Shown here: positions 1 to 64,000 of the stretch, one piece after another | Layout of the letters: every line of letters begins with the position of its first letter | How positions within the stretch are numbered: the stretch's first letter is position 1 | DNA from: Candidatus Latescibacterota bacterium | GTDB lineage: Bacteria > Latescibacterota > UBA2968 | Length of the DNA stretch: 64,000 nt | Direction of reading: 5' to 3' | NCBI GenBank assembly: GCA_965198115.1 | Contig: OZ240241.1 | Span: 4,800,001-4,864,000 of the forward strand | The notes under the pieces: generated by a model | What the model was told of the DNA's origin: nothing | The model's database searches: none | Seen by the model: the letters and a program-made list of their open reading frames with translations, nothing else | Translations under genes and position numbers: made by a program

Positions 1-184
1 CATCACACAAAGAGCAATCCGACGAGGAACCTTTCGGAACGTCAAGGATCTGATCACCTGCATCCAGAAGTTCACAGACCAATACAATCAGAACTCAAAG
101 CCTTTCGTGTGGACGGCAACCGCTGACTCGATCCTCGACAAACTCAACAGACTTCTAAAACTTATTCGCGGGACACGACACTAG
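1..184 (+). mobile_element. 3' end of IS630-family transposase (element A, runs off window start)
   Basis: Frame 2 reads ITQRAIRRGTFRNVKDL...KPFVWTATADSILDKL...GTRH*, a typical IS630 C-terminus ending at CTAG. Confidence 0.85.
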
Positions 185-1122
185 TGGTTGGTTTCATAAA
201 TATTATTACGTATGTTCTGAACATTATTTGTAGCTTATGTTCTCCTTCAAAAGGAGGAGAACAATGCCAAGACGTTCGCCTTATGTGGTGCTACTGTCTG
301 AGAAGGAACGGGTCGACCTCGAGCGAATGGCTGGACAATATACGTTACCGTATTATCAAGTGATCCGATCGAAAATCGTGCTTCTCGCCGCCGAGGGATT
401 ATCCAACAAGATTATCGCCCAACGGTTGGATGTCCCGCGTCCGATCGTAAGCAAATGGCGTAAGCGCTTTTTCGAAGAGCGTCTTTCGGGACTCGAAGAT
501 AGATCTCGTCCCGGGCGCCCGCCCGGTTTTCCCCCCTCAGGTGGTCGTTCAGATCAAGGCGCTGGCGTGTGAACTACCGAGCGAGAGCGGGATACCGCTC
601 TCGCGGTTCAGCTGTTCCGAGATTGCCGCCGAGGCAGTGCAAAGGGGCTTCGTTGCCAAGATCAGCGGCGCCACTGTCTGGCGCTGGTTGAACGAGGACG
701 CGATTCGTCCTTGGTATCATCGCTCCTGGATTTTCCCACGGGACCCGGACTTCCAAACCAAAGCAGGTAGAGTCCTTGATCTGTATCACCGCCAATGGCA
801 AGGAAAGCCTTTAGGGCCGAGGGAATATGTACTTTCTGCCGACGAAAAGACCAGTATTCAAGCACGAGCTCGCAAGCACGTTACCCTACCGCCAGCCTCG
901 AACAGAGCGGCACGCGTTGAAACACGAATACGAGCGGAAAGGAGCCCTGGCCTATCTGGCTGCTCTCGACGTGCACAATGGTCGAATCTTCGGTCTCTGT
1001 GAGTCTTCTTCGGGTATCGAGCCCTTCAACCGGCTCCTGAGCCTGATCATGAGCAGGAAACCCTATTGCTCGGCAAAGAAAGTCTACCTCATCGTGGATA
1101 ATGGCTCCTCGCACCGAGGGCA
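184..1122 (+). mobile_element. IS630-family element B, 3'-truncated copy
   Basis: Near-identical to 38683-39944 up to ...GCACCGAGGGCA. HTH ORF 237-572, TTTTCCCCC slippery junction, ADEKT and VDNGSSH DDE motifs. Confidence 0.9.
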
Positions 1123-1210
1123 GGTGGGCTGGAACCTCTTCCGAGTTGTGGCCTCGACGGTCGCGTTCGGTTGCCTCGCATGGGCCCTGGTGTTGCACGG
1201 GCGCTCATAG
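1123..1210 (+). pseudogene. C-terminal remnant of DUF1772/anthrone oxygenase-like membrane protein, fused to the truncated IS630
   Basis: VGWNLFRVVASTVAFGCLAWALVLHGRS* resembles the DUF1772 C-terminal W-N-xxR helix. Confidence 0.5.
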
Positions 1211-1354
1211 CCCGGAGGATGCGGTAGCTAAGGTGTTAGTCAGGCAACTCTCAGGGGCCGGAGCCCGTCTTTTCTGGCCCTTTTCGTCACCTGTCGGGGA
1301 CTCTTCGGTCTCGCTTCGTTTCTCATCAAGCAACGCACCCGAGAAATCAGCTGG

Positions 1355-1441
1355 GGCGGGTCCGTTGACGTGAAGAGCGAGGCAGGCAAGGGCAGCACGT
1401 TTACGGTGCGGGTGCCGGTAGAATATCAAGAGTCTATCTGA
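1355..1441 (+). pseudogene. C-terminal remnant of a sensor histidine kinase HATPase domain
   Basis: Reads GGSVDVKSEAGKGSTFTVRVPVEYQESI*, the canonical HK C-terminal motif. No upstream frame. Confidence 0.7.
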
Positions 1442-1539
1442 GCCACTCCCTGCGATGCAACGGGGATCGAGCGGGTAGATAGAAGAAACGGGTCCCTCAT
1501 TTCGTTTTGGAACCCGGTCTCCAGTTCGGTGAGGTCAGA

Positions 1540-2661
1540 ATGAAAGTGACATCGGTCGACGTTCTGCAGTGCGAAGGGGGTACTCGCACGTTGAACTTCG
1601 TGAAGGTCCAGACCGACGCCGGTCACACGGGCTGGGCGGAGTGCAATTGCATGCGGTCGGACCCGATGCTCAAGCCCGCGATCGAACACATAGGCTCCCT
1701 TGTCGTCGGCAGGAATCCATTCCAGATCGAGTGCATCCAACTGGATCTCTACCGCACCACCCAACGACAGATTGGCGGCGTCGCACACCAGGCCATTTCG
1801 GCCATTGACGCTGCCCTTCTTGACATCAAGGGCAAAGCCCTCGGCGTCCCCGTCTACGACCTCTTCGGGGGTCTGGTCAACGAGCGGATTCGCTGCTACT
1901 ACACCCACTGCGGCCGTCCGGAACCCCGGAATCCGGATGCACCCCCTGTCCGATCCCTCGCCGACATCCCCGCCTGCGCCGACTATGTCCGAAGTCTCGG
2001 GTTCCGCGACATCAAGGTGAACTACCCCCGCACGCCCGATGATAGCGGCGGCGACATTTCACCGGGCACGCTGGACGGCGTCGTGCAGTATATCGGTACC
2101 TGGCAGGAAGCGTTGGGCCCCGGATGCAGCATCGCCTTGGACGTTGCATTCTCCTACAAGCTGGTAGGCATCCGCAAGCTCGCCAAGGTGCTCGAGCCGT
2201 TCAACATGCTCTGGCTCGAGGCGGAAACGCTCGATCCTGTTGCCCTCAGGTCCGTCAGGGAGTCCACGTCCACACCCATCTGCATCGGCGAGAGCTTCTA
2301 TCGTAAGCAGGGCTTCAAAGCCTTCTTTGAAAACCACGCCTTCGACTACGTCATGCCCGACACGGTCTGGAATGGAATCACCATGGGCAAGAAGGTCGCC
2401 GATTACGCGAACACCTACGACATCATGTTCGCGCCCCACAATTCCCACGGCTGCCTCGCCGGATGGCAGGCCGCGCATCTGTGTGCCACGCTCGAGAACT
2501 TTAAAATCCTCGAGTACGAGCAAGACGACATGCCCTGGCGCAACGAGATTGTCACGCATCCCACTGTAATCGTCGACGGTTACATTGAAATGTCGGATCG
2601 CCCGGGGCTGGGGTGCGACGTTATCGAGGAAAAGGTCGCGGAACACCCGCCCCAGGCTTGA
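1540..2661 (+). CDS. Mandelate racemase/muconate lactonizing enzyme family protein (galactonate dehydratase-like)
   Basis: AISAIDAALLDIKGKALGVPVYDLFGG, D/E/E metal ligands, APHN motif, DRPGLG. GAGG RBS before ATG 1540. Confidence 0.9.
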   Translation: MKVTSVDVLQCEGGTRTLNFVKVQTDAGHTGWAECNCMRSDPMLKPAIEHIGSLVVGRNPFQIECIQLDLYRTTQRQIGGVAHQAISAIDAALLDIKGKALGVPVYDLFGGLVNERIRCYYTHCGRPEPRNPDAPPVRSLADIPACADYVRSLGFRDIKVNYPRTPDDSGGDISPGTLDGVVQYIGTWQEALGPGCSIALDVAFSYKLVGIRKLAKVLEPFNMLWLEAETLDPVALRSVRESTSTPICIGESFYRKQGFKAFFENHAFDYVMPDTVWNGITMGKKVADYANTYDIMFAPHNSHGCLAGWQAAHLCATLENFKILEYEQDDMPWRNEIVTHPTVIVDGYIEMSDRPGLGCDVIEEKVAEHPPQA

Positions 2662-2968
2662 CAGCGAAACCTGATCTTCAGCCAATGATTCCGGAGGCGG
2701 ATAGGATGACTAGTGGCCTGTCAGGTAAGTCTCCCTGCAGAATGGACAGAGGCAGGGTCACTTCGAGCGGAGTCGAGAAGTCCCTGTTCGCCCATCGTAA
2801 TGGGCGTGTGTTCTCGACTCGCGCTCGAACTGACGCCGCGAGGAACGATGCCAAAAAAGGACGGTATGACCTCCGTTACAGCCCACTAGAATGGGCCTAC
2901 CTGCCCGGAGATAGCGGAGACCGGGTCTGGTGCGGGTTAGTGGATCACACAGCACAGATGGACATCCG

Positions 2969-3754
2969 ATGATCACACCAGAGCAGAAAACATACTTCGA
3001 TACGTTCGGGTTCATCCGCCTGCCCAAGCAGTTCTCCACGAGGGAAACGGAGACCTTCACTCGTGAAGCAGACAAGCTATTTGAGGAGCACCGGGACGGA
3101 CGGCCCTTCGGTGAGGAGGGCCAGCACATCCAGGAGTTCATGGAGAAAAGCCCCGCCCTGATCCGGTTCCTCGAGCACGACCGAATATGGTGCACGGTCG
3201 AGGCACTGCTCGGGCCACGGTTTCTGTGGAACGGGTCCGAGGGCAATGTGACCGTCCGCTCTGAGCACGGCTGGCATACAGACCGTCCCAACGAGCCCCA
3301 CGCCACCACGTACAGCTTCCACCTCTACCTAGATCCTGTCAGGGCGGATACGGGCTGCCTTCGCGTGATCCCCGGTTCTCACCGCCCTCCGCTGCACGAC
3401 GCCCTCTTCCCCATCAACGCCCAGAAACCGGACAGCACCCTGACGACCTATGGGCTGAGCGGACCGGATATGCCCTGCCACGTGCTGGAGTCTGACCCGG
3501 GCGACATCGTCTTTTTTCATCAGAAGATCTATCACGGGGTCTACGGCGCCCAACCCGGTCGACGCTACCTCAAACTCAGGTTTGTCGCGTGGCCCGAGAC
3601 GGACGAGCAGATCGCCTCGCTGATGCGTTACAACAAGAGGGGCCGTATCTACCAGCCGGATGATGCGCTTCTGAACAGCGACCGTCCGCGAATTAGGGCA
3701 ATGATCGACCCCCTGTTGGAACTGACCGAACGGACTAGAGGCTGGAACGCATGA
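2969..3754 (+). CDS. Phytanoyl-CoA dioxygenase (PhyH) family 2OG-Fe(II) oxygenase
   Basis: FDTFGF, WHTD, GCLRVIPGSH, GDIVFFH..HG motifs. Confidence 0.9.
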   Translation: MITPEQKTYFDTFGFIRLPKQFSTRETETFTREADKLFEEHRDGRPFGEEGQHIQEFMEKSPALIRFLEHDRIWCTVEALLGPRFLWNGSEGNVTVRSEHGWHTDRPNEPHATTYSFHLYLDPVRADTGCLRVIPGSHRPPLHDALFPINAQKPDSTLTTYGLSGPDMPCHVLESDPGDIVFFHQKIYHGVYGAQPGRRYLKLRFVAWPETDEQIASLMRYNKRGRIYQPDDALLNSDRPRIRAMIDPLLELTERTRGWNA

Positions 3755-3912
3755 GACACAGACCGTACAGTTAGACCGGGCACATTGGCGAGCGTATGCT
3801 GACGCATCAAGTTGCGTCAGACGACTTTCGGTCAGTTTTGTATCATGTGGTGGAATACACGGTCGGGAACAGAATCAGGTGGCTCAAGCACGGTGTAGAA
3901 AGGACTGTGGAG

Positions 3913-4275
3913 ATGAGCAAGAGAGTGCTGGTAGCTGAAGATGAAGAACCCATTCGGGAGATGATTTCCGAGATGCTGGAACGTGCTGGCTACGAGGTCG
4001 AGACAGCCTCGGACGGACCGACTGCGTTCAGTCGAATACGGGGCGGTTCGTCCGATCTCGTCCTGTTGGACGTATGGATGTCGGGGGAAACGGGTCTCCA
4101 GGTATTGGAAGCCCTGGAAGCTGGAGGGGAAGAGACACCGAGGACCATCCTGATCACCGGCGATGACAGGCAGGAAACACGCCAACAGGCAGAACAGCTC
4201 AAGGCATATCGCTTCCTGGAGAAACCGTTCCAGCCGAAGGCGCTTCTGTCGGCAGTGGAGGAAGCACTCGCGTAA
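3913..4275 (+). CDS. Single-domain response regulator (CheY-like receiver)
   Basis: VLVAEDE, LVLLDVWM, ILITG, FLEKPF. GGAG RBS. Confidence 0.92.
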   Translation: MSKRVLVAEDEEPIREMISEMLERAGYEVETASDGPTAFSRIRGGSSDLVLLDVWMSGETGLQVLEALEAGGEETPRTILITGDDRQETRQQAEQLKAYRFLEKPFQPKALLSAVEEALA

Positions 4276-4355
4276 TCGTCCGACAACGTGATTCCAACGT
4301 ATGAATCTCGGCAAGTTTTAGGACAGCTGTCCCACGACGACACGAGGACTTTACG

Positions 4356-5305
4356 ATGGACCGACAGAGCGTAGGCCTGGCGAAAGGTACGGATCGACGC
4401 GAGAACGTTTCCGGGCAATGGATCTCGTACGGGCAGACTTATCTCCCAAGCTTCGCCACGAGGTGATGCTCAAACCCAATTTCCTGACGAGCAAGAATCA
4501 GCTGGCGAGCACACACGTGGACGCGATCAGGGGTGCCATCGATTTCCTGATGTCCTGTCCTGACCGCCCAGAGAGAATCCTGGTTGCCGAAGGCGGAAAC
4601 GAGGATCGATCTGGGGAAGCGTTCGACAACTTTGGCTACGGGAAGCTGGTGGAGGAGTATGACGCCCCGATCGAGCTGGTCGACCTCAACCTCGAGACAT
4701 CGTGGGAAACGGTCGACATCTTTCTGAAAGACCGGTCAAGCTACACCGTTCACGTGCCACGAACCGTTCTCGACTGTCCTTGCACCATCTCTGTAGCGGT
4801 CGCCAAGACCCACAACGTTTGCTGCGTGACGCTTGCCGTGAAGAACATGATCATGGGAACGATCCGGAAACAGGATCGGAGTAAGATGCACGGAAATCCT
4901 GGAGAAGGCGATTTCGACACAACGGACGAGGCTCGGTGCCTGAACATCAACCTGATTCGCCTCGCACGCTATCTCACACCGGATATCGGCGTGATAGATG
5001 GAACGGTCGGTTTGCAGGGCAACGGTCCCGGCGGTACGGACTAGATCCCACTCGGCGTGGCTGGTGCAAGCTCGGATCCCTTCGCTGTGGATGCGGTACT
5101 CGCGAAAGCGATGGGCTTCGAGCCGATGGGATTGGGGCTGCTCTCCTACGCACACGATCTGGGAATAGGCATCACAGACCTCGACCGGATCGATATCCTC
5201 GGTAGTCCCCTCGAGACGGTCTCCCGTGAATTCAAACCTCACGAAACCAACGATCTACAGCTCCAATGGCAGGATCAGGAAGCGGATCGGTTTCTGTCGG
5301 TCTAG
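4356..5305 (+). pseudogene. DUF362 domain protein with a frameshift near 4408 and an in-frame TAG at 5042-5044
   Basis: ATG 4356 with GAGGA RBS. MLKPNF, VAEG, KTH..TLAVKN, GNGP, DPFAVDAV motifs. ORFs 4418-5044 and 5057-5305 are in the same frame. Confidence 0.8.
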
Positions 5306-5392
5306 TACCACCGTATCACCAGAGTGCGACAGAGTTGCACCTGTGCCAGACGACGCAGGTTGGGAAACCGTCCTGGAGGACTACGTGCTAAC

Positions 5393-7371
5393 TAAACCTT
5401 GGTAAGCCCCCGGCTCTGCCGGGGAGACTCCCAGAGTTTGACAGTTCCAGAAATATGTAAGAGCCTCCCTTGCCGTGGACCGCTCAAAGCACACGGAAGG
5501 AAGGCTCTCGAGCTCAGGTCAATAGGTGTGTAAAAGAAATCAGGCGGCCATCTTCCCGGCTTCGACCTGCGGTCCGGTTGAGTGTTTCTGATCGTAGACT
5601 TGTTGTAGCAAGTGTGGCGCGGTGAGTTTCCTGAATCGGCTCTCTGCGACCTTGAGCGTACGCCAGATGAGAGCCGTGGCGTTCCTGACTTTCTTGAATC
5701 GCCTGGCGGCGTTTGTGCGAAGCCGAACGGAAGCAAAGGGGCTCTCGACGACGTTCGTGGTTCTCAGGTGTTTCCAGTGTTCCTTCGGGAAGTCGTAGAA
5801 CGTGACCATCCGATCCCAGTTTCTTTCGAGCGTCTCCACGGCGGCAGGGAACTGTGAGCGATACCGTGCGGCAAAGCGTTTCCGGAGCTTCTCGGCCTCC
5901 TTTTTCGTGCCGGCATAGGGGATCTGGACGAGCAGTGCGCGGGCTTCAGCCTGTGCACGCTTGGCGACCTTGTCGAGCACGTTGAGGATCTTGTGGTTCC
6001 AGCACCGTTGTTGCCGGCTCTCTGGCCAGACCTGATCAACGGCCGCCCAGATGCCCATATTCCCGTCCGCGGCGATCAGGACAGGATGTTCGAGCCCGCG
6101 ATCCCGGAGATCCCGGAGCACCGTGAGCCAGGATTCTGTAGACTCTCGATAACCGGGTTCTATCGCCAGGATCTCCTTGCTGCCGTCGCTCATCGCGCCG
6201 ATCACGACCAGCAGACACGCCTTCTCGCGCTCGAGCCCGGCTTTGACGTAGATGCCATCAGCCCAGGCGTAGACCAGTTCGCGATTATCCAGACGCCTTT
6301 CTTTCCAGTCCTGGAAGTCGACCTCCCACTTCCCTCGAAGACGAGCGATCGAGGTCGGCGAAAGCGGCGCGCCATCACCGAGCAGCGCACGCAAAGACAA
6401 CTCGAAGTCGCCCTGGGAGAGACCGTGGAGATAAAGGTCGGGAAGCAGATCTCCAATGGCCCTGGTTCTCCGGGCGAACAGGGGGAGGATGCGGCTTTCA
6501 AACCGCTCTTCCAGACCACGAACCCGGGGACGCCGGACCTTGATCGTTCCGCAGCTCGTCGAGAGACGCCGGGGCTTGCCGTAGCCGTTCCTGTAGCCCC
6601 TGGAGCTATCGACCTCGGCTCGGCGCTCATACCACGACCGGCCCAAGAACGCGGTCGCCTCCTCCTCCAGAATGGACTGGAACCGGCCCTGGATCTCTTC
6701 ACGGATCCAATCGTCAACCGTCTCCCACGTCGGCATGGACTTCAATGGGGCTCTATGCGTATGTTCCTTCACGGCGATCCTCCTTCCCAACCGGGCCTCT
6801 CACCCGGTTTTGTGTGAATCAACTATCTCACGGGAAGGGTAGGGTCGCCCTTTCTCTTTTTCCACACCTTTTGATTATAGCTCGTATGGGAGTGCAAGTA
6901 TGACGTTGTTTGGGTTCGGAAGTATCGTAGAAAAGTGTTGTATGGTGAAATTCGTCGCTATCTGGGCGAGGTGATTCGGGATCTGGCCGCACAGAAGGAA
7001 TGCCGTGTGGAAGAGGGTCACCTGCGATCCGACCATGTGCACACGCTGATTTCGATCCCGCCGAAGCACTCAGTAGCTCAGACGGTAGGGTTCATCAAAG
7101 GAAAGAGTGCGATTCACATTGCTCGGAACTATCTGGGACGCAGGTCGAACTTCACCGGGCAGCATTTCTGGGCAAGAGGCTACTGGGTCTCCACCGTTGG
7201 CAAGGATGAACAGACGGTTCGGGAGTATATCCAGAACCAGGAGCGGGAGGACCGGCGTCTCGACCAGCTCAACATTTTCAGGTAATCGCCACCTTTAGGT
7301 GGCGCTTGGTTTCCAACCGCTTTGAGCGGTTCACAAGTTTTCAAGCCTCCGGCTTTGCCGGAGGTCATGAC
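5393..7371 (+). mobile_element. tnpA: IS200/IS605-family (tnpA only) copy 1, disrupted by IS256
   Basis: Y1 HUH motif DHVH and FWARGY. Subterminal hairpins CCCCGGC..GCCGGGG and CCTCCGGC..GCCGGAGG. Matches 30012-30648 but the start codon region is deleted. Confidence 0.92.
5510..6883 (-). mobile_element. IS256-family element copy 1 (transposase 5540-6790)
   Basis: YRNGY, WADG, QRCWNHK, LRTTNVVES motifs. Imperfect IRs GAGCTCAGGTCAATAGGTGTG / GAGCTATAATCAAAAGGTGTG. Confidence 0.95.
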
Positions 7372-8801
7372 TCTCCCAAAGTTCTGTTTGGGGGTCGAAG
7401 TGGCTGATGCCGTTGTCAGTGGCGACCCAGACCGTGCCGTCCGCGTCGGGAAGGACCTCCCGCGAGGTTTCGCTGGCCAGACCATCACGCATCCTGTAGG
7501 TTCGCCAAGCTGCCTGACCTGAACCGGCATACGACCTGTATCGCGAGACACCCAGGCCGCCAGCACCCACGTACGTGCACCACAGATCCGAACCGACTAC
7601 CTGAAATCCCCTTGCCTTATTGCCCGGAAATCCTTCCTCGTAGCTCGACCAGGCGGTGCCGGTGAACCAGCTCATGCCGTTGAGCGTGCCGGCCCAGATA
7701 GTGCCGTCGGATGACTGACCGAAGCCGTAGATCCGATTGTGGAGGAGGCCATCATCCGTGGTGTAATGGGTCCAGGGAGTCTGCCCTGAGTCTGCCGAAG
7801 GGTCGAAATGCATCACACCATCGCCGACCAGGCCCTTTCCAGCCCGGGCCAGACATTGGTGCCGAACCAGATGTCTCCGCTGGCTACAACGAAAGGAGAA
7901 TGGAGTCGCTCGGCATCAACGCCAGGGTCCAGAACCTGCCAGGACTGTCCATCGTAACGGCTGACCGCTGCCTTTCCGTCCCTGCTGCCGGCCACCCAGA
8001 AGGTGCTGTCAGTGGGGTGATAAGTCAGACCCAAACTGCCTCTGATAGCACTACTTGAGCCAATCGACAGGCGCTGGAGACCCATGTCAGATGCTGTGTG
8101 GGTCTCCCACCGACCTGCCACGTGCCTACACCATCCTCTTGATTGAGCCCCGAGGAACCACACTGAGCCGTCGTCGGTGGCTGTCATAGCCCCGTAGGGG
8201 GGGTCGAGCAGTCCTTCCGTGGGTCCGTAGAGCACCCAGTTCTTGCCGTCGTAGCGAACTGGACCGTCGTCGGTCACGAACCATGTGGAGCCGTCCGGTG
8301 CGCGATGACCACCCCCAAGCGCACGACCTACATCAAATCGCGTGCGGAAGTGCTCCCGAACCCGAATCCGGTATGCGTGAGGGCGTTGGTAGGGAGATAG
8401 CCACAACGAGCCGCTGCGGCTTAAGCGGGCGTAGAGGGCCCCGCTTGGCTTTAGGGCAGAATCCACAACCCGCCAGCCCTCGCCAGTAAAGGTCACAATG
8501 TCGCCGTTCGTGCTGACCGACAAGATTCGTCTGTCCGGCGTCTCCCAGACGGAGAGGTGCTTCACATCGGCGAGACCATCCGCAGACCGGTATACGGTCC
8601 ATCCATCATCCTTATACCGAACGATGGCCGGCACGTCCCAGGATGTGGCCCAAACCGACCCATCTGACGTTTGAACGACCTCGACGTAGACGAGACCAGG
8701 AAGGCCCTGCTCCGGACCGAACACCGACCATTCGCCGCCACGGTAGCGGAGCAGTCCCTGCCCCTTCGAAGGGGAATTATAACTAATCGTAACCAAAACG
8801 C

Positions 8802-8830
8802 TTGACTTTCGTATTCCCTGTGGTTACTAT
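8802..8830 (+). promoter_or_regulatory. Sigma70-like promoter of the IS1595 transposase
   Basis: TTGACT-17 nt-TACTAT, 36 nt upstream of ATG 8867. Confidence 0.6.
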
Positions 8831-8866
8831 TAGTATATAAATCAACCACAAATCAAGGGGGATACG

Positions 8867-9799
8867 ATGGCCAAGTCAGGACCAGGCAAGCACTTCAGGA
8901 AGGGACTTTCGCTGTTGGAGGTCATGCAGATGTTCCCCGACAATACATCGGCAGAGGAATGGATTGCACAATGCCGTTGGGACGGCGAACCCGCTTGTCC
9001 GCATTGCGGGGGTGTCAACGTTCAAACCGGCGCGAAGCATCCGAGCCAGCCCTACCGGTGCCGCGAGTGTCGGAATTTCTTCAGTGTAAAGACGGGCACC
9101 GCGATGGCGGGGAGCAACCTGGGTTATCAGGTGTGGGCGATCGCCGTCTACCTGCTGGCTACGGGCCTAAAGGGCCAAGCGTCCATGAAGCTGCACCGCG
9201 ATCTTGATATTTCACAGAAAGCCGCATGGTTTCTGGCGCACCGGCTACGGGAGACGTGGGATGATCGCAAAGCGCAGTTCAACGGGCCGGTGGAAGCCGA
9301 TGAGTGCTACATCGGTGGGGTTGAAAAGAACAAGCATATGAACATGCGGGCCAATCTGGGCCGGGGTCCGAGCGGGAAGACGGCCATCGTCGGAATGAAG
9401 GATCGGGCAACCGGCAAGGTGGCCGCCCGTTTGGTTGAATCGACCGACAGACTGACGCTGCAAGGCTTTGTGCAGAACAATGTTGTGGAGGGTGCGAAGG
9501 TCTACACGGACGAATCGGCGGGCTACAAAGGGCTGGCGAATCACGAGACAGTCAAGCACTCTGTGTCCGAGTATGTGAATGGCCAAGCGCACACGAACGG
9601 CGTGGAGAGTTTCTGGGCACTCCTCAAGCGTGGCTATCACGGCACCTACCATCGTATGAGCCCCAAGCACTTACAGCGCTACGTCAACGAGTTCAGCGGG
9701 CGTCACAACATCCGACTGCTCGATACCGTCCACCAGATGCGGGCTATCATCCGTGGTCTCGAAGGCAAGCGGCTTCGTTACCGGGAGCTTACGGCGTGA
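8867..9799 (+). CDS. IS1595-family transposase (zinc ribbon + DDE)
   Basis: CPHCG..CREC, VEADE, VYTDE, HTNGVESFW..LKRG, KHLQRYVNEF. Confidence 0.97.
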   Translation: MAKSGPGKHFRKGLSLLEVMQMFPDNTSAEEWIAQCRWDGEPACPHCGGVNVQTGAKHPSQPYRCRECRNFFSVKTGTAMAGSNLGYQVWAIAVYLLATGLKGQASMKLHRDLDISQKAAWFLAHRLRETWDDRKAQFNGPVEADECYIGGVEKNKHMNMRANLGRGPSGKTAIVGMKDRATGKVAARLVESTDRLTLQGFVQNNVVEGAKVYTDESAGYKGLANHETVKHSVSEYVNGQAHTNGVESFWALLKRGYHGTYHRMSPKHLQRYVNEFSGRHNIRLLDTVHQMRAIIRGLEGKRLRYRELTA

Positions 9800-9843
9800 G
9801 CGACCCCAAAGCGCACGTTCGACACCTTTATGGAGGTCAGAAA

Positions 9844-10356
9844 ATGAAGCCAATGACTCAACTTATTCATGGAATTGAGGAAAAAGACAAACTCTTTTTC
9901 GGCTTATCGGACACACTCGACGTCAAAGCAAGCGTTTCATTGATTCTGATCACGTTTCTGTCTGCACAAACCGCTTATTTTCTTAACCTCGACACTGCAC
10001 ACGCAGTTGTATTATTTTCCCAAACTCTTTCTGCAATAGTTCTTAGTGTGGGCGGAGTTCTGGCACTGAGTATTCTCTGGCCACGCTACCATGAGACCGA
10101 AAGCATAGAGAAAATGGATCTCTGGTATCAAGAACTAAAAAAGTGTTTTGAAGGTGAAGCGGAGGCCGACCAAAAAACTAATGAACTGTTTGAACGTGGA
10201 AGGTTCGATGGTCTGAAGAAACAAGTAAGCCATAACCGCTCCATCGTTAGACGGAAAGCAAGCCTCGCCGAGTGGTGCTATCGATGTATAGTGCTCTCTG
10301 TTGTGTTAAATATCGCGTGCTTTCTCTTACACTTCGCTAACCGAAACCTTTCTTGA
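9844..10356 (+). CDS. Three-TM membrane protein, Pycsar-effector (DUF5706)-like, IS1595 cargo
   Basis: GGAGG RBS. LDVKAS+TM1, TM2 ending LWPR, NRSIVRRK before TM3. Lower GC than host genes. Confidence 0.6.
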   Translation: MKPMTQLIHGIEEKDKLFFGLSDTLDVKASVSLILITFLSAQTAYFLNLDTAHAVVLFSQTLSAIVLSVGGVLALSILWPRYHETESIEKMDLWYQELKKCFEGEAEADQKTNELFERGRFDGLKKQVSHNRSIVRRKASLAEWCYRCIVLSVVLNIACFLLHFANRNLS

Positions 10357-10468
10357 CTTGTTCTGGCGGCGGAGGCGTCGGCGATGGCGTGGGCGCAGGC
10401 GCAGGCGCAGGCGCAGGCGCAGGCGGTGGTTCATTCTGTTTTTCGTCGTTGTTTTTTTCGTCAGCCAT
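10337..10468 (-). CDS. 43-aa proline-rich micro-protein, convergent with and overlapping the TM gene
   Basis: MADEKNNDEKQNEPPPAPAPAPAPAPTPSPTPPPPEQVKKGFG*. Below the ORF-track cutoff. Confidence 0.55.
   Translation of the reverse strand: MADEKNNDEKQNEPPPAPAPAPAPAPTPSPTPPPPEQVKKGFG
10394..10423. repeat. (CGCAGG)5 hexanucleotide tandem repeat encoding (PA)5
   Basis: Directly visible. Confidence 0.9.
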
Positions 10469-10559
10469 TTGAGTTCTTTCTGTGGAGGTTAATTATGGAC
10501 GATTCATCTACTGTCAAGTCTGACAGGGAAGATTTATGGGAATGCGCGTAGATAAGGGC

Positions 10560-10772
10560 TTAAGGGGATTGGCGTCGGCTTCGATATTTTCCAGTCTTTA
10601 ACTGAAATGTGTTACGTGATACATTTTGGATGTTCTTTCCCTTCGCGCGGGCACTACCGATTCGACCGCGCACTTGGTTTGTCGACAATCCCATTTCTTT
10701 TGCCAGATCCTTGACGTGTGCACCATTTGGATATTTCGCGAATAACTCGATAAGGTCGTGGTAACTCTGCAT
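10560..10772 (-). CDS. Small winged-HTH protein (70 aa), IS1595 cargo
   Basis: HVKDLAKEMGLSTNQVRGRI HTH pattern. GAGG RBS. Confidence 0.65.
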   Translation of the reverse strand: MQSYHDLIELFAKYPNGAHVKDLAKEMGLSTNQVRGRIGSARAKGKNIQNVSRNTFQLKTGKYRSRRQSP

Positions 10773-10848
10773 GCATACCTCTATCGCTACAAGACTTTCA
10801 ATATGGGGTTGCTTTGCATAAACAGCCCGGCAGGATGGCAGGCTGCCG

Positions 10849-10872
10849 ATATGATCCCATATGAGATCATAT
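10849..10872. promoter_or_regulatory. Palindrome ATATGATC-N8-GATCATAT, candidate operator
   Basis: Perfect 8-bp inverted repeat upstream of the divergent HTH gene. Confidence 0.4.
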
Positions 10873-10896
10873 TCTGGACCCTAAGAAAGAAAGCCA

Positions 10897-11001
10897 ATGC
10901 CCGATAGGATACTGGACACCCCAGAAGATATCATGCGGGCGCTTGTGACTACACCGCTCAAAGCAAAGGCCGAAAACAAGAAACTCGGTGTGCGGAGGTG
11001 A
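10897..11001 (+). pseudogene. Degenerate copy of the IS1595 terminal micro-ORF
   Basis: MPDRILDTPEDIMRALVTTP aligns with MPEPIPDTPENIMKAFIKTP at 11478-11651. Confidence 0.7.
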
Positions 11002-11004
11002 AAA

Positions 11005-11376
11005 ATGAGTAACGACGAACAATATAAAGTCATTGGGCTCTTGGTGATTCAACACCAAGAGCAGCAACGCCATGTGGTCTGCGTCGAGGAAAAGCGGAAG
11101 AAGCTGGTCTCCGCTTTGCGGAAAACACAGGAGCTGTTAGAGGGGAGCGATTCTATCATGATGACCAGGGCAGACAACGATTCCCTGACCATCGATCAGC
11201 CATCCGGTGGATTGGTGGTAATAAGCCCTGATCCCCCCACAACGCATATAGAATATCCAAGCTTTGCGGAGTTGCAGAAATTCATCGCCGATTACAAGGA
11301 AGCGATCAACGCATTCAATGAAGTCGAGAGCCAATTGAAAAAGATACACCCCGGCTTATTCAGCAACTCGGTATGA
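11005..11376 (+). CDS. Hypothetical coiled-coil protein, IS1595 cargo
   Basis: 123-aa ORF with GGAGG RBS. No recognisable family. Confidence 0.6.
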   Translation: MSNDEQYKVIGLLVIQHQEQQRHVVCVEEKRKKLVSALRKTQELLEGSDSIMMTRADNDSLTIDQPSGGLVVISPDPPTTHIEYPSFAELQKFIADYKEAINAFNEVESQLKKIHPGLFSNSV

Positions 11377-11477
11377 TCGCATTATGTTTTCCCCCAGTTG
11401 GGTTTGTTCATAATCTTCATTATAAAACGGGCAAAACGTAAAATCCAACTAATTGTGCGATGCGAAGGAGTAGAACC

Positions 11478-11651
11478 ATGAATGACGAAAAGCAGAAGCG
11501 CCCGCGCGGCCGACCGCCGAAGCATCTGATGCCGGAGCCGATCCCCGACACCCCCGAAAACATCATGAAAGCGTTCATCAAGACGCCGCCACGGAAACGG
11601 GAAGATTGGAAGTTTGTGCAGGAACGTGAGGAAAAGAAGCGGGCCACTTAG
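11478..11651 (+). CDS. 57-aa AT-hook micro-protein at the IS1595 right end
   Basis: AAGGAG RBS. KRPRGRPPK AT-hook followed by PIPDTPENI. Stop about 10 nt before the IR. Confidence 0.65.
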   Translation: MNDEKQKRPRGRPPKHLMPEPIPDTPENIMKAFIKTPPRKREDWKFVQEREEKKRAT

Positions 11652-12280
11652 CAGAAAGGGTTTGGTTACGATTGGTTATAATTCCCCTTCGAAGCAATCC
11701 ACAGAGTCCCGTCGGCCTCCTCGGTCAAAGACATCACATCAAGCGAATCCGTCGGGGTCTCGACAACAGACCATTTGCGGCCGTCGAATCGGCTCAAGCC
11801 TCCGGACCCCCCCAGAGCGAGCGTGAATCCTGCCCACAGACCCCTATCTCCCGATGGTTTGAGACTTCGCCACCAGAAGGTATCGCTCGCAAGACCGTCC
11901 TTCACAGTGTAGGTCCGGACGCTGTCGGCCAGCATCCGAGTGATGCCTCCGAGTGTACCGAACCACAGTGCGCCGTCTGGCGTCTGGGTAACTGTCCTTA
12001 CGTTATCCGAACCGAGACCATCCTCGGTTGTGTAGGTCTGGAAGGAGATTCCGTCGTAACGCAGGGCTCCAATGCCGGTCGCGAACCACATATTGCCTTC
12101 GCGGTCTTCAAAAACGTCGTGAACCGGACCTGGCAGATTGAACTCGGTCCATCGCCAGGGCTCTGAATACGGCTCGGGCTGAGGCGCGACGGTGAGCGTG
12201 TCCACGGCGTAGACCGGGACTGTCAACAGCAAGCAGAGGATGGTGGCATAAGTGCGCATCGCAACCCAAGATGCGACCCG

Positions 12281-12412
12281 CCCTTCGCTCGGACAAGCGC
12301 GAGCTACGGCGGGCAGGCGGCGGGGAACGGCGGGCAAGCCCTCCTCCGCTCGATAGGGCACAAGCTTCCACCTCCGCGTGAACGCTACGGCGGACAGGTC
12401 GGGCGGGCAGGC
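12281..12412. repeat. Cluster of REP-like (GCTAC)GGCGG(G/A)CA(A/G)G repeats
   Basis: GCTACGGCGGGCAGG, ACGGCGGGCAAG, GCTACGGCGGACAGG and GGCGGGCAGG within 130 bp. Confidence 0.5.
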
Positions 12413-12592
12413 GTGGGTGATGGAAGGGATTACGGAGCTGCTGGAGGTGATTGAGCGAGTGGATTGCCTGTTACCGATAACGGACCATTGGGGTAACGCC
12501 TATGGGCACTACCTCTAAGATTAGCCAGCAGGAGATGTGCAGCGTATGGTCGGAATTCACAGAAGGACACGCAGGCCGTCGTGTGTGTCCTG

Positions 12593-13027
12593 TTAAGGCT
12601 GCTCGGCGCGATCATGGATCAAGGAACCACCTTCAGGATCCCAGGTTGCCGCCAGAATCAAAATGAGAACCGCAAAGGCCAACACAGGGCTTGCGAGTAA
12701 GCTCCCTGTCCTGGCTTTGCTGACCATCCTTTTCTTTGCTCGTACGACTTCGTCGATCGGTATCACGATCGGATTCTCGCGGACCCTTTCGCCGCCACCC
12801 CGAAACTTCCTCGCCTTTCCCTTGATGTGTGTGGAGTCGACGGCGATGACCGTGATCTTGTAGGTCACGCCTGCGGTCGTGAGTACATCGATCTTGTCGC
12901 CTGCCTCGACGTTACCCCTCCTGATCTCCTCGCGAACCGACGAGGCGTTCGGGCCAAGCTGTCGCATCGATGTACATCCCGAGGCCGCACACCAGACAGA
13001 GAGCCAACCCAGAAGGACCTTCCTCAT
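12593..13027 (-). CDS. Hypothetical lipoprotein (paralog of 13045-13479)
   Basis: Lipobox ASGC, small beta domain, C-terminal TM helix. Confidence 0.7.
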   Translation of the reverse strand: MRKVLLGWLSVWCAASGCTSMRQLGPNASSVREEIRRGNVEAGDKIDVLTTAGVTYKITVIAVDSTHIKGKARKFRGGGERVRENPIVIPIDEVVRAKKRMVSKARTGSLLASPVLAFAVLILILAATWDPEGGSLIHDRAEQP

Positions 13028-13044
13028 CGCGTACCTGGATGATC

Positions 13045-13479
13045 TCACGTTGACTGATCGATTGAGGCCAGGTAGAGAATAAAGCCGATAATCGTCACGC
13101 AGCACGCGAGCAGGGCTGATCTGCCGGAGTTCGCGTGTCTGAGTTCCGCTCTGATGATCTGATCGATCTCGATTACGACTTTTGCGCCGTATTCTGTTCG
13201 CTTCTTTCGCGGGTTCCGCACCTCATTGGCGGGAGTAGATGACACAAGATAGGTCGTCTGAAATATCGTCCGACCGACGATATATTGTGAATCGATGGCA
13301 GTAACTTTGATCTTCGCTGTTCCACCGTCCAGTGTGATGACCTGGAGGATGTCGTTCGGCTTCACATTGCCCGATCGAAGCTTGGCCCGAACTGTTTCTG
13401 CGTTCTGCCCGACCGGTTTCATCGTCGCGCAGCCGGCGGCCAACCAGATCGCAAGCCACACAATAAGAAGCGCTCGCAT
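13045..13479 (-). CDS. Hypothetical lipoprotein (paralog of 12593-13027)
   Basis: Lipobox AAGC. Shares GNV..D...V.T..G...KI.V.A.DS..I.G with its neighbour. Confidence 0.7.
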   Translation of the reverse strand: MRALLIVWLAIWLAAGCATMKPVGQNAETVRAKLRSGNVKPNDILQVITLDGGTAKIKVTAIDSQYIVGRTIFQTTYLVSSTPANEVRNPRKKRTEYGAKVVIEIDQIIRAELRHANSGRSALLACCVTIIGFILYLASIDQST

Positions 13480-13741
13480 CGACTCCATCCGTTCGTGGAT
13501 CTTAACGAACAATCCGGCCGCACCCGGAGATCCTCCTGTGAGAGGACCGACTTGCTGGCAAAGCTTGATCCGGACACGCCATTGTCAGCGTCCTGGAAGA
13601 CGGGCCCGCCTGTTTGGGTGCAGGCTCCCATCGGAGTACACGGCATTAGCAGCGCGAACGTAGTGTCTCGCGCCGTTGGAGCGCGTCCACACGTTGTTCG
13701 AGTGTCATCGAGCTCTCCGTTAGTGTGCGTAGTTATCGAAG

Positions 13742-14377
13742 TCAGAAACCGAAAGCCAATCTCATGCCCACCGATCCCGGTTGCGCCAAGACCTCCAAGG
13801 GCGCCGTCTTCCAGTCGGGAATGAATCGGCCGATTATCGCCCCGTAGAGGCCACCTGTAAGGACAGCCACGGGAAGAAGCATTGCGGACACCTCTCTTTC
13901 CGAGAGGTTTGGCAAAGCGATGAACTGAGATTCGTGAGAGACGTCACGTCTTTCATCTGAGGAGGTGGCGATGCCAATTGCCCCGGCCAGCGCGCCAATC
14001 CCGGCCCCCCACATGAACCCCGGGCCTGCGAGGCTCCCGTTCCTAAGACTCAGGGATTCCACTGTGGAAAGCGGCACCCGAACGACTTCCGCTGGTCGGT
14101 TCCTGGCAAGGAGACGCTCCGAGTCGTTGCGGGAACGCCGGCGGCTGTCATCGGAGAATTTCGCACGGATTGTCAGGGTGTCCGCACCCAGAGCAACGAC
14201 CTTCCCCTCGAAACTCGAGTGTGTGCCCGTGCTTGTCTGTATGCCTGTTGCGGTCTTTACCCTGACCTTCGTCCCAGGCGTAAGAGTGGGTATACCTTTC
14301 GGACGTGACCTGGGGGCAAGAGCGCAGGCGGATTGAACCAGCAGACACGCAGCTATCAAGATTCGCAGTAGAGTCAT
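13742..14377 (-). CDS. Hypothetical lipoprotein with glycine-zipper membrane helices
   Basis: Signal ending QSAC, PGTKVRV..GKVVA..DTL, GAGIGALAGAIG and GGLYGAIIG. Confidence 0.7.
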   Translation of the reverse strand: MTLLRILIAACLLVQSACALAPRSRPKGIPTLTPGTKVRVKTATGIQTSTGTHSSFEGKVVALGADTLTIRAKFSDDSRRRSRNDSERLLARNRPAEVVRVPLSTVESLSLRNGSLAGPGFMWGAGIGALAGAIGIATSSDERRDVSHESQFIALPNLSEREVSAMLLPVAVLTGGLYGAIIGRFIPDWKTAPLEVLAQPGSVGMRLAFGF

Positions 14378-14440
14378 CTCCACATCCCGTGTTCCGCGAC
14401 ACAGACTGAATCTGCGTCGGATGGTGAATCGCAGGAGACA

Positions 14441-14477
14441 AGAAGGCGGGGCCTCCTATTGGAGCGCCCCGCCTTTT
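14441..14477 (-). terminator. Rho-independent terminator downstream of the EEP gene
   Basis: AAGGCGGGGC..TCC/GGAG..GCCCCGCCTT hairpin just after the stop at 14481. Confidence 0.75.
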
Positions 14478-14480
14478 GTA

Positions 14481-15947
14481 TCAGAAAGAGTGGATGGTCG
14501 GCAAACGGAGCGATGTGCTGACGCCCGCGTGGTCCGAGGGCCACATACCTGATGGTGTGCGATCGGCTTCCTCATCGCCGAGAACAATCGACCGAAGGGG
14601 GACGATATCGTCGGAGGAGCGTGTGAAGACCATATCGATCCTTCGGTTGAGTGCCGAGGCGCCCGTAAGGTCTTCAGCTTGCGATCCGGTGAAGCCCGGC
14701 TGGTTTGGGTTTACGCTCGACCAGGCCTCAGCCAGACCTCCCGGGATCAGGATATCGCCATACGTAGCGGTTGTTGTTCCGTTGGCGTCGGAATTGAAGT
14801 CGCCAACGAGAAGGACCGGCAGGATTTCGGCGGCTATCAGCCCTACAAGCTCCTGTGCCTGAAAAGCCTGGATGGGTTCGGCTGCACCGGTTTCGAGATG
14901 CGTGGTGATGAATCGGAAATCCCGACCGGCGACGGTGGCTTGCACCGATGCGTAGGCGCGAGGGATCGACGTCGGTACGCCACCGACTTCGATGGGTACG
15001 GCCACCTGGAATTGAGCCTCCACCACATCGGCGACGGCGACACCAGAACGCGCGAGAATAACTTCGCGGTCCGTCAATCGGATGTCGGCGAATTCGGTGG
15101 CACTCTTCGCCAACGGGAGCTCGATGTCGATACCTTCGGCTATGGCGACGGCCTCGTAGTTCAGGCCTCGACTCTCGAGCGCATCCAGCAGGATCTGCAA
15201 GAAATCGAGAACCACTTCCGTCGGCAGCGTTTGACCACCGACTACGAAATCGCCCGGGTCCTGCATGCGGAACAGGGAGACTTCCTGAAGCCCGATGAGA
15301 TGTGGCTTGGTCGATTCAATTTCATCGGCGATGGCCTCCGCCCGCTCGGCGAAATTCGTGGCCTGGACGACGCCCCACGTCTGAGCGACGAGGGCTGGTA
15401 TTTGTAGCGGATCCTCGGCGAGGATGACACGGTTGATGTCGGCGCCGAGGTAGAGGTTTCGCGTCATGACCTTGAGAATGGGACCTCGCGGATGTACGAT
15501 CGCGCTTCCGCCGATCTGCAGGGTGAAGGCGTTCTCCCCGTCAGTGTTGATGGGCAGGCTGCCCCAACGCCCCAGAAGTGTCCCGCTTGCGTCGGTGGCA
15601 CTGGCCGCGTAGTAGCCGGCGGCGCCACGGCTGCGGTAGCGTTGGGATGAAACGCTAATCGTGATCTGTGCTTCACCGTTCGCGTCCGTCGTGGCCGACC
15701 ACTGAATACTGGGTGTGCTTCCACCAACCGATCGAGTGATGGTCACTTCGGCATTTGGGACGGGACTTCCGAATTCTGCCAGGAGCTGAAGCGTGACCTG
15801 GGCCGAAAAGACAACCGGCCGCGTCGCAGCCTGCTGGGAAACGTCCGGACCTGTGAGAAAGGACGTCGTCTTTTGATCACCGCACGCAACACCTACGAGA
15901 ATGACAAGCAACAGCCTACCCAATTGATGCGTCACTGTTCCAACCAT
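14481..15947 (-). CDS. Endonuclease/exonuclease/phosphatase (EEP) family lipoprotein with N-terminal Ig-like domain
   Basis: Lipobox GVAC. VMTRN, IGLQEV, TTHLE, GDFNS, RIDMVF and PSDH motifs. Confidence 0.9.
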   Translation of the reverse strand: MVGTVTHQLGRLLLVILVGVACGDQKTTSFLTGPDVSQQAATRPVVFSAQVTLQLLAEFGSPVPNAEVTITRSVGGSTPSIQWSATTDANGEAQITISVSSQRYRSRGAAGYYAASATDASGTLLGRWGSLPINTDGENAFTLQIGGSAIVHPRGPILKVMTRNLYLGADINRVILAEDPLQIPALVAQTWGVVQATNFAERAEAIADEIESTKPHLIGLQEVSLFRMQDPGDFVVGGQTLPTEVVLDFLQILLDALESRGLNYEAVAIAEGIDIELPLAKSATEFADIRLTDREVILARSGVAVADVVEAQFQVAVPIEVGGVPTSIPRAYASVQATVAGRDFRFITTHLETGAAEPIQAFQAQELVGLIAAEILPVLLVGDFNSDANGTTTATYGDILIPGGLAEAWSSVNPNQPGFTGSQAEDLTGASALNRRIDMVFTRSSDDIVPLRSIVLGDEEADRTPSGMWPSDHAGVSTSLRLPTIHSF

Positions 15948-16145
15948 GACTTCCTCCCTTATTCGCGATTTCCTATGAAGGACGAGGGTGCTCACCGGTG
16001 GCACCTTTGGGATGGCAAGGGATGTGCCACCGATGGACCCCAGCGTTTTCCTGCCTTTCGCCGATTATGACGGGTTCACCGTCCTGCGCGATCTTGCGGG
16101 ACTCTGCGACCGCTTGCGCAGGACCCTCGTGATGCGCCGAGGTGA

Positions 16146-16600
16146 TCAATCCATTCTTACCACCCAAGTTCGAGACTTAGTCGCAAGAGTCAGAAGCAGC
16201 TCTACGGACAGTCCTACGCCCAAACCCGACAAACCCAGTCGTCTTACTTGCTCGCCCCGAGACCATTGACCGTCAGTCAATGGGTTGGTTGCACCGAATA
16301 ATGCTCCCGCCGCAAAGCCTGCGATCAGTCCGTATCCCACATGCCGGAAGGTGTACTGCGTGCCCGTACTGATCTCGATCTTCCGTCTGGTCTTTTCATC
16401 GTGAGTCGCGTTCTTCCCAGAATGCGATCGAGGGTTACGGTGTCGTTCCCGATGTCGATCAGCCGCCCGGTGACTGGTTTCGCCAATGGATCCGTCGTCC
16501 GTATTCGAACTCTGATTGCAACTGGTCGTCATCGATCCTGGTTGGGCGCTCCTGCACGAGGACAAAGACACGCGATCGTCTGCAGAAGGAGCGCACTCGA
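16146..16600 (-). pseudogene. Degraded glycine-zipper protein related to 13742-14377
   Basis: KIEISTG...GYGLIAGFAAGALFGA segment in a broken frame. Boundaries approximate. Confidence 0.35.
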
Positions 16601-17469
16601 CTGATGCGGGTAAGAATCACTCCTCGCCCCAAGAGGTGGTATCGATTCGTGGGATTGTTGGATCGGAGTGAACTGTTTTCGACAACCTGCAACAACAGAT
16701 CGCGTAGTGAAGTCAAGTAGCAGCCGGCCGAATGCGGGTGGTCTGCACAAAGCGTGCCGATGGTTGGACACGAAGGCTCGTCAAGTAGACGAAGCGATGC
16801 GTAAGCAGGTCCGTTTCCATTGATCCCGGCCCGGCATCAAAGGCTACTCCCAATCCTTGCTTTTCTATTGCTGTCGAGGGTTTCTCATCGTGGCATCTAC
16901 GATGGTGGATAGTGCACACGAGACTAGTGCCCGATGGCGAGTCGCAAAAAATTGATGAGATTCGATCACACGAGACGTTCGCTGGAGAACCGATTCGGTG
17001 TCGCAAAAACTCAACGATTGTTTCTCTCGGACAACAGGTGTGACAATTCACAACGGGGCTCGATCTTCGGATATGGCAACTGATCGCTCGGCTGACAGGA
17101 CGTAGCTGCGCTCCCACCGAAGAGTCTTTGATTTCGGTCAAGAGAACTGGAGGCCTACAGTGGAGATGTCGAGGACGTTACGACAACACGCAGGAGGCAC
17201 GTTCAAGGTGGATGAGGCGGAGAGGAGAAGTTGATGAAATCGTGTTTGGCGGGACAGACACACCTTCTCTGATTTTGTGTTGTAGTAGCGGCAAGGGTTG
17301 ATTGTGCGGCACATCGTGTGTAGCGTTATGCAAACATCAAGGGGCACGGACAACTCCGGGGCTGTCGTAGGGACCCGGAGATGTGTGTCCCTCTATTCTT
17401 TTGTGTCGGGGGCTTTCACCTGTCGGGGCTTGAATCAGGTGGCCCAGGATGCTGCACCGCGATCGGAAG

Positions 17470-17788
17470 TCGGTCATTATGATCGTGAAGACGAGCCAGA
17501 GGTAGCCGAGGTGGGCATTACGGTCGCCCAAATGTTGGGGTACGAGGTACGGCTTTTGAGCGTATCGGGCATTGCGACCTGGTCTTCACAGACATGTTTC
17601 TACAAGGGGACTCGGGACTCGACTTAATCGAGCGGATCCGCACCGCAGGAAACGAAATCCCAATCGTCGCCACGGCGGGAAACACAACCTTCCTCGAGGA
17701 GGCACTAGAGGCTGGGGCTGACGCCACCATACCCAAGCCCTGGGTTAAGGACGACCTCCGACGAACATTCGAAGAGCTGCTCGAATAG
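17470..17788 (+). pseudogene. Degraded CheY-like receiver domain gene
   Basis: EDEPEVAE...LGYEV in one frame, DLVFTDMFL..SGLDLI...IPIVATAG...GADATIPKPW in another. Internal deletion and frameshifts. Confidence 0.7.
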
Positions 17789-18224
17789 AAAGCGCCCCCC
17801 TCGATGGATGAGCATTGATTGCACGAGTGTTGAACGCCGGCGCTTCGAATTACGGTGTCTGGCTCTGCCCCGCGAGGATTCCCCTGCTGCGGTGGTGCCG
17901 GATAATCGGAATCATGACTCCCACAACCAGGGTCGGCTGGAGAGGTATCAACCTAAGAAAGCGGAAAGTGAGAACAAGCTGTGCACATCGTCGGGTTCCG
18001 TCGACGACAGCCGTACGGCAGCACTGCCTCCCCCCGTGGCCGCGCTACGAGCCAACTGACAACGGATTAATGTTGCTACACCTCAGGTACCGATAATGGG
18101 AGTTATCGGTACTTGTCGTTGGGCCAAATCGGAGATGATGTTGTGAGGAACGTGGCTTGCTGGTGACCGTTGACCCGCCCTCGCGGAGGCTACGGCGTCG
18201 ACCACCGCCAGCCACTGCAAAGGT

Positions 18225-19361
18225 CTATTCTCGGTCCTCGATGGGCACCCATTCTCGATTGGAAGGGCCCTCGTAGTCGGCATTGGGACGGATCAGTACA
18301 TTGTTGGCCCGCTGTTCCATGATATGAGCAGCCCATCCCGTGATGCGAGAGACGACGAAGATAGGGGTGAACAGGCTTGTGGGGATTCCCATGACGTGAT
18401 AGGCGGATGCGCTGAAGAAATCGAGGTTCGCGAACAAGTTCTTCTCTTCTTTCATCACACTTTCGATTTCGGCTGATACATCGTAGAGCTTGGTGTCGCC
18501 GGTCCCCTCGCTCAATCGTTTTGACCACGCTTTGATGATGTCGTTTCGGGGATCTCTTTCCCTGTAGACGGCGTGGCCGAATCCCATGATCAGGACTTTC
18601 CTCGCGAGCATGTCGAGCACGGCGGCGCGTGCTTCGGCGGGAGTGTCGTATTGCTCGATCAAGGCCATCGCAGCTTCGTTGGCGCCACCGTGTAGCGGCC
18701 CGCGGAGCGTTCCGATTCCCCCGGTTACAGCCGAGTAAAAGTCCGACAGGGTCGATGCGCAGACGCGACAGGTGAACGTCGAGGCATTGTACTCGTGCTC
18801 GGAATAGAGGATGAGAGAGCCGTTCAATGCCTGCACGTGCAGTTCTGACGGTTTCGTGCCGTGTAGGAGATGCAGAAAGTGAGCAGCGATCGATCCGTCG
18901 TCCGTCTCCGTGTCGATCCTGACACCGTCGTGGCTGAATCGATACCAGTAGCAGATGATGGACGAGAAGACGGCGAGCAATCGGTCGGCAACACGATGCT
19001 GCTGATCGAGGTCGGTTTCCGGTTCGAGGGTTCCAAGCATCGCGCAGCCTGTCCTCATCACGTCCATCGGATGTGCGTCTTTGGGAATCCGTTCGAGGAC
19101 GTCACGCAGTTCCGAGGGTAGTCCTCGAGAACCGCGAAGCTGGTCGTGGTAGTCTCTCAGTTCGGCCGCTGTCGGGAGTTCGCCATACATCAGGAGATAG
19201 GCGACCTCCTCGAACTGGGCGTGTTCGGCCAACGCCTCGATCGAATAACCACGATAGGTCAGTCCAACGCCCTCCTTACCGACGGTTGCGATCGCTGTTG
19301 TTCCCGCCGATTGGCCCCGTAGTCCGGCTCCGGATGCCTTTCCGCCACTCGTTTTTGCCAT
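18225..19361 (-). CDS. prpC: 2-methylcitrate synthase
   Basis: GAGLRGQSAG N-terminus typical of PrpC. LTYRGY, HEYNASTF, GPLHGGANE, GFGHAVY, NLDF. Confidence 0.9.
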   Translation of the reverse strand: MAKTSGGKASGAGLRGQSAGTTAIATVGKEGVGLTYRGYSIEALAEHAQFEEVAYLLMYGELPTAAELRDYHDQLRGSRGLPSELRDVLERIPKDAHPMDVMRTGCAMLGTLEPETDLDQQHRVADRLLAVFSSIICYWYRFSHDGVRIDTETDDGSIAAHFLHLLHGTKPSELHVQALNGSLILYSEHEYNASTFTCRVCASTLSDFYSAVTGGIGTLRGPLHGGANEAAMALIEQYDTPAEARAAVLDMLARKVLIMGFGHAVYRERDPRNDIIKAWSKRLSEGTGDTKLYDVSAEIESVMKEEKNLFANLDFFSASAYHVMGIPTSLFTPIFVVSRITGWAAHIMEQRANNVLIRPNADYEGPSNREWVPIEDRE

Positions 19362-19417
19362 TACTAATCTCCTAGAAAAGCCGAACCACCAACAAGAAGA
19401 CATGAAGACCCGAAGAA

Positions 19418-22087
19418 CTACACGGCCGGGTCGGGTTTTTCGCGGTCGATTTTGAGCTCTTTTGCGGCTTTTTCAAGTTCGCCGGAGGTGACCGCGCCCT
19501 CTTCCTCTAGAGCCGCAAGTGCCGCGTAGGCGATGTATTCGGCGCTGACTTCGAAGTGATCGCGCAAGGCGGATCGGGATTCGCTGAGGCCGTAGCCATC
19601 GGTGCCGAGCACGACGTAGGGTCCGGGGATCCATCGTGCGATGCTGAGCGGTAGTGCTTTCATATAATCTGACGCGGCGACGAAGACGCCCTTTTCTTTT
19701 CCTAGAAGCTGTTGGACGTATGGGATGGGCCGGTCGGATGCGTGGTTCAACAGGCTCTTCCGCTCGACCCTCAACGCCTCACGGTTGAGCTCGTTATAAC
19801 TTGTCACGCTCCAGACGTCGGCGGCTACGCCTCTCTGCTTGAGGATTTCGCGGGCACGAAGCACTTCCGTCATGATGGCTCCACTACCGAAGAGATGCGC
19901 TTTGCGTCCGTCGCCGCTTTCAACTTCGGATCGTTCGTAGCAATACATCCCCTTGACGATCCCGTCAGATGCAGATTCGGGCATCGGGGGCATGCGCAGG
20001 TTCTCGTTGTGGATCGTGATGTAGTAGAAGATGTCTTCCTGTTCCGTGTACATCCGGCGTATCCCGTCGCGGATGATGACAGCGAGTTCATAGGCGAACG
20101 CGGGGTCGTAGCTCAGGAGGTTGGGTACGGTAGCGGCCACGACCTGAGAGTGACCATCCTGATGCTGAAGGCCTTCGCCGTTGAGGGTGGTGCGACCCGA
20201 TGTGCCCCCCAACAGGAAGCCTCGACAGAGCATGTCGCCACAGTTCCAGATCATATCTCCGACACGCTGGAAGCCGAAGATCGAGTAGAAGACGTAAAAG
20301 GGGATGGTCGGAACGGCGTGCACCGTGTAGGCGGTGCCGGCCGCCAGGAAGGAGGCCATTGCGCCGGCTTCGCAGATGCCTTCCTGCAGGATCTGGCCGT
20401 CCTGTGCTTCTCTGTAGGGGATGAGTGTCGCACTGTCTACAGGTTTATACTTCTGCCCCTCGGATGAGTAGATACCGGCACGGCCGAAGAGGGCTTCCAT
20501 TCCGAACGTTCGTGCTTCGTCCGGGACGATCGGGACGATGTAGCGACCGAGATCAGGATGTTCGAGCAGACGGCCGAGCAGACGGACGAAGGCCATCGTT
20601 GTGGAGAACTCACGGTCCCCACTTCCTTCGATCAACGTCTTGAAGAACTCGAGATCCGGCGTGGGAAGCACTTGGGCGCTAACGGTTCGCGTGGGCCATG
20701 GACCGCCCAGGATTTCACGACGTTCCTTGAGGTAGCGCATTTCAGCGCTGTCATCCGGTGGCCGATAGTAGTCGGCGCGGATTGCGGCTTCGTCGTCGAG
20801 GGGAATACCGAGCCGATTGCACGTTTCGATCCGCTCTTCGGCACTGAGAGTTTTCTTCTGGTGTACGGCGTTGGACCCTTCGTGGCCCTGCATGCCGTAG
20901 CCCTTGATGGTCTTGATCAGGATGACCGTGGGACCGTTTTCGGTCTCGACGGCCCTCTTGAAGGCGGCGTGAATCTTTCGATGGTCGTGCCCGCCCCGTC
21001 GAATGCACCGGATTTCCTCGTCCGTGAGCACCTGCATAATCTCGGCCAGCTTGGAGTTGTCGCGCACCCAGTGTTCGCGAACGTCCTTGCCGCTCGAGAC
21101 GGAGTACATCTGATAGTCTCCGTCGACGGCCTGTTCCATCCGCTCCTGCAGGACGCCTTCGTGATCGATCAGGAAGAGCTTATCCCACTCGCCGCTCCAG
21201 ATGACTTTGATGACGTTCCAGCCGGCGCCTCGGAAGCTGCGTTCGAGCTCCTGGATGATCTTCCCGTTTCCTCGAACGGGTCCATCGAGGCGCTGGAGGT
21301 TGCAGTTTACGACGAAGATCAGGTTATCCAGATGCTCTCGGGCGGCGATGTTGATCGTTCCCAACACTTCGGGTTCGTCCGATTCACCGTCGCCGATGAA
21401 GGACCAGACTTTGCCCCCGTTGCGGGGTTTGAGTCCGCGGTTTTCAAGGTATCGCGCAAAGCGGGCCTGGTAAATCGAGCTCGGGGTGGACAGACCCATC
21501 GATGAACAGGGCGATTGCCAGAACGCCGGCATACGCTTGGGGTGCGGGTAAGAGGAGAGACCGCCGTCGGGCTGCAGCTCGCGACGGAAGTTGTCGAGTT
21601 GCCTTTCGCTGAGGCGGCCCTCGAGATAGGCTCGGGCGTAGATGCCTGGCGACGCGTGTGCCTGGATGCTGACGAGATCGCCGCCGTAGTCATCGGTGCG
21701 GTTTCGGAAGAAGTGGTTGAGACCGACTTCCATCATGGTTGCGGCCGACGCGTAGGTTCCAATGTGTCCGCCGACGTTCGTGTCGCTATCGTAGGCACGA
21801 AGCACGATCGCCATCGCGTTCCAGCGGAGGATCTGCTCGATGCGCTCTTCGAGTTCGATCTCGCCCGGGTAGGCTGGCTCGTGTTCGAGGGGGACGGTGT
21901 TTCTGTAGTGGGTGTTGAGCGTGGCGTCTTCGACGATGACGTCTTCGTCGGAGAGATAGTCTCTGAGTGCCCGGAATACGACCTTGGCGCGATCGGGCCC
22001 TGACGTCCGCAGCAACGACTCGATGGACTCGAGCCATTCCTGGAGTTCGATGTCGTGGGATGGGTTGAGGGTTGGTCTTGCGTTCAT
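19418..22087 (-). CDS. aceE: Homodimeric 2-oxoacid (pyruvate) dehydrogenase E1, AceE/MdeB type
   Basis: GGHIGTYAS, GLSSYPHP, GDGESDEPE TPP motif, NCNLQRLDGPVRGNGKIIQELE, GRTTLNGEGLQHQDG. Confidence 0.92.
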   Translation of the reverse strand: MNARPTLNPSHDIELQEWLESIESLLRTSGPDRAKVVFRALRDYLSDEDVIVEDATLNTHYRNTVPLEHEPAYPGEIELEERIEQILRWNAMAIVLRAYDSDTNVGGHIGTYASAATMMEVGLNHFFRNRTDDYGGDLVSIQAHASPGIYARAYLEGRLSERQLDNFRRELQPDGGLSSYPHPKRMPAFWQSPCSSMGLSTPSSIYQARFARYLENRGLKPRNGGKVWSFIGDGESDEPEVLGTINIAAREHLDNLIFVVNCNLQRLDGPVRGNGKIIQELERSFRGAGWNVIKVIWSGEWDKLFLIDHEGVLQERMEQAVDGDYQMYSVSSGKDVREHWVRDNSKLAEIMQVLTDEEIRCIRRGGHDHRKIHAAFKRAVETENGPTVILIKTIKGYGMQGHEGSNAVHQKKTLSAEERIETCNRLGIPLDDEAAIRADYYRPPDDSAEMRYLKERREILGGPWPTRTVSAQVLPTPDLEFFKTLIEGSGDREFSTTMAFVRLLGRLLEHPDLGRYIVPIVPDEARTFGMEALFGRAGIYSSEGQKYKPVDSATLIPYREAQDGQILQEGICEAGAMASFLAAGTAYTVHAVPTIPFYVFYSIFGFQRVGDMIWNCGDMLCRGFLLGGTSGRTTLNGEGLQHQDGHSQVVAATVPNLLSYDPAFAYELAVIIRDGIRRMYTEQEDIFYYITIHNENLRMPPMPESASDGIVKGMYCYERSEVESGDGRKAHLFGSGAIMTEVLRAREILKQRGVAADVWSVTSYNELNREALRVERKSLLNHASDRPIPYVQQLLGKEKGVFVAASDYMKALPLSIARWIPGPYVVLGTDGYGLSESRSALRDHFEVSAEYIAYAALAALEEEGAVTSGELEKAAKELKIDREKPDPAV

Positions 22088-23461
22088 GAGCTCAGGTCAA
22101 TAGGTGTGTAAAAGAAATCAGGCGGCCATCTTCCCGGCTTCGACCTGCGGTCCGGTTGAGTGTTTCTGATCGTAGACTTGTTGTAGCAAGTGTGGCGCGG
22201 TGAGTTTCCTGAATCGGCTCTCTGCGACCTTGAGCGTACGCCAGATGAGAGTCGTGGCGTTCCTGACTTTCTTGAATCGCCTGGCGGCGTTTGTGCGAAG
22301 CCGAACGGAAGCAAAGGGGCTCTCGACGACGTTCGTGGTTCTCAGGTGTTTCCAGTGTTCCTTCGGGAAGTCGTAGAACGTGACCATCCGATCCCAGTCT
22401 CTTTCGAGCGTCTCCACGGCGGCAGGGAACTGTGAGCGATACCGTGCGGCAAAGCGTTTCCGGAGCTTCTCGGCCTCCTTTTTCGTGCCGGCATAGGGGA
22501 TCTGGACGAGCAGTGCGCGGGCTTCAGCCTGTGCACGCTTGGCGACCTTGTCGAGCACGTTGAGGATCTTGTGGTTCCAGCACCGTTGTTGCCGGCTCTC
22601 TGGCCAGACCTGATCAACGGCCGCCCAGATGCCCATATTCCCGTCCGCGGCGATCAGGACAGGATGTTCGAGCCCGCGATCCCGGAGATCCCGGAGCACC
22701 GTGAGCCAGGATTCTGTAGACTCTCGATAACCGGGTTCTATCGCCAGGATCTCCTTGCTGCCGTCGCTCATCGCGCCGATCACGACCAGCAGACACGCCT
22801 TCTCGCGCTCGAGCCCGGCTTTGACGTAGATGCCATCAGCCCAGGCGTAGACCAGTTCGCGATTATCCAGACGCCTTTCTTTCCAGTCCTGGAAGTCGAC
22901 CTCCCACTTCCCTCGAAGACGAGCGATCGAGGTCGGCGAAAGCGGCGCGCCATCACCGAGCAGCGCACGCAAAGACAACTCGAAGTCGCCCTGGGAGAGA
23001 CCGTGGAGATAAAGGTCGGGAAGCAGATCTCCAATGGCCCTGGTTCTCCGGGCGAACAGGGGGAGGATGCGGCTTTCAAACCGCTCTTCCAGACCACGAA
23101 CCCGGGGACGCCGGACCTTGATCGTTCCGCAGCTCGTCGAGAGACGCCGGGGCTTGCCGTAGCCGTTCCTGTAGCCCCTGGAGCTATCGACCTCGGCTCG
23201 GCGCTCATACCACGACCGGCCCAAGAACGCGGTCGCCTCCTCCTCCAGAATGGACTGGAACCGGCCCTGGATCTCTTCACGGATCCAATCGTCAACCGTC
23301 TCCCACGTCGGCATGGACTTCAATGGGGCTCTATGCGTATGTTCCTTCACGGCGATCCTCCTTCCCAACCGGGCCTCTCACCCGGTTTTGTGTGAATCAA
23401 CTATCTCACGGGAAGGGTAGGGTCGCCCTTTCTCTTTTTCCACACCTTTTGATTATAGCTC
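22088..23461 (-). mobile_element. IS256-family element copy 2 (transposase 22118-23368)
   Basis: Near-identical to 5510-6883 (two amino-acid differences). IR abuts the aceE ATG. No TSD. Confidence 0.95.
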
Positions 23462-23957
23462 CGGAGAAAGCTACCGTACGCCAAAACCACTACCCAAAAC
23501 ACCCAAAAAGACGCTTGGAAAGGAGGATCGAAAACCCTAAATACACACCCCGTCCGAGACCCTGAAATCGCCACTTCTAAGGGGCTCCATTAGGCCGATC
23601 ATGACTGGCCTCATTAGGGCGATCATTGACAAGGGTCATGGTTTTCTGGCAATGTGCGTTGCGAGGCAAAGGAAAGCTTGCAGAGAATCTTATTCTCACC
23701 GAAGCTGACAACTTGGCTAGTCTCTTCCGTGCCCTGTGGCGAAATACGGGGGAATCGGGCCGTCGAAAAATGCAAGTAGATCTGCCCATAGATACTCTTC
23801 AATATACTTGACATGTACTACTAAGTCAGGTATCGGTCAAGACGTAGCAACGCGGGATTCTGGCCCACGGCACGAACAAGAAGTCTGCATCGTATTGTGA
23901 ACTCGGAGGATTTTGACTATGTCCGGCACCCTCCTCTTTCCCAAAAAGAGTAGCGAA

Positions 23958-24268
23958 TGTCCGGCGTCAACCATTCTTCCCGCCGGCGACAATTAGAATT
24001 CCCGTTGGATTATCGTAGGCCAGCCCAGTAACCGGCCGTCCACCTTTGTGGGCAGCCGAGTCCGGTCGAACGTGTCCAGGTTCTTTTCCAGGGGGAGACG
24101 AGACTCCCGGAGCAGCCGCTGGATCCGATTGTGGGCGCGTGTCTCGCACCTGTGCATCCGTGACCATCTAACCTCCCATCACAACAAGGGGTTAGATAGC
24201 CTACGGCCATCCCCGCAAAACGGGAATTATGGTTGTCGTCAGGTGGGAGTTCTAATTGTCGCTAATCA
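23958..24268 (-). mobile_element. Miniature internally deleted derivative (MITE) of the IS21 element
   Basis: TG..CA ends with repeated CGACAATTAGAA boxes. ~24147-24268 matches the IS21 left end (~40449-40570) and ~24033-24149 matches istB (~37475-37590). Confidence 0.85.
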
Positions 24269-24276
24269 CGTGCTGC

Positions 24277-25579
<1,303 letters not shown>

Positions 25580-28178
25580 GCTTTGTCCAAACCTCCTTCC
25601 GCAAACAGGTCCTGTCGGCGGCGGTGACAGTCAGGTTGACAGCGAAACCTATCCAGTGGCGGATGAGATCTCACTCCGGTGGTACGAAGGGATTGGCCGG
25701 GAAGCGGGCCAAGAACGATGGGCCTTTGCATTCAGCGCGAAGAAACGGTGGAAGCCGAAAGTCGAGCAGGATGTGGAAAAGATCGCCGCGACCAACCGCA
25801 GCTACGTCCTGGCTTACTTCATCACAAACCAGTACGTGCGGGACAAGGCACGGGCAACTACTGAGGATGCTAACAGCGATGCATAGCATCCCGGTCCGGA
25901 TCATCAACAGAACTTGGCTCTTGGATGCCGTCTATGACGGTGATTTGCTCGATCTCGCCATCCAAACACTGGGCCTTACCGACTACGATGAAGTCTCGCA
26001 GAAGAGCCTAGGTGGTCACGATGCACAGCGAGAACGCGAACTCACCGAACTCGATCAACAGATCTCCGACCCGGCGCGGTATCAAGGAGTGAGATACCAA
26101 CTAGCGGAGGACTGCCTCAGAAGTGCCGTTCTTGCACGAGGTCTTGAACGATCTCGCACTGAGATAGACGGAAGGCTTTCGAGAGCCGAGATTGTCGCCC
26201 AAGAAGTTGGCATGATCAACAGCGACTTCGTGTCGCATACGCAGTGGCCTGGACAGCCTTCTGGTGGTATGAAGATTATGACCTGCTCAACCAGTCTTAC
26301 TCTGATGTAGAGTGCTTCGCTATCAACAGCACGCAAGCGGCCGATCTGCAATTGCTGACCAACGTATGGCAGATCCTCACCACTTCTGTCAGGGCAGGAA
26401 AGCTGACGGAAGATACCGCAGACCATGGTGCACGAACGACTCGTCTGCGCAAAGAGCTTCAACGGCTCGCCAGCGACTCCTCGCGTCCCAATAGTGCCCT
26501 GCAAGCAAGAACCGACCTCCTCCTGGTGGACCTCGAAGGGGCTGCAAGTGAAGGTAGAGACATTGATCAGATTCTGGCCGGTCTGCAGGAAGTCCTGCAG
26601 GAATCAGAGAATTTGGCCTCATATCGTGTTGAACCTCTGATCGAGCTAGTCCACGTGTTCGGGGAGAACCTTGGGGAGAACGAAGCCTACGATGCTCTCT
26701 TTGAGAGCGCTGTGGAACTCGCCGAACGCAGGGCAAGCCGCGGTACAGTTGGATTAGCACTCCTTACGCGAGGCCACCAAAAACTCCAGGCTGATAAGGC
26801 TTACGATGCAATTCGGCTCTTTGGGTGCGCTCAGCCGCTCTTGGCTCTCCACGAGTACCGCTCCGAGTTCATCACTGTCCTGGGAGGATGCGGGCAGGCC
26901 TACGAGCGAGCAGGGCTGCTCTGGGCAGCGCGAGCAAACCTCATCCTCGCCGCGAATCAGGCGCTAGCAGAGCACTGGGAGCACGGCACGGTTACCCCCC
27001 TTGCTCTCTTGTGCGTCCAGAAACTGATCTGGCTTGAGCTACAGCTCGGAAGGGTTCCGTCGGTCCTCGAATGGATGGAACTCGCGGGCCTCCTAGCTGC
27101 GCGAGTCTTGATGACGAGCGGAAGGCCGGATTCGTTAAAGAGCGGCAGACCCAGGATATAATCCTCGGGATACTCCTGCCCGAGACAGATCACTGGGAGC
27201 TCAAATGGCTCGATGCACTTCCATCATCACTGGATCATCTGGGTCTCATCTACTCGTGGATGGCGACTCTCTATGCCCTCGGCCATGAAGACCACCTCCG
27301 CGCAGAGGGTGCAATCCCTGCCGAAGAAGCAGATTCTGATGTTGAGGGGTTCTTCCAAGAATGGACTCAACAGCCAGCGAGGAGCGATCTCCCGGACAAG
27401 CCCGAGTTCCACAACGAGTCGTCCCTTTCGTTCCGATCGTACGTTCTCGGCTGCGAGGTGATCATTGAATCACGAAACGACCCGAGCTCAATCCAGCTGG
27501 CTGAGGTCATCCTTGGGTCCCTTGAGGCCTTCCTTGCGACGGCTCCCGCGGACAGGATCATCCCACACAAGCCTGAACTCGTGGTCAAGATAAAAAGCTC
27601 GGCTTTCTCTGCCCAGATACCTGAGTTCAAGCTCTCGGGCCCTTACGAGGACCCCCACTTCGAGGTCCTGCATCCGACACCACTCCGCCTCTCACCACCG
27701 AAGGATAACGAAGCGTTCCAGAAGTGGCTCCTAGAATTTCTCGCAAGCCTGGTCGCTCACATCGCGATCATTCCTGAGCCTGAGAAATACTTCGAGCGTT
27801 TTGCTCGGGACGAGGCTGGTGTGGAGAGGGCCCTCTCACTTTCGGGCGCACCGGTAGCTCTTGCCAACATCCTCGGAGAGAAGCGAAAGATGACACTCTC
27901 CGATTGGGATCAGGTGGGAGGGCCGGACCGGTATCCCCTCCAACGCGATGTAGCCTGGGATGCCCGACTGAAGAAGTCCAAAGAGAAAGCGGCTGACCGA
28001 ACTATTCGAGCCGGACAGGGAGACCCGCCCCCGGAGCTCTTCGGGGTTGACAGCCTCAAACACAAACACATGCGTGTCCTCTCACTCATCGATATACGGC
28101 TCTGGGATAAGGCTGGGTGGAAGGCAACCTATTATCTGTGGTCGCCTGACCCTGGAGTCACACCGGGACTGGCACTAG

Positions 28179-29807
28179 CCTGAATCATGCATGAATTTGA
28201 GTTTAGGTTGTTTTGGAGTGATGTGATCACGCACAGGATTTGTTCTCGGCTTCTTCGGATGTCCAAGGTCCCGTAAGCGGTCTCTACGAGTCGCAAGAGT
28301 CACGATTTTCGTCCGGAACAGGTGTTGTTTTGCGACGTGTACATAGCTGTCCCCGGTATAGATCGGCGTTGTTACTGCGTGTTCGTTTCGAGCCTGGTGA
28401 TGATTGACACCAAGACGTTTTTGAGTGGATACGATGTTGGAAAATGGAATCGGATTCTTCGTGCGCTTTCAATGACTCTCGCGCCGATTTTGAGGAAACG
28501 GTTCTGTATCGTGTTGACCTGAGGTTTGGTCCACGCGGTGCCCTTGAGTCCCTGTGATCGGAGTGCGTGAAGCAAGGCGTATGCAGCACTGTGTAGAAAG
28601 AGTCGGAACTGGTTGGCTTCAAACTTGTGGCACGATGTTCGATCGGAGTGAAGGAATGTTTTGTGGTCCTTGATGAAGCCTTCCGTGCGTCCCCTTGCGC
28701 AGTAGATACGATCATAGATAAAGCCGTCTCGATTACTCTGTAAATTGGTCACGCGGTATCTTGGATTTGCTTCGCCGTTTGTGACTTCAGCCTTGTGAAT
28801 GATCCGGCGAGGCTGCCGGTAGGTGCCAGCCTGATATGAGAAGGATGAGAACAAGCGAATCGTCTCCTTATGCTCGCTCAGACGTAGCGCTTGGTCCATC
28901 AGGTTTTGTCCAGCCGCTTTGAGCTTGGAGTTGGCGCCCTGGCCCAGAACGTAGTAGATACCGTTGTCTTCGCAGAAATCGTGCATCTCTGGTGAGCTGA
29001 ACTTTGAGTCTGCGCGAACGATGATCTCCACGTTTGGCCAAGATCCGCGTAGGTGTTCCACCAAGCGCTTGAGAATAGAAACGACCTGTTTACCGTTCGT
29101 CGGATGCCCGGGTCTCAAGATCGTCGTAATGAGCTTGCCGCTTTGGCCTTCATAGATATGTAGCGGCATATAGCAGTGTTCATTGTAATACGCGTTGAAG
29201 AGTGAAAATTGTTGCGCACCGTGCGTTGGGTCATCCGTGTCGTCGATATCGAGAATGATGCTTGGGGGTGCCTGGTCATACGATGCGATGAACCCGTCTA
29301 CAAAAGCCCGTGCGAGCCGATACAAATCCGAGCGTCGCACATCATTCTCAAGTCGTGTCATCGTTGATTGGCTCCCGAGATCAGGACCGGAAAGAGGAAG
29401 CCGATCGCAGGCAGCCTTGACGCCCGGATCGTGGCGCAAATCATCACAATCGACGGCATCTTCATAGCCGCAAGCGATCTGAAAAACACGCTGCTTCACA
29501 AGATCCAAAAGCGTGTGATCGATATAGCTTGGGTGACGACGATCTCGCAAAGCATCTACCATTCTGGCGATCAATCCCATCTGAGACTCAAGGGCGCGAA
29601 GCAACAGAACTCCACCGTCACTCCTGACGGCGCCACCGGCAAAATAAGCCTCAACTACCTTGCCCGAAATGCTTGCGAATGGTAACCGGATCTGACTAGG
29701 TTCTATCACGGTAGTTCCTTCCAAGTGTTGTTTTGATGTGTCAGCCCTAATGTAGGGAAAAACAAACACTTGTACAAGGAGACTACCTTTTTTATGCATA
29801 ATTCAGG
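28179..29807 (-). mobile_element. IS1380-family element (transposase ~28372-29709)
   Basis: IRs CCTGAATCATGCAT / ATGCATAATTCAGG, CTAG TSD. SDGGVLLL, LDIDDTDD, VRADS and YCARG..E motifs. Confidence 0.95.
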
Positions 29808-30011
29808 CTAGCGTTCACGAACACCGAGGCAGCTGAAGCCATCTTTAGGGGATTGCGCCAACAAATCGGAGAGGTGGACCATGAGGACAAACTCCGCCTC
29901 TCCATTGTCACAGGAGTGGACAAGACTCAACCGTTGAGCTACAAAGTCCTCGTGGGCACCAATGTGGATAGCTACCCACTCGATCCTTCGATCACACGGC
30001 GTGCGTGTAAC

Positions 30012-30648
30012 TAAACCTTGGTAAGCCCCCGGCTCTGCCGGGGAGACTCCCAGAGTTTGACAGTTCCAGAAATATGTAAGAGCCTCCCTTGCCGTGGACC
30101 GCTCAAAGCACACGGAAGGAAGGCTCTCTAATGAACAACGTAAGGAGTCTACATCACACGGTATGGGAGTGCAAGTATGACGTTGTTTGGGTTCGGAAGT
30201 ATCGTAGAAAAGTGTTGTATGGTGAAATTCGTCGCTATCTGGGCGAGGTGATTCGGGATCTGGCCGCACAGAAGGAATGCCGTGTGGAAGAGGGTCACCT
30301 GCGATCCGACCATGTGCACACGCTGATTTCGATCCCGCCGAAGCACTCAGTAGCTCAGACGGTAGGGTTCATCAAAGGAAAGAGTGCGATTCACATTGCT
30401 CGGAACTATCTGGGACGCAGGTCGAACTTCACCGGGCAGCATTTCTGGGCAAGAGGCTACTGGGTCTCCACCGTTGGCAAGGATGAACAGACGGTTCGGG
30501 AGTATATCCAGAACCAGGAGCGGGAGGACCGGCGTCTCGACCAGCTCAACATTTTCAGGTAATCGCCACCTTTAGGTGGCGCTTGGTTTCCAACCGCTTT
30601 GAGCGGTTCACAAGTTTTCAAGCCTCCGGCTTTGCCGGAGGTCATGAC
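30012..30648 (+). mobile_element. tnpA: IS200/IS605-family copy 2, intact (tnpA 30131-30562)
   Basis: Complete Y1 transposase, both hairpin ends, inserted 3' of TAAC. Confidence 0.95.
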
Positions 30649-31170
30649 TAAACCTTGGTAAGCCCCCGGCTCTGCCGGGGAGACTCCCAGAGTTTGACAG
30701 TTCCAGAAATATGTAAGAGCCTCCCTTGCCGTGGACCGCTCAAAGCACACGGAAGGAAGGCTCTCTAATGAACAACGTAAGGAGTCTACGTCACACGGTA
30801 TGGGAGTGCAAGTATGACGTTGTTTGGGTTCGGAAGTATCGTAGAAAAGTGTTGTATGGTGAAATTCGTCGCTATCTGGGAGGTGATTCGGGATCTGGCC
30901 GCACAGAAGGAATGCCGTGTGGAAGAGGGTCACCTGCGATCCGACCATGTGCACACGTTGATTTCGATCCCGCCGAAGCACTCAGTAGCTCAGACGGTAG
31001 GGTTCATCAAAGGAAAGAGTGCGATTCACATTGCTCGGAACTATCTGGGACGCAGGTCGAACTTCACCGGGCAGCATTTCTGGGCAAGAGGCTACTGGGT
31101 CTCCACCGTTGGCAAGGATGAACAGACGGTTCGGGAGTATATCCAGAACCAGGAGCGGGAGGACCGGCGT
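30649..31170 (+). mobile_element. tnpA: IS200/IS605-family copy 3, head-to-tail with copy 2, frameshifted and 3'-truncated
   Basis: Begins directly after the terminal TGAC of copy 2. 2-bp deletion near 30880. Identity ends at GACCGGCGT 31170. Confidence 0.92.
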
Positions 31171-31699
31171 ATTCTCAAGAAGCAGATCAGCGTCAGGCCG
31201 GCGTGGCAGATTGGAGTCAACGACTACGATCTTGCGGCGCTCGACCCAGCAGACGAGATAATCGTTCCAGACGATGTAGACGACGCGCCTGCTCTCGTCG
31301 CTCTTGAGCAGATAAAGGACCGGAGACGGAGCACATAAGCCGTTGGTGACCCACCTATGTACAGGTCGTACTTGGAATTCTGGATCGACTACGGCTTGAT
31401 CTGTCTCCGGCCAAGACTCACGCCGCCCAGGGGAGGGCCATGATGACGTCCGGGACTATCGCATCACTGGCGTCATGAGAGATCTCCCCAAGTGCACGAT
31501 TGCACCCCGAATCGTGGATAATCCGCACGGGAGTGGGCGATCGAGGTGTTTTGATCGAAAAGAAGTGTTTGACGGTCTCAATTGCCGATACTTAACATAC
31601 GCCTAAGAACATGGGGGCAGGACCGAGGATTGTCTGCGGGGATGATCTGGGCCGGCCCTCTTTGTGTTGGCGGGCACACTTTACTCTGAGGCAGACACA

Positions 31700-33694
31700 A
31701 TGGCTGCTGATCGATTTCGTTTGATAGGTCGGGGGATGTACACGATCCCCGAGGCATCTCGCCTGACCGTATCTCTCTGGCGAGAATATCGCGGTGGAGC
31801 AAAGGGTACTTCTACACATACAAGAGGGAGAGAATACGAATGGATCCTATTCTCGCTCTGGACTATGAATCTGAAGATGGAGAGTGGACCCTAAGGGTTC
31901 GCGAATAAATAAACGGTCGATCTCAATGTTGAGCCATTGGCCGGATCGTGTAGTTCCAGTCGCCGTGGAAATCGTGCGGAGTGAGATCGATTTGGGTCAT
32001 CTGTTCATCGGTCACCTTGACCCCGTTAGGGTAGGGTCGCTTGTCGATCTCGGAGCGTACTCGGAGACCGGCTTGAGTGGTCGTTCCGGCAATGAGATTC
32101 ACGGTTGCAGCCAGGCTGACCAGGGGCTTGCCTCGCCAGTTCATAGCGATGAAGGAGAACAGGCGATGTTCGATCTTGTTCCACTTACTAGTGCCAGGAG
32201 GGTAGTGGCATACGGTGATCGTCAGGCCAGTGCGATTCGCAAAGCGCTGCAGCTCCCACTTCCACAGCCGCGTCTTGGCGCCGTTGCTGCCGCCTGCGTC
32301 CGCCGTGATTAGCAGATGCGTCGAAGTGCCGTAGGCGGGCCGTCCCATGTTCTTCCACCAACTTCGGATCGCATTCACGGCGAAGCTGGCCGTGTCGTGA
32401 TCGATACCGACACTTACCCAGCCTTCATCACGGCTCAGATCATACACTCCATAAGGGATCGCCTTGCCCTGAGCAGGCACTATGAAATCGTGTACCTTCA
32501 CACGCTCCGGGTCTCCCTTGGGTCGCCATTCTCGGCCAGGATTCTTGAAGTCGCCGATCAACTCTTTCTTCTTGGTGTCCACCGAGATAACGGGAAGGCC
32601 CTGCTGCTGCTGCTGGCTAATCCGATCATCGAGGTAAACGAACTGAGCGTCCCGATCCGGGTGTGCAGATCCCTCCCTTGTCTTCCGATTCGCCTGCAGC
32701 GTGTAATCGTGTTCGTGCAGGAGATTGGCAACGATCCTGGGGCTCACCGAATGCCCCATCGCTTGCAACTCGGCGGCCAGTTTGCGAGTGCTCTTCGATG
32801 TCCATCTCAGAGGATTGTCGTCAGGCGACCCCGCAGTCGTTGGCTCGACCAGATCATTCAGGTCCTGCCACAGCGTCGGGTCCGTGTCGGCCTTCCGCTT
32901 ACGACCGCCGCCTGGACGCCGGATGCGAGCCGGGTCCAAAGGTTCGTCCGACCTCAACTCCTGAATGCCACGAAAGATCCGCTCTCTGGACATTCCTGTC
33001 GCCAGAGCCACAATCGCGATCCCACCGTGACCCAACGCTTCGGCTTCCGTGGCGGCCCACAGACGACGCGTGCGTTCCGTCAGCACCGGAGCCAAGGCTT
33101 CATACTTCGTTCGGAGAGTTTCGACGTCCACACTCCGAGCGTAAGATCATTACCTTGAAAAGTGCAGCACTTATTTCGTGGCAAATCCTAAGCTTCGCTG
33201 ATCTCATCGAAGCTCGTTTCATAGATGCTTTCCGGTCCTACGATGTGAGCTTGCAGGCAATTCGGATAGCAGCGGAGAGGGCGCAGGAGATCATTCAATC
33301 GAGTCACCCTTTCTCCACCAAGAGCTTTCTCACCGACGGCAACACGATCATCGCTCAGATAGAGGACGATACTGACGATCCCAAGATGTTGGATTTAATC
33401 AGGAATCAATACGGGATTCGCAAGGTGATACGACCCTATCTCCACAAGGGCTTGGAGTACCAGGAAGATGAGCCCAATCGCTGGTGGCCGTTAGGCAAGA
33501 AACGGTCAGTGTTCATCGATCCAGCCCACTCGTTTGGTGCGCCAGTCGTGAGTCCGTGGGGAATCCGTACTTCTGTGATAAATGCGACCTACCAGGCAGA
33601 ACAGTCTGACATCGTCACAGCTCGTTGGTATGGGATCACGGAGACGGCTGTGGCCCGAGCCGTGGAGTACGAGGAACAACTGGCGGCTGTTTGA
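31700..33694 (+). pseudogene. HTH-DUF433 antitoxin (VapB45-like), interrupted by ISAzo13
   Basis: GRGMYTIPEASRLT HTH. Frame rejoins WTL|SFADLIEARFI. IDPAHSFGAPVV..GIRT and AVARAVEYE DUF433 motifs. Confidence 0.85.
31895..33188 (-). mobile_element. ISAzo13-family element (transposase 31923-33131, intact)
   Basis: HPDRDAQF, ISVDTKKKE, ADAGGSN, GTSKWNKIEHRLF, FHGDWNY. TAA duplicated at both ends. Confidence 0.95.
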
Positions 33695-35654
33695 GATTTT
33701 TCTTCGATCATGCTATCTCAAAAAAGGCTATATCCGGATCTCTCAACGAGATGAAGTGGGTGAAGGTGCCGTGGTTCCTGGCATGGGGGCGCGGTTAGAG
33801 TGTGCGGAACCTCTTCGGAATCTGCTCAGGGATGTTTATGTCTCCGACGGTAAGGAAGATCATATCGTTGAATGCGTCGAGTGTGCGGAATCCGCTGGCT
33901 CGGTTCTTGACGATTTGGACGATTCGGTTGAGGCCTTCGGCGATGGCGTTGGTAAGACGCGTGTTCACGAATGCGAGGACGCCGAAGAAGTGCTGTCGCA
34001 GGGTCCTGACGAACTTTCGCAGGGGTTCAAGTCGACTTCTGAGTGCGGACGTCGTCCAGCATTTCAGGAAGCGTTCGGCAGCCCAGGGCGCTTTGTATTC
34101 CCAGAACTGCTCGAACTCGTCCTTGAGTCTCCAGGCTCTATAGATTCGGTAGTTCGCCTTCTCCAGTGCTTTGAGTGTCCGAGTATCCCCTCTGGAGCGT
34201 GTCGCTGAGTGCCGGTAGAGGAGCCATCGGAGGCCCTTCATGGCTTTGCGCTCATCCGGGCAGCTTTACGCCACTGGTCCTTACGGACCTCGTCAACGGC
34301 GGCATTGAGAGCCTTGACGATGTGAAAGCGATCGAGGACCAGCTTGGCATTCGGACAGTGTTCCTGGATGGCTCCGATGTAAGCTTCGCTCATGTCGCAG
34401 CAGGCCCACTCGATCTTGGATCTCTGGTAGGGACTGAGAGCCTCTGTGAAGAACCGATCGATCGTTTTACGCGCCCTGCCGCGGCCAACCCACACCACGC
34501 AGGAGCGGTCCAGATCGTAAACGAGCGTGGCGTACCTGTGACGCTTGGCGTAGGAGATCTCGTCGATCCCGATGGTTTTGAGCCCTCGGATACGATGACC
34601 TTCACGAAGCCGCGTGATGGATCGGTGAAGGAGATCCGACAGCGTCGAGGCAGAGATGCGCAGTAACTCGGACGCCGCCTTCTGCGTCATGGTCTGGCAG
34701 TAGCGCAGCATGGCATACTCGAAGCGATACGTCACCCGAGAGAACCGCTCCGCCCACGGAATCTCCTCGACCACACGACCGTGGGTAGGACACCGAATCT
34801 CCCGAGGATGGTAGAGAAGCCAGACCCTCCACCCGCACACCGGAATGTCACGCCACCGACGCGGATGGGGCATTGTGCGGACGATTTTACCTCGACGGCC
34901 GCACTCCGGACAACAACAACCATTCTTATGTGGCTTTACGGCGATGACGAAACAGCTTCTCCCCTCAAACCACCAGCTGACAACACGGAACCCCTTGAAT
35001 CTCAGCAGTTTCGATAGTAATCTGCTCCCGGTCATAGGTCGCACCCCCTTCGCTTTGATTGTCCTACACACACAACCAAGCGTAGGGAACGATCTATGAC
35101 CTTGTCATTCTATAGTTTCACCGTTGAGAAACCCGGATAGAGCCTCAAAAAACATAGCACACGTGGTTCGGCTTGTTGAATCGACACGGCCGGACGCGGA
35201 CGTAATAGAACACTTACTCGATCGATACACATTCGATCCTGGCGATCCGGTTTGGCTTGGAGATCTATCTCAAGAGGGGGACTGGATAGTTGTTACTGCG
35301 GACCAGGGAAGGAAAGAGCAACGAGCGTGGCGCGAATCGGGCATAACGGTCTTCATGTTCCCCAAAAGATTCCCTAGCATAAACGTGTGGGCGCAGGCTC
35401 AGCGGGTTTTCTACCTATGGCCCGAGATTAAGCTTGAGGCGCGTTCCTGTGCTCCTGGTACAGGCTACTTGCTTCCCGCCCAGGGCAAGAAGATGACGGT
35501 GGTTTATTCCGTGAGGGGCGGCAGAATGGTTCCAAGAAACGGGCCCCCAGCCTTCGGTCGGGGGCTTCTTTCTTCCCGGAAGCAGGGTGCCATATTGTTG
35601 CCAAGAAATGACCGAAATCGGCGCTTTTCGTTCTTGACAGTCGGGTTCGCATGA
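33691..35654 (+). pseudogene. PIN-like toxin (VapC45-like), interrupted by ISL3 after about 11 codons
   Basis: TTG overlaps the antitoxin stop. Reconstituted MRFFFDHAISKNIA...DPVWL...WIVVTAD...E..AW..SG. Confidence 0.85.
33726..35144 (-). mobile_element. ISL3-family copy 1 (transposase frameshifted near 34258)
   Basis: IRs GGCTATATCCGG / CCGGATAGAGCC. 8-bp TSD TCAAAAAA at 33718-33725 and 35145-35152. CPECG, IGIDE, DRFH, TNAIAEGLN. Confidence 0.95.
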
Positions 35655-35676
35655 TGGGCGAACACTACTGCTACAC

Positions 35677-35850
35677 GGCGTTGGTGCATGGCTCTTGGCT
35701 TGACATCCTCGAAGGGCCCGGCGATCCTGTCTCCATTGTGGATGGATACTCGAGGGGGATTCGCTGATGGCAGCCCGTACGAAGTCCAAGGTATCCCCGA
35801 AGTACAAGACGAAGTACCGCGTGAAGAATTGGCTGGCGTACGATTATCCT
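35677..35850 (+). mobile_element. 5' remnant of IS5-family (IS903-group-like) element
   Basis: GGCGTTGGTGCAT end. ATG 35767 reads MAARTKSKVSPKYKTKYRVKNWLAYD. Confidence 0.6.
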
Positions 35851-36237
35851 GGTGGATGTGGCCAATACGCTCCGCGAGCGGGGCGGCCTGGACGAATCGG
35901 AGAGTTTCATTGACGCGATGTTCTCGTCGGCGAAGGGGGGTGGCGCGGAGGTCGGCCCGACGAAGCGCGGAAAAGGCGTGAAAATCATGGGGATCGTGGA
36001 CCGGGAGGGACTGCCGCTCTCGGTCAGCACTCACGCGGCGAACCATCATGAAGTCACGTTGGTGCAGTTGAGCTTCGAGTTCTACATGATTGAGGCGACG
36101 CCGGAGCACCTGATTGGCGACAAAGCGTACGACAGTGACCCCTTTGGACGCTGAACTGAAGGTCGAGGGTGTCGAGATGATCGCGCCGCATCGCAAGAAT
36201 CGGAAGCGGCGCAAGACACAGGACGGTCGGCCCTTAC
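35851..36237 (+). mobile_element. Internal fragment of another IS5-family transposase
   Basis: FIDA..SAKGGG..VGPTKRGKGVKI, LIGDKAYDSD, IAPHRKNR..TQDGRPL. Confidence 0.85.
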
Positions 36238-37264
36238 TGACCTGCCCCCCTGGATTGTTCCCAGTCCTAAAGTTAGGATATGGGACATAGAAAGGGGGCC
36301 ATATGGCCAGAAAGCGCTACACTGCAGAGCAGATCATCGGGCATCTCCGTCAAGCTGAGATCCGGACCTCTGAAGGAAAGACGATCGCCGAAGTCGTGCG
36401 TGAGCTTGGCATCAGCGAACAAACCTACTACCGGTGGCGCAAGGAATACGGTGGTATGGAGGTCAATCAGGCGCGTCGCCTCAAGGAGCTCGAGCAAGAG
36501 AACGGGCGTCTGAAACGTCTTGTGGCCGACCAGGCCCTGGATATCTCGATCCTCAAGGAGGTGTCCCGGGGAAACTTCTGAGCCCGACGCGGCGACGGGA
36601 GGCGGTTGTTCACGTGTGTGAAGTGCTGACCGTTTCCGAGCGTCGGGCGTGCCGTGTGCTGGGTCAGGTGCGCCGTACCCAGCGATACACGCCCAAGGTA
36701 GCCGATGATGCAGGAGTTCTGACTGCGAACGTCGTATCTCTGGCCACCGAGTATGGGCGGTATGGCTACCGCCGCATCACGGCCCTCCTCAGAACCGATG
36801 GCTGGCGTGTGAACCACAAGCGTGTGGAGCGTATCTGGCGGCAGGAAGGACTGAAAGTGCCGGCTCGCCAGCCCAAACGCGGACGTCTGTGGTTCAACGA
36901 CGGCTCCTGCATCCGATTACGACCTGAGCATCGCAACCACGTCTGGGCCTACGACTTCGTGTTCGACAGGACACGTGAAGGCAGGCCGTTGAAGTGCTTG
37001 ACGGTTGTGGATGAATACACCCGCGAGTGTCTGGCGATCGAGGTCGCTCGTAAGCAGACTTCACGGGATGTGCTGCGAACACTGGCGCAGCTGATGCTAA
37101 AGCATGGCGTCCCCAAACATATCCGGTCGGACAACGGCCCGGAGTTCGTGGCCAAGGCTGTCCGATCCTGGCTCTCCAGGCCAGGTTGGGCGTCCAGACA
37201 CTCTTCATCGAGCGGGGCAGCCCCTGGGAGAACGGATACATCGAAAGCTTCAACGGAAAGCTCA
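36238..37264 (+). mobile_element. IS3-family (IS407-group-like) element, 3'-truncated
   Basis: TGACCTGCCCC end. orfA 36303-36581, GGGAAAC frameshift, VWAYDF and RSDNGPEF. Breaks at ESFNGKL. Confidence 0.9.
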
Positions 37265-40200
37265 GTCGAGGATCAGGCCGTCAAAATGGTCGAAGCGTTT
37301 GAGGAGCCGCGGGAGATCCAGATCCCGCTTGGCGAGAAGGAGTTGCTGGACCAGGATATTGCAGGGCGTGAACAGGCCCCGGTGTCCTTCCAGGATCAGG
37401 TGCTGGCCGGTTGCCGAAGGCCAGTACGTTCTCGGAGCGATCGAGAAAGTCGCCCTGCAGGAGCGTGGCGACTAGGCCGTCCACCTTTGTGGGCAGCCGA
37501 GTCCGGTCGAACGTGTCCAGGTTCTTTTCCAGGGGGAGACGAGACTCCCGGAGCAGCCGCTGGATCCGATTGTGGGCGCGTGTCTCGCACTCCCGGTTGA
37601 TCAGTTCGAGCAGGTAGCCTTCGTAGGGCAGGGCTTCTTTCCTGGCGAGGTCAGCCTGCTCGCGGTAACACTCGCGGATCGTGGCCAACCCAAGCGTCTT
37701 GAGACCGTCGCGGAGTTGGGTCGCGTGAGTTCGTTTCATCCGGCGGTCTCCAGCAGACGGTCATAGCAGTCCAGCCGCACTTCAGCGACGTCCACGGCGG
37801 GCGTAGCGGATACCTGCGTCGAGCCCAACGACGCTCCGACGGCATCCGGGTGGATGGATGCGCCTCTGCGCAGGAAGACGTCCAGAGCCCGGTCAACCTT
37901 GTCCTCGCCTTCTCGCACAGCTAGTTCCAGAAGGCGGAGATACAACACGTGGGCGCGTCGACGCGGATGTTGCTCCTCGAGAAGGTCGCAGGCCCTCCGG
38001 AAGCGGCTGGTCGGATACAGGTCGGACCGATAGCGGTAGTTCTCGAACGCGCCCGGCTTGCGGATCAGCCAGTTCAGAACGTGCTGCGTACTGGATGAGG
38101 TGACGCTTCTTGCCGCGGAGACGGGGTAGTCGCTCTATGCGCCGCTGGGCGTAGTAGACGTCGATGTGCTCAGCGTAAAGCCTCACCTCGACGTGCTCAC
38201 CGACCAACCGACTGTGCACGGAGTAGGTCCGAGCGGCCACCCGGATCGTGCTGGACGATCCGACCGAGACCCGCAGCCGCTTGCAGATGTCGAGCTTCTG
38301 CTGCGGCAGTCGGCGGAGAACGGCAAGTTCTTCAGACAGGCGTGTCTTCCGTCCTGCGTTCAGCTGCTCCAGCACCCGGCGGAGAAAGGTCGCGTAGGCT
38401 TCTCGATTCTCGAAGTCGCGGTGCCCACGGAGCATCAGGGTCTGATCGACGGCGCCGCGGAAACGAAAGTGCCGCTGCTCCACGTCGCCGTTCTCGTGAG
38501 GACTTGCTGGTGTCTTCCGGCCCTCGAGACCGTAGTGACGGAGGAGTGCCCCGTATCGCTGCGTGAAGTCCTCAGGATGGACGATCTTCTGGATCGCCGC
38601 GGAAAGACAGTCGGTCTGGTGTGCACGGGGCACGCCACCGAGCTCCCACAACGCGTTCTGAAGACCTTCCGAGAGCGCCTAAGTGCATGGTTTCATAAAC
38701 ATTATTACGTATGTCCTGAACATTATTTGTAGCTTATGTTCTCCTTCAAAAGGAGGAGAACAATGCCAAGACGTTCGCCTTATGTGGTGCTACTGTCTGA
38801 GAAGGAACGGGTCGACCTCGAGCGAATGGCTGGACAATATACGTTACCGTATTATCAAGTGATCCGATCGAAAATCGTGCTTCTCGCCGCCGAGGGATTA
38901 TCCAACAAGATTATCGCCCAACGGTTGGATGTCCCGCGTCCGATCGTAAGCAAATGGCGTAAGCGCTTTTTCGAAGAGCGTCTTTCGGGACTCGAAGATA
39001 GATCTCGTCCCGGGCGCCCGCCCGGTTTTCCCCCCTCAGGTGGTCGTTCAGATCAAGGCGCTGGCGTGTGAACTACCGAGCGAGAGCGGGATACCGCTCT
39101 CGCGGTTCAGCTGTTCCGAGATTGCCGCCGAGGCAGTGCAAAGGGGCTTCGTTGCCAAGATCAGCGGCGCCACTGTCTGGCGCTGGTTGAACGAGGACGC
39201 GATTCGTCCTTGGTATCATCGCTCCTGGATTTTCCCACGGGACCCGGACTTCCAAACCAAAGCAGGTAGAGTCCTTGATCTGTATCACCGCCAATGGCAA
39301 GGAAAGCCTTTAGGGCCGAGGGAATATGTACTTTCTGCCGACGAAAAGACCAGTATTCAAGCACGAGCTCGCAAGCACGTTACCCTACCGCCAGCCTCGA
39401 ACAGAGCGGCACGCGTTGAAACACGAATACGAGCGGAAAGGAGCCCTGGCCTATCTGGCTGCTCTCGACGTGCACAATGGTCGAATCTTCGGTCTCTGTG
39501 AGTCTTCTTCGGGTATCGAGCCCTTCAACCGGCTCCTGAGCCTGATCATGAGCCGGAAACCCTATTGCTCGGCAAAGAAAGTCTACCTCATCGTGGATAA
39601 TGGCTCCTCGCACCGAGGGCAAACATGCATCGACCGTATCCAGGGGAAGTGGCCAAACATCCACCCCGTTCACCTTCCGATCCACGCAAGCTGGCTCAAT
39701 CAGATCGAGATCTACTTCTCGATCCTCAAACGCAAGGCTCTGACACCTATCGAATTTGCATCGCTCGAAGAGCTTGAGGCAAGAATCCTCGGTTTTCAGG
39801 AACGCTACGGACGTATCGCCACACCCTTCAAATGGAAGTTCACACGAACAGATCTCGCGGAGATGATCGACAAACTCAGGTTCTACGATACGCCCTTGGC
39901 AAAGTCTGCTTAGAATACGTCACCGTATTTGCGAACAGGAGTACTAAGCTCTCCGAAAAGCAGATCGTCGCGCTCTCCCAGTTCGAGTACGTCAGCACGA
40001 AATGGTAGACGAGATGCTCGAAGGGCTGGCCGCAGATCGTCACACCCAACGGGGAGAAGTCGGTGAAGTCGGACTGACTGAGATCGCCGGGCTTGTGCAC
40101 CTGCGGGAAGAACACTTCGCGAGGGGGTCCCTCCAGTCCACGCCAGGTCTTGACCCTGCGCTGCAGTGTCCGGAGCTGGCCGTCCTGGAAGCGGCCCGGA

Positions 40201-40570
40201 TAGGTCCGCTGGAGATGGATGAACAGCGTCTTGGCTTCCAGCCCGGGGTTCACTTCCAGATGTGCGCGAACCTCCGGCCAAACCTCGGTGAACGGGTCCG
40301 GACGGGTCCGCCAGGTGTGCTCGGCCTTCATGCTGCTGGGAAGACGACCCGACCTGCGATACTTGCGCGCTGTCTTCTCGTCCATCCCGGTCTTGGCGGC
40401 GGCGACAGCGAGTGTCTTTTCCTTCGGTATCAGCGACATTAATCTCCTCACCTGTGCATCCGTGACCATCTAACCTCCCATCACAACAAGGGGTTAGATA
40501 GCCTATGGCCATCCCCGCAAAACGGGAATTATGGTTGTCGTCAGGTGGGAGTTCTAATTGTCGCTAATCA
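37265..40570 (-). mobile_element. IS21-family element (istA 37736-40469, istB 37265-37739 truncated), disrupted by IS630
   Basis: TGATTAGCGACAATTAG end. WRTRPDPF, QSDFT, HENGDVE motifs. istB ENVLAFGN with damaged Walker A. Confidence 0.9.
38683..39944 (+). mobile_element. IS630-family element B, full-length copy nested in istA
   Basis: Flanked by TAA on both sides. HASWLNQIEIYF motif. ORFs 38736-39071, 39040-39501, 39326-39913. Confidence 0.93.
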
Positions 40571-40588
40571 AAGGAGCGCTGTACGAGC

Positions 40589-41002
40589 ATGACTTCCAAC
40601 GCGAACGATTTGAGCGCCCGATGGCGCGCCTGGGGGATCCCAGTGCGATGCGGGGCGGGCATGGTGGCCCTGCAAACCCTCCTCGCGCTCTACCGCTTTG
40701 GAGACAGCACGGCCCTGCTGCAGTTGGTGAATCCGCTGATGTGGATCGGGCTGGGTCTGTTCTTCGTCACGGGCTGGGTCATTGGCTGGGTGGTGGAACG
40801 CCTTCTCCGCGGCACGACCGGTCGGTTCCGCACGCTGCTGCTGGGCGCGACGTTCCTGGCCACCCCCGTGGCGGTCGCCGGGAGCCTCGTGGGGGGGCTA
40901 TTCGGCCCTCCGGGGGTCCTGCTCTATGGCCTGATCCCGTATCTCCTCCTGGTGGGGATTCCCAGACTGATTGGGGTCGTGTGGACCCGGCATGGCTCCT
41001 GA
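40589..41002 (+). CDS. Hypothetical integral membrane protein
   Basis: 137 aa with about four hydrophobic helices. Confidence 0.6.
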   Translation: MTSNANDLSARWRAWGIPVRCGAGMVALQTLLALYRFGDSTALLQLVNPLMWIGLGLFFVTGWVIGWVVERLLRGTTGRFRTLLLGATFLATPVAVAGSLVGGLFGPPGVLLYGLIPYLLLVGIPRLIGVVWTRHGS

Positions 41003-41059
41003 GCTTCCGGAAGCGGAGTACGAACAACTCGAGGCGGTGTAGGACCTCCCACTAGTTGG

Positions 41060-41515
41060 ACCGCCCCCCTGGAGTTCGGCCAGAGATATGCCCGCATTCC
41101 GCTCACGTCCTCGCCGCACATCGTCCATGGGGACGCTCTGGAAATCTGGTCCCAACTGCTGAGACCGGAAAACTGTGACTTCGTCTTCGGCAATCCACCC
41201 TTCGGGGGCGCGAAGTTCCAGAGCAAGACTCAGCGCGCGCAGGTGCGAAGGATCGCGGACCTTGGAGGGAGCGGGGGTACGCTCGACTACGTGACCGCGT
41301 GGTTCATCAAGGCGGGAGAGTACGCGTATGGGACCGAGGTCCGGATCGGATTCGTGGCCACCAATTCGATCACCCAGGGGGAGCAGGTGGCGCAGCTCTG
41401 GCCGATCCTGTTCAACCGCTGTGGGCTGGAGATCGCCTTCGCCCACCGGACGTTCGCATGAGGATCGGACGCACGTGGAAAGGCCCATGTGCACGTAGTC
41501 ATCATCGGGCTCGTT
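41060..41515 (+). pseudogene. Internal fragment of MmeI-like type IIL restriction-modification methyltransferase
   Basis: HIVHGDALE, FGNPPFGG, LDYVTAWF, GFVATNSITQGEQV, FAHRTFA*GSDARGKAHVHVVIIG (conserved Trp is TGA). Confidence 0.85.
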
Positions 41516-42337
41516 CTGCTTGAACTTCGGCATTGCGAACAGTTTCGACCGCCCCTGGGACTTTGTCTCGAAGTAGCGGTCGAACGACCGTATGTCGCTG
41601 GTCCTTCCCGAATCCACGCCGCGCCGGATCCACTGCACGAACATTCGGAACGGTTCGTCCGGTTCGGATCCGCCTAAATGCGTCCCGGTCGCCGCGGACC
41701 ACGATTCCTGCCACTCTTCAAGGCCATCCCGATGGACCGCGACCCCGTAGGTGCCTTTCGCGCCCTTGCGTACCTCCTCCCGCGCGGCCTTGGCCACCTT
41801 GCCCCACCTGACGGCATGTCCGTCCAGCGTCACGATGAGGTTCGGTGCCAGGCCCTCTTCCATGCCTGCCGCGAGCACGCCGCAGGTCCTCACCAGCGTT
41901 TCGCGGCTCAGTCGCGACTCCCCCGCCAGCACGAACACGAGTAATTGCTGCATTTCTCGGTCCGCGGGCCGATCTTCGCCCAATTCGATGATCGAATCCC
42001 GATGCGGAGACAGGTAGTTCCGTCTCAACGGAATCGGTTCCCCGGATGTCGGATGCGGCATCCGATCGGGCACCATATGTCGCCGTAACGCCTTCGCGGA
42101 TGAGATCTTGGCAAACGCGTCCTTGAGCGAGCCTCCGTCCAGCCGGCTCTTGATCTCGCACACGGCGATCACGCCTTCGCAAGGGTAGTACGTGGTCTGC
42201 GGCGTCCTGTTGACCGAGAACACCGGGCAGAGGTCCCGCTCGTAGAGAACCACGTCCTGCTGCCGGCTCGTCCCCCCGTAGCTGTCTATGACGAATCCCT
42301 CCCCGACTGCCACGCTCCTGGGCAGCACCTGCTGCAT
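41505..42337 (-). pseudogene. DUF6602-like PD-(D/E)XK nuclease-fold protein, 5'-truncated
   Basis: LP..VAVGEGFVIDSYGGTSRQQDVVLYE...PCEGVIAVCEIKSRL. ORF ends are fused to unrelated DNA. Confidence 0.75.
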
Positions 42338-42339
42338 TT

Positions 42340-42812
42340 CGTCATCCTTGCCGGAGAGTTCGGGGAGGGGGGAATCCCCGTTCCGGCGACCATCGACTGT
42401 CCTTTTGGGCGGGGGTGCAGAGCGACCAGAGATCAAGGATTGGAATCAAGTTGTCGCCGAGCTGTCTCCGACAGTCTACTGGCTCGGAGCAACAACAACG
42501 GCAGTTGACGAAATCATCTTCGTCGGTACTGGATTCGCAGTTTTGAACGACGTGATCGTTACCAACTTTCACGTTGCGCTTAGTGCTTCCCTCATCATGA
42601 TAGCCACGAAAGAGACTGGACTGGATCCAGCTTTCGTGGCTATTCGCTCGTCGGGCCGTGGTTCAATAGCCTCAGATGTCTTTTTTTTAAGAATCGATCC
42701 CTCAAGCGGGGACGCCGTGGGATTCTTTCATCCTAAGTATGACGGCACAACCACAGCACCCGACCTGGCTCTGATTCAACTCTATCTTGGAGTCGAAGAA
42801 AGCTCTATGTAA
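42340..42812 (+). pseudogene. Fragment of trypsin-like serine protease
   Basis: GTGFAV..IVTNFHV (His) and PDLALIQ (Asp) present, GxSGxP segment missing. Confidence 0.7.
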
Positions 42813-42863
42813 GTCCCTGTCGAACACTACACTTACGCCATTTTCGTCCAGCGTCCAATCGCT

Positions 42864-43155
42864 CGCGGATTGTATGTTGCGCAGGCTATTTCTCACGCGG
42901 ATTATACGCTGCGGCATAAAGCTCCCGTCAGATGCAGCACCCCGCGCCGATAAACCTTCCGTCAGATCACGTGCGGTTCCGGCCAAAGGGCGACGTGCGC
43001 TCCGGCGCAAGGGGCGCAGCCTGACGCGGATTTTATGCGTACGCATAGATTGCGCGTCTCTCTGAATGTTTTTTCGGGGATGACATGGAGGTACAAAAAA
43101 TATCCGTCAGATTTTCTCAACTGACGGAGCTTGCAAAAATATCCGTCAGATTTTT
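42864..43155. repeat. Cluster of CCGTCAGA and CGCGGATT repeats
   Basis: CCGTCAGA at 42925, 42959, 43104, 43143. AAAAATATCCGTCAGATTTT twice. Inverted CTGACGG at 43121. CGCGGATT three times. Confidence 0.7.
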
Positions 43156-43290
43156 CTCTCCGGCCCGGGGGAAGTGTTCATAGAGGTGGGCATCTAAAGG
43201 CTATCCAGGTCGAACAGGGCATTACTGGAGCCTTCAATTCACAAAAACCGGTAAAATTTCCCTTGTTCGTACCGGATCGTAGCTTAAAAG

Positions 43291-44710
43291 GGCTCTATCC
43301 GGGTTTCTCAACGGTGAAACTATAGAATGACAAGGTCATAGATCGTTCCCTACGCTTGGTTGTGTGTGTAGGACAATCAAAGCGAAGGGGGTGCGACCTA
43401 TGACCGGGAGCAGATTACTATCGAAACTGCTGAGATTCAAGGGGTTCCGTGTTGTCAGCTGGTGGTTTGAGGGGAGAAGCTGTTTCGTCATCGCCGTAAA
43501 GCCACATAAGAATGGTTGTTGTTGTCCGGAGTGCGGCCGTCGAGGTAAAATCGTCCGCACAATGCCCCATCCGCGTCGGTGGCGTGACATTCCGGTGTGC
43601 GGGTGGAGGGTCTGGCTTCTCTACCATCCTCGGGAGATTCGGTGTCCTACCCACGGTCGTGTGGTCGAGGAGATTCCGTGGGCGGAGCGGTTCTCTCGGG
43701 TGACGTATCGCTTCGAGTATGCCATGCTGCGCTACTGCCAGACCATGACGCAGAAGGCGGCGTCCGAGTTACTGCGCATCTCTGCCTCGACGCTGTCGGA
43801 TCTCCTTCACCGATCCATCACGCGGCTTCGTGAAGGTCATCGTATCCGAGGGCTCAAAACCATCGGGATCGACGAGATCTCCTACGCCAAGCGTCACAGG
43901 TACGCCACGCTCGTTTACGATCTGGACCGCTCCTGCGTGGTGTGGGTTGGCCGCGGCAGGGCGCGTAAAACGATCGATCGGTTCTTCACAGAGGCTCTCA
44001 GTCCCTACCGGAGATCCAAGATCGAGTGGGCCTGCTGCGACATGAGCGAAGCTTACATCGGAGCCATCCAGGAACACTGTCCGAATGCCAAGCTGGTCCT
44101 CGATCGCTTTCACATCGTCAAGGCTCTCAATGCCGCCGTTGACGAGGTCCGTAAGGACCAGTGGCGTAAAGCTGCCCGGATGAGCGCAAAGCCATGAAGG
44201 GCCTCCGATGGCTCCTCTACCGGCACTCAGCGACACGCTCCAGAGGGGATACTCGGACACTCAAAGCACTGGAGAAGGCGAACTACCGAATCTATAGAGC
44301 CTGGAGACTCAAGGACGAGTTCGAGCAGTTCTGGGAATACAAAGCGCCCTGGGCTGCCGAACGCTTCCTGAAATGCTGGACGACGTCCGCACTCAGAAGT
44401 CGACTTGAACCCCTGCGAAAGTTCGTCAGGACCCTGCGACAGCACTTCTTCGGCGTCCTCGCATTCGTGAACACGCGTCTTACCAACGCCATCGCCGAAG
44501 GCCTCAACCGAATCGTCCAAATCGTCAAGAACCGAGCCAGCGGATTCCGCACACTCGACGCATTCAACGATATGATCTTCCTTACCGTCGGAGACATAAA
44601 CATCCCTGAGCAGATTCCGAAGAGGTTCCGCACACTCTAACCGCGCCCCCCATGCCAGGAACCACGGCACCTTCACCCACTTCATCTCGTTGAGAGATCC
44701 GGATATAGCC
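43291..44710 (+). mobile_element. ISL3-family copy 2 (same frameshift as copy 1)
   Basis: Near-identical to 33726-35144. Flanks CTTAAAAG and TTTTTTCT do not match each other. Confidence 0.95.
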
Positions 44711-44781
44711 TTTTTTCTTAGCCCCGGTGGCTCCGGGAGCCAGATTTTTCCGATCGATCGGAAAATTAACTTGGAGGACAA
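44711..44781 (-). pseudogene. Displaced 5' end of the radical SAM gene at 53908-55005
   Basis: ...LPEPPGLRKK joins in frame to HLQVLRDQ through the shared 8-mer AGAAAAAA. Confidence 0.65.
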
Positions 44782-44830
44782 AAATTCGCAGGGGGGCTCG
44801 TCGGACGACTAGATACGATAGACTGACACG

Positions 44831-45742
44831 TCAGTCGACGACGATGGGTTGCTTGATGTCCCTGCCGTCGAACGTGCGAGTGAGGGCGGTTTCCAGTTGC
44901 GTGAGTGTCCCGTCGTCGATGCTGCCACCGGGGTGGCGAACGCGACTGGATGACATAAGACCGCGCTGGCGGAAGATGTCCTTCCGGATGGCGACGCCGG
45001 GTTGGCCTTCGAAGACGATGAGGGGAAGGTAGCGTGTGTAGATGTCCATCACTCGACCGTGATCGTCGTTTCTCGCGGCGGCGACCATGGCCATCAGCAC
45101 CTCGGGGAACGCGAAGCCGGTCATGAATCCGTCTGCCCCTCGGGCGAGTTCGTATCCGCCGTAAAGGGCGCCGAGGCCTGTGAGGATGGGCAGCCTCCGA
45201 GTGGTCATCCCGGCGATCAGAGCGGCGACACGCGCGGGAGACGGAACGGCTTCCTGTTTGATGCAGGCGACGGCCTCGATCTCGGCGACCATTCGCAGGA
45301 CCAGGTCGAGCGGCATGTGAACCTGTGTGCTGATCGGATGATCCTGGAGGACGATGGGAAGTTCAATGGCGTCCGCAATGCGGGCGAAGTGCTCGTAGAT
45401 GCGTTGCGCATTTGGCGTCGGCTCTCGGTGGGGGGTGACCATGACACCCTTCGCTCCGAGGGCGTGAGCGGTCCGGCTCAGATCGATCGTGGCCTGGGTG
45501 CCGCTGTGACTCGTGCCGACGACGACGGGGATCCGATCATCTGCTGCTGCGACTGCGGTTTCTATCAGTCTCGATCGCTCGGCGTCGACCATCCGGTTCG
45601 CTTCGCCCAGCACACCGAGGATGGTGACGCCATCCACGCCGAGATCGACCATAAAGCGAATGATGTTCGCGAACGCTTCAGCGTCGAGCGATTCGTCTTC
45701 GTTGAAGGGCGTGGGGAGGATGGGGTAGACGCCGGTGAACAT
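44831..45742 (-). CDS. Dihydrodipicolinate synthase family aldolase/dehydratase
   Basis: GVYPILPTPF, LGVLGEA, IPVVVG, CIKQE Schiff-base Lys, GADGFMTG. Confidence 0.9.
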   Translation of the reverse strand: MFTGVYPILPTPFNEDESLDAEAFANIIRFMVDLGVDGVTILGVLGEANRMVDAERSRLIETAVAAADDRIPVVVGTSHSGTQATIDLSRTAHALGAKGVMVTPHREPTPNAQRIYEHFARIADAIELPIVLQDHPISTQVHMPLDLVLRMVAEIEAVACIKQEAVPSPARVAALIAGMTTRRLPILTGLGALYGGYELARGADGFMTGFAFPEVLMAMVAAARNDDHGRVMDIYTRYLPLIVFEGQPGVAIRKDIFRQRGLMSSSRVRHPGGSIDDGTLTQLETALTRTFDGRDIKQPIVVD

Positions 45743-45772
45743 GCAAGCCTCGTGGACGGTAGACAGTGGACG

Positions 45773-46165
45773 TTACGGATTGATGATTTTGAGTCCCAAA
45801 TGTGTGGAGAAAGCGGAGTAGTAGCGATCGCAGTGGAGTAGGCCGATTCCCGTGTCAATGCAGAACGTCGCAATTAGACAGTCGACCGTGCTTCGTACCG
45901 TTAATCCCCTCGCGCGAAGTGTCCTGTAGTTCCTCGCAGACTTCACGGCTGTGGCGAGGTCGGTTTCGAAGATACTTAGCTTGGTCAGCTGTCGATAGAT
46001 CCGATTGGCTTCCCGATCTGACGCGGCTCCCTGAAGGCATTCACAAACGATCAGATCCAAAGACGCGAGGGGCTCGATTTGCAGGTTTTCATCGAGCCAT
46101 TGCGTGTGCGCGGTTTCGGTGCCTCGAAAGAAGTCGATCCAGACGGACGTATCGACAAGGGTCAA
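45773..46165 (-). CDS. vapC: PIN-domain toxin VapC
   Basis: LVDTSVWIDF, E.LQG, STVDCLIA, LLHCDR. Confidence 0.92.
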   Translation of the reverse strand: MTLVDTSVWIDFFRGTETAHTQWLDENLQIEPLASLDLIVCECLQGAASDREANRIYRQLTKLSIFETDLATAVKSARNYRTLRARGLTVRSTVDCLIATFCIDTGIGLLHCDRYYSAFSTHLGLKIINP

Positions 46166-46359
46166 AAGCGACTCTTTCTCATGTCATCGAGGTCGCCTTC
46201 CCACTGGATTTTGCCTTTCAGCCTTCGGATGTCACCTTGGGCCTGAATTCTCACCAACGCTTTTAGGCCTTCCTCAACAACTGCCCGCTTGGTCTTAAGC
46301 CCCGTAGCTTTCATCGCTCTGGTCATAAGATCGTCGTCGATCACGATGTTCGTTCTCAT
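46162..46359 (-). CDS. vapB: Antitoxin VapB
   Basis: MRTNIVIDDDLM..A...TG.KTKRAVVEEGL...WEGDLD.MR. Overlaps vapC by 4 nt. Confidence 0.93.
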   Translation of the reverse strand: MRTNIVIDDDLMTRAMKATGLKTKRAVVEEGLKALVRIQAQGDIRRLKGKIQWEGDLDDMRKSRF

Positions 46360-46463
46360 TCGCTATCCTAAAAATGTGTATTAATTTGAAATCCATGTGT
46401 ATTGAATGTAGCGAATCGGAGTGGTTGCGACAAGTTGTTCTCTCTCGTGCGCACGTAGCACGA

Positions 46464-48429
46464 TCAATAAACACGGATTCGGTTGTCGGTCGTGCCTGTT
46501 GCGATGTCGATCATCAACCAGAAGCCGGCGACGACAATCTGGCCGATGATGACGCCATAGGCTATGGGCCTGGATCGATCGTAGGCGCGCAGGCCACCCG
46601 CGCGGATGACGATGGACTTGAGCGCCCAGGCGACAAGGAACGGAAACCAAAGGGAGGTCATGATCCAGGCGGGGCTGACCATGTAGCCCAGCGGATGGAG
46701 CGGCCACCAGGTGAACCGATACGTCGCGAACGTAAGGAGCCCCATGACGGCCGCGCCGACACCGGTCCACATCCAGCCACCTGTGTTCGGCTGGGTCGGG
46801 TTTTGCATTTTGAGTGACGCAAGGTCGGGTGCGTATTTGGCGAAGCCCTGGAAGTACTGCTGATGCAGGTTGGCAGCGCCGTAGGCGTGTCCGAGCGAGA
46901 TCATGACGGTCACCGAGACGACGAGACTGAGGACCATCGCGCCGAGCAAGGCCCCGAAGTGCGGGCCTCGCGAACGGACCTCCTCGTCGTGGGCAACGCG
47001 GACCGCGTGAGCAACGGGCGCCATCATGAAGGAGAGGAGGTCGCCGACCCACACGAGAGTGAATGACAAGGCGACAAGGCCGGCCGTGCCGATGGCGTCG
47101 GTCCCGAAGGCCGACAACGTGAATCCGAGGGGGATCATGGCGGGGACGATCGTTGCCAACCCGCCGTCAACGATGGCGCGGGTGAGTGACATGAAGATGA
47201 CCAGGGCACTGACGATGACGGCGAACGCGATCCAGATGGGCAGCCCGGCTCGCGTCATCCATCCAACCAGGATGGAGAACCCGATCAGTAGGCCCAGAAC
47301 GGCCGTGCAATCACGTACGATTTCTCGGCCATCGTCGATGTTCCCACGCGCGCGGCGATACACGTCTCGCAGGTGGTCTCGTGCCGTCCATAATCCGAAG
47401 CCCACGAAAACCAGCATTGCGCCCATGCTCTGGTGTGAGAAGATCGGGTCGACCTGCCCGGAACCTGTTCAGGGCCCGAGCTTCTCGTTGTTGTAGATCC
47501 CGAGGATATCGCACGCGCCCTGTGCAAACTCGTGGAGCAGGTAAAAGACCCACAGGCTGAAGCTGAGGCGTGTGTTGACGAGATAGGCGAATCCGAGCAT
47601 CAGCGGATTGAGACGGAGTCGCAGATTGACTCGGTTCCGGAGGGTGACGAGGCGAGGGGCCTGGATGAACAGCTGCGGAAAGGTCGGAAAGTAGACGTGC
47701 AACGCCTCCAGCGAGCCGATCAGGAAGGGGAAGACGAACCCGGACCAGACTGCCTTCGACCGGAAGAATGGCGGGATCCGTCGATCGTCCACTTCAGCCA
47801 TCGCGAGTGGGACCTGCATCACGGGGTAAGGCAGCCGTTCGCGCTCCATCCATTGGCGACGCAGGATGACCATGAGAGACAGGATGGTGGTCCAAAGGGC
47901 GAGCAGCAGGATGAGCCAGCCTAGAAGCGGCTTCACCCAGGATGACCAGATGGCGGCTTCGCCTCTCGGTACCCCCTCATAGAAGGTGGCGCAGCCCATC
48001 GCTTGGTCCCACGACGATCCAGTCCTTCGTGTAGGGCAAGATGAGATCCGCCCATTGGTTCTCGGCCGTCGCGTAGTAATGAGGGCCGCTGATCATAGAC
48101 AGCATGACACCCGTGACACCCCGCGTGGGGATCGCCGTCGCGACCATCATCATGGCGAAGATGACGAGGAGTTCCGGCTTGTTCAGGGCAGCGGATGTCG
48201 AGGATCGGCGCAGGAAGGGGTTGATGAAGAGGACGAGGACGAAGAAGAGAAAGAAGGCTGCGGGGGTGAGGCTCGACAGACCGAGGCGACTGCCTTTGAC
48301 GAGCATCTCGTTGTAGGGGGTCATCACAGCGATGACCGCGACAAAAGTTGCACCGGTTAGGAGCGCACCAGGCCGAATGCGCGAGGTCTGAGGTTCGGGC
48401 CGTGGATGCTCGGTCAGTGGGAGGGCCAC
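46464..48429 (-). pseudogene. DUF6785/DUF6784-like polytopic membrane protein split by two frameshifts (~47990, ~47470)
   Basis: Consecutive ORFs with ELLVIFAM, RRQWMERERLPYP and WWPLHPLGY motifs. Confidence 0.8.
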
Positions 48430-48433
48430 GCGC

Positions 48434-48805
48434 TCACGTCTCCGATGATCTGTGGCGCCGATAGGCGACCGAGTAAATGGCGAAGTTGATTAGGAGCAGC
48501 GCGAATCCGAGGAACAGTTGGACGTTTCGCGTTAGGTCGGCCGGATAGATGATCGGCAACAGGTAGTGTCCGATAAAACTCTCCGAGTAGACGGACGAAC
48601 CGCCTGCGCGTCGGAGCGCATTCTCCAGCGGCGTGAGCGGACAGAGCCATCCGAAAAACTCGAGCATCCCGCCCCATACGACAGCAGGAAGGTGAACCCA
48701 CGGCAGCCACCGCCATCGGAGAACGAGCACGCCACCGAGAACGACGAAGACGATGAAAGTGAGATGCAGGAGTACGACGGCATCGGCGAGGGCCTGGTAG
48801 AGCAT
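48434..48805 (-). CDS. DUF2784 domain membrane protein
   Basis: LADAVVLLHL.FI.F, HLPAV.WG, CPLTPLEN.LR, FI.HYL.PIIYP. Confidence 0.92.
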   Translation of the reverse strand: MLYQALADAVVLLHLTFIVFVVLGGVLVLRWRWLPWVHLPAVVWGGMLEFFGWLCPLTPLENALRRAGGSSVYSESFIGHYLLPIIYPADLTRNVQLFLGFALLLINFAIYSVAYRRHRSSET

Positions 48806-48846
48806 TGGCGGACAGAAGTTTCAGACTACGAGGAAACTGGCCGTGA

Positions 48847-49245
48847 TCACGATTCGTAGTGCTGACCGAACGCGATGAGGTAGCCGTCGGGATCGCGAAC
48901 CGCGAACTCTTTCATATCGTACTCTCGCTGAATGCAAGGCGCGTATTCGATTCGCGCGCCGTTCGCTTTGACCTCCGAAAAGAGCACGTCGGCATCGTTG
49001 ATCCAGACGTAGGCGTCCCAGTGTTCTTCCTGGTTGCCATTGGGGGTGACGGCGGCGCCTTCGAAGACTTCCTTGAGCATAAAGATGAATCCGTCGCGAG
49101 ACGGCATGGCGAAACTGGGCGGATCGCCCCAGAGCTTCGGCTTGTTGAACCCGAGGACCTTGTGATAGTAGTCGAGCGATTCCACTAGGTTTCGTACGAA
49201 AAAGAAGGGGGCCGTTCCCTTGAACTGCGTCTCGGGCGAAGCCAT
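48847..49245 (-). CDS. VOC/glyoxalase/bleomycin resistance family protein
   Basis: SLDYY.KVLGF and MKEFAVRDPDGYLIAFGQ. Confidence 0.9.
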   Translation of the reverse strand: MASPETQFKGTAPFFFVRNLVESLDYYHKVLGFNKPKLWGDPPSFAMPSRDGFIFMLKEVFEGAAVTPNGNQEEHWDAYVWINDADVLFSEVKANGARIEYAPCIQREYDMKEFAVRDPDGYLIAFGQHYES

Positions 49246-49285
49246 CGATTTTCCTCCGGATGTGTACGTGTCGTTTCTCGGCCCT

Positions 49286-50407
49286 TCACTTCGTGTCGAG
49301 TTTCAGCACGCGGGCGGCCGTTTCCCCCATGATGGCGGAAAGCGCGTCCTCGTTCAAGAATGCGCAATCCTTCTCGATCCACCTGCGGGATTGCCGGTAG
49401 GTGCAGAAGCGGTTCTGGAACGGCATGTCGGTGCCCCACATCAGTCGATTCGGACCGACGCGCTCGACCATTTCTTCCACGACCGGCCACAACTCGCGAT
49501 ACGGGTAGTCGAACCAATCGCCGAGGCGAACGGGCAAGCAGAGCTCGAGGTAACAGTTCGTGTGGGTGAAGGGTTCCCACACTGCTTCCGGTATGACGAT
49601 GCGATCGTTCTCGCGCATCAGTCGATAGGGAAAGCCGTGGGTGAGGCCGCAGGGCGTATCGGGATACCGTTCCATCCAGCGCATCAGGATCCGTTGCTGT
49701 TCGATGTAGCCTTCGATGTGACCGGCCGTGCTGGCATCGCTCGCGCGGTTGGTTCCGAGAGTGAAGAAGACGGGGAGATCGAACGCCGCGGCGGCTTCCC
49801 AGAACGGACGATACGGACCGTCGTCCCACGCCTCATTGCAGTGGAGATAGGCCAGGTCGGGAATGAACTTGATGGCGTGTAACCCGTGCGTCCGAATAGC
49901 GACTGCCAGTTTATCGATGACGGCGTCCGTTTCTGCGACAATGCGCCACTCGTCGACCGGGGCCATCGAACGAAGTCGATCGGGGTAGGCCCTCACGCAT
50001 TCGGCCTGAAATTCACTCGCGCGGCCGAGCGTGGGATCGGTGTGTAACAGCGCGACATCGACACCGGCATAGTCCATTTCGGCGATCAGGCTGTGAGGGG
50101 TGAATTCGAGATTGCGAAGGTTGGGGGGCATCCAGTATTTGGTGTAGTCCTGGCCGTCGATCGTCCAGACGACGCGCCCGCGGTCGTGATCTGCGCGAAA
50201 CACCACGTCGGGTAGATCGTCAAGGTCGTTAAAGCCACCGGGTGCGAGCGCCGCCGCGTCGGCCGACGAGCGATCCGACAGCCGCATCGCGGGCTGGTGA
50301 TGGCCTGCATTCGCGGTCTGCAACCAGTTGAGATGTTCGGCTGAGCTCGCGTGTCCGGCCGGGGTGTCAGCTGGTGTGAAGCAGTATGCGTGAGCGTCGA
50401 CGATCAA
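49286..50407 (-). CDS. Amidohydrolase family protein (Amidohydro_2-like)
   Basis: IVDAHAY, EMDYAGVD, GPNRLMWGTDMP, IMGETAARV. TTG start. Confidence 0.85.
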   Translation of the reverse strand: MIVDAHAYCFTPADTPAGHASSAEHLNWLQTANAGHHQPAMRLSDRSSADAAALAPGGFNDLDDLPDVVFRADHDRGRVVWTIDGQDYTKYWMPPNLRNLEFTPHSLIAEMDYAGVDVALLHTDPTLGRASEFQAECVRAYPDRLRSMAPVDEWRIVAETDAVIDKLAVAIRTHGLHAIKFIPDLAYLHCNEAWDDGPYRPFWEAAAAFDLPVFFTLGTNRASDASTAGHIEGYIEQQRILMRWMERYPDTPCGLTHGFPYRLMRENDRIVIPEAVWEPFTHTNCYLELCLPVRLGDWFDYPYRELWPVVEEMVERVGPNRLMWGTDMPFQNRFCTYRQSRRWIEKDCAFLNEDALSAIMGETAARVLKLDTK

Positions 50408-50626
50408 TCTTCTCTCCTCGTTTGTCAGAGTCTTGTCCGATAGTATCGCCCCGAGTCGATGATTTGTCGAGGATGTGAGGATAGTTCGATTGCTTCGCGC
50501 CGCCAGACTTTGGAGGATTATGAAATGTCGTCCCCAGAAACTTGCAGCATCCTGAAGCGATTACGCGTGGGTCTTGGCTTACTGTTCTGTCTGCGTCGGC
50601 ACGACTTTCGAGCGGCCGGGACATTC

Positions 50627-52057
50627 ATGAGCACGTTTTATGGCGGGCGTGTCTTGCCTGTTCGTGTTCTTCGGATGTGGGGATGGGCTCTGGGTCAAAT
50701 GTTTGGAGAGATTCCTCGTGCGCTGGCGTCTGTCACGTTCGACAAAGAAGTGTCCCGGACGCCGATCTGGCTTGCCGAGGGGAACCGGTTGGCAAACCAT
50801 CCGTGGGAGAAAGATCCACAGACCGAGCTACCCGAATCGGTGGACGCCGTCATCATCGGCGCCGGGATGACTGGAGCGGGCTGCGCTTATCATTGGTCAA
50901 AACAGGCCGATGCCGAAACCGCCGCCGTGTTGGAAATGCACGATCCCGCGTGGGGCGCGAGCGGACGGAACGAAGGCCTCGTGGTGATGGGGCGCTACTT
51001 TGCGATGGTGCGTGACACGGTGCGTCCCCACCTGGAAAAGGTCCGATCGGATCTGGATGCGGACAGTCGGACCCACCTGGCGGAGCAGTTTGCGGCTGCC
51101 TACACACGTAGCGCCTACAAGAACGCCGATCTGATCGAACAGACGATTCGCGAAGAGGGGTTCGACTGCGATTACGCGCGCGAGGGTTGGATCCAGGCAA
51201 GAGCCAGGGCGGATCAGGCGTCGTTGAGAGAATCGGTTGAAGCCGGATACGCACACGGGTTCGAAGACTGGACGTCGATGGCGCCGGAGGAGGTGCGCGA
51301 ATCGGGTGGGATGATCGTGGATGCGCCGGCTGGATTTTCCAAGCGGGCAGCTTCTTTCCATCCGGCGAAGTGGGTGTGGAGCCTGTTGGAGAAGGCAATG
51401 GAACGGCCGAATGTCCGACTCTTCACGCGAACGCGTGTGACCGGTGTCGAGCGAGACGGCGACGACTATCGCGTCCACACCAATAGGGGTGTCGTTCTGG
51501 CGCGATCGGTGATTAACGCGATCGAGTCGCACACGGCTTCGCTGCACGAGCGATATGGCGAGTTCATCTATCCCAGACAGACGCAGGCCGCGTTCGGAGA
51601 TGGTGGCCCGAGCACAATGAAACCGCACATCGGGTTGAGTGGGATGCAGGGCTGGTTCGGCCGTCACTGGGGAGGCGTGATGGTAGGGTCGGATAATACG
51701 CGGATACCGGCGCGTCGGGCTAATTGCATCAACCCATCGCGATTCATCACCGGCTTCTTACTGGGGCAATTGCAGAGACACTTCGGCCGGAGTCGAGTTC
51801 ATATCACGCACGAGTGGAGCGGGACGCCCGGGTTCACGGATGATGAGTTTCCGGTGGTCGGTGTACTCGATGATCATCGGCAGTATGTGATCGGGGGGAT
51901 GTGTGGGTCAGGGACCGCGGTTTCGTTCAACGGTGCCCGACACGTGGTGCAGAAGACGCTCGGGTTGGAGGGGCCGGACGACTATCCGGAAGCATATTTC
52001 GCCCCGAGCCGTCTGCTGGACCCGGAAAACCACGACTGGCCAAACATCGCAGACTGA
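50627..52057 (+). CDS. FAD-dependent oxidoreductase (DAO/PuuB-like)
   Basis: IIGAGMTG, GASGRNEG, FHPAK, WSGTPGFT.D.FPVVG, GMCGSG. Confidence 0.88.
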   Translation: MSTFYGGRVLPVRVLRMWGWALGQMFGEIPRALASVTFDKEVSRTPIWLAEGNRLANHPWEKDPQTELPESVDAVIIGAGMTGAGCAYHWSKQADAETAAVLEMHDPAWGASGRNEGLVVMGRYFAMVRDTVRPHLEKVRSDLDADSRTHLAEQFAAAYTRSAYKNADLIEQTIREEGFDCDYAREGWIQARARADQASLRESVEAGYAHGFEDWTSMAPEEVRESGGMIVDAPAGFSKRAASFHPAKWVWSLLEKAMERPNVRLFTRTRVTGVERDGDDYRVHTNRGVVLARSVINAIESHTASLHERYGEFIYPRQTQAAFGDGGPSTMKPHIGLSGMQGWFGRHWGGVMVGSDNTRIPARRANCINPSRFITGFLLGQLQRHFGRSRVHITHEWSGTPGFTDDEFPVVGVLDDHRQYVIGGMCGSGTAVSFNGARHVVQKTLGLEGPDDYPEAYFAPSRLLDPENHDWPNIAD

Positions 52058-52099
52058 GGCACTCACGTACCCTGGTCTTCTTTTTACGAGGATGGTCCA

Positions 52100-52594
52100 A
52101 TGGATCCGCTTTCACTGTTTGGAATGCAGTTCACGCTCTCGTTGGTCATCTTTGCCCTGATCTCGAAGTGGTATATCTCGCCGGCGCTCGACAAGCGTTC
52201 AACAGAGGATGCGCTCGTCCCGCTTTTCCTCGTCCACACGCTTCGTTATCTGCCGTCGAGCGGTTTTGCGCCAGGACAGCTCGACCCGGAGATTCCAATG
52301 GCGGCGATGTCGAGGATCGCCTACGGTGACCTCGCTTCGGCCGTTCTGGCGTTGGTGGCTGTTCTGTTTCTCAGGTTCCGCTGGCCTGCGGCAACGGCAG
52401 TCGCGTGGGTCGTCAACATTCTAATGAGCCTGGACTGGCTCTACGCGACGAGGCTCGCCGCATCGAACGAGCTGGTGACCTACGAGATGGGTGGGAACTG
52501 GTACATCGTCAGTTACTACGTTCCGGTTCTCGCGGTTGTGCACGTCATGATTTTTCAACGCCTATTCAGAGGCCGTCGCTCGTTTACGACCTAG
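52100..52594 (+). CDS. Hypothetical integral membrane protein
   Basis: 164 aa with about five TM helices. GAGG RBS. Confidence 0.75.
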   Translation: MDPLSLFGMQFTLSLVIFALISKWYISPALDKRSTEDALVPLFLVHTLRYLPSSGFAPGQLDPEIPMAAMSRIAYGDLASAVLALVAVLFLRFRWPAATAVAWVVNILMSLDWLYATRLAASNELVTYEMGGNWYIVSYYVPVLAVVHVMIFQRLFRGRRSFTT

Positions 52595-52753
52595 CCCCGC
52601 CAGGCATTCCGTCAATACGGAACCCAACGTCCTATGCCCGATGAACTCGATCGGGAAAGCGGAAACTGTAGAGGTGTGTTGCAGGAGAGGCGGCGCAATC
52701 CGTGTTGCTGCGGGAATGAGGAGAGCCTTCGAACTGCAAGGTTAGCTCGAAGA

Positions 52754-52966
52754 TTACTTCCGTAGCTCGGGTGTGTGGAGGGGATTGGCTCGGTTGTCGG
52801 GCATCAACAAGCGTACGTCAAGAAAGTCGGCGTGCGCGACGTAGGTCATGGTGCCCTTTCTCCGCACGGCTTTCATGAGAATAGCACGCAGCAACCTGCT
52901 GCCGGTGCGAAACGGGCCAAGGGTGCTCGTCAAGATGCGGAATGCGGCCAATCTAAGCGGCGTCAT
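52754..52966 (-). CDS. Small basic hypothetical protein
   Basis: MTPLRLAAFR... overlaps the stop of the upstream gene, as in an operon. Confidence 0.4.
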   Translation of the reverse strand: MTPLRLAAFRILTSTLGPFRTGSRLLRAILMKAVRRKGTMTYVAHADFLDVRLLMPDNRANPLHTPELRK

Positions 52967-53924
52967 CAACACGCTGGGCGATCCCCTTCCTGTCGAGCCA
53001 TTCTGCGGCGAGAAGGTAGTCCGTGCCAAGGGGAATACAGTATCTGTCATCCATCCACAACGGATTGATGACGACGTTCTTTTCTAGTCCGTTCAGCAGT
53101 CTGTCGAAAACGGGCGAATCCAAATAGGCGAGGCCGAATGGATAGAGGAACTGGGTTCGACGCGAAGTCGTTGACCAATCGTACAAGCCGTCCTCATCCA
53201 CGATCTGGTCCAGATAGGCCGCACAGGCCATCATGGAATCCATGACACTCGAACAACCTGTAAGGCGATGATATCCGGCCAGTAGCGACAGAGTGATCGT
53301 CGCATAGCCGACGTCCGGCCCGTCGTATTCCCCATAGCACCCGCTGTCGAGCTGGTGTTTCACGATCTTCTCGAACTTTTCCCGCGCACCTTCACGGTAT
53401 TTTTCATCGCCGGTGATGTTGGCGATACACTCCAATGCCTGGCAAGCACCAGCCATCTGATTCGCGACTGCCACGTTGTCGTTTCGCATCAGCCAATCGC
53501 TTGTTGTGCGGAAATCGATCTCGCACGGACCGTCCAGACGGATCCAAGCATCCGCCACTGCCTGTGTCGACATGGCAGTTGCACAGAACGACCGTTCATA
53601 CGGGTAAACTTCGTTCAGCGACCCGTCTTGATTGCGAATAGAAGCCCAATAGCGCACCGCATCGGACACGAGCTGTCTCAATGCCGGTTCGGCGTTGACC
53701 CTGAGTTGGGGCAGCGCTACGGCAAAGAATCGGACGGCTTCCTGAAAGCGCGCGTTGGCTACATCGTGTAGCCTGTAACACCAGTAGTAGCGATCGAAAC
53801 ACCCGTCCGTCTGCCCCGTGCCCGTTCGATCGCACAGGCCGAGCAACCGCTCGCTCAGAACCAGCGCCTTCGACCTTAGCAGTGTACTGGTTTCGAGGGA
53901 ATCTATGTCAGGGGAACTTGGCAT
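52953..53924 (-). CDS. (alpha/alpha)-barrel protein, prenyltransferase/AglQ-like
   Basis: GCFDRYYW, NQDGSL.E.YPYERSF.ATA, QLDSGCYGEYDGPDVGY repeats. Confidence 0.65.
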   Translation of the reverse strand: MPSSPDIDSLETSTLLRSKALVLSERLLGLCDRTGTGQTDGCFDRYYWCYRLHDVANARFQEAVRFFAVALPQLRVNAEPALRQLVSDAVRYWASIRNQDGSLNEVYPYERSFCATAMSTQAVADAWIRLDGPCEIDFRTTSDWLMRNDNVAVANQMAGACQALECIANITGDEKYREGAREKFEKIVKHQLDSGCYGEYDGPDVGYATITLSLLAGYHRLTGCSSVMDSMMACAAYLDQIVDEDGLYDWSTTSRRTQFLYPFGLAYLDSPVFDRLLNGLEKNVVINPLWMDDRYCIPLGTDYLLAAEWLDRKGIAQRVDDAA

Positions 53925-55005
53925 AGTTCAAGTTCAACTCGCTCATGCAGCTGTAGAAACACGAGCGGCAGTCTCGAAGATCATCTCTGACCTTCTGGTA
54001 TTCTAGTGAGTTCCAGATTTCCTTCAGATCCCGGCCTTCCAGTGACATGACCTTGCGGCACTCGTAGTAGTACCCCCCACACGGCAAGATTTCCTGGAAG
54101 CAGTCTACATAGAGCGCGAAATACGGCGCGTGACAGCGCACGGGCAAAGGCTTGCCCTGGAAAAAGTCCGTCAGGGTATCGAGATACTCATCCGAACTGT
54201 CCAGGATTTTATAGCGCTCACTCAACGCTTTCAGCCTGGCCGGTATGTCCGTGACCTCAGGCTTGTCGATTTCGAACAGCAGATCGTCGGGTCGTCCGTT
54301 GGGGTCAAATACATAGGTGTCCTGAATCGGGTTCAGACTCACGTTGTCAACGCCCAGATCCTGCGCCAGCTGTAGGAGTTTTTCCATCTTCTCCCAATTG
54401 TGGGCATTGATCACGGTCGCCATGGTCACGAAGACCTCGTTTTCGAGGCCCAACTCTTGGCGCGACTTCAGTAGGATCTCCATGGCTTCAATCGTGCGTT
54501 CGAACGCACCTTTCTGGCCGCGCGATTCATCGTGTTCCGCTGCATCGGCTCCGTCCAATGAAATGGCGATGGAATCGATGCCGGTCTCTAGCAACGCTTC
54601 TGCCAGGCCTTTTCGCCGAAACAACAGACCATTGGTAGACATGCTGACGGGAATGTTACGCGATTTGATGTGGCGGACGATTTTCAGAATGTCCTCGCGG
54701 ACCAGGGGTTCCCCGCCCGTAATGGAAATGCCCGCAACCTTCAATTCCTCGAACTGATCGACGACGTCCATCCACTGCGCCGTCGTCATCTCCCGGTCCT
54801 TATCGCCCATTTTGTAGACATTACACATCGGGCAGGTTTCGTTGCATCGATACGTCACGACTAAACCGCCAAAAATCGGGCCGTTCAATGGGCGCTGCAC
54901 GTGGTAAGAGATCGGCACGGACACGAGGTTCCAGGCACGGCGCGTCAACCAATCGACGTTTCCGGCTCGAACCTGATCCCTGAGTACTTGAAGATGTTTT
55001 TTTCT
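53908..55005 (-). pseudogene. Radical SAM protein with SPASM/Twitch domain, 5' end removed at ISL3
   Basis: CNETCPMC, TGGEP, STNG, ISLDG, C-terminal CHAP..PC..CRSCFYSC. The ORF-track start lies inside the ISL3 IR. Confidence 0.85.
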
Positions 55006-56425
55006 GGCTCTATCCGGGTTTCTCAACGGTGAAACTATAGAATGACAAGGTCATAGATCGTTCCCTACGCTTGGTTGTGTGTGTAGGACAATCAAAGCGA
55101 AGGGGGTGCGACCTATGACCGGGAGCAGATTACTATCGAAACTGCTGAGATTCAAGGGGTTCCGTGTTGTCAGCTGGTGGTTTGAGGGGAGAAGCTGCTT
55201 CGTCATCGCCGTAAAGCCACATAAGAATGGTTGTTGTTGTCCGGAGTGCGGCCGTCGAGGTAAAATCGTCCGCACAATGCCCCATCCGCGTCGGTGGCGT
55301 GACATTCCGGTGTGCGGGTGGAGGGTCTGGCTTCTCTACCATCCTCGGGAGATTCGGTGTCCTACCCACGGTCGTGTGGTCGAGGAGATTCCGTGGGCGG
55401 AGCGGTTCTCTCGGGTGACGTATCGCTTCGAGTATGCCATGCTGCGCTACTGCCAGACCATGACGCAGAAGGCGGCGTCCGAGTTACTGCGCATCTCTGC
55501 CTCGACGCTGTCGGATCTCCTTCACCGATCCATCACGCGGCTTCGTGAAGGTCATCGTATCCGAGGGCTCAAAACCATCGGGATCGACGAGATCTCCTAC
55601 GCCAAGCGTCACAGGTACGCCACGCTCGTTTACGATCTGGACCGCTCCTGCGTGGTGTGGGTTGGCCGCGGCAGGGCGCGTAAAACGATCGATCGGTTCT
55701 TCACAGAGGCTCTCAGTCCCTACCAGAGATCCAAGATCGAGTGGGCCTGCTGCGACATGAGCGAAGCTTACATCGGAGCCATCCAGGAACACTGTCCGAA
55801 TGCCAAGCTGGTCCTCGATCGCTTTCACATCGTCAAGGCTCTCAATGCCGCCGTTGACGAGGTCCGTAAGGACCAGTGGCGTAAAGCTGCCCCGGATGAG
55901 CGCAAAGCCATGAAGGGCCTCCGATGGCTCCTCTACCGGCACTCAGCGACACGCTCCAGAGGGGATACTCGGACACTCAAAGCACTGGAGAAGGCGAACT
56001 ACCGAATCTATAGAGCCTGGAGACTCAAGGACGAGTTCGAGCAGTTCTGGGAATACAAAGCGCCCTGGGCTGCCGAACGCTTCCTGAAATGCTGGACGAC
56101 GTCCGCACTCAGAAGTCGACGTGAACCCCTGCGAAAGTTCGTCAGGACCCTGCGACAGCACTTCTTCGGCGTCCTCGCATTCGTGAACACGCGTCTTACC
56201 AACGCCATCGCCGAAGGCCTCAACCGAATCGTCCAAATCGTCAAGAACCGAGCCAGCGGATTCCGCACACTCGACGCATTCAACGATATGATCTTCCTTA
56301 CCGTCGGAGACATAAACATCCCTGAGCAGATTCCGAAGAGGTTCCGCACACGCTAACCGCGCCCCCATGCCAGGAACCACGGCACCTTCACCCACTTCAG
56401 CTCGTTGAGAGATCCGGATATAGCC
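55006..56425 (+). mobile_element. ISL3-family copy 3 with intact transposase (55115-56356)
   Basis: Uninterrupted ORF (GCTGCCCCGG versus GCTGCCCGG in copies 1 and 2). Flanks TTTTTTCT and TTAAAAG. Confidence 0.96.
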
Positions 56426-56505
56426 TTAAAAGCGATCACAATCGTGTCGATGATGCGTGGCTCGTCGTCTGCGGTGGCGATTCTGACGGTGGCCATCTGT
56501 CCCTC

Positions 56506-58371
56506 CTACTTCTGCAACGGTAGCTCGATGTAGCTGGCTGCGTCGCTCGTGTGATGAATCCGCTGCGTCGCTTTTTGATAATCCCCCATTTTGGCCCAGG
56601 CAATGTTTTTGACGAAGGTCTGCGGGTTCCGGTCGTAGATAGGGAACCACGAGCTCTGTATCTGTACGAGAATGCGATGACCCGACAGGAAGGTGTGGTT
56701 CACGTGGGGCATCGGGACGCGATACGGGAGGACCTCTTCCGGCGGAATCGGACGTGCGGTATCGAAGCTTTCGCGGTAGCGACCGCGCAGGATGTCGCCG
56801 GAGATCATGAATTGATATCCCCCGAGGTCCGGTTTGGACGGCACTTCGTTCGGGAAGAGATCGATGAGTTTGACGACCCAGTCTGCGTCTGTCCCCGTGG
56901 TCGAGGCGAAAAGGGTGGCTGAAATCTCGCCACGAACTGTGATTGGCTCTGTTAGCACCTCGCTGACGAAGGTGAGCACATCGGTCCGATCGGCGAATGG
57001 ACGCTGATCGTCGACGAGCCAGCGTCGCCACGTGGATCCGCTTCCGCCGATAGGCGGGATCGGACGAACGCGGTAAGGCACGGGTTTGGCGGGATCCGAG
57101 ACGTATTCGGTGAAAGGATCGCCGGCGCGGGGCGGTTTGAAAGACATACTGCCGGCGGGATGCAGGTAGAGCCGGGTCTGTTTCAGACTTTCCGGGGGCC
57201 AGGCGCTAAACTCGCGCCAGTCGTGACGACCTGTATCGAAGGCAAGGACAGGCGGAAGCGCCTCGGCCGGTCTTTTGCCCTTGAGATGGTGGTCCCAGAA
57301 CGGCTTCTCCATTCGCCTGCGGTACTGTAAGGCGGTGTCGGCGTCCCACTTGAGTGAGCCGAGGGAGGAGCCGTCGCCCGTGCTCTGACCGTGGCACCAC
57401 GGACCGATGGCCATGTGGGTTCTCCGTCCGCTGCGATCGCGTTTGGCCATCGCGGCGTGGCTGGCTGGCGGTCCGTAAATATCCTCCTGATCGAAAAGAC
57501 TGTGCACGGTGAGGACAGGTACTTTACGCGGGACCCTGGCCAGCTGACGATCGACGGCCAGGTCCTGCCAGTAGTCGTCGTAGGCGGGGTGGTCGATCAG
57601 CCGTTTCCACGCGGGAAGCCGGTCCAGTCCGTGTCGACGTCCGAGCTCACCGATGGACCCGGCCTCGAGGACGGCCGAGTAATGGTCGTGGTAACCCCAG
57701 GGGATCTTGTGGCTGGCGTTCTTGCTCGAGGTCTGGCGGTAGACGTACTCCATCATGACCGTGCGGTAGGCACCGTGACGGTAGAAGTCGTCGCCGATCC
57801 AGGAGTCGACCATCGCGTTGACGGGCACGGCTGCCTTGAGGGCGGGGTGTGGCTCGAGGAGCGACAGGAGGGTGAGCAGCCCGTCGTAGGAGACGCCGGT
57901 GATGCCGACACGGCCGTTGTTGTTCTCCACGTTTTTCAAAAGCCAATCGACGGTGTCCCACGCGTCCGTGGTCTGGTCGACCTTGCCGCTGTTGAAGGGG
58001 CCCCGCGAGGGCATCGTCATGATGTACTTGCCCTTCGAGCGGAAGCGCCCCCGCACGTCCTGATAGGCCCGGATGTAGCCGTCTCGTACGAGCTCTTCGT
58101 CGGCGGGGGGCAGGGCCATTGCGATGTCGGGACTTTCATTGCGTGACGCCCGGCTGGCGGCACTGTAGGGCGTGCGCGACAAGATGATCGGCATCTTTCG
58201 CGACACGTCCTTCGGGATCGCGATGATCGTGAACAGCTCGATGCCGTCGCGCATGGGCACCATCGCCTCCACGCGTGTGAAGTTGAAGCCAGTCGTGGTG
58301 GTCTTGAAGGTGCGGGGGACATCGCTGGTGCCGGCAACGTCGCCAGCGGATTTTTTCTTCCTTTTGGCCAT
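56506..58371 (-). CDS. CocE/NonD family hydrolase (alpha-amino acid ester hydrolase-like)
   Basis: VPMRDG, RTPY, QDVRGRF.S.G, GVSYDG nucleophile, GPWCHG, YVSDPAKPVP, QSSWFP. Confidence 0.93.
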   Translation of the reverse strand: MAKRKKKSAGDVAGTSDVPRTFKTTTTGFNFTRVEAMVPMRDGIELFTIIAIPKDVSRKMPIILSRTPYSAASRASRNESPDIAMALPPADEELVRDGYIRAYQDVRGRFRSKGKYIMTMPSRGPFNSGKVDQTTDAWDTVDWLLKNVENNNGRVGITGVSYDGLLTLLSLLEPHPALKAAVPVNAMVDSWIGDDFYRHGAYRTVMMEYVYRQTSSKNASHKIPWGYHDHYSAVLEAGSIGELGRRHGLDRLPAWKRLIDHPAYDDYWQDLAVDRQLARVPRKVPVLTVHSLFDQEDIYGPPASHAAMAKRDRSGRRTHMAIGPWCHGQSTGDGSSLGSLKWDADTALQYRRRMEKPFWDHHLKGKRPAEALPPVLAFDTGRHDWREFSAWPPESLKQTRLYLHPAGSMSFKPPRAGDPFTEYVSDPAKPVPYRVRPIPPIGGSGSTWRRWLVDDQRPFADRTDVLTFVSEVLTEPITVRGEISATLFASTTGTDADWVVKLIDLFPNEVPSKPDLGGYQFMISGDILRGRYRESFDTARPIPPEEVLPYRVPMPHVNHTFLSGHRILVQIQSSWFPIYDRNPQTFVKNIAWAKMGDYQKATQRIHHTSDAASYIELPLQK

Positions 58372-58487
58372 AAGAATCGACGCTCCGTGGATTCGGATTA
58401 CTGACAGATGGGCAAAGCTTCAAGATCAGTTTCTTCGCCCGACAAATCCATCACCAATACACGTGGTACTGGCTCTCGCGGGCACTG

Positions 58488-59321
58488 TCACTGGCCTACC
58501 GGGATGAACGGGAACAGCTCCCGTTGGCGTTCCGGGGTGAGTGAGGAACCGTATTCGCACACTTCGAAGGCTTCTGCGTACTGGACATTGCTTCCGCGTT
58601 CTTCTCCGTAGAGATCGATGAGCCGATCCCGGTAACGGTCCGCGATGTCCGAAAAAGCACCCAGACGGCGTTCGGCCATCCAGGCGCGTCGCTCCGCATC
58701 GCCTTCGGGCACGGCGTCGCTCGTTCCGCTGTTGAACGGCAGCCACTCGTACATCTGTGACGTGTGGCAATGCAGCATGTCGATCTTCTTCTCGATGACG
58801 TCGTCGATGTCGACGACGATGTCGGGGTCGAACGGGATGGGCTTCTGGAAGGTGTCACTCAGATACATGATGATCGGATTCGTGGTCAGGAAGGGCGTGA
58901 GCGGGCACATGTTCGGCACGGTCACGATGTAGGCGGCGTCCTGGACGAGCATGGCCGAATAGCGATGGTCAGGATGGTAATCCCACGGCCGATGGGACAT
59001 CACGAGGTCGGGTTCGAAATCTCGGATGATGCGGATCACCTGTTTTCGGTAGTGCACGGTCGGTTCCAGTTCGCCGGTGTGGTTATCGAGCACGTCATAC
59101 TCGATCCCTAAGACGCGGCCAGAAGCTTGTGCTTCCTCGTAGCGCCGCTGCGCGAGTTCGATGCCGCCGATCTCGTGATGACCGGTGGCCCCGTTCGTGT
59201 GGGCGACGAACTTCACGCGGTGGCCGAGGTCGGCATACTGAGCGGCAAGCCCACCGGCCTTGATGTCGCAGTCGTCGGCGTGGGCGCCGAAGATGAGGAT
59301 GTGGAGTCTGTCTTCTGGCAT
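58488..59321 (-). CDS. PIG-L/LmbE family deacetylase
   Basis: GAHADD, TNG..G, RR.EEA, YHPDH, CHTSQ, YAEAF. GGAG RBS. Confidence 0.92.
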   Translation of the reverse strand: MPEDRLHILIFGAHADDCDIKAGGLAAQYADLGHRVKFVAHTNGATGHHEIGGIELAQRRYEEAQASGRVLGIEYDVLDNHTGELEPTVHYRKQVIRIIRDFEPDLVMSHRPWDYHPDHRYSAMLVQDAAYIVTVPNMCPLTPFLTTNPIIMYLSDTFQKPIPFDPDIVVDIDDVIEKKIDMLHCHTSQMYEWLPFNSGTSDAVPEGDAERRAWMAERRLGAFSDIADRYRDRLIDLYGEERGSNVQYAEAFEVCEYGSSLTPERQRELFPFIPVGQ

Positions 59322-59500
59322 TGGGAGCTCTCCTTGTGAATCAGAAGATGAACACGAAACCGCCCCTCGGTACGATTCGACTTGCGTCGAGTCACTCTGG
59401 GCAGGCGAGCACGAAGGCCTGCCCGGTATTACCACGGGGAGAGTCCAAGATATGGACGGGAACACCGCGCGTGAAGAATCAGTCGTCTGAGTCACAAATG

Positions 59501-59530
59501 AAGGGGGCGACTCTTGCGAGCCGCCCCTGA
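59501..59530 (-). terminator. Probable rho-independent terminator
   Basis: AGGGGGCG.CTC-TTGC-GAG.CGCCCCCT hairpin downstream of the PhyH gene. Confidence 0.65.
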
Positions 59531-59579
59531 CTTCAATCCCTTCGGTGCCTGGTGGAACCAGTACCCTAGTGCGGGAACT

Positions 59580-60470
59580 TCATCCTCCAGTGTCGCCGAC
59601 CCGTTCAGCTTGCCGTGCCTCCTCCTGAAGCGTGTAGAGCGATTTTATCTGCGCGTCCCCGGGGATGCCGGGGATCATGGGGTTGGGCCCCCCGAACCGT
59701 GCGAACCGGGCCGGTTCCCCTCGGAGCTGGTGCGTGAGGGCTTCCAGCTGATCGATGTAAGACCCGAAGTAGATCGGGAAGGCGTCTCCCGCGCGATACT
59801 CGAAGATGAGCGTGCGTCTCGGCGTGTCAGAGCGGTTGGGCAGGGAGCTGTGCGGCATGATGCAGTGCATGAAGATGACGCTGCCGGCCGTCGCAGGAAG
59901 AGAAACCGGCTCGCCGTACTGGCCATCGTCGATCGTCTCCGTGACTTTCCCGGCGAAGGTTCCGTCGGGCAAGTGGTGTTCGAAGAACCGATTCTGGTTT
60001 CGGGGTAGGACCTGGAGACATCCATTTTCTTCCGTGGCGTCGTCCAGGTAGATGAGCGTGGTCACGAGATCGTCGTTCGTGTGGGGGAAGTAGGCGAGGT
60101 CCTGATGCCACTCGACGACGGAACCGACCTTCGCCGGCTTCATGTTCAGCTTGCTGTGGTGGAGGCCGATGTCCGGACCGATCAGACACGCGATGCGGTC
60201 CAGGATGCGGTCGTCGGTGGCGAGATTGCGGAACGCTTCGTGCTGTTCGTACGGATTGTAGATTCTGCGAGGGACCTGCTCGCCGTCGAGCGGCTCTGGT
60301 TCGAGCTCCATGACCTTGTCAAGATGGCCGGATTCGATGGCGTCGCGCGTCAGCTCGCGGATCGTTTGATCCAGCGCATCCAGCTCGGTGCGTGTGAAGA
60401 CTGAGGGGACGACGAGGTAGCCTTCGGTCTTGTAGTGTTGGACCTGATCTTCGGTCAGACTGTGAGACAT
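59580..60470 (-). CDS. Phytanoyl-CoA dioxygenase (PhyH) family protein
   Basis: YKTEGYLVV, KLNMKP, WHQD, LDDATEENGCL.V.P, H...PH.S.PN.S..PRR. Confidence 0.92.
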   Translation of the reverse strand: MSHSLTEDQVQHYKTEGYLVVPSVFTRTELDALDQTIRELTRDAIESGHLDKVMELEPEPLDGEQVPRRIYNPYEQHEAFRNLATDDRILDRIACLIGPDIGLHHSKLNMKPAKVGSVVEWHQDLAYFPHTNDDLVTTLIYLDDATEENGCLQVLPRNQNRFFEHHLPDGTFAGKVTETIDDGQYGEPVSLPATAGSVIFMHCIMPHSSLPNRSDTPRRTLIFEYRAGDAFPIYFGSYIDQLEALTHQLRGEPARFARFGGPNPMIPGIPGDAQIKSLYTLQEEARQAERVGDTGG

Positions 60471-60690
60471 CGTAGGCCTCCGCCTGTGGTCAAGTTTCCT
60501 GTGCGACTCCCGACTCGAGGTGCAATTCGATGCCGCCAACCCAGCCTGCCGCCAGGTTGTAGATGGCAGCACCGATTACACCACCAATATATCCAAGGAT
60601 GCCGTAAATGACGGGCAGGGCGATCACAGCGCCTACACCAAACATCCCTAGGAAACAGAGGCTGCTCCCCCAGCTCCATCCTAAGACCTC

Positions 60691-61677
60691 CTAAGACTCC
60701 ACCCACACATCGGGTTTCGTGTCGACCTCGTGACGATCGAAGACCGCGTCAATCGCCTGCAATGCGTCATCATCGAATGTGACGTCGACAGCAGCAAGGT
60801 TCGCTTCGACTTCTCCCGCGTTTCTGGCTCCGACCAGCGCCACGCTCAGAACAGGATTGGCCAGAACCCAGGCCAGGGCGAGGTTGGCCATCTGGATGCC
60901 CAGGTCATTCGCAATGCCTTTAAGGTCTTCTACGACGCGGAGGTTTCGGGAAAAGTTCTCTTCCGTGAAGAGCTTCATGTTGAACGCGCCGCCGCGTCGT
61001 CGCCAATCATTGTCGCCGAAGGTCGTGTTCTCGTCGAATGCTCCTGTAAGAAGTCCGTGGGCGAGCGAGCCATAGCCCATAAAACCGATCCCGTTCCTTT
61101 TGTGGGTCGGCAGGATGTCGACTTCCATCCGGCGATCGAACATATGGTAGCCGTACTGCCCGACGTCGACTCGGCGCGCTTCCATACATGATTCGATTTC
61201 GTCCGATTTGAAGTTTGATACCCCGCAGAAACGAACCTTGCCCTCCTGGACGAGGTCCTCCATTGCCCGCATCGGCTCGTCGAACGGGATTCGGCGATCG
61301 GGCCAGTGGATGAGGTAAACGTCGATGTAGTCGGTGTTCAGATGCTTCAGGCTCGTCTCGATTGACAGCTTGCATCGAGGTGCGCGACTGTCTCGCCCCT
61401 TCTCAGTGATCGCATCGTTGTACCGGATGCCCCACTTCGTAACGAGAATGATGTCCTTGCGTCGGTCACCCAACCCCTTGGCCAGCAGTTCCTCGGATCG
61501 TCCGAAACCATAACCCTGGGCAGTGTCGTAACAGTTGATCCCGACGTCGAGTGCCTTGTGTATAGCCCCGACCACTTCCGTGTCGTCGAAATCGCCGTAG
61601 TTTCCGCCCAGCTCCCAACAGCCGAACCCAATGGCGGAAACGTCCATTCCCGTTTGTCCGAATGGTCGGTAGTTCAT
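60691..61677 (-). CDS. Aldo/keto reductase
   Basis: GFGCW, DTAQGYG..SE, TK, L.TDYID.Y.IHWPD, GKVRF.GVSNF. Confidence 0.95.
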   Translation of the reverse strand: MNYRPFGQTGMDVSAIGFGCWELGGNYGDFDDTEVVGAIHKALDVGINCYDTAQGYGFGRSEELLAKGLGDRRKDIILVTKWGIRYNDAITEKGRDSRAPRCKLSIETSLKHLNTDYIDVYLIHWPDRRIPFDEPMRAMEDLVQEGKVRFCGVSNFKSDEIESCMEARRVDVGQYGYHMFDRRMEVDILPTHKRNGIGFMGYGSLAHGLLTGAFDENTTFGDNDWRRRGGAFNMKLFTEENFSRNLRVVEDLKGIANDLGIQMANLALAWVLANPVLSVALVGARNAGEVEANLAAVDVTFDDDALQAIDAVFDRHEVDTKPDVWVES

Positions 61678-61881
61678 TACCAGATCCTCTCGCTGCGAAG
61701 GCTAACACGAAGACGCGAAGGTCCGGATGAGGGGAGCGATTGACCAGTGACAGGTGACTATTGACCACTGACCGATTCCATCTACGTCAGAACTCTTCGG
61801 CACCGCAGGCTAAGGGCGTTCTCAATGCGGCGTTGTCTCGATGTATTTCTCAGTATCCTCTGTGTGCTCAGTGGCTGCTTT

Positions 61882-62925
61882 TCACGCACCCTTGCGGTTG
61901 GCAACCGTATTGGCTGTGATGTCGAACCAGGTTTCGTGGCCGGCGAAGAAGCGTTCCATCTCGTCGACCATAAGCTCGAAGAACGCGCCCCGGCTCACGC
62001 CGCCTGACGAGCTGTGGGGTGTCATGAAGACGTTGGGTAGTGTCAGGACTTCGTGGTCGGGCGGGGGAGGGTCGGGGTCGAAGACTTCGAGGCCGGCGCT
62101 GATGTCGCCCTTCTTCAGGCGCGCGACGAGGGCGTCCGAATCGACGATGGGGCCGCGCGAGACGTTCACGAAGACCGAGTTCGGCTGAAGCAGGTTGAGC
62201 TCCCGCTCCCCGATCATGCCGCGCGTGCCGGGCGTGAGCGGCGCGACGCACACGACGACGTCACAACGCCCCATGATGTTGTCCAACGATGTGAGGGTGA
62301 ATCCGAGCGCCTCGGGCAACTCACGGGGGATGTAAGGGTCGTGGACGTAGATGTCGACTTCGAACGGCCTGAGGTACTTCATCAGGCGCCGACCCATGTG
62401 ACCGCAGCCTATGAGACCGACTTTCTTGCCGACGAGGGTGCCGGCGAACGGGTATAGGTCGCGGTCCCTCGGTTTGCCGGCACGCATGCGGTCGAACTGT
62501 GTGACGCCGTTGCGGCAGGCGACGAGGATCATGGCCATTGCCCATTCTGAAACCGGATAGGAGGAGCCATTCGTGGTGTCGACGACGCGGATGTCTCGTT
62601 CCCACGCCGCGTCGACGTCGATGCGACTGTTGAAGCGGTCCCCCTCGAGTTCTCCGATGAGGCGCAGCCTATCTGCCCCTTCGAGGACGGACGCGTCGAC
62701 CATTGGGGCGCCGTTGCAGATGATGAGGGCATCGACGCCCGTCAGTCGTTCGCGAAGTGTCGCTGCGTCCTCGTCGTTGTCGCTGTTGTCGTAGATTCCA
62801 CCGCCTTCACACGCGAACCAATCCCACGTGGCCAATGCTTCCAACCTGGAAAGGGTTTGCTCGAGCAGGTAGTCGTCCCGAACGCGCTGGCTAAACGCGA
62901 AGAGGATGTTCGGCCGATCAGTCAC
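61882..62925 (-). CDS. D-isomer-specific 2-hydroxyacid dehydrogenase family protein
   Basis: GLIGCGHMG, PLTPGTRGMI, VNVSRG, TPH. GTG start with GGAG RBS. Confidence 0.9.
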   Translation of the reverse strand: MTDRPNILFAFSQRVRDDYLLEQTLSRLEALATWDWFACEGGGIYDNSDNDEDAATLRERLTGVDALIICNGAPMVDASVLEGADRLRLIGELEGDRFNSRIDVDAAWERDIRVVDTTNGSSYPVSEWAMAMILVACRNGVTQFDRMRAGKPRDRDLYPFAGTLVGKKVGLIGCGHMGRRLMKYLRPFEVDIYVHDPYIPRELPEALGFTLTSLDNIMGRCDVVVCVAPLTPGTRGMIGERELNLLQPNSVFVNVSRGPIVDSDALVARLKKGDISAGLEVFDPDPPPPDHEVLTLPNVFMTPHSSSGGVSRGAFFELMVDEMERFFAGHETWFDITANTVANRKGA

Positions 62926-63072
62926 GTCATCTCCCTTGTGATGTATGTTGGATGGCGCAAGATAAGGCGGGACGCCTGAGCCGGAAAGGGTGACGAATGG
63001 CCGGCGAAGCTTGACAGGCGGTGGCGCCGTGATAATGTTCCCCGAGTACGGCGCATTAGGAAATTGTGAAAA

Positions 63073-63132
63073 TAGGGAATTATGAAATTGGTTCCAGATC
63101 CGGGCTGTGACCATCAATTTCATAATTCCCTA
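63073..63132. repeat. Perfect 18-bp inverted repeat with 24-bp spacer
   Basis: TAGGGAATTATGAAATTG ... CAATTTCATAATTCCCTA between divergent genes. Confidence 0.85.
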
Positions 63133-63146
63133 ATACGGGATGTGAA

Positions 63147-64000
63147 ATGTCTCTCTTCGTCTCACCTTCATCAAAACGTCGGCTGGAACGAGCTCGATCC
63201 TGGCTTTCGGATCGAAGTTCTTCCGAGCCGTGTCTGATTCTGTCCGCTCGCCCGGGTGGTGCGGACGATCTGATTCGAGCCGTGGTGGGAGATGTTGGAG
63301 GTGTGTTCGGTTGGTATCGGATGACGTTGTGGCAGGCGGCGACTGCACTGGCCGGTCCGAGTGTTCTTGGAACGCTGGCGACGGGTCTGACGGGTCGAGC
63401 GGTACTGACACGCGCGGTCGATCGGCTGCGTGGAGAGGGTCGACTGGGGCGATTCGCGCCTGTGGCGAATGCGCCTGGATTCGCGACGGCGGCGGGTGAG
63501 ACGGTCGCGGAATTGAGGATGGCGGAACTGGAGCACCGTGACATCGAGCCTCGCTGCGAGGCGCTGGCCGATCTGACTCTGGCCTATGACGACGCGTTGT
63601 CCGACGCCGGGTTGACGGATGTCGCGTCGGTTTTGACGCAAGCAAGCTCGGCGCTGGAGGACGACGGGTTCAGCCATTCGTTGGTCGGTCTTCCGATCCT
63701 TTTGCTGGACGTGAGGCTCTTGTCCAAGCGTGAGGCCGACTTCTGTGGGGCTCTGCTCCATCGATCGGGTTCGTGGCTGGCCACGGTGCCGGAAGGGGAT
63801 GATCGGACGGTCAGAGCGCTCGACGCGACGCGTCTGCCGGATGCAGGTGTCGAGACGTTACCAGGAGCGCACGCGCTAGAGCGTTTCCAGGGAGCCCTGT
63901 TCGGGGACACGTCTCCGATCGAGGAAAATGGAGACATGGCCGATCTGGCGGTTTTCGCGGAGGCGGGCGAACACCTCGAGTGCGTGGAGATCGCAAGACG
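63147..64000 (+). CDS. N-terminal part of probable AddB-like (inactive helicase + PD-(D/E)XK nuclease) protein, runs off window end
   Basis: Open frame MSLFVSPSSKRRLERAR...PGFATA..ETVAELR...A.GEHLECVEIAR. Absent from the ORF track because it has no stop in the window. Confidence 0.6.
   Translation, partial: MSLFVSPSSKRRLERARSWLSDRSSSEPCLILSARPGGADDLIRAVVGDVGGVFGWYRMTLWQAATALAGPSVLGTLATGLTGRAVLTRAVDRLRGEGRLGRFAPVANAPGFATAAGETVAELRMAELEHRDIEPRCEALADLTLAYDDALSDAGLTDVASVLTQASSALEDDGFSHSLVGLPILLLDVRLLSKREADFCGALLHRSGSWLATVPEGDDRTVRALDATRLPDAGVETLPGAHALERFQGALFGDTSPIEENGDMADLAVFAEAGEHLECVEIAR

Follow-up and report, generated by a model that had tools for sequence, protein, structure and literature searches.

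A cargo-carrying IS1595 element with a conserved small gene beside its right inverted repeat in a Latescibacterota genome

The window—a 64,000-nt stretch of contig OZ240241.1 from a Candidatus Latescibacterota genome (GCA_965198115.1)—harbors an intact, cargo-carrying insertion sequence of the IS1595 family (Table 1). The element proper measures 2915 bp (8772–11686); the span given in a first-pass annotation (8764–11694), which had already recognized intact inverted repeats (IRs) and 8-bp target-site duplications (TSDs), takes in both TSD copies. The two IRs differ at one position, and their length of 26 bp agrees with the ~25 bp characteristic of IS1595, as does the presence of an 8-bp TSD on either side. 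The interrupted host gene rejoins into a single 541-aa frame. Ahead of the transposase, 14 nt of the inner IR recur in inverted orientation (8782–8795/8821–8834), overlapping the putative promoter. The lower GC content of the cargo, also annotated at first pass, amounts to 47% over the 1.7 kb from transposase to terminal micro-ORF (9800–11477) as compared to 59% in the transposase. In short-read contigs of one run, possibly from the source sample, each element end was spanned and a single contig contained both micro-ORF copies; these contigs show presence only, and no circle or empty-site joint was among the joints listed in them.

Table 1 Features of the IS1595 element and its insertion site (window coordinates).
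Feature	Position	Strand	Basis
Host gene, interrupted, 3′ part; Reg_prop beta-propeller repeats	7813..8771	-	Pfam
Left TSD, CTTCGAAG, palindromic	8764..8771		
Left terminal IR, 26 bp, starts GGGAATTATA	8772..8797	+	
Putative sigma-70-like promoter match upstream of transposase, TTGACT-17-TACTAT	8802..8830	+	
IS1595-family transposase, 310 aa, Zn ribbon and DDE domain	8867..9799	+	Pfam, NCBIfam
Fossil transposase 3′ end of another IS1595 subgroup, reads KRTFDTFM (the ‘CGACACC echo’)	9809..9832	+	comparison with L200
Membrane protein, 170 aa, PycTM-like	9844..10356	+	PADLOC, Pfam, Atlas
Proline-rich peptide, 43 aa, MADEK...PPP; convergent and co-travelling with membrane gene 9844	10337..10468	-	
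HTH-like protein, 70 aa, recurs in other elements	10560..10772	-	weak Pfam HTH hits
Internal short micro-ORF, 34 aa, open	10897..11001	+	profile match
Protein of 123 aa, no assigned function	11005..11376	+	
Terminal micro-ORF (P0001), 57 aa, RGRP...MPEPIPDTPENI...PP...W, GGAG leader; conserved IS1595 companion gene	11478..11651	+	
Right terminal IR, 26 bp	11661..11686	-	
Right TSD, CTTCGAAG	11687..11694		
Host gene, interrupted, 5′ part	11695..12361	-	Pfam and rejoined frame

The transposase matched DDE_Tnp_IS1595 (PF12762, 130 bits), NF033547 (173 bits; cut-off 75) and, at its N-terminus, Zn_ribbon_IS1595 (PF12760, 26.9 bits; cut-off 25.4), a domain that, to our knowledge, all IS1595 groups except IS1016 possess. 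Members of the ISNwi subgroup have GGnnATTAT ends and some carry passengers; the ends of our element read GGGAATTAT and fit this, a likeness to the general pattern rather than to an ISfinder reference sequence. We know of no small companion gene for that subgroup. ISNwi is named as an IS1595 subgroup in PMC8101967, which, where it describes the family, portrays it with one gene only, the transposase. Members such as MTnSag1 and tISCpe8 are given in PMC5704250 as examples of IS1595-family transporter insertion sequences (tIS; Siguier, Gagnevin and Chandler 2009, cited therein). Our element shares with tIS a Zn-ribbon and DDE transposase, ~25-bp IRs, an 8-bp TSD, AT-rich targets and passengers within the IRs—here four cargo ORFs unrelated to transposition (9844–11376). 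The element type itself is ordinary. It departs from the single-gene description of the family (PMC8101967) in its conserved, co-inherited small gene, and from tIS further in a mosaic cargo with fossils of other IS1595 elements. The 73 relatives of the element range from 1.3 to 6.5 kb; DNA comparison among 61 relatives returned no close whole-element sibling, and the closest transposase match in the other 167 genomes of the phylum stood at ~59%.

The product of cargo gene 9844 matched PycTM in PADLOC (E 2e-6) and, below the cut-off of 27.2 bits, in Pfam (17.6 bits), and fell in Atlas (0.96) into a cluster of which 37% of the members bear PycTM; no ORF for a pyrimidine cyclase partner, which a Pycsar system requires, was found within the element. 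Homologues of the HTH-like protein occur in OWN3, L148 and 7 other genomes of the 168. Of gene 11005, 44 nt from the 3′ part recur in an element at C1:6.207 Mb, and its protein had no other match across the 168 genomes.

The terminal micro-ORF, intact and located at the right IR as first annotated, ends 9 nt short of that repeat. Its peptide has 51 close homologues and belongs to a family of 705 clusters at 50% identity, with a conserved core (P19, I22, D24, E27, N28, P37, W44) around a helix. Across 42 copies, pairwise differences were 0.39, 0.33 and 0.59 at the three codon positions, single-base codon differences were more often synonymous (9775) than non-synonymous (5050), and synonymous codons were spread over nearly every conserved residue, DTPE included. 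This codon-level comparison shows the micro-ORF to be a real gene under protein-level selection. No family for the peptide was returned by Pfam (E up to 0.1), PHROGs, NCBIfam or PADLOC; Atlas gave only hypothetical clusters, all without Pfam, and a PDB search by sequence gave nothing below E 1.4. An AlphaFold2 model (mean pLDDT 88, pTM 0.41) placed helices at residues 26–35 and 45–56 and had no Foldseek PDB match (best VIA Z 2.1); these model-based searches show neither a known fold nor a new one. A literature search over titles and abstracts returned no description of the peptide; an earlier annotation in ISfinder or the defining reviews is possible.

On account of its KRPRGRPPK stretch, the peptide had been read as an AT-hook protein. 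AT-hook or GRPR minor-groove motifs are known from HMGA, the Tc1/mariner linker and H-NS, and the peptide's K/R-rich, RGRP-containing stretch, whose conservation is at the amino-acid level, resembles them. While the RGRP core itself stands (75 of 138 family members; GRP in 108), Pfam AT_hook with its basic flanks gave no match, RGRP is followed by K/R in only 4/138, and the motif is missing from many members and is not the best-conserved part, leaving the AT-hook reading a lead only. As a target selector, an AT-hook was rejected: TSDs are AT-rich with (0.73, n = 39) or without (0.83, n = 28) the micro-ORF, which is therefore not needed for AT-rich targeting.

The enrichment of micro-ORF homologues at IS1595 right ends, anticipated by the first-pass annotation, was recovered. 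An IS1595 transposase match lay within 8 kb at 78 of 108 micro-ORF loci, redundant assemblies included, and a right-IR motif—derived from these same elements—lay at most 100 nt away at 53 of 107 such loci, as compared to 0.0008 expected per 100 nt. Both scans were seeded with the close alignment (A1), not the wide one (A2), biasing the sample to close members, and the genome matches used were the best 80 of 184. Among 20 distinct transposase-less loci examined, 12 had the IR motif (≤1 mismatch) within 600 nt and 6 were without a clear IR. Across the loci scanned, the micro-ORF is shown to be confined almost entirely to IS1595 ends or their immediate surroundings. Its position is not fixed: 44 carriers hold it at the right IR (25), elsewhere on the same strand (13) or on the opposite strand (6). 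Peptide and transposase diverged in parallel (Mantel rho 0.28, reached by 1 of 2000 shuffles; nearest transposase neighbour within the top 3 peptide neighbours in 22/38), with kin not independent in either measure and plain co-inheritance also accounting for such a pattern.

The micro-ORF had been termed a dedicated accessory component. Conserved companion gene at right ends it is, and under protein-level selection, but calling it ‘dedicated’ overstates the case, given that elements can do without it. Its close type occurs in 6/35 complete transposase-first elements and any relative in 12/34 at 9 bits or 14/34 at 6.5 bits, with no decoys; two well-supported transposase clades in a quick-search tree mostly go without. 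L157 has an element in two identical copies whose perfect TSDs differ and in which no micro-ORF relative was detected, so an element without the micro-ORF has transposed. By these counts, the gene is dispensable.

Overall, we consider it probable that the locus represents a transporter IS with mosaic cargo and with a conserved small gene at the right IR that likely serves as an optional transposition regulator or cofactor. The transposase arm forms the left side and the small gene lies beside the right IR; the cargo between them was likely assembled through nesting of IS1595 elements sharing a genome and illegitimate recombination between them. The peptide core may dock on the transposase or transpososome and the basic RGRP arm may touch the minor groove near the element ends, with jumping putatively tuned, more likely restrained, as the net effect. 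We put the peptide being a transposase- or end-binding regulator at slightly less than an even chance. Still more tentative is the broader proposal that the micro-ORF founds a large, unnamed superfamily of 35–75-aa IS1595 accessory proteins, sharing a helix of roughly I-x-x-T/S-P-E-E/N-I/V-A-R-A-L, that would bind the cognate transposase and, via RGRP, the ends to control jumping. Insertion sequences are known to encode accessory or regulatory proteins, among them IS1 InsA, IS911/IS3 OrfA, IS50 Inh, IS91 ORF121 and IS66 TnpA/TnpB. If it modulates transposition as a further small protein encoded by the element, our peptide would be analogous to these in working only: it has no sequence or family match to them, is not a truncated transposase product, is optional, and comprises 50–60 aa with no recognised fold.

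It is rather unlikely that the small protein instead acts on host or cargo, for example as an antitoxin-like or anti-silencing peptide aiding persistence of the element or of restriction and defence cargo, its gene keeping its place by the right IR simply through inheritance of that arm as a unit. Methyltransferases, restriction and HNH nucleases, and Fic, SocA/Panacea, GmrSD and NYN domains abound in the cargo that relatives carry, and the micro-ORF is optional and can move or invert. An sRNA-Xcc1-like motif lies just 5′ of it at several loci; the RNA motif of the relatives' cargo was absent from our element, with no hit below E 2 across this genome. Among 39 longer hits to the peptide family, fusions to RhuM-family and BstA-like (PF26567) proteins (5 each) would likewise fit a cargo-directed role, yet unrelated HNH, Dam, ClpP and integrase partners also occur, as read-through is expected where cargo abuts the micro-ORF. 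The junctions with fused cargo proteins are scattered; none of the 39 joins a full-length transposase and one joins a transposase 3′ fragment. Against action on host or cargo, the micro-ORF is retained in near cargo-free elements of 1.4–1.5 kb (5/6 elements under 1.6 kb carry it) and is accompanied by no constant cargo family, and searches of phage, plasmid and viral-contig collections gave no match to its peptide.

The first-pass annotation had taken the micro-ORF DNA for a recombination module that takes up cargo step by step, producing a cassette array with copies of the module as punctuation. The element does contain two copies, the internal one (E 4.6e-9; 41 bits with a DNA model for which the null reached at most 6.5) adjoining cargo gene 11005 and, as annotated, overlapping its ribosome-binding site with a GGAGG (10994–10998) in the last codons. 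That this copy is decayed is unproven, its frame being open though both the RGRP arm and position W44 are missing. Hairpins upstream of it gave no signal (z-score −0.01). As a local duplicate of the terminal micro-ORF, the internal copy was rejected, P0001 being only 51st among its family matches (67% nt identity over 60 nt); it was likely imported, as the remnant of another element's small gene. The similarity of the two copies might now and then allow homologous recombination between them, and three other elements also have two members, but this makes 4/73 distinct elements, with strongly different copies in each, and none has three. The third ‘echo’ claimed before gene 9844 dissolved into the transposase-end fossil: no match at ≥8 bits and no matching frame was found there, and chance alone would yield 0.47 occurrences of CGACACC per element.

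Alignment of siblings also speaks against such an array. In 14 pairs with close-type micro-ORFs in both members and transposases ≥74% nt identical, cargo varied as the first reading predicted, but breakpoints did not fall in the DTPE motif: in 11, shared sequence ends ≤7 nt from the transposase end and resumes 17–64 nt upstream of DTPE (39–64 nt in 10 of these), and the remaining 3 share cargo. Exact crossovers are not resolved because siblings are only 74–88% identical; the alignments nonetheless show two arms common to siblings and different cargo between them. Synonymous variation across the DTPE codons is unlike a DNA site, and the first cargo module moves without a micro-ORF. Integron gene-cassette arrays hold small cargo genes in a variable slot, with a repeated site and a site-specific integrase. 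Our element has a comparable slot behind a recombinase-type gene, but no repeated site between cargo genes, cargo in both orientations, and a DDE transposase as its only recombinase, no site-specific one being encoded. Judged by these comparisons, stepwise capture is largely refuted, and we regard it as very improbable.

A mosaic origin fits the cargo better. The fossil ahead of gene 9844 is identical at 20/24 nt to positions 6124–6147 of L200, all four differences falling on third codon positions. Gene 9844 itself has an 83% nt match, found twice in genome G037, where a CGCAATTAG-ended element of another subgroup, present in two copies with perfect TSDs and no micro-ORF, bears this membrane-gene module right after the transposase stop codon. 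Fossil and match show the first cargo gene to have come in together with 24 nt from the transposase end of another subgroup. The stop of sibling homology at the transposase stop codon, the KRTFDTFM fossil and the G037 cargo together make the cargo a mosaic. A second cargo sharing of this kind within the same genome (E 7e-22) and internal own-clade transposase-end fossils in L102 (39 bits) and L131 (34 bits; null 5.3) suggest that cargo was likely exchanged between co-resident IS1595 elements.

That conservation instead concerns a DNA or RNA feature flanking the IR—a subterminal binding site or structure with the reading frame incidental—is hardly credible, for although the end of the profile match often lies at a fixed ~40–60 nt from the element end, the third-position bias and synonymous spread, intact copies on the opposite strand and at a distance from the IR, and a core preserved in in-frame protein fusions all contradict it.

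IS1595 elements have so far been portrayed as one-gene transposons with occasional passengers, and the companion peptide gene adds to that picture. With at least 705 clusters and no family entry, the conserved companion offers a concrete, cheap handle on IS1595 regulation, and a natural 1.4-kb element with little beyond transposase and peptide exists and suits assays. Should a transposase-binding superfamily be borne out, IS1595/Merlin-type transposons would have their first accessory factor acting in trans. The fossil junction points to the source of passengers, namely swaps between IS1595 subgroups via the slot behind the transposase stop codon. Relatives named among the matches listed belong to Chloroflexota, Gemmatimonadota, Acidobacteriota, Pseudomonadota, Actinomycetota and Nitrospirota, and cargo swapping between subgroups makes these elements a reservoir, shared across phyla, of genes for restriction, toxin-antitoxin and defence-like functions.

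The element in the window is a known kind of element, a cargo-carrying IS1595 transposon that agrees with the IS1595 and transporter IS (tIS) criteria we tested (PMC8101967, PMC5704250). Its inverted repeats (IRs) span 26 bp with one mismatch, and the palindromic 8-mer CTTCGAAG on both sides constitutes an 8-bp TSD; the first-pass annotation recognized the element correctly but set its limits too wide by counting these flanking 8-mers inside. In-silico excision restores a single 541-aa beta-propeller gene frame on the minus strand. GC content is 47% in the four cargo ORFs behind the transposase versus 59% in the transposase itself. Contigs of one sequencing run (possibly the source sample) cross both element ends, one of them containing both micro-ORF copies, i.e., the 57-aa ORF at the right IR and its 34-aa internal relative. 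The subgroup may be ISNwi. The inner IR recurs in inverted orientation across a promoter-like site, where it may serve in transposase autorepression. Left of the element, at a distance of 1.5-3 kb, lies a Mutator/IS256-family transposase, accompanied by an IS200-like Y1 transposase. The N-terminal codons of three element ORFs share an NDE(K/Q) stretch; these stretches form inverted repeats of 17 nt (82-88%) and may be a compositional coincidence.

Positions of features, in window coordinates unless a locus is named
Feature	Position	Strand	Remark
Mutator/IS256-family transposase	5540-6790	minus	
IS200-like Y1 transposase	6935-7285	plus	
IS1595 element	8772-11686		
Inner IR with inverted copy	8782-8795, 8821-8834		
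IS1595 transposase, 310 aa	starts 8867		ORF family match
KRTFDTFM scrap	9809-9832		
Cargo module	9829-10477		membrane gene, proline-rich peptide
Stretch of the membrane cargo gene matched by its second allele	9842-10343		
NDE(K/Q) stretch	10434-10450		proline-rich peptide
18-codon frame	10497-10551	plus	GGAGG-led
34-aa relative of micro-ORF	10897-11001		frame open
NDE(K/Q) stretch	11011-11027		gene 11005
57-aa micro-ORF	11478-11651		
NDE(K/Q) stretch	11481-11497		micro-ORF
Transposase-less derivative L018	G000:C1 about 7232200-7232550		this genome
~150-nt motif, examples	L152:3568-3727, L135:4109-4257, L069:7734-7890, L031:6138-6292		related elements
tRNA gene in cargo	L069:6739-6812		related element

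Co-location of the micro-ORF with IS1595 right ends, as proposed in the first-pass annotation, was borne out. Our peptide-first sample comprised 104 loci (24 from metagenomes and the best 80 of 184 genome hits) plus four from this genome. An IS1595 transposase match lay within 8 kb of the micro-ORF in 78 of these 108 loci, which contain redundant assemblies, and the right-IR motif, itself derived from these elements, within 100 nt in 53 of the 107 loci with enough flank (expected: 0.0008 per 100 nt of this genome). Among 20 distinct transposase-less loci examined, from 30 rows, the IR motif was found with at most one mismatch in 12, was borderline in two and absent from six. Three transposase-less derivatives (L018, L059 and L060, the latter two being copies within one genome) retain an intact micro-ORF and right IR. 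IR pairs were recovered at 51 loci, with perfect TSDs in 41 (40 distinct), and all three complete GGGAATTA-ended elements in this genome carry the micro-ORF next to differing cargo.

The peptide has 51 close homologues, and its family comprises 705 clusters at 50% identity. Across 138 aligned members, P19, I22, D24, E27, N28, P37 and W44 are near-invariant; RGRP is present in 75, with K or R next in four. Differences among 42 in-element copies are concentrated at third codon positions (0.39/0.33/0.59), and single-base codon differences comprise 9775 synonymous versus 5050 non-synonymous cases. Judged by these sequence comparisons, the micro-ORFs form a genuine gene family under selection at the peptide level. 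Searches of Pfam, NCBIfam, PHROG, PADLOC and PDB returned no family match, the predicted structure consists of two helices plus extended linkers with no recognised fold, and literature on IS1595, passengers and small accessory proteins (ISfinder and the family-defining reviews lay outside that search) yielded no description. The unannotated companion micro-protein family of IS1595 elements is real. Distant subtypes, with patterns such as YxPxKxExEExVxIDAxPEE..., KDIKLPASAEEIAR... and IKIxxTPEEVxR..., were seen in L144, L146, L149, L152, L180, L186, L189, L211 and L214; they have the core helix in common with the PDTPENI type, which suggests a wider superfamily across IS1595 subgroups. One genome, G081, has 11 micro-ORF matches, those read (L002, L023, L027, L029, L030) being near-identical eroded variants with an altered C-terminus, and also holds, in many copies, an IS1595 transposase that is only distantly related (34%).

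Sampling by transposase instead, 60 of the listed phylum matches gave 35 complete elements, six of which carry a close-type micro-ORF. The "dedicated accessory component" of the first-pass annotation thus stands as a right-end companion, not as an obligatory one: with an iterated core profile, any relative was detected in 12 of 34 elements (one duplicate dropped) at a threshold of 9 bits and in 14 when this was lowered to 6.5 bits, with no reversed decoy passing. A few more (L145, L148, L149, L180) seem related on visual inspection alone. Pooling these 34 with 39 peptide-first elements (one of 40, with the peptide outside the element, was left out) gave 73 distinct elements. The gene sits at the right IR in 25 of 44 carriers (at least 14 bits), elsewhere on the same strand in 13 and on the opposite strand in six. 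A rapidly built tree of 69 transposases shows its presence to be clustered, two supported clades being mostly without it. L157 represents two identical element copies with different perfect TSDs, in which we detected no micro-ORF relative, and its genome gave no close-type match. The micro-ORF is optional for IS1595 elements. Peptide identity tracks transposase identity between elements (rho 0.28, a value reached in 1 of 2000 shuffles), a pattern that kinship alone can produce. A role as target selector was rejected, since TSDs are AT-rich both with and without the gene (0.73 versus 0.83).

The proposal that cargo accumulates stepwise by recombination at a repeated micro-ORF module, yielding a gene-capture array, is largely refuted by copy counts, sibling limits and scattered fusion junctions. 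A DNA model found two copies in the window's element only, a wider protein profile in four of the 73 (with L102, L144 and L146), never three, and the two members differ strongly within each. Between the internal and the terminal copy, identity is 67% over 60 nt, and the 57-aa peptide ranks 51st among the internal copy's family matches, so that this copy likely came from another element. Cargo does vary between siblings, as predicted (different in 11 of 14 pairs, common in three); the expected breakpoints within the DTPE motif were not seen. In the 11 pairs, homology stops at most 7 nt from the transposase end and restarts 17-64 nt upstream of DTPE; at 74-88% identity, these are conserved coding limits rather than exact crossovers, and nothing points into DTPE. 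In protein sequences alone, the peptide is fused in 39 longer proteins to partners that include RhuM-family, BstA-like, HNH, Dam, ClpP and integrase sequences, and the junctions are scattered. RhuM-family and BstA-like in-frame fusions recur (P0322, P0324, P0330, P0331, P0335; P0325, P0338, P0341, P0350, P0357), with the peptide C-terminal in those read except P0357.

The supposed third copy, an "echo" before gene 9844, turned out to be a transposase-end scrap of another IS1595, reading KRTFDTFM. The cargo module that follows is present twice in another genome, G037 (83% identity), where it immediately follows the stop codon of another IS1595 transposase, one whose C-terminal end reads ...KRTFDTFMKGCFA; the 2915-bp host element is bounded by CGCAATTAG ends, each of its two copies has perfect TSDs, and it gave no micro-ORF match. 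The scrap is identical to this transposase end at 20 of 24 nt, all differences falling at third positions, and elsewhere in the 8.4-Mb genome 19 of 24 is reached at one place only. The GGAGG before 9844 is kept in G037 as leader of the cargo gene itself. Together, scrap and module indicate, at the level of sequence, that the membrane-gene cargo brought its donor's transposase end along. In a second case of sharing, within this genome, the membrane cargo of an element at C1:6.207 Mb matches cargo carried by an element of the CGCAATTAG type (E 7e-22); the first of these two elements also has a piece of gene 11005 (a 123-aa cargo ORF), an HTH gene and a proline-rich peptide, in the window's order, inverted. 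Internal transposase-end fossils also occur in L102 and L131. On another contig of run X1, the membrane cargo gene is present as a second allele, with 59 differing letters over about 500 and homology beginning at the start codon. The 18-codon frame starts exactly where G037 module homology ends and is possibly the truncated start of a cargo gene.

About 24 of the 73 related elements carry, within their cargo, a conserved non-coding motif of ~150 nt with covarying stems (at least 25 bits; null 4.3; 46 distinct matches in total); the window's element lacks it. The motif often precedes small ORFs by 60-140 nt, and at several loci the ORF that follows is the micro-ORF itself. No Rfam family matched it at gathering score, and the motif's reverse strand bears a weak resemblance to sRNA-Xcc1 (RF02221, 24 bits, E 0.05). 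The cargo of one related element includes a tRNA gene.

These elements combine two conserved arms and variable cargo with exchange between subgroups and selection on the peptide, and we are highly confident of the architecture and the mosaic origin of the cargo. Donor scraps, such as transposase ends and companion genes, may have been left inside the cargo when one IS1595 nested in another and a deletion ensued, or through illegitimate recombination. As for the peptide, the main rival reading is a role directed at host or cargo, because methyltransferases, nucleases and toxin-antitoxin domains abound in what the relatives carry (a scan covering 137 of the 177 cargo ORFs with at least 100 aa). 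We tentatively favor, at slightly less than an even chance, a transposition regulator, and liken it to the small regulators InsA, OrfA, Inh and ORF121. The peptide is short and dispensable, is confined to one transposon family, and has a core of conserved hydrophobic and acidic character but no globular fold. These traits would suit a peptide that folds upon binding a partner, the simplest candidate being the transposase, while the RGRP arm would provide an auxiliary contact to DNA. The function of this companion micro-protein can be tested directly.

Follow-up and report, generated by a model that had tools for sequence, protein, structure and literature searches.

A PycTM-like membrane protein paired with a convergent proline-rich peptide or an HU tail: a candidate peptide-gated module

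The membrane effectors of the Pycsar and Pucsar systems, PycTM and PucTM, have been placed in the pJV1-spdB3 three-transmembrane (3TM) family (bioRxiv 10.64898/2026.08.12.744502), whose name derives from a plasmid spread gene (PMC4447253). EcPucTM is described there as forming a hexameric pore, by which it causes abortive infection, and no cGMP-bound PucTM structure was obtained (bioRxiv 10.64898/2026.08.12.744502). Ligands of cyclase-linked PycTM proteins are reported to activate them (PMC11224242). In Panoptes, a ligand is reported to keep the membrane effector off, and ligand loss frees its toxicity (PMC12657218).

Here we analyse a PycTM-like gene and the short convergent frame that overlaps its end, both located in the window—i.e. 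the whole 64,000-nt stretch of DNA under study. The kind of effector is already known; what appears to be new is the pairing of a PycTM-like protein with a convergent proline-rich peptide or an HU tail. The pairing with an antisense peptide is undescribed in the literature searched (mostly open-access texts without supplements), and an earlier mention is possible.

The pair in the window and the element that carries it

The membrane gene runs on the forward strand from an ATG at 9844 to a TGA at 10356, behind a GGAGGT ribosome site (9832–9837), and encodes 170 aa. The initial annotation had described a three-TM protein with a D-x-KA / LWPR / N..I..RK pattern, and all of these residues are located (D26-V-K28-A29, L78-W-P-R81, and N131..I134..R137-K138), together with three hydrophobic segments that appear as hydropathy peaks. 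The AlphaFold model (pLDDT 95) has four helices, at residues 4–47, 54–78, 88–101, and 108–169. On the opposite strand lies a micro-ORF of 43 aa (10468–10337), which reads acidic-(PA)5-Pro-KKGFG and overlaps the membrane gene by exactly 20 nt, as first annotated. Its conserved C-terminal motif (peptide residues 29–43; 10340–10384, minus strand) is the predicted TM-binding part. A putative control gene this short, and with such an overlap, would escape routine annotation.

The (PA)5 linker is encoded by five GGCGCA hexamers (10392–10421), a repeat for which a role had been proposed. This part of the initial annotation is not supported, as the repeat is not conserved: it is absent even from a 79%-identical homolog (L002), where a mixed-codon polyproline run takes its place, the linker ranges in length from 32 to 64 aa, and the predicted interface does not include the repeat. 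Contigs of the read data break at the GGCGCA repeat. The window micro-ORF has no GGAG-type ribosome site, and its closest homolog has one. The membrane protein carries Q127 and H83 at positions where the family has R in 87 of 100 and Y in 77 of 100 members; because of these residues and the weak ribosome site of the peptide, the window copy of the pair may be decaying. Run X1 holds another copy of the TM gene (window region 9842–10343), ∼88% identical and at higher depth.

Both genes are cargo of an intact IS1595-family element of 2,915 bp (8772–11686), which the initial annotation had overlooked even as it called the module mobile, a claim that the element bears out. Specifically, it has 26-bp terminal inverted repeats (left, 8772–8797, plus strand, starting GGGAATTAT; right, 11661–11686, minus strand), an 8-bp target-site duplication (CTTCGAAG at 8764–8771 and again CTTCGAAG at 11687–11694), and a 310-aa DDE_Tnp_IS1595 transposase (8867–9799, plus strand; PF12762 E 7e-38, PF12760), whose stop codon lies 45 nt before the membrane gene on the same strand. 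We take the left terminal repeat, and the element, to be ISNwi1-like. The remaining passengers are an HTH-like ORF of 70 aa upstream of the peptide on its strand (10560–10772, minus; Pfam HTH matches all below cut-off), a 123-aa ORF without a family match (11005–11376, plus), a 63-aa ORF (11460–11651, plus) with an AT-hook-like stretch below cut-off and paralogs at other IS1595 ends in the genome, and a 34-aa ORF (10897–11001, plus) that resembles the 63-aa passenger by eye. Such small DTPE-x-I ORFs (10897–11001 and 11460–11651 in the window) turn up repeatedly in IS1595 elements of this genome. A related IS1595 element (C1:5668300-5671408) carries a 259-aa ORF and a gene that, by eye, resembles DNA methylases. 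A shorter element of 656 bp (C1:4968194-4968849) has similar ends, lacks a long ORF, and is possibly non-autonomous.

The element splits a Reg_prop (two-component regulator propeller) gene into 7813–8763 and 11695–12361 (minus strand). Its open frame is 541 aa at the empty site and 231 aa at present, and for this reason the insertion looks recent on sequence grounds. Another Reg_prop piece is found at 7331–7816, and an insertion cluster lies nearby, with a Mutator-family (IS256-type) transposase (5540–6790, minus) and an IS200-like transposase (6935–7285, plus).

By profile comparison, the 170-aa protein is a distant homolog of Pycsar PycTM, the kinship that had been suggested from its residue pattern. 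Its PF18967 score (17.2–17.6 bits) stays below the 27.2-bit gathering cut-off, and just 8 of 100 family members match PF18967 at E ≤ 0.01. The PADLOC PycTM profile matches the protein at E 2.5e-6, its top ESM Atlas matches are PycTM clusters (0.95–0.96), and hhalign aligns the family profile with a profile of cyclase-linked PycTM at 96.6% and E 5e-10 over 154 columns, i.e. full-length homology. The family profile holds 100 sequences (3 first matches and 97 of the remaining listed matches), and the reference profile holds 69 (of 120 listed matches), built from the L115 PycTM that adjoins a PycC cyclase. The anchors D-x-K, P, and N..I..K are common to both, whereas the cytosolic segment after TM2 reads GG-SLIYFREIA in cyclase-linked PycTM and Y..E..P....W in the new family, to which D23 is also particular (93 of 100 members). 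An HMM search returned 202 clusters at E ≤ 0.001, and the 150 listed ones measure 75–215 aa, with no large fusions among them. Foldseek and wide VIA-align fold searches returned generic helical bundles, which give no information either way.

The pairing across homologous loci

From 80 homologous loci we retained 53 non-redundant ones: 16 were excluded because their 3' end was truncated or disrupted or their flank was shorter than 100 nt, and 11 because they duplicated other loci at 90% identity. In 48 of the 53, a proline-rich antisense frame ends between -35 and +15 nt from the TM stop, though two of these loose matches, at L025 and L079, seem to be spurious. The pattern P-x-x-P-x-[ND]-x-x-hydrophobic-[KR]-K-[GS], used as a strict motif, sits at the antisense stop in 38 of 53 loci; of the control ends, none of 6,771 from long ORFs of this genome and none of 311 from other ORFs at those loci has it. 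Its positions are P(-10), P(-7), N/D(-5), hydrophobic(-2), K/R(-1), K(0), G/S, G/A, and the stop. A position matrix identifies the motif in 45 of 53 loci at p<0.01 (null: 2,500 genome ORF ends), a count made up of 38 leave-one-out matches, with kin kept in the training set, and 7 from outside that set. The initial annotation had proposed a search for antisense proline-rich ORFs downstream of homologs, and such ORFs are indeed conserved there: the pairing of TM gene and micro-ORF is far above chance. Among the 38 strict-motif loci, an ATG lies 32–64 codons upstream in 35 and a ribosome site of at least 4 nt is present in 24. Two loci found later (L100 and L101) both have a convergent proline-rich ORF.

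Eight of the 53 loci fail the matrix. Two of these (L071 and L083) carry the motif elsewhere, as described below; by eye, the motif is divergent in L054 and L078; L066 seems to be a mis-assembly; and the doubtful L020 and L025 have short Lys-rich antisense ORFs only. The eighth is L079, whose contig begins 65 nt upstream of its TM gene, too close for an HU tail to be judged. Variants of the arrangement also occur. In L014 and L032, a second tandem antisense proline-rich ORF with a variant motif lies 130–280 nt past the TM stop, possibly a spare or orphan peptide. One distant TM relative (L011:1339-2157) has a same-strand proline-rich ORF overlapping its 3' end, and another (L010:1249-2181) has a polar C-terminal extension with its own Met.

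The initial annotation saw no cyclase nearby, and a Pfam scan of the six main ORFs of the element indeed finds none. Likewise, no class III cyclase (PycC/PucC) is adjacent to homologs among 131 flanking ORFs (up to two per side at 51 loci, several of which have none). Because this test for an adjacent cyclase failed, the module is not a Pycsar system. The membrane protein could still be an orphan Pycsar effector that responds to a cyclic nucleotide made in trans, with the peptide as a chaperone or passenger. Its PycTM homology agrees with such a role, as do the only two matches of a PycC query in this genome, which are weak (E 6e-5 and 2.5e-4) and lie ∼1 and 3 Mb away. However, four further genomes that carry the family, each incomplete or without a stated completeness, give no match to the same query, and the GG-SLIYFREIA segment of cyclase-linked PycTM is replaced. 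Classical PF18967 loci also do without the peptide, as none of six that exceed the Pfam cut-off, including one true PycC-linked Pycsar, passes the motif matrix. As such, we regard an orphan effector as very unlikely. Other kinds of stand-alone PycTM-like genes do exist by sequence: five PF18967 genes above cut-off (L112, L113, L114, L116, and L117) have no peptide and, by eye, no evident adjacent cyclase.

Transposases (of IS1595 and other families), phage genes, methylases, AbiV, RES, TIR, and many housekeeping genes occur beside the homologs, with no recurrent third gene beside the pair among the 131 flanking ORFs. Many loci lie amid housekeeping genes, outside defence islands, a placement that counts against the reading preferred below. 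Titled records with the family are mostly from Acidobacteriota, and two loci are from Candidatus Latescibacterota. The family is rare: at least 4 of 168 genomes from the phylum to which the window belongs carry it, as do at least 4 of 401 in another sample. A peptide-first DNA pattern had no match in 401 Acidobacteriota genomes, and scans of viral sequences gave 4, 0, 5, and 6 matches, with a convergent PycTM-like gene only in L106. This viral contig (L106:737-2139) has two tandem PycTM-like genes with an 18-codon startless motif remnant between them. No plasmid match was found for family member P0030.

The genome of the window also holds a second TM family. A second IS1595 element (C1:6206600-6209369, L004), with an 8-bp duplication, has as cargo a PycTM-like gene distinct from that of the window, together with a convergent proline-rich ORF whose first codons are those of the window micro-ORF. 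Of 12 loci examined for this family, 4 are split, and 4 of the other 8 have a convergent proline-rich ORF with another ending; further members occur in this genome at C1:644369, 1184997, and 7653791. The second family is tied to PycTM through the ESM Atlas alone (0.94, with recognition below the mark of that tool), and hhalign gives no alignment to A2. That a second, distant PycTM-like family has its own convergent proline-rich peptides hints that such a design may reach further, and that many PF18967-like genes without a cyclase may have partner peptides that annotation has missed.

Peptide, HU tail, and proposed gating

What is selected in the micro-ORF was left open by the initial annotation, which had invoked either the peptide or its antisense transcript as the controlling agent. 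At the motif of the 38 loci, Lys is encoded by AAA 22 times and by AAG 16 times, all four Pro codons occur, and the stops are TAG in 17, TAA in 17, and TGA in 4. Across 48 peptides, single-base codon differences are synonymous in 2,818 cases and non-synonymous in 912, related sequences in this count not being independent. Such free variation at the third codon position shows that it is the peptide that is under selection, and the motif is, on these codon patterns, maintained as protein. A conserved RNA fold was rejected, as folding energy is no lower than in codon-resampled controls (mean z -0.19 and -0.27). The peptide half of the earlier proposal is supported by the motif on HU tails and by a predicted complex, and the antisense-RNA half gains nothing from folding.

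A reading in which no peptide acts, the antisense frame being a by-product of a terminator, an antisense RNA, or an overlap constraint, draws on the geometry of the gene ends. These interlock at a few recurring offsets (-3 in 14, -16 in 13, and -19 in 4 of 38 loci) scattered across the tree, TTC/GTC codons fall on the TM stop in interlocked ends, and we found no terminator-like site between the two genes of the window. We give this reading hardly any credence, given the synonymous variation, the start codons, the three stop types, the control-level folding energy, and the reappearance of the motif on the sense strand as a protein tail. The overlap of the two mRNAs could nevertheless add control.

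That tail belongs to HU. In a subgroup of the family without the micro-ORF, the TM gene is immediately preceded, on its own strand, by a copy of HU (PF00216) that has the motif at its C-terminus. This is the case in all five loci with a visible upstream region (L071, L083, L053, L089, and L081). Three of these (L053, L081, and L089) had been excluded from the 53 and were placed in the subgroup by sequence similarity instead of by the tree. The tail of L081 consists of three tandem motif copies. The HU-tail copies are ∼80% identical to ordinary HU, and all nine HU genes of five control genomes lack the tail. Among the best 120 HU homologs, taken without their genomic context, 13 have strict tail matches and the majority end in APKK. 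On sequence evidence, the motif is relocated from micro-ORF to HU tail.

Complex prediction with four TM copies and two peptides (31 residues) scored 0.62, 0.60, and 0.61, and three controls scored 0.00; these controls are unrelated proteins, and a generic fit of Pro on Trp could give the same score. Among solved pairs, 116 of 157 attain the score mark, compared with 2 of 215 among mismatched pairs; these counts apply only approximately here, owing to our own alignments and stoichiometry. The runs agree in at least 87% of contacts, with a partner pLDDT of at least 63, in an assembly of four TM copies where homology points to a hexamer. Peptide residues 29–43 make the predicted contacts, with P32 and P33 on W94, E36–K40 along residues 82–87, and the C-terminal end near D23/D26/K28; a neighbouring subunit is also touched. 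The motif is thus predicted by the model to dock on a conserved cytosolic face of the membrane protein. Predicted interface columns are somewhat more conserved than others (2.15 vs 1.71 bits, p=0.049), and the site is the segment in which the family departs from cyclase-linked PycTM.

Two other ideas about the peptide were dropped. A role as supplier of a missing beta-strand is unsupported, as the monomer model of cyclase-linked PycTM is also strandless, and the KKGG/KGFG end is hardly a conjugation tag, as the 131 neighbouring ORFs include no E1/E2, ligase, or recurrent protease.

We favour a peptide-gated, toxin-antitoxin-like defence module in which the peptide would hold a putative pore shut and its loss would open it, and put the probability of this reading at roughly 45%. 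The PycTM-type protein, by homology with EcPucTM, would form a ring-shaped and probably hexameric pore, and the C-terminal peptide motif, not a cyclic nucleotide, would keep it closed, as the predicted docking suggests. The peptide may be short-lived, such that constant synthesis would be needed. Translation of polyproline generally depends on EF-P, and basic C-termini ending in Ala/Gly may resemble protease degrons. When a phage shuts off host expression, or when the element is lost, the peptide would disappear, the pore would be freed, and the cell would arrest. In the HU-tail subgroup, the motif on a spare host HU may make it a lure for phage factors directed against HU, and phage inhibition of HU is reported for SPO1 Gp46 (PMC8892312).

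The opposite sign, with the peptide as an activator that replaces cCMP/cUMP, deserves a hearing. The pore would be silent alone and opened by an induced peptide, or by an HU-tail fusion released from a degraded chromosome. Such an activator fits the same pairing and predicted binding, and docking is predicted at the segment that sets the family apart from cyclase-linked PycTM, whose ligands are reported to activate (PMC11224242). The genes are convergent with separate promoters, and tail-to-tail genes of this kind suit an inducible activator as well as an antitoxin. In the HU-tail loci, however, the partner gene lies directly upstream on the TM strand, where a constitutive activator would be co-made with the pore, and in three IS elements the peptide gene ends a run of same-strand element genes. 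We prefer the antitoxin sign because of this upstream, same-strand HU-tail gene, which is the layout of an antitoxin, and because of the Panoptes precedent; an activator seems doubtful to us.

Alternatively, the two proteins may bind and yet serve the mobile element, not phage defence, through addiction after excision or through an SpdB3-like membrane role as in Streptomyces plasmid spreading. The TM gene follows a same-strand IS1595 transposase in the window and in L002, L027, and L044, and the plasmid origin of the pJV1-spdB3 name points the same way (PMC4447253). Against this, most homologous loci have no transposase among their neighbours, some lie amid phage or defence genes, and addiction alone hardly explains a motif borne on HU. 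A role confined to the element is, in our judgement, unlikely.

To return to the gated antitoxin, a tentative extension, possible and short of probable, is that a branch of Pycsar pores exchanged its nucleotide messenger for an encoded, portable peptide key. The free form would report on host translation, and the HU-grafted form would be an integrated decoy, such that phage attack on the nucleoid opens the pore. If true, the gated module would account for the working of Pycsar-type pores that have no cyclase, and a peptide-gated class would join nucleotide-signalling immunity. Through the 15-residue motif, its predicted site, and the natural HU-tail variant, the gating of PycTM-family pores could be approached directly.

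Comparison with described systems

As an IS1595 element with passenger genes, the carrier has the usual DDE_Tnp_IS1595 transposase, 26-bp repeats, 8-bp duplication, and non-transposition cargo, whereas this particular cargo was not found in the literature searched.

With type I toxin-antitoxin loci, which have overlapping 3' ends and a membrane-active toxin, the pair shares its tail-to-tail geometry. In contrast, the opposite strand is here selected as protein, the putative toxin is 170 aa and not a small peptide, and coding signatures without excess folding take the place of a structured non-coding antisense RNA.

Pycsar PycC–PycTM and Pucsar PucC–PucTM (PF18967/DUF5706) have a homologous 3TM protein, alignable over 154 columns, with the same anchors and the same predicted helical layout. 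The differences are that there is no cyclase here, that the cytosolic segment after TM2 is changed, that D23 is present, and that the partner is a tail-to-tail peptide gene or an HU tail. Panoptes OptS–OptE likewise consists of two genes with a ligand-repressed membrane effector, which is the logic of our preferred reading (PMC12657218). Its ligand is, however, an enzyme-made cyclic dinucleotide, and we found no such enzyme here.

Type II toxin-antitoxin systems offer neutralization by a short, disordered protein tail. Their antitoxins usually join a DNA-binding domain to a C-terminal binding tail and are encoded upstream of the toxin, and the HU-tail form has this composition and order. Here, however, the putative toxin would be a pore with three TM segments, most of the gene pairs converge, and the putative antitoxin is a polyproline peptide of 32–64 aa; the same-strand operon typical of type II is absent from the window and most homologs, and present only in the HU-tail subgroup. 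Overall, the sequences and these analogies suggest an effector like that of Pycsar and, on the preferred reading, a logic like that of Panoptes or of type II toxin-antitoxin systems.
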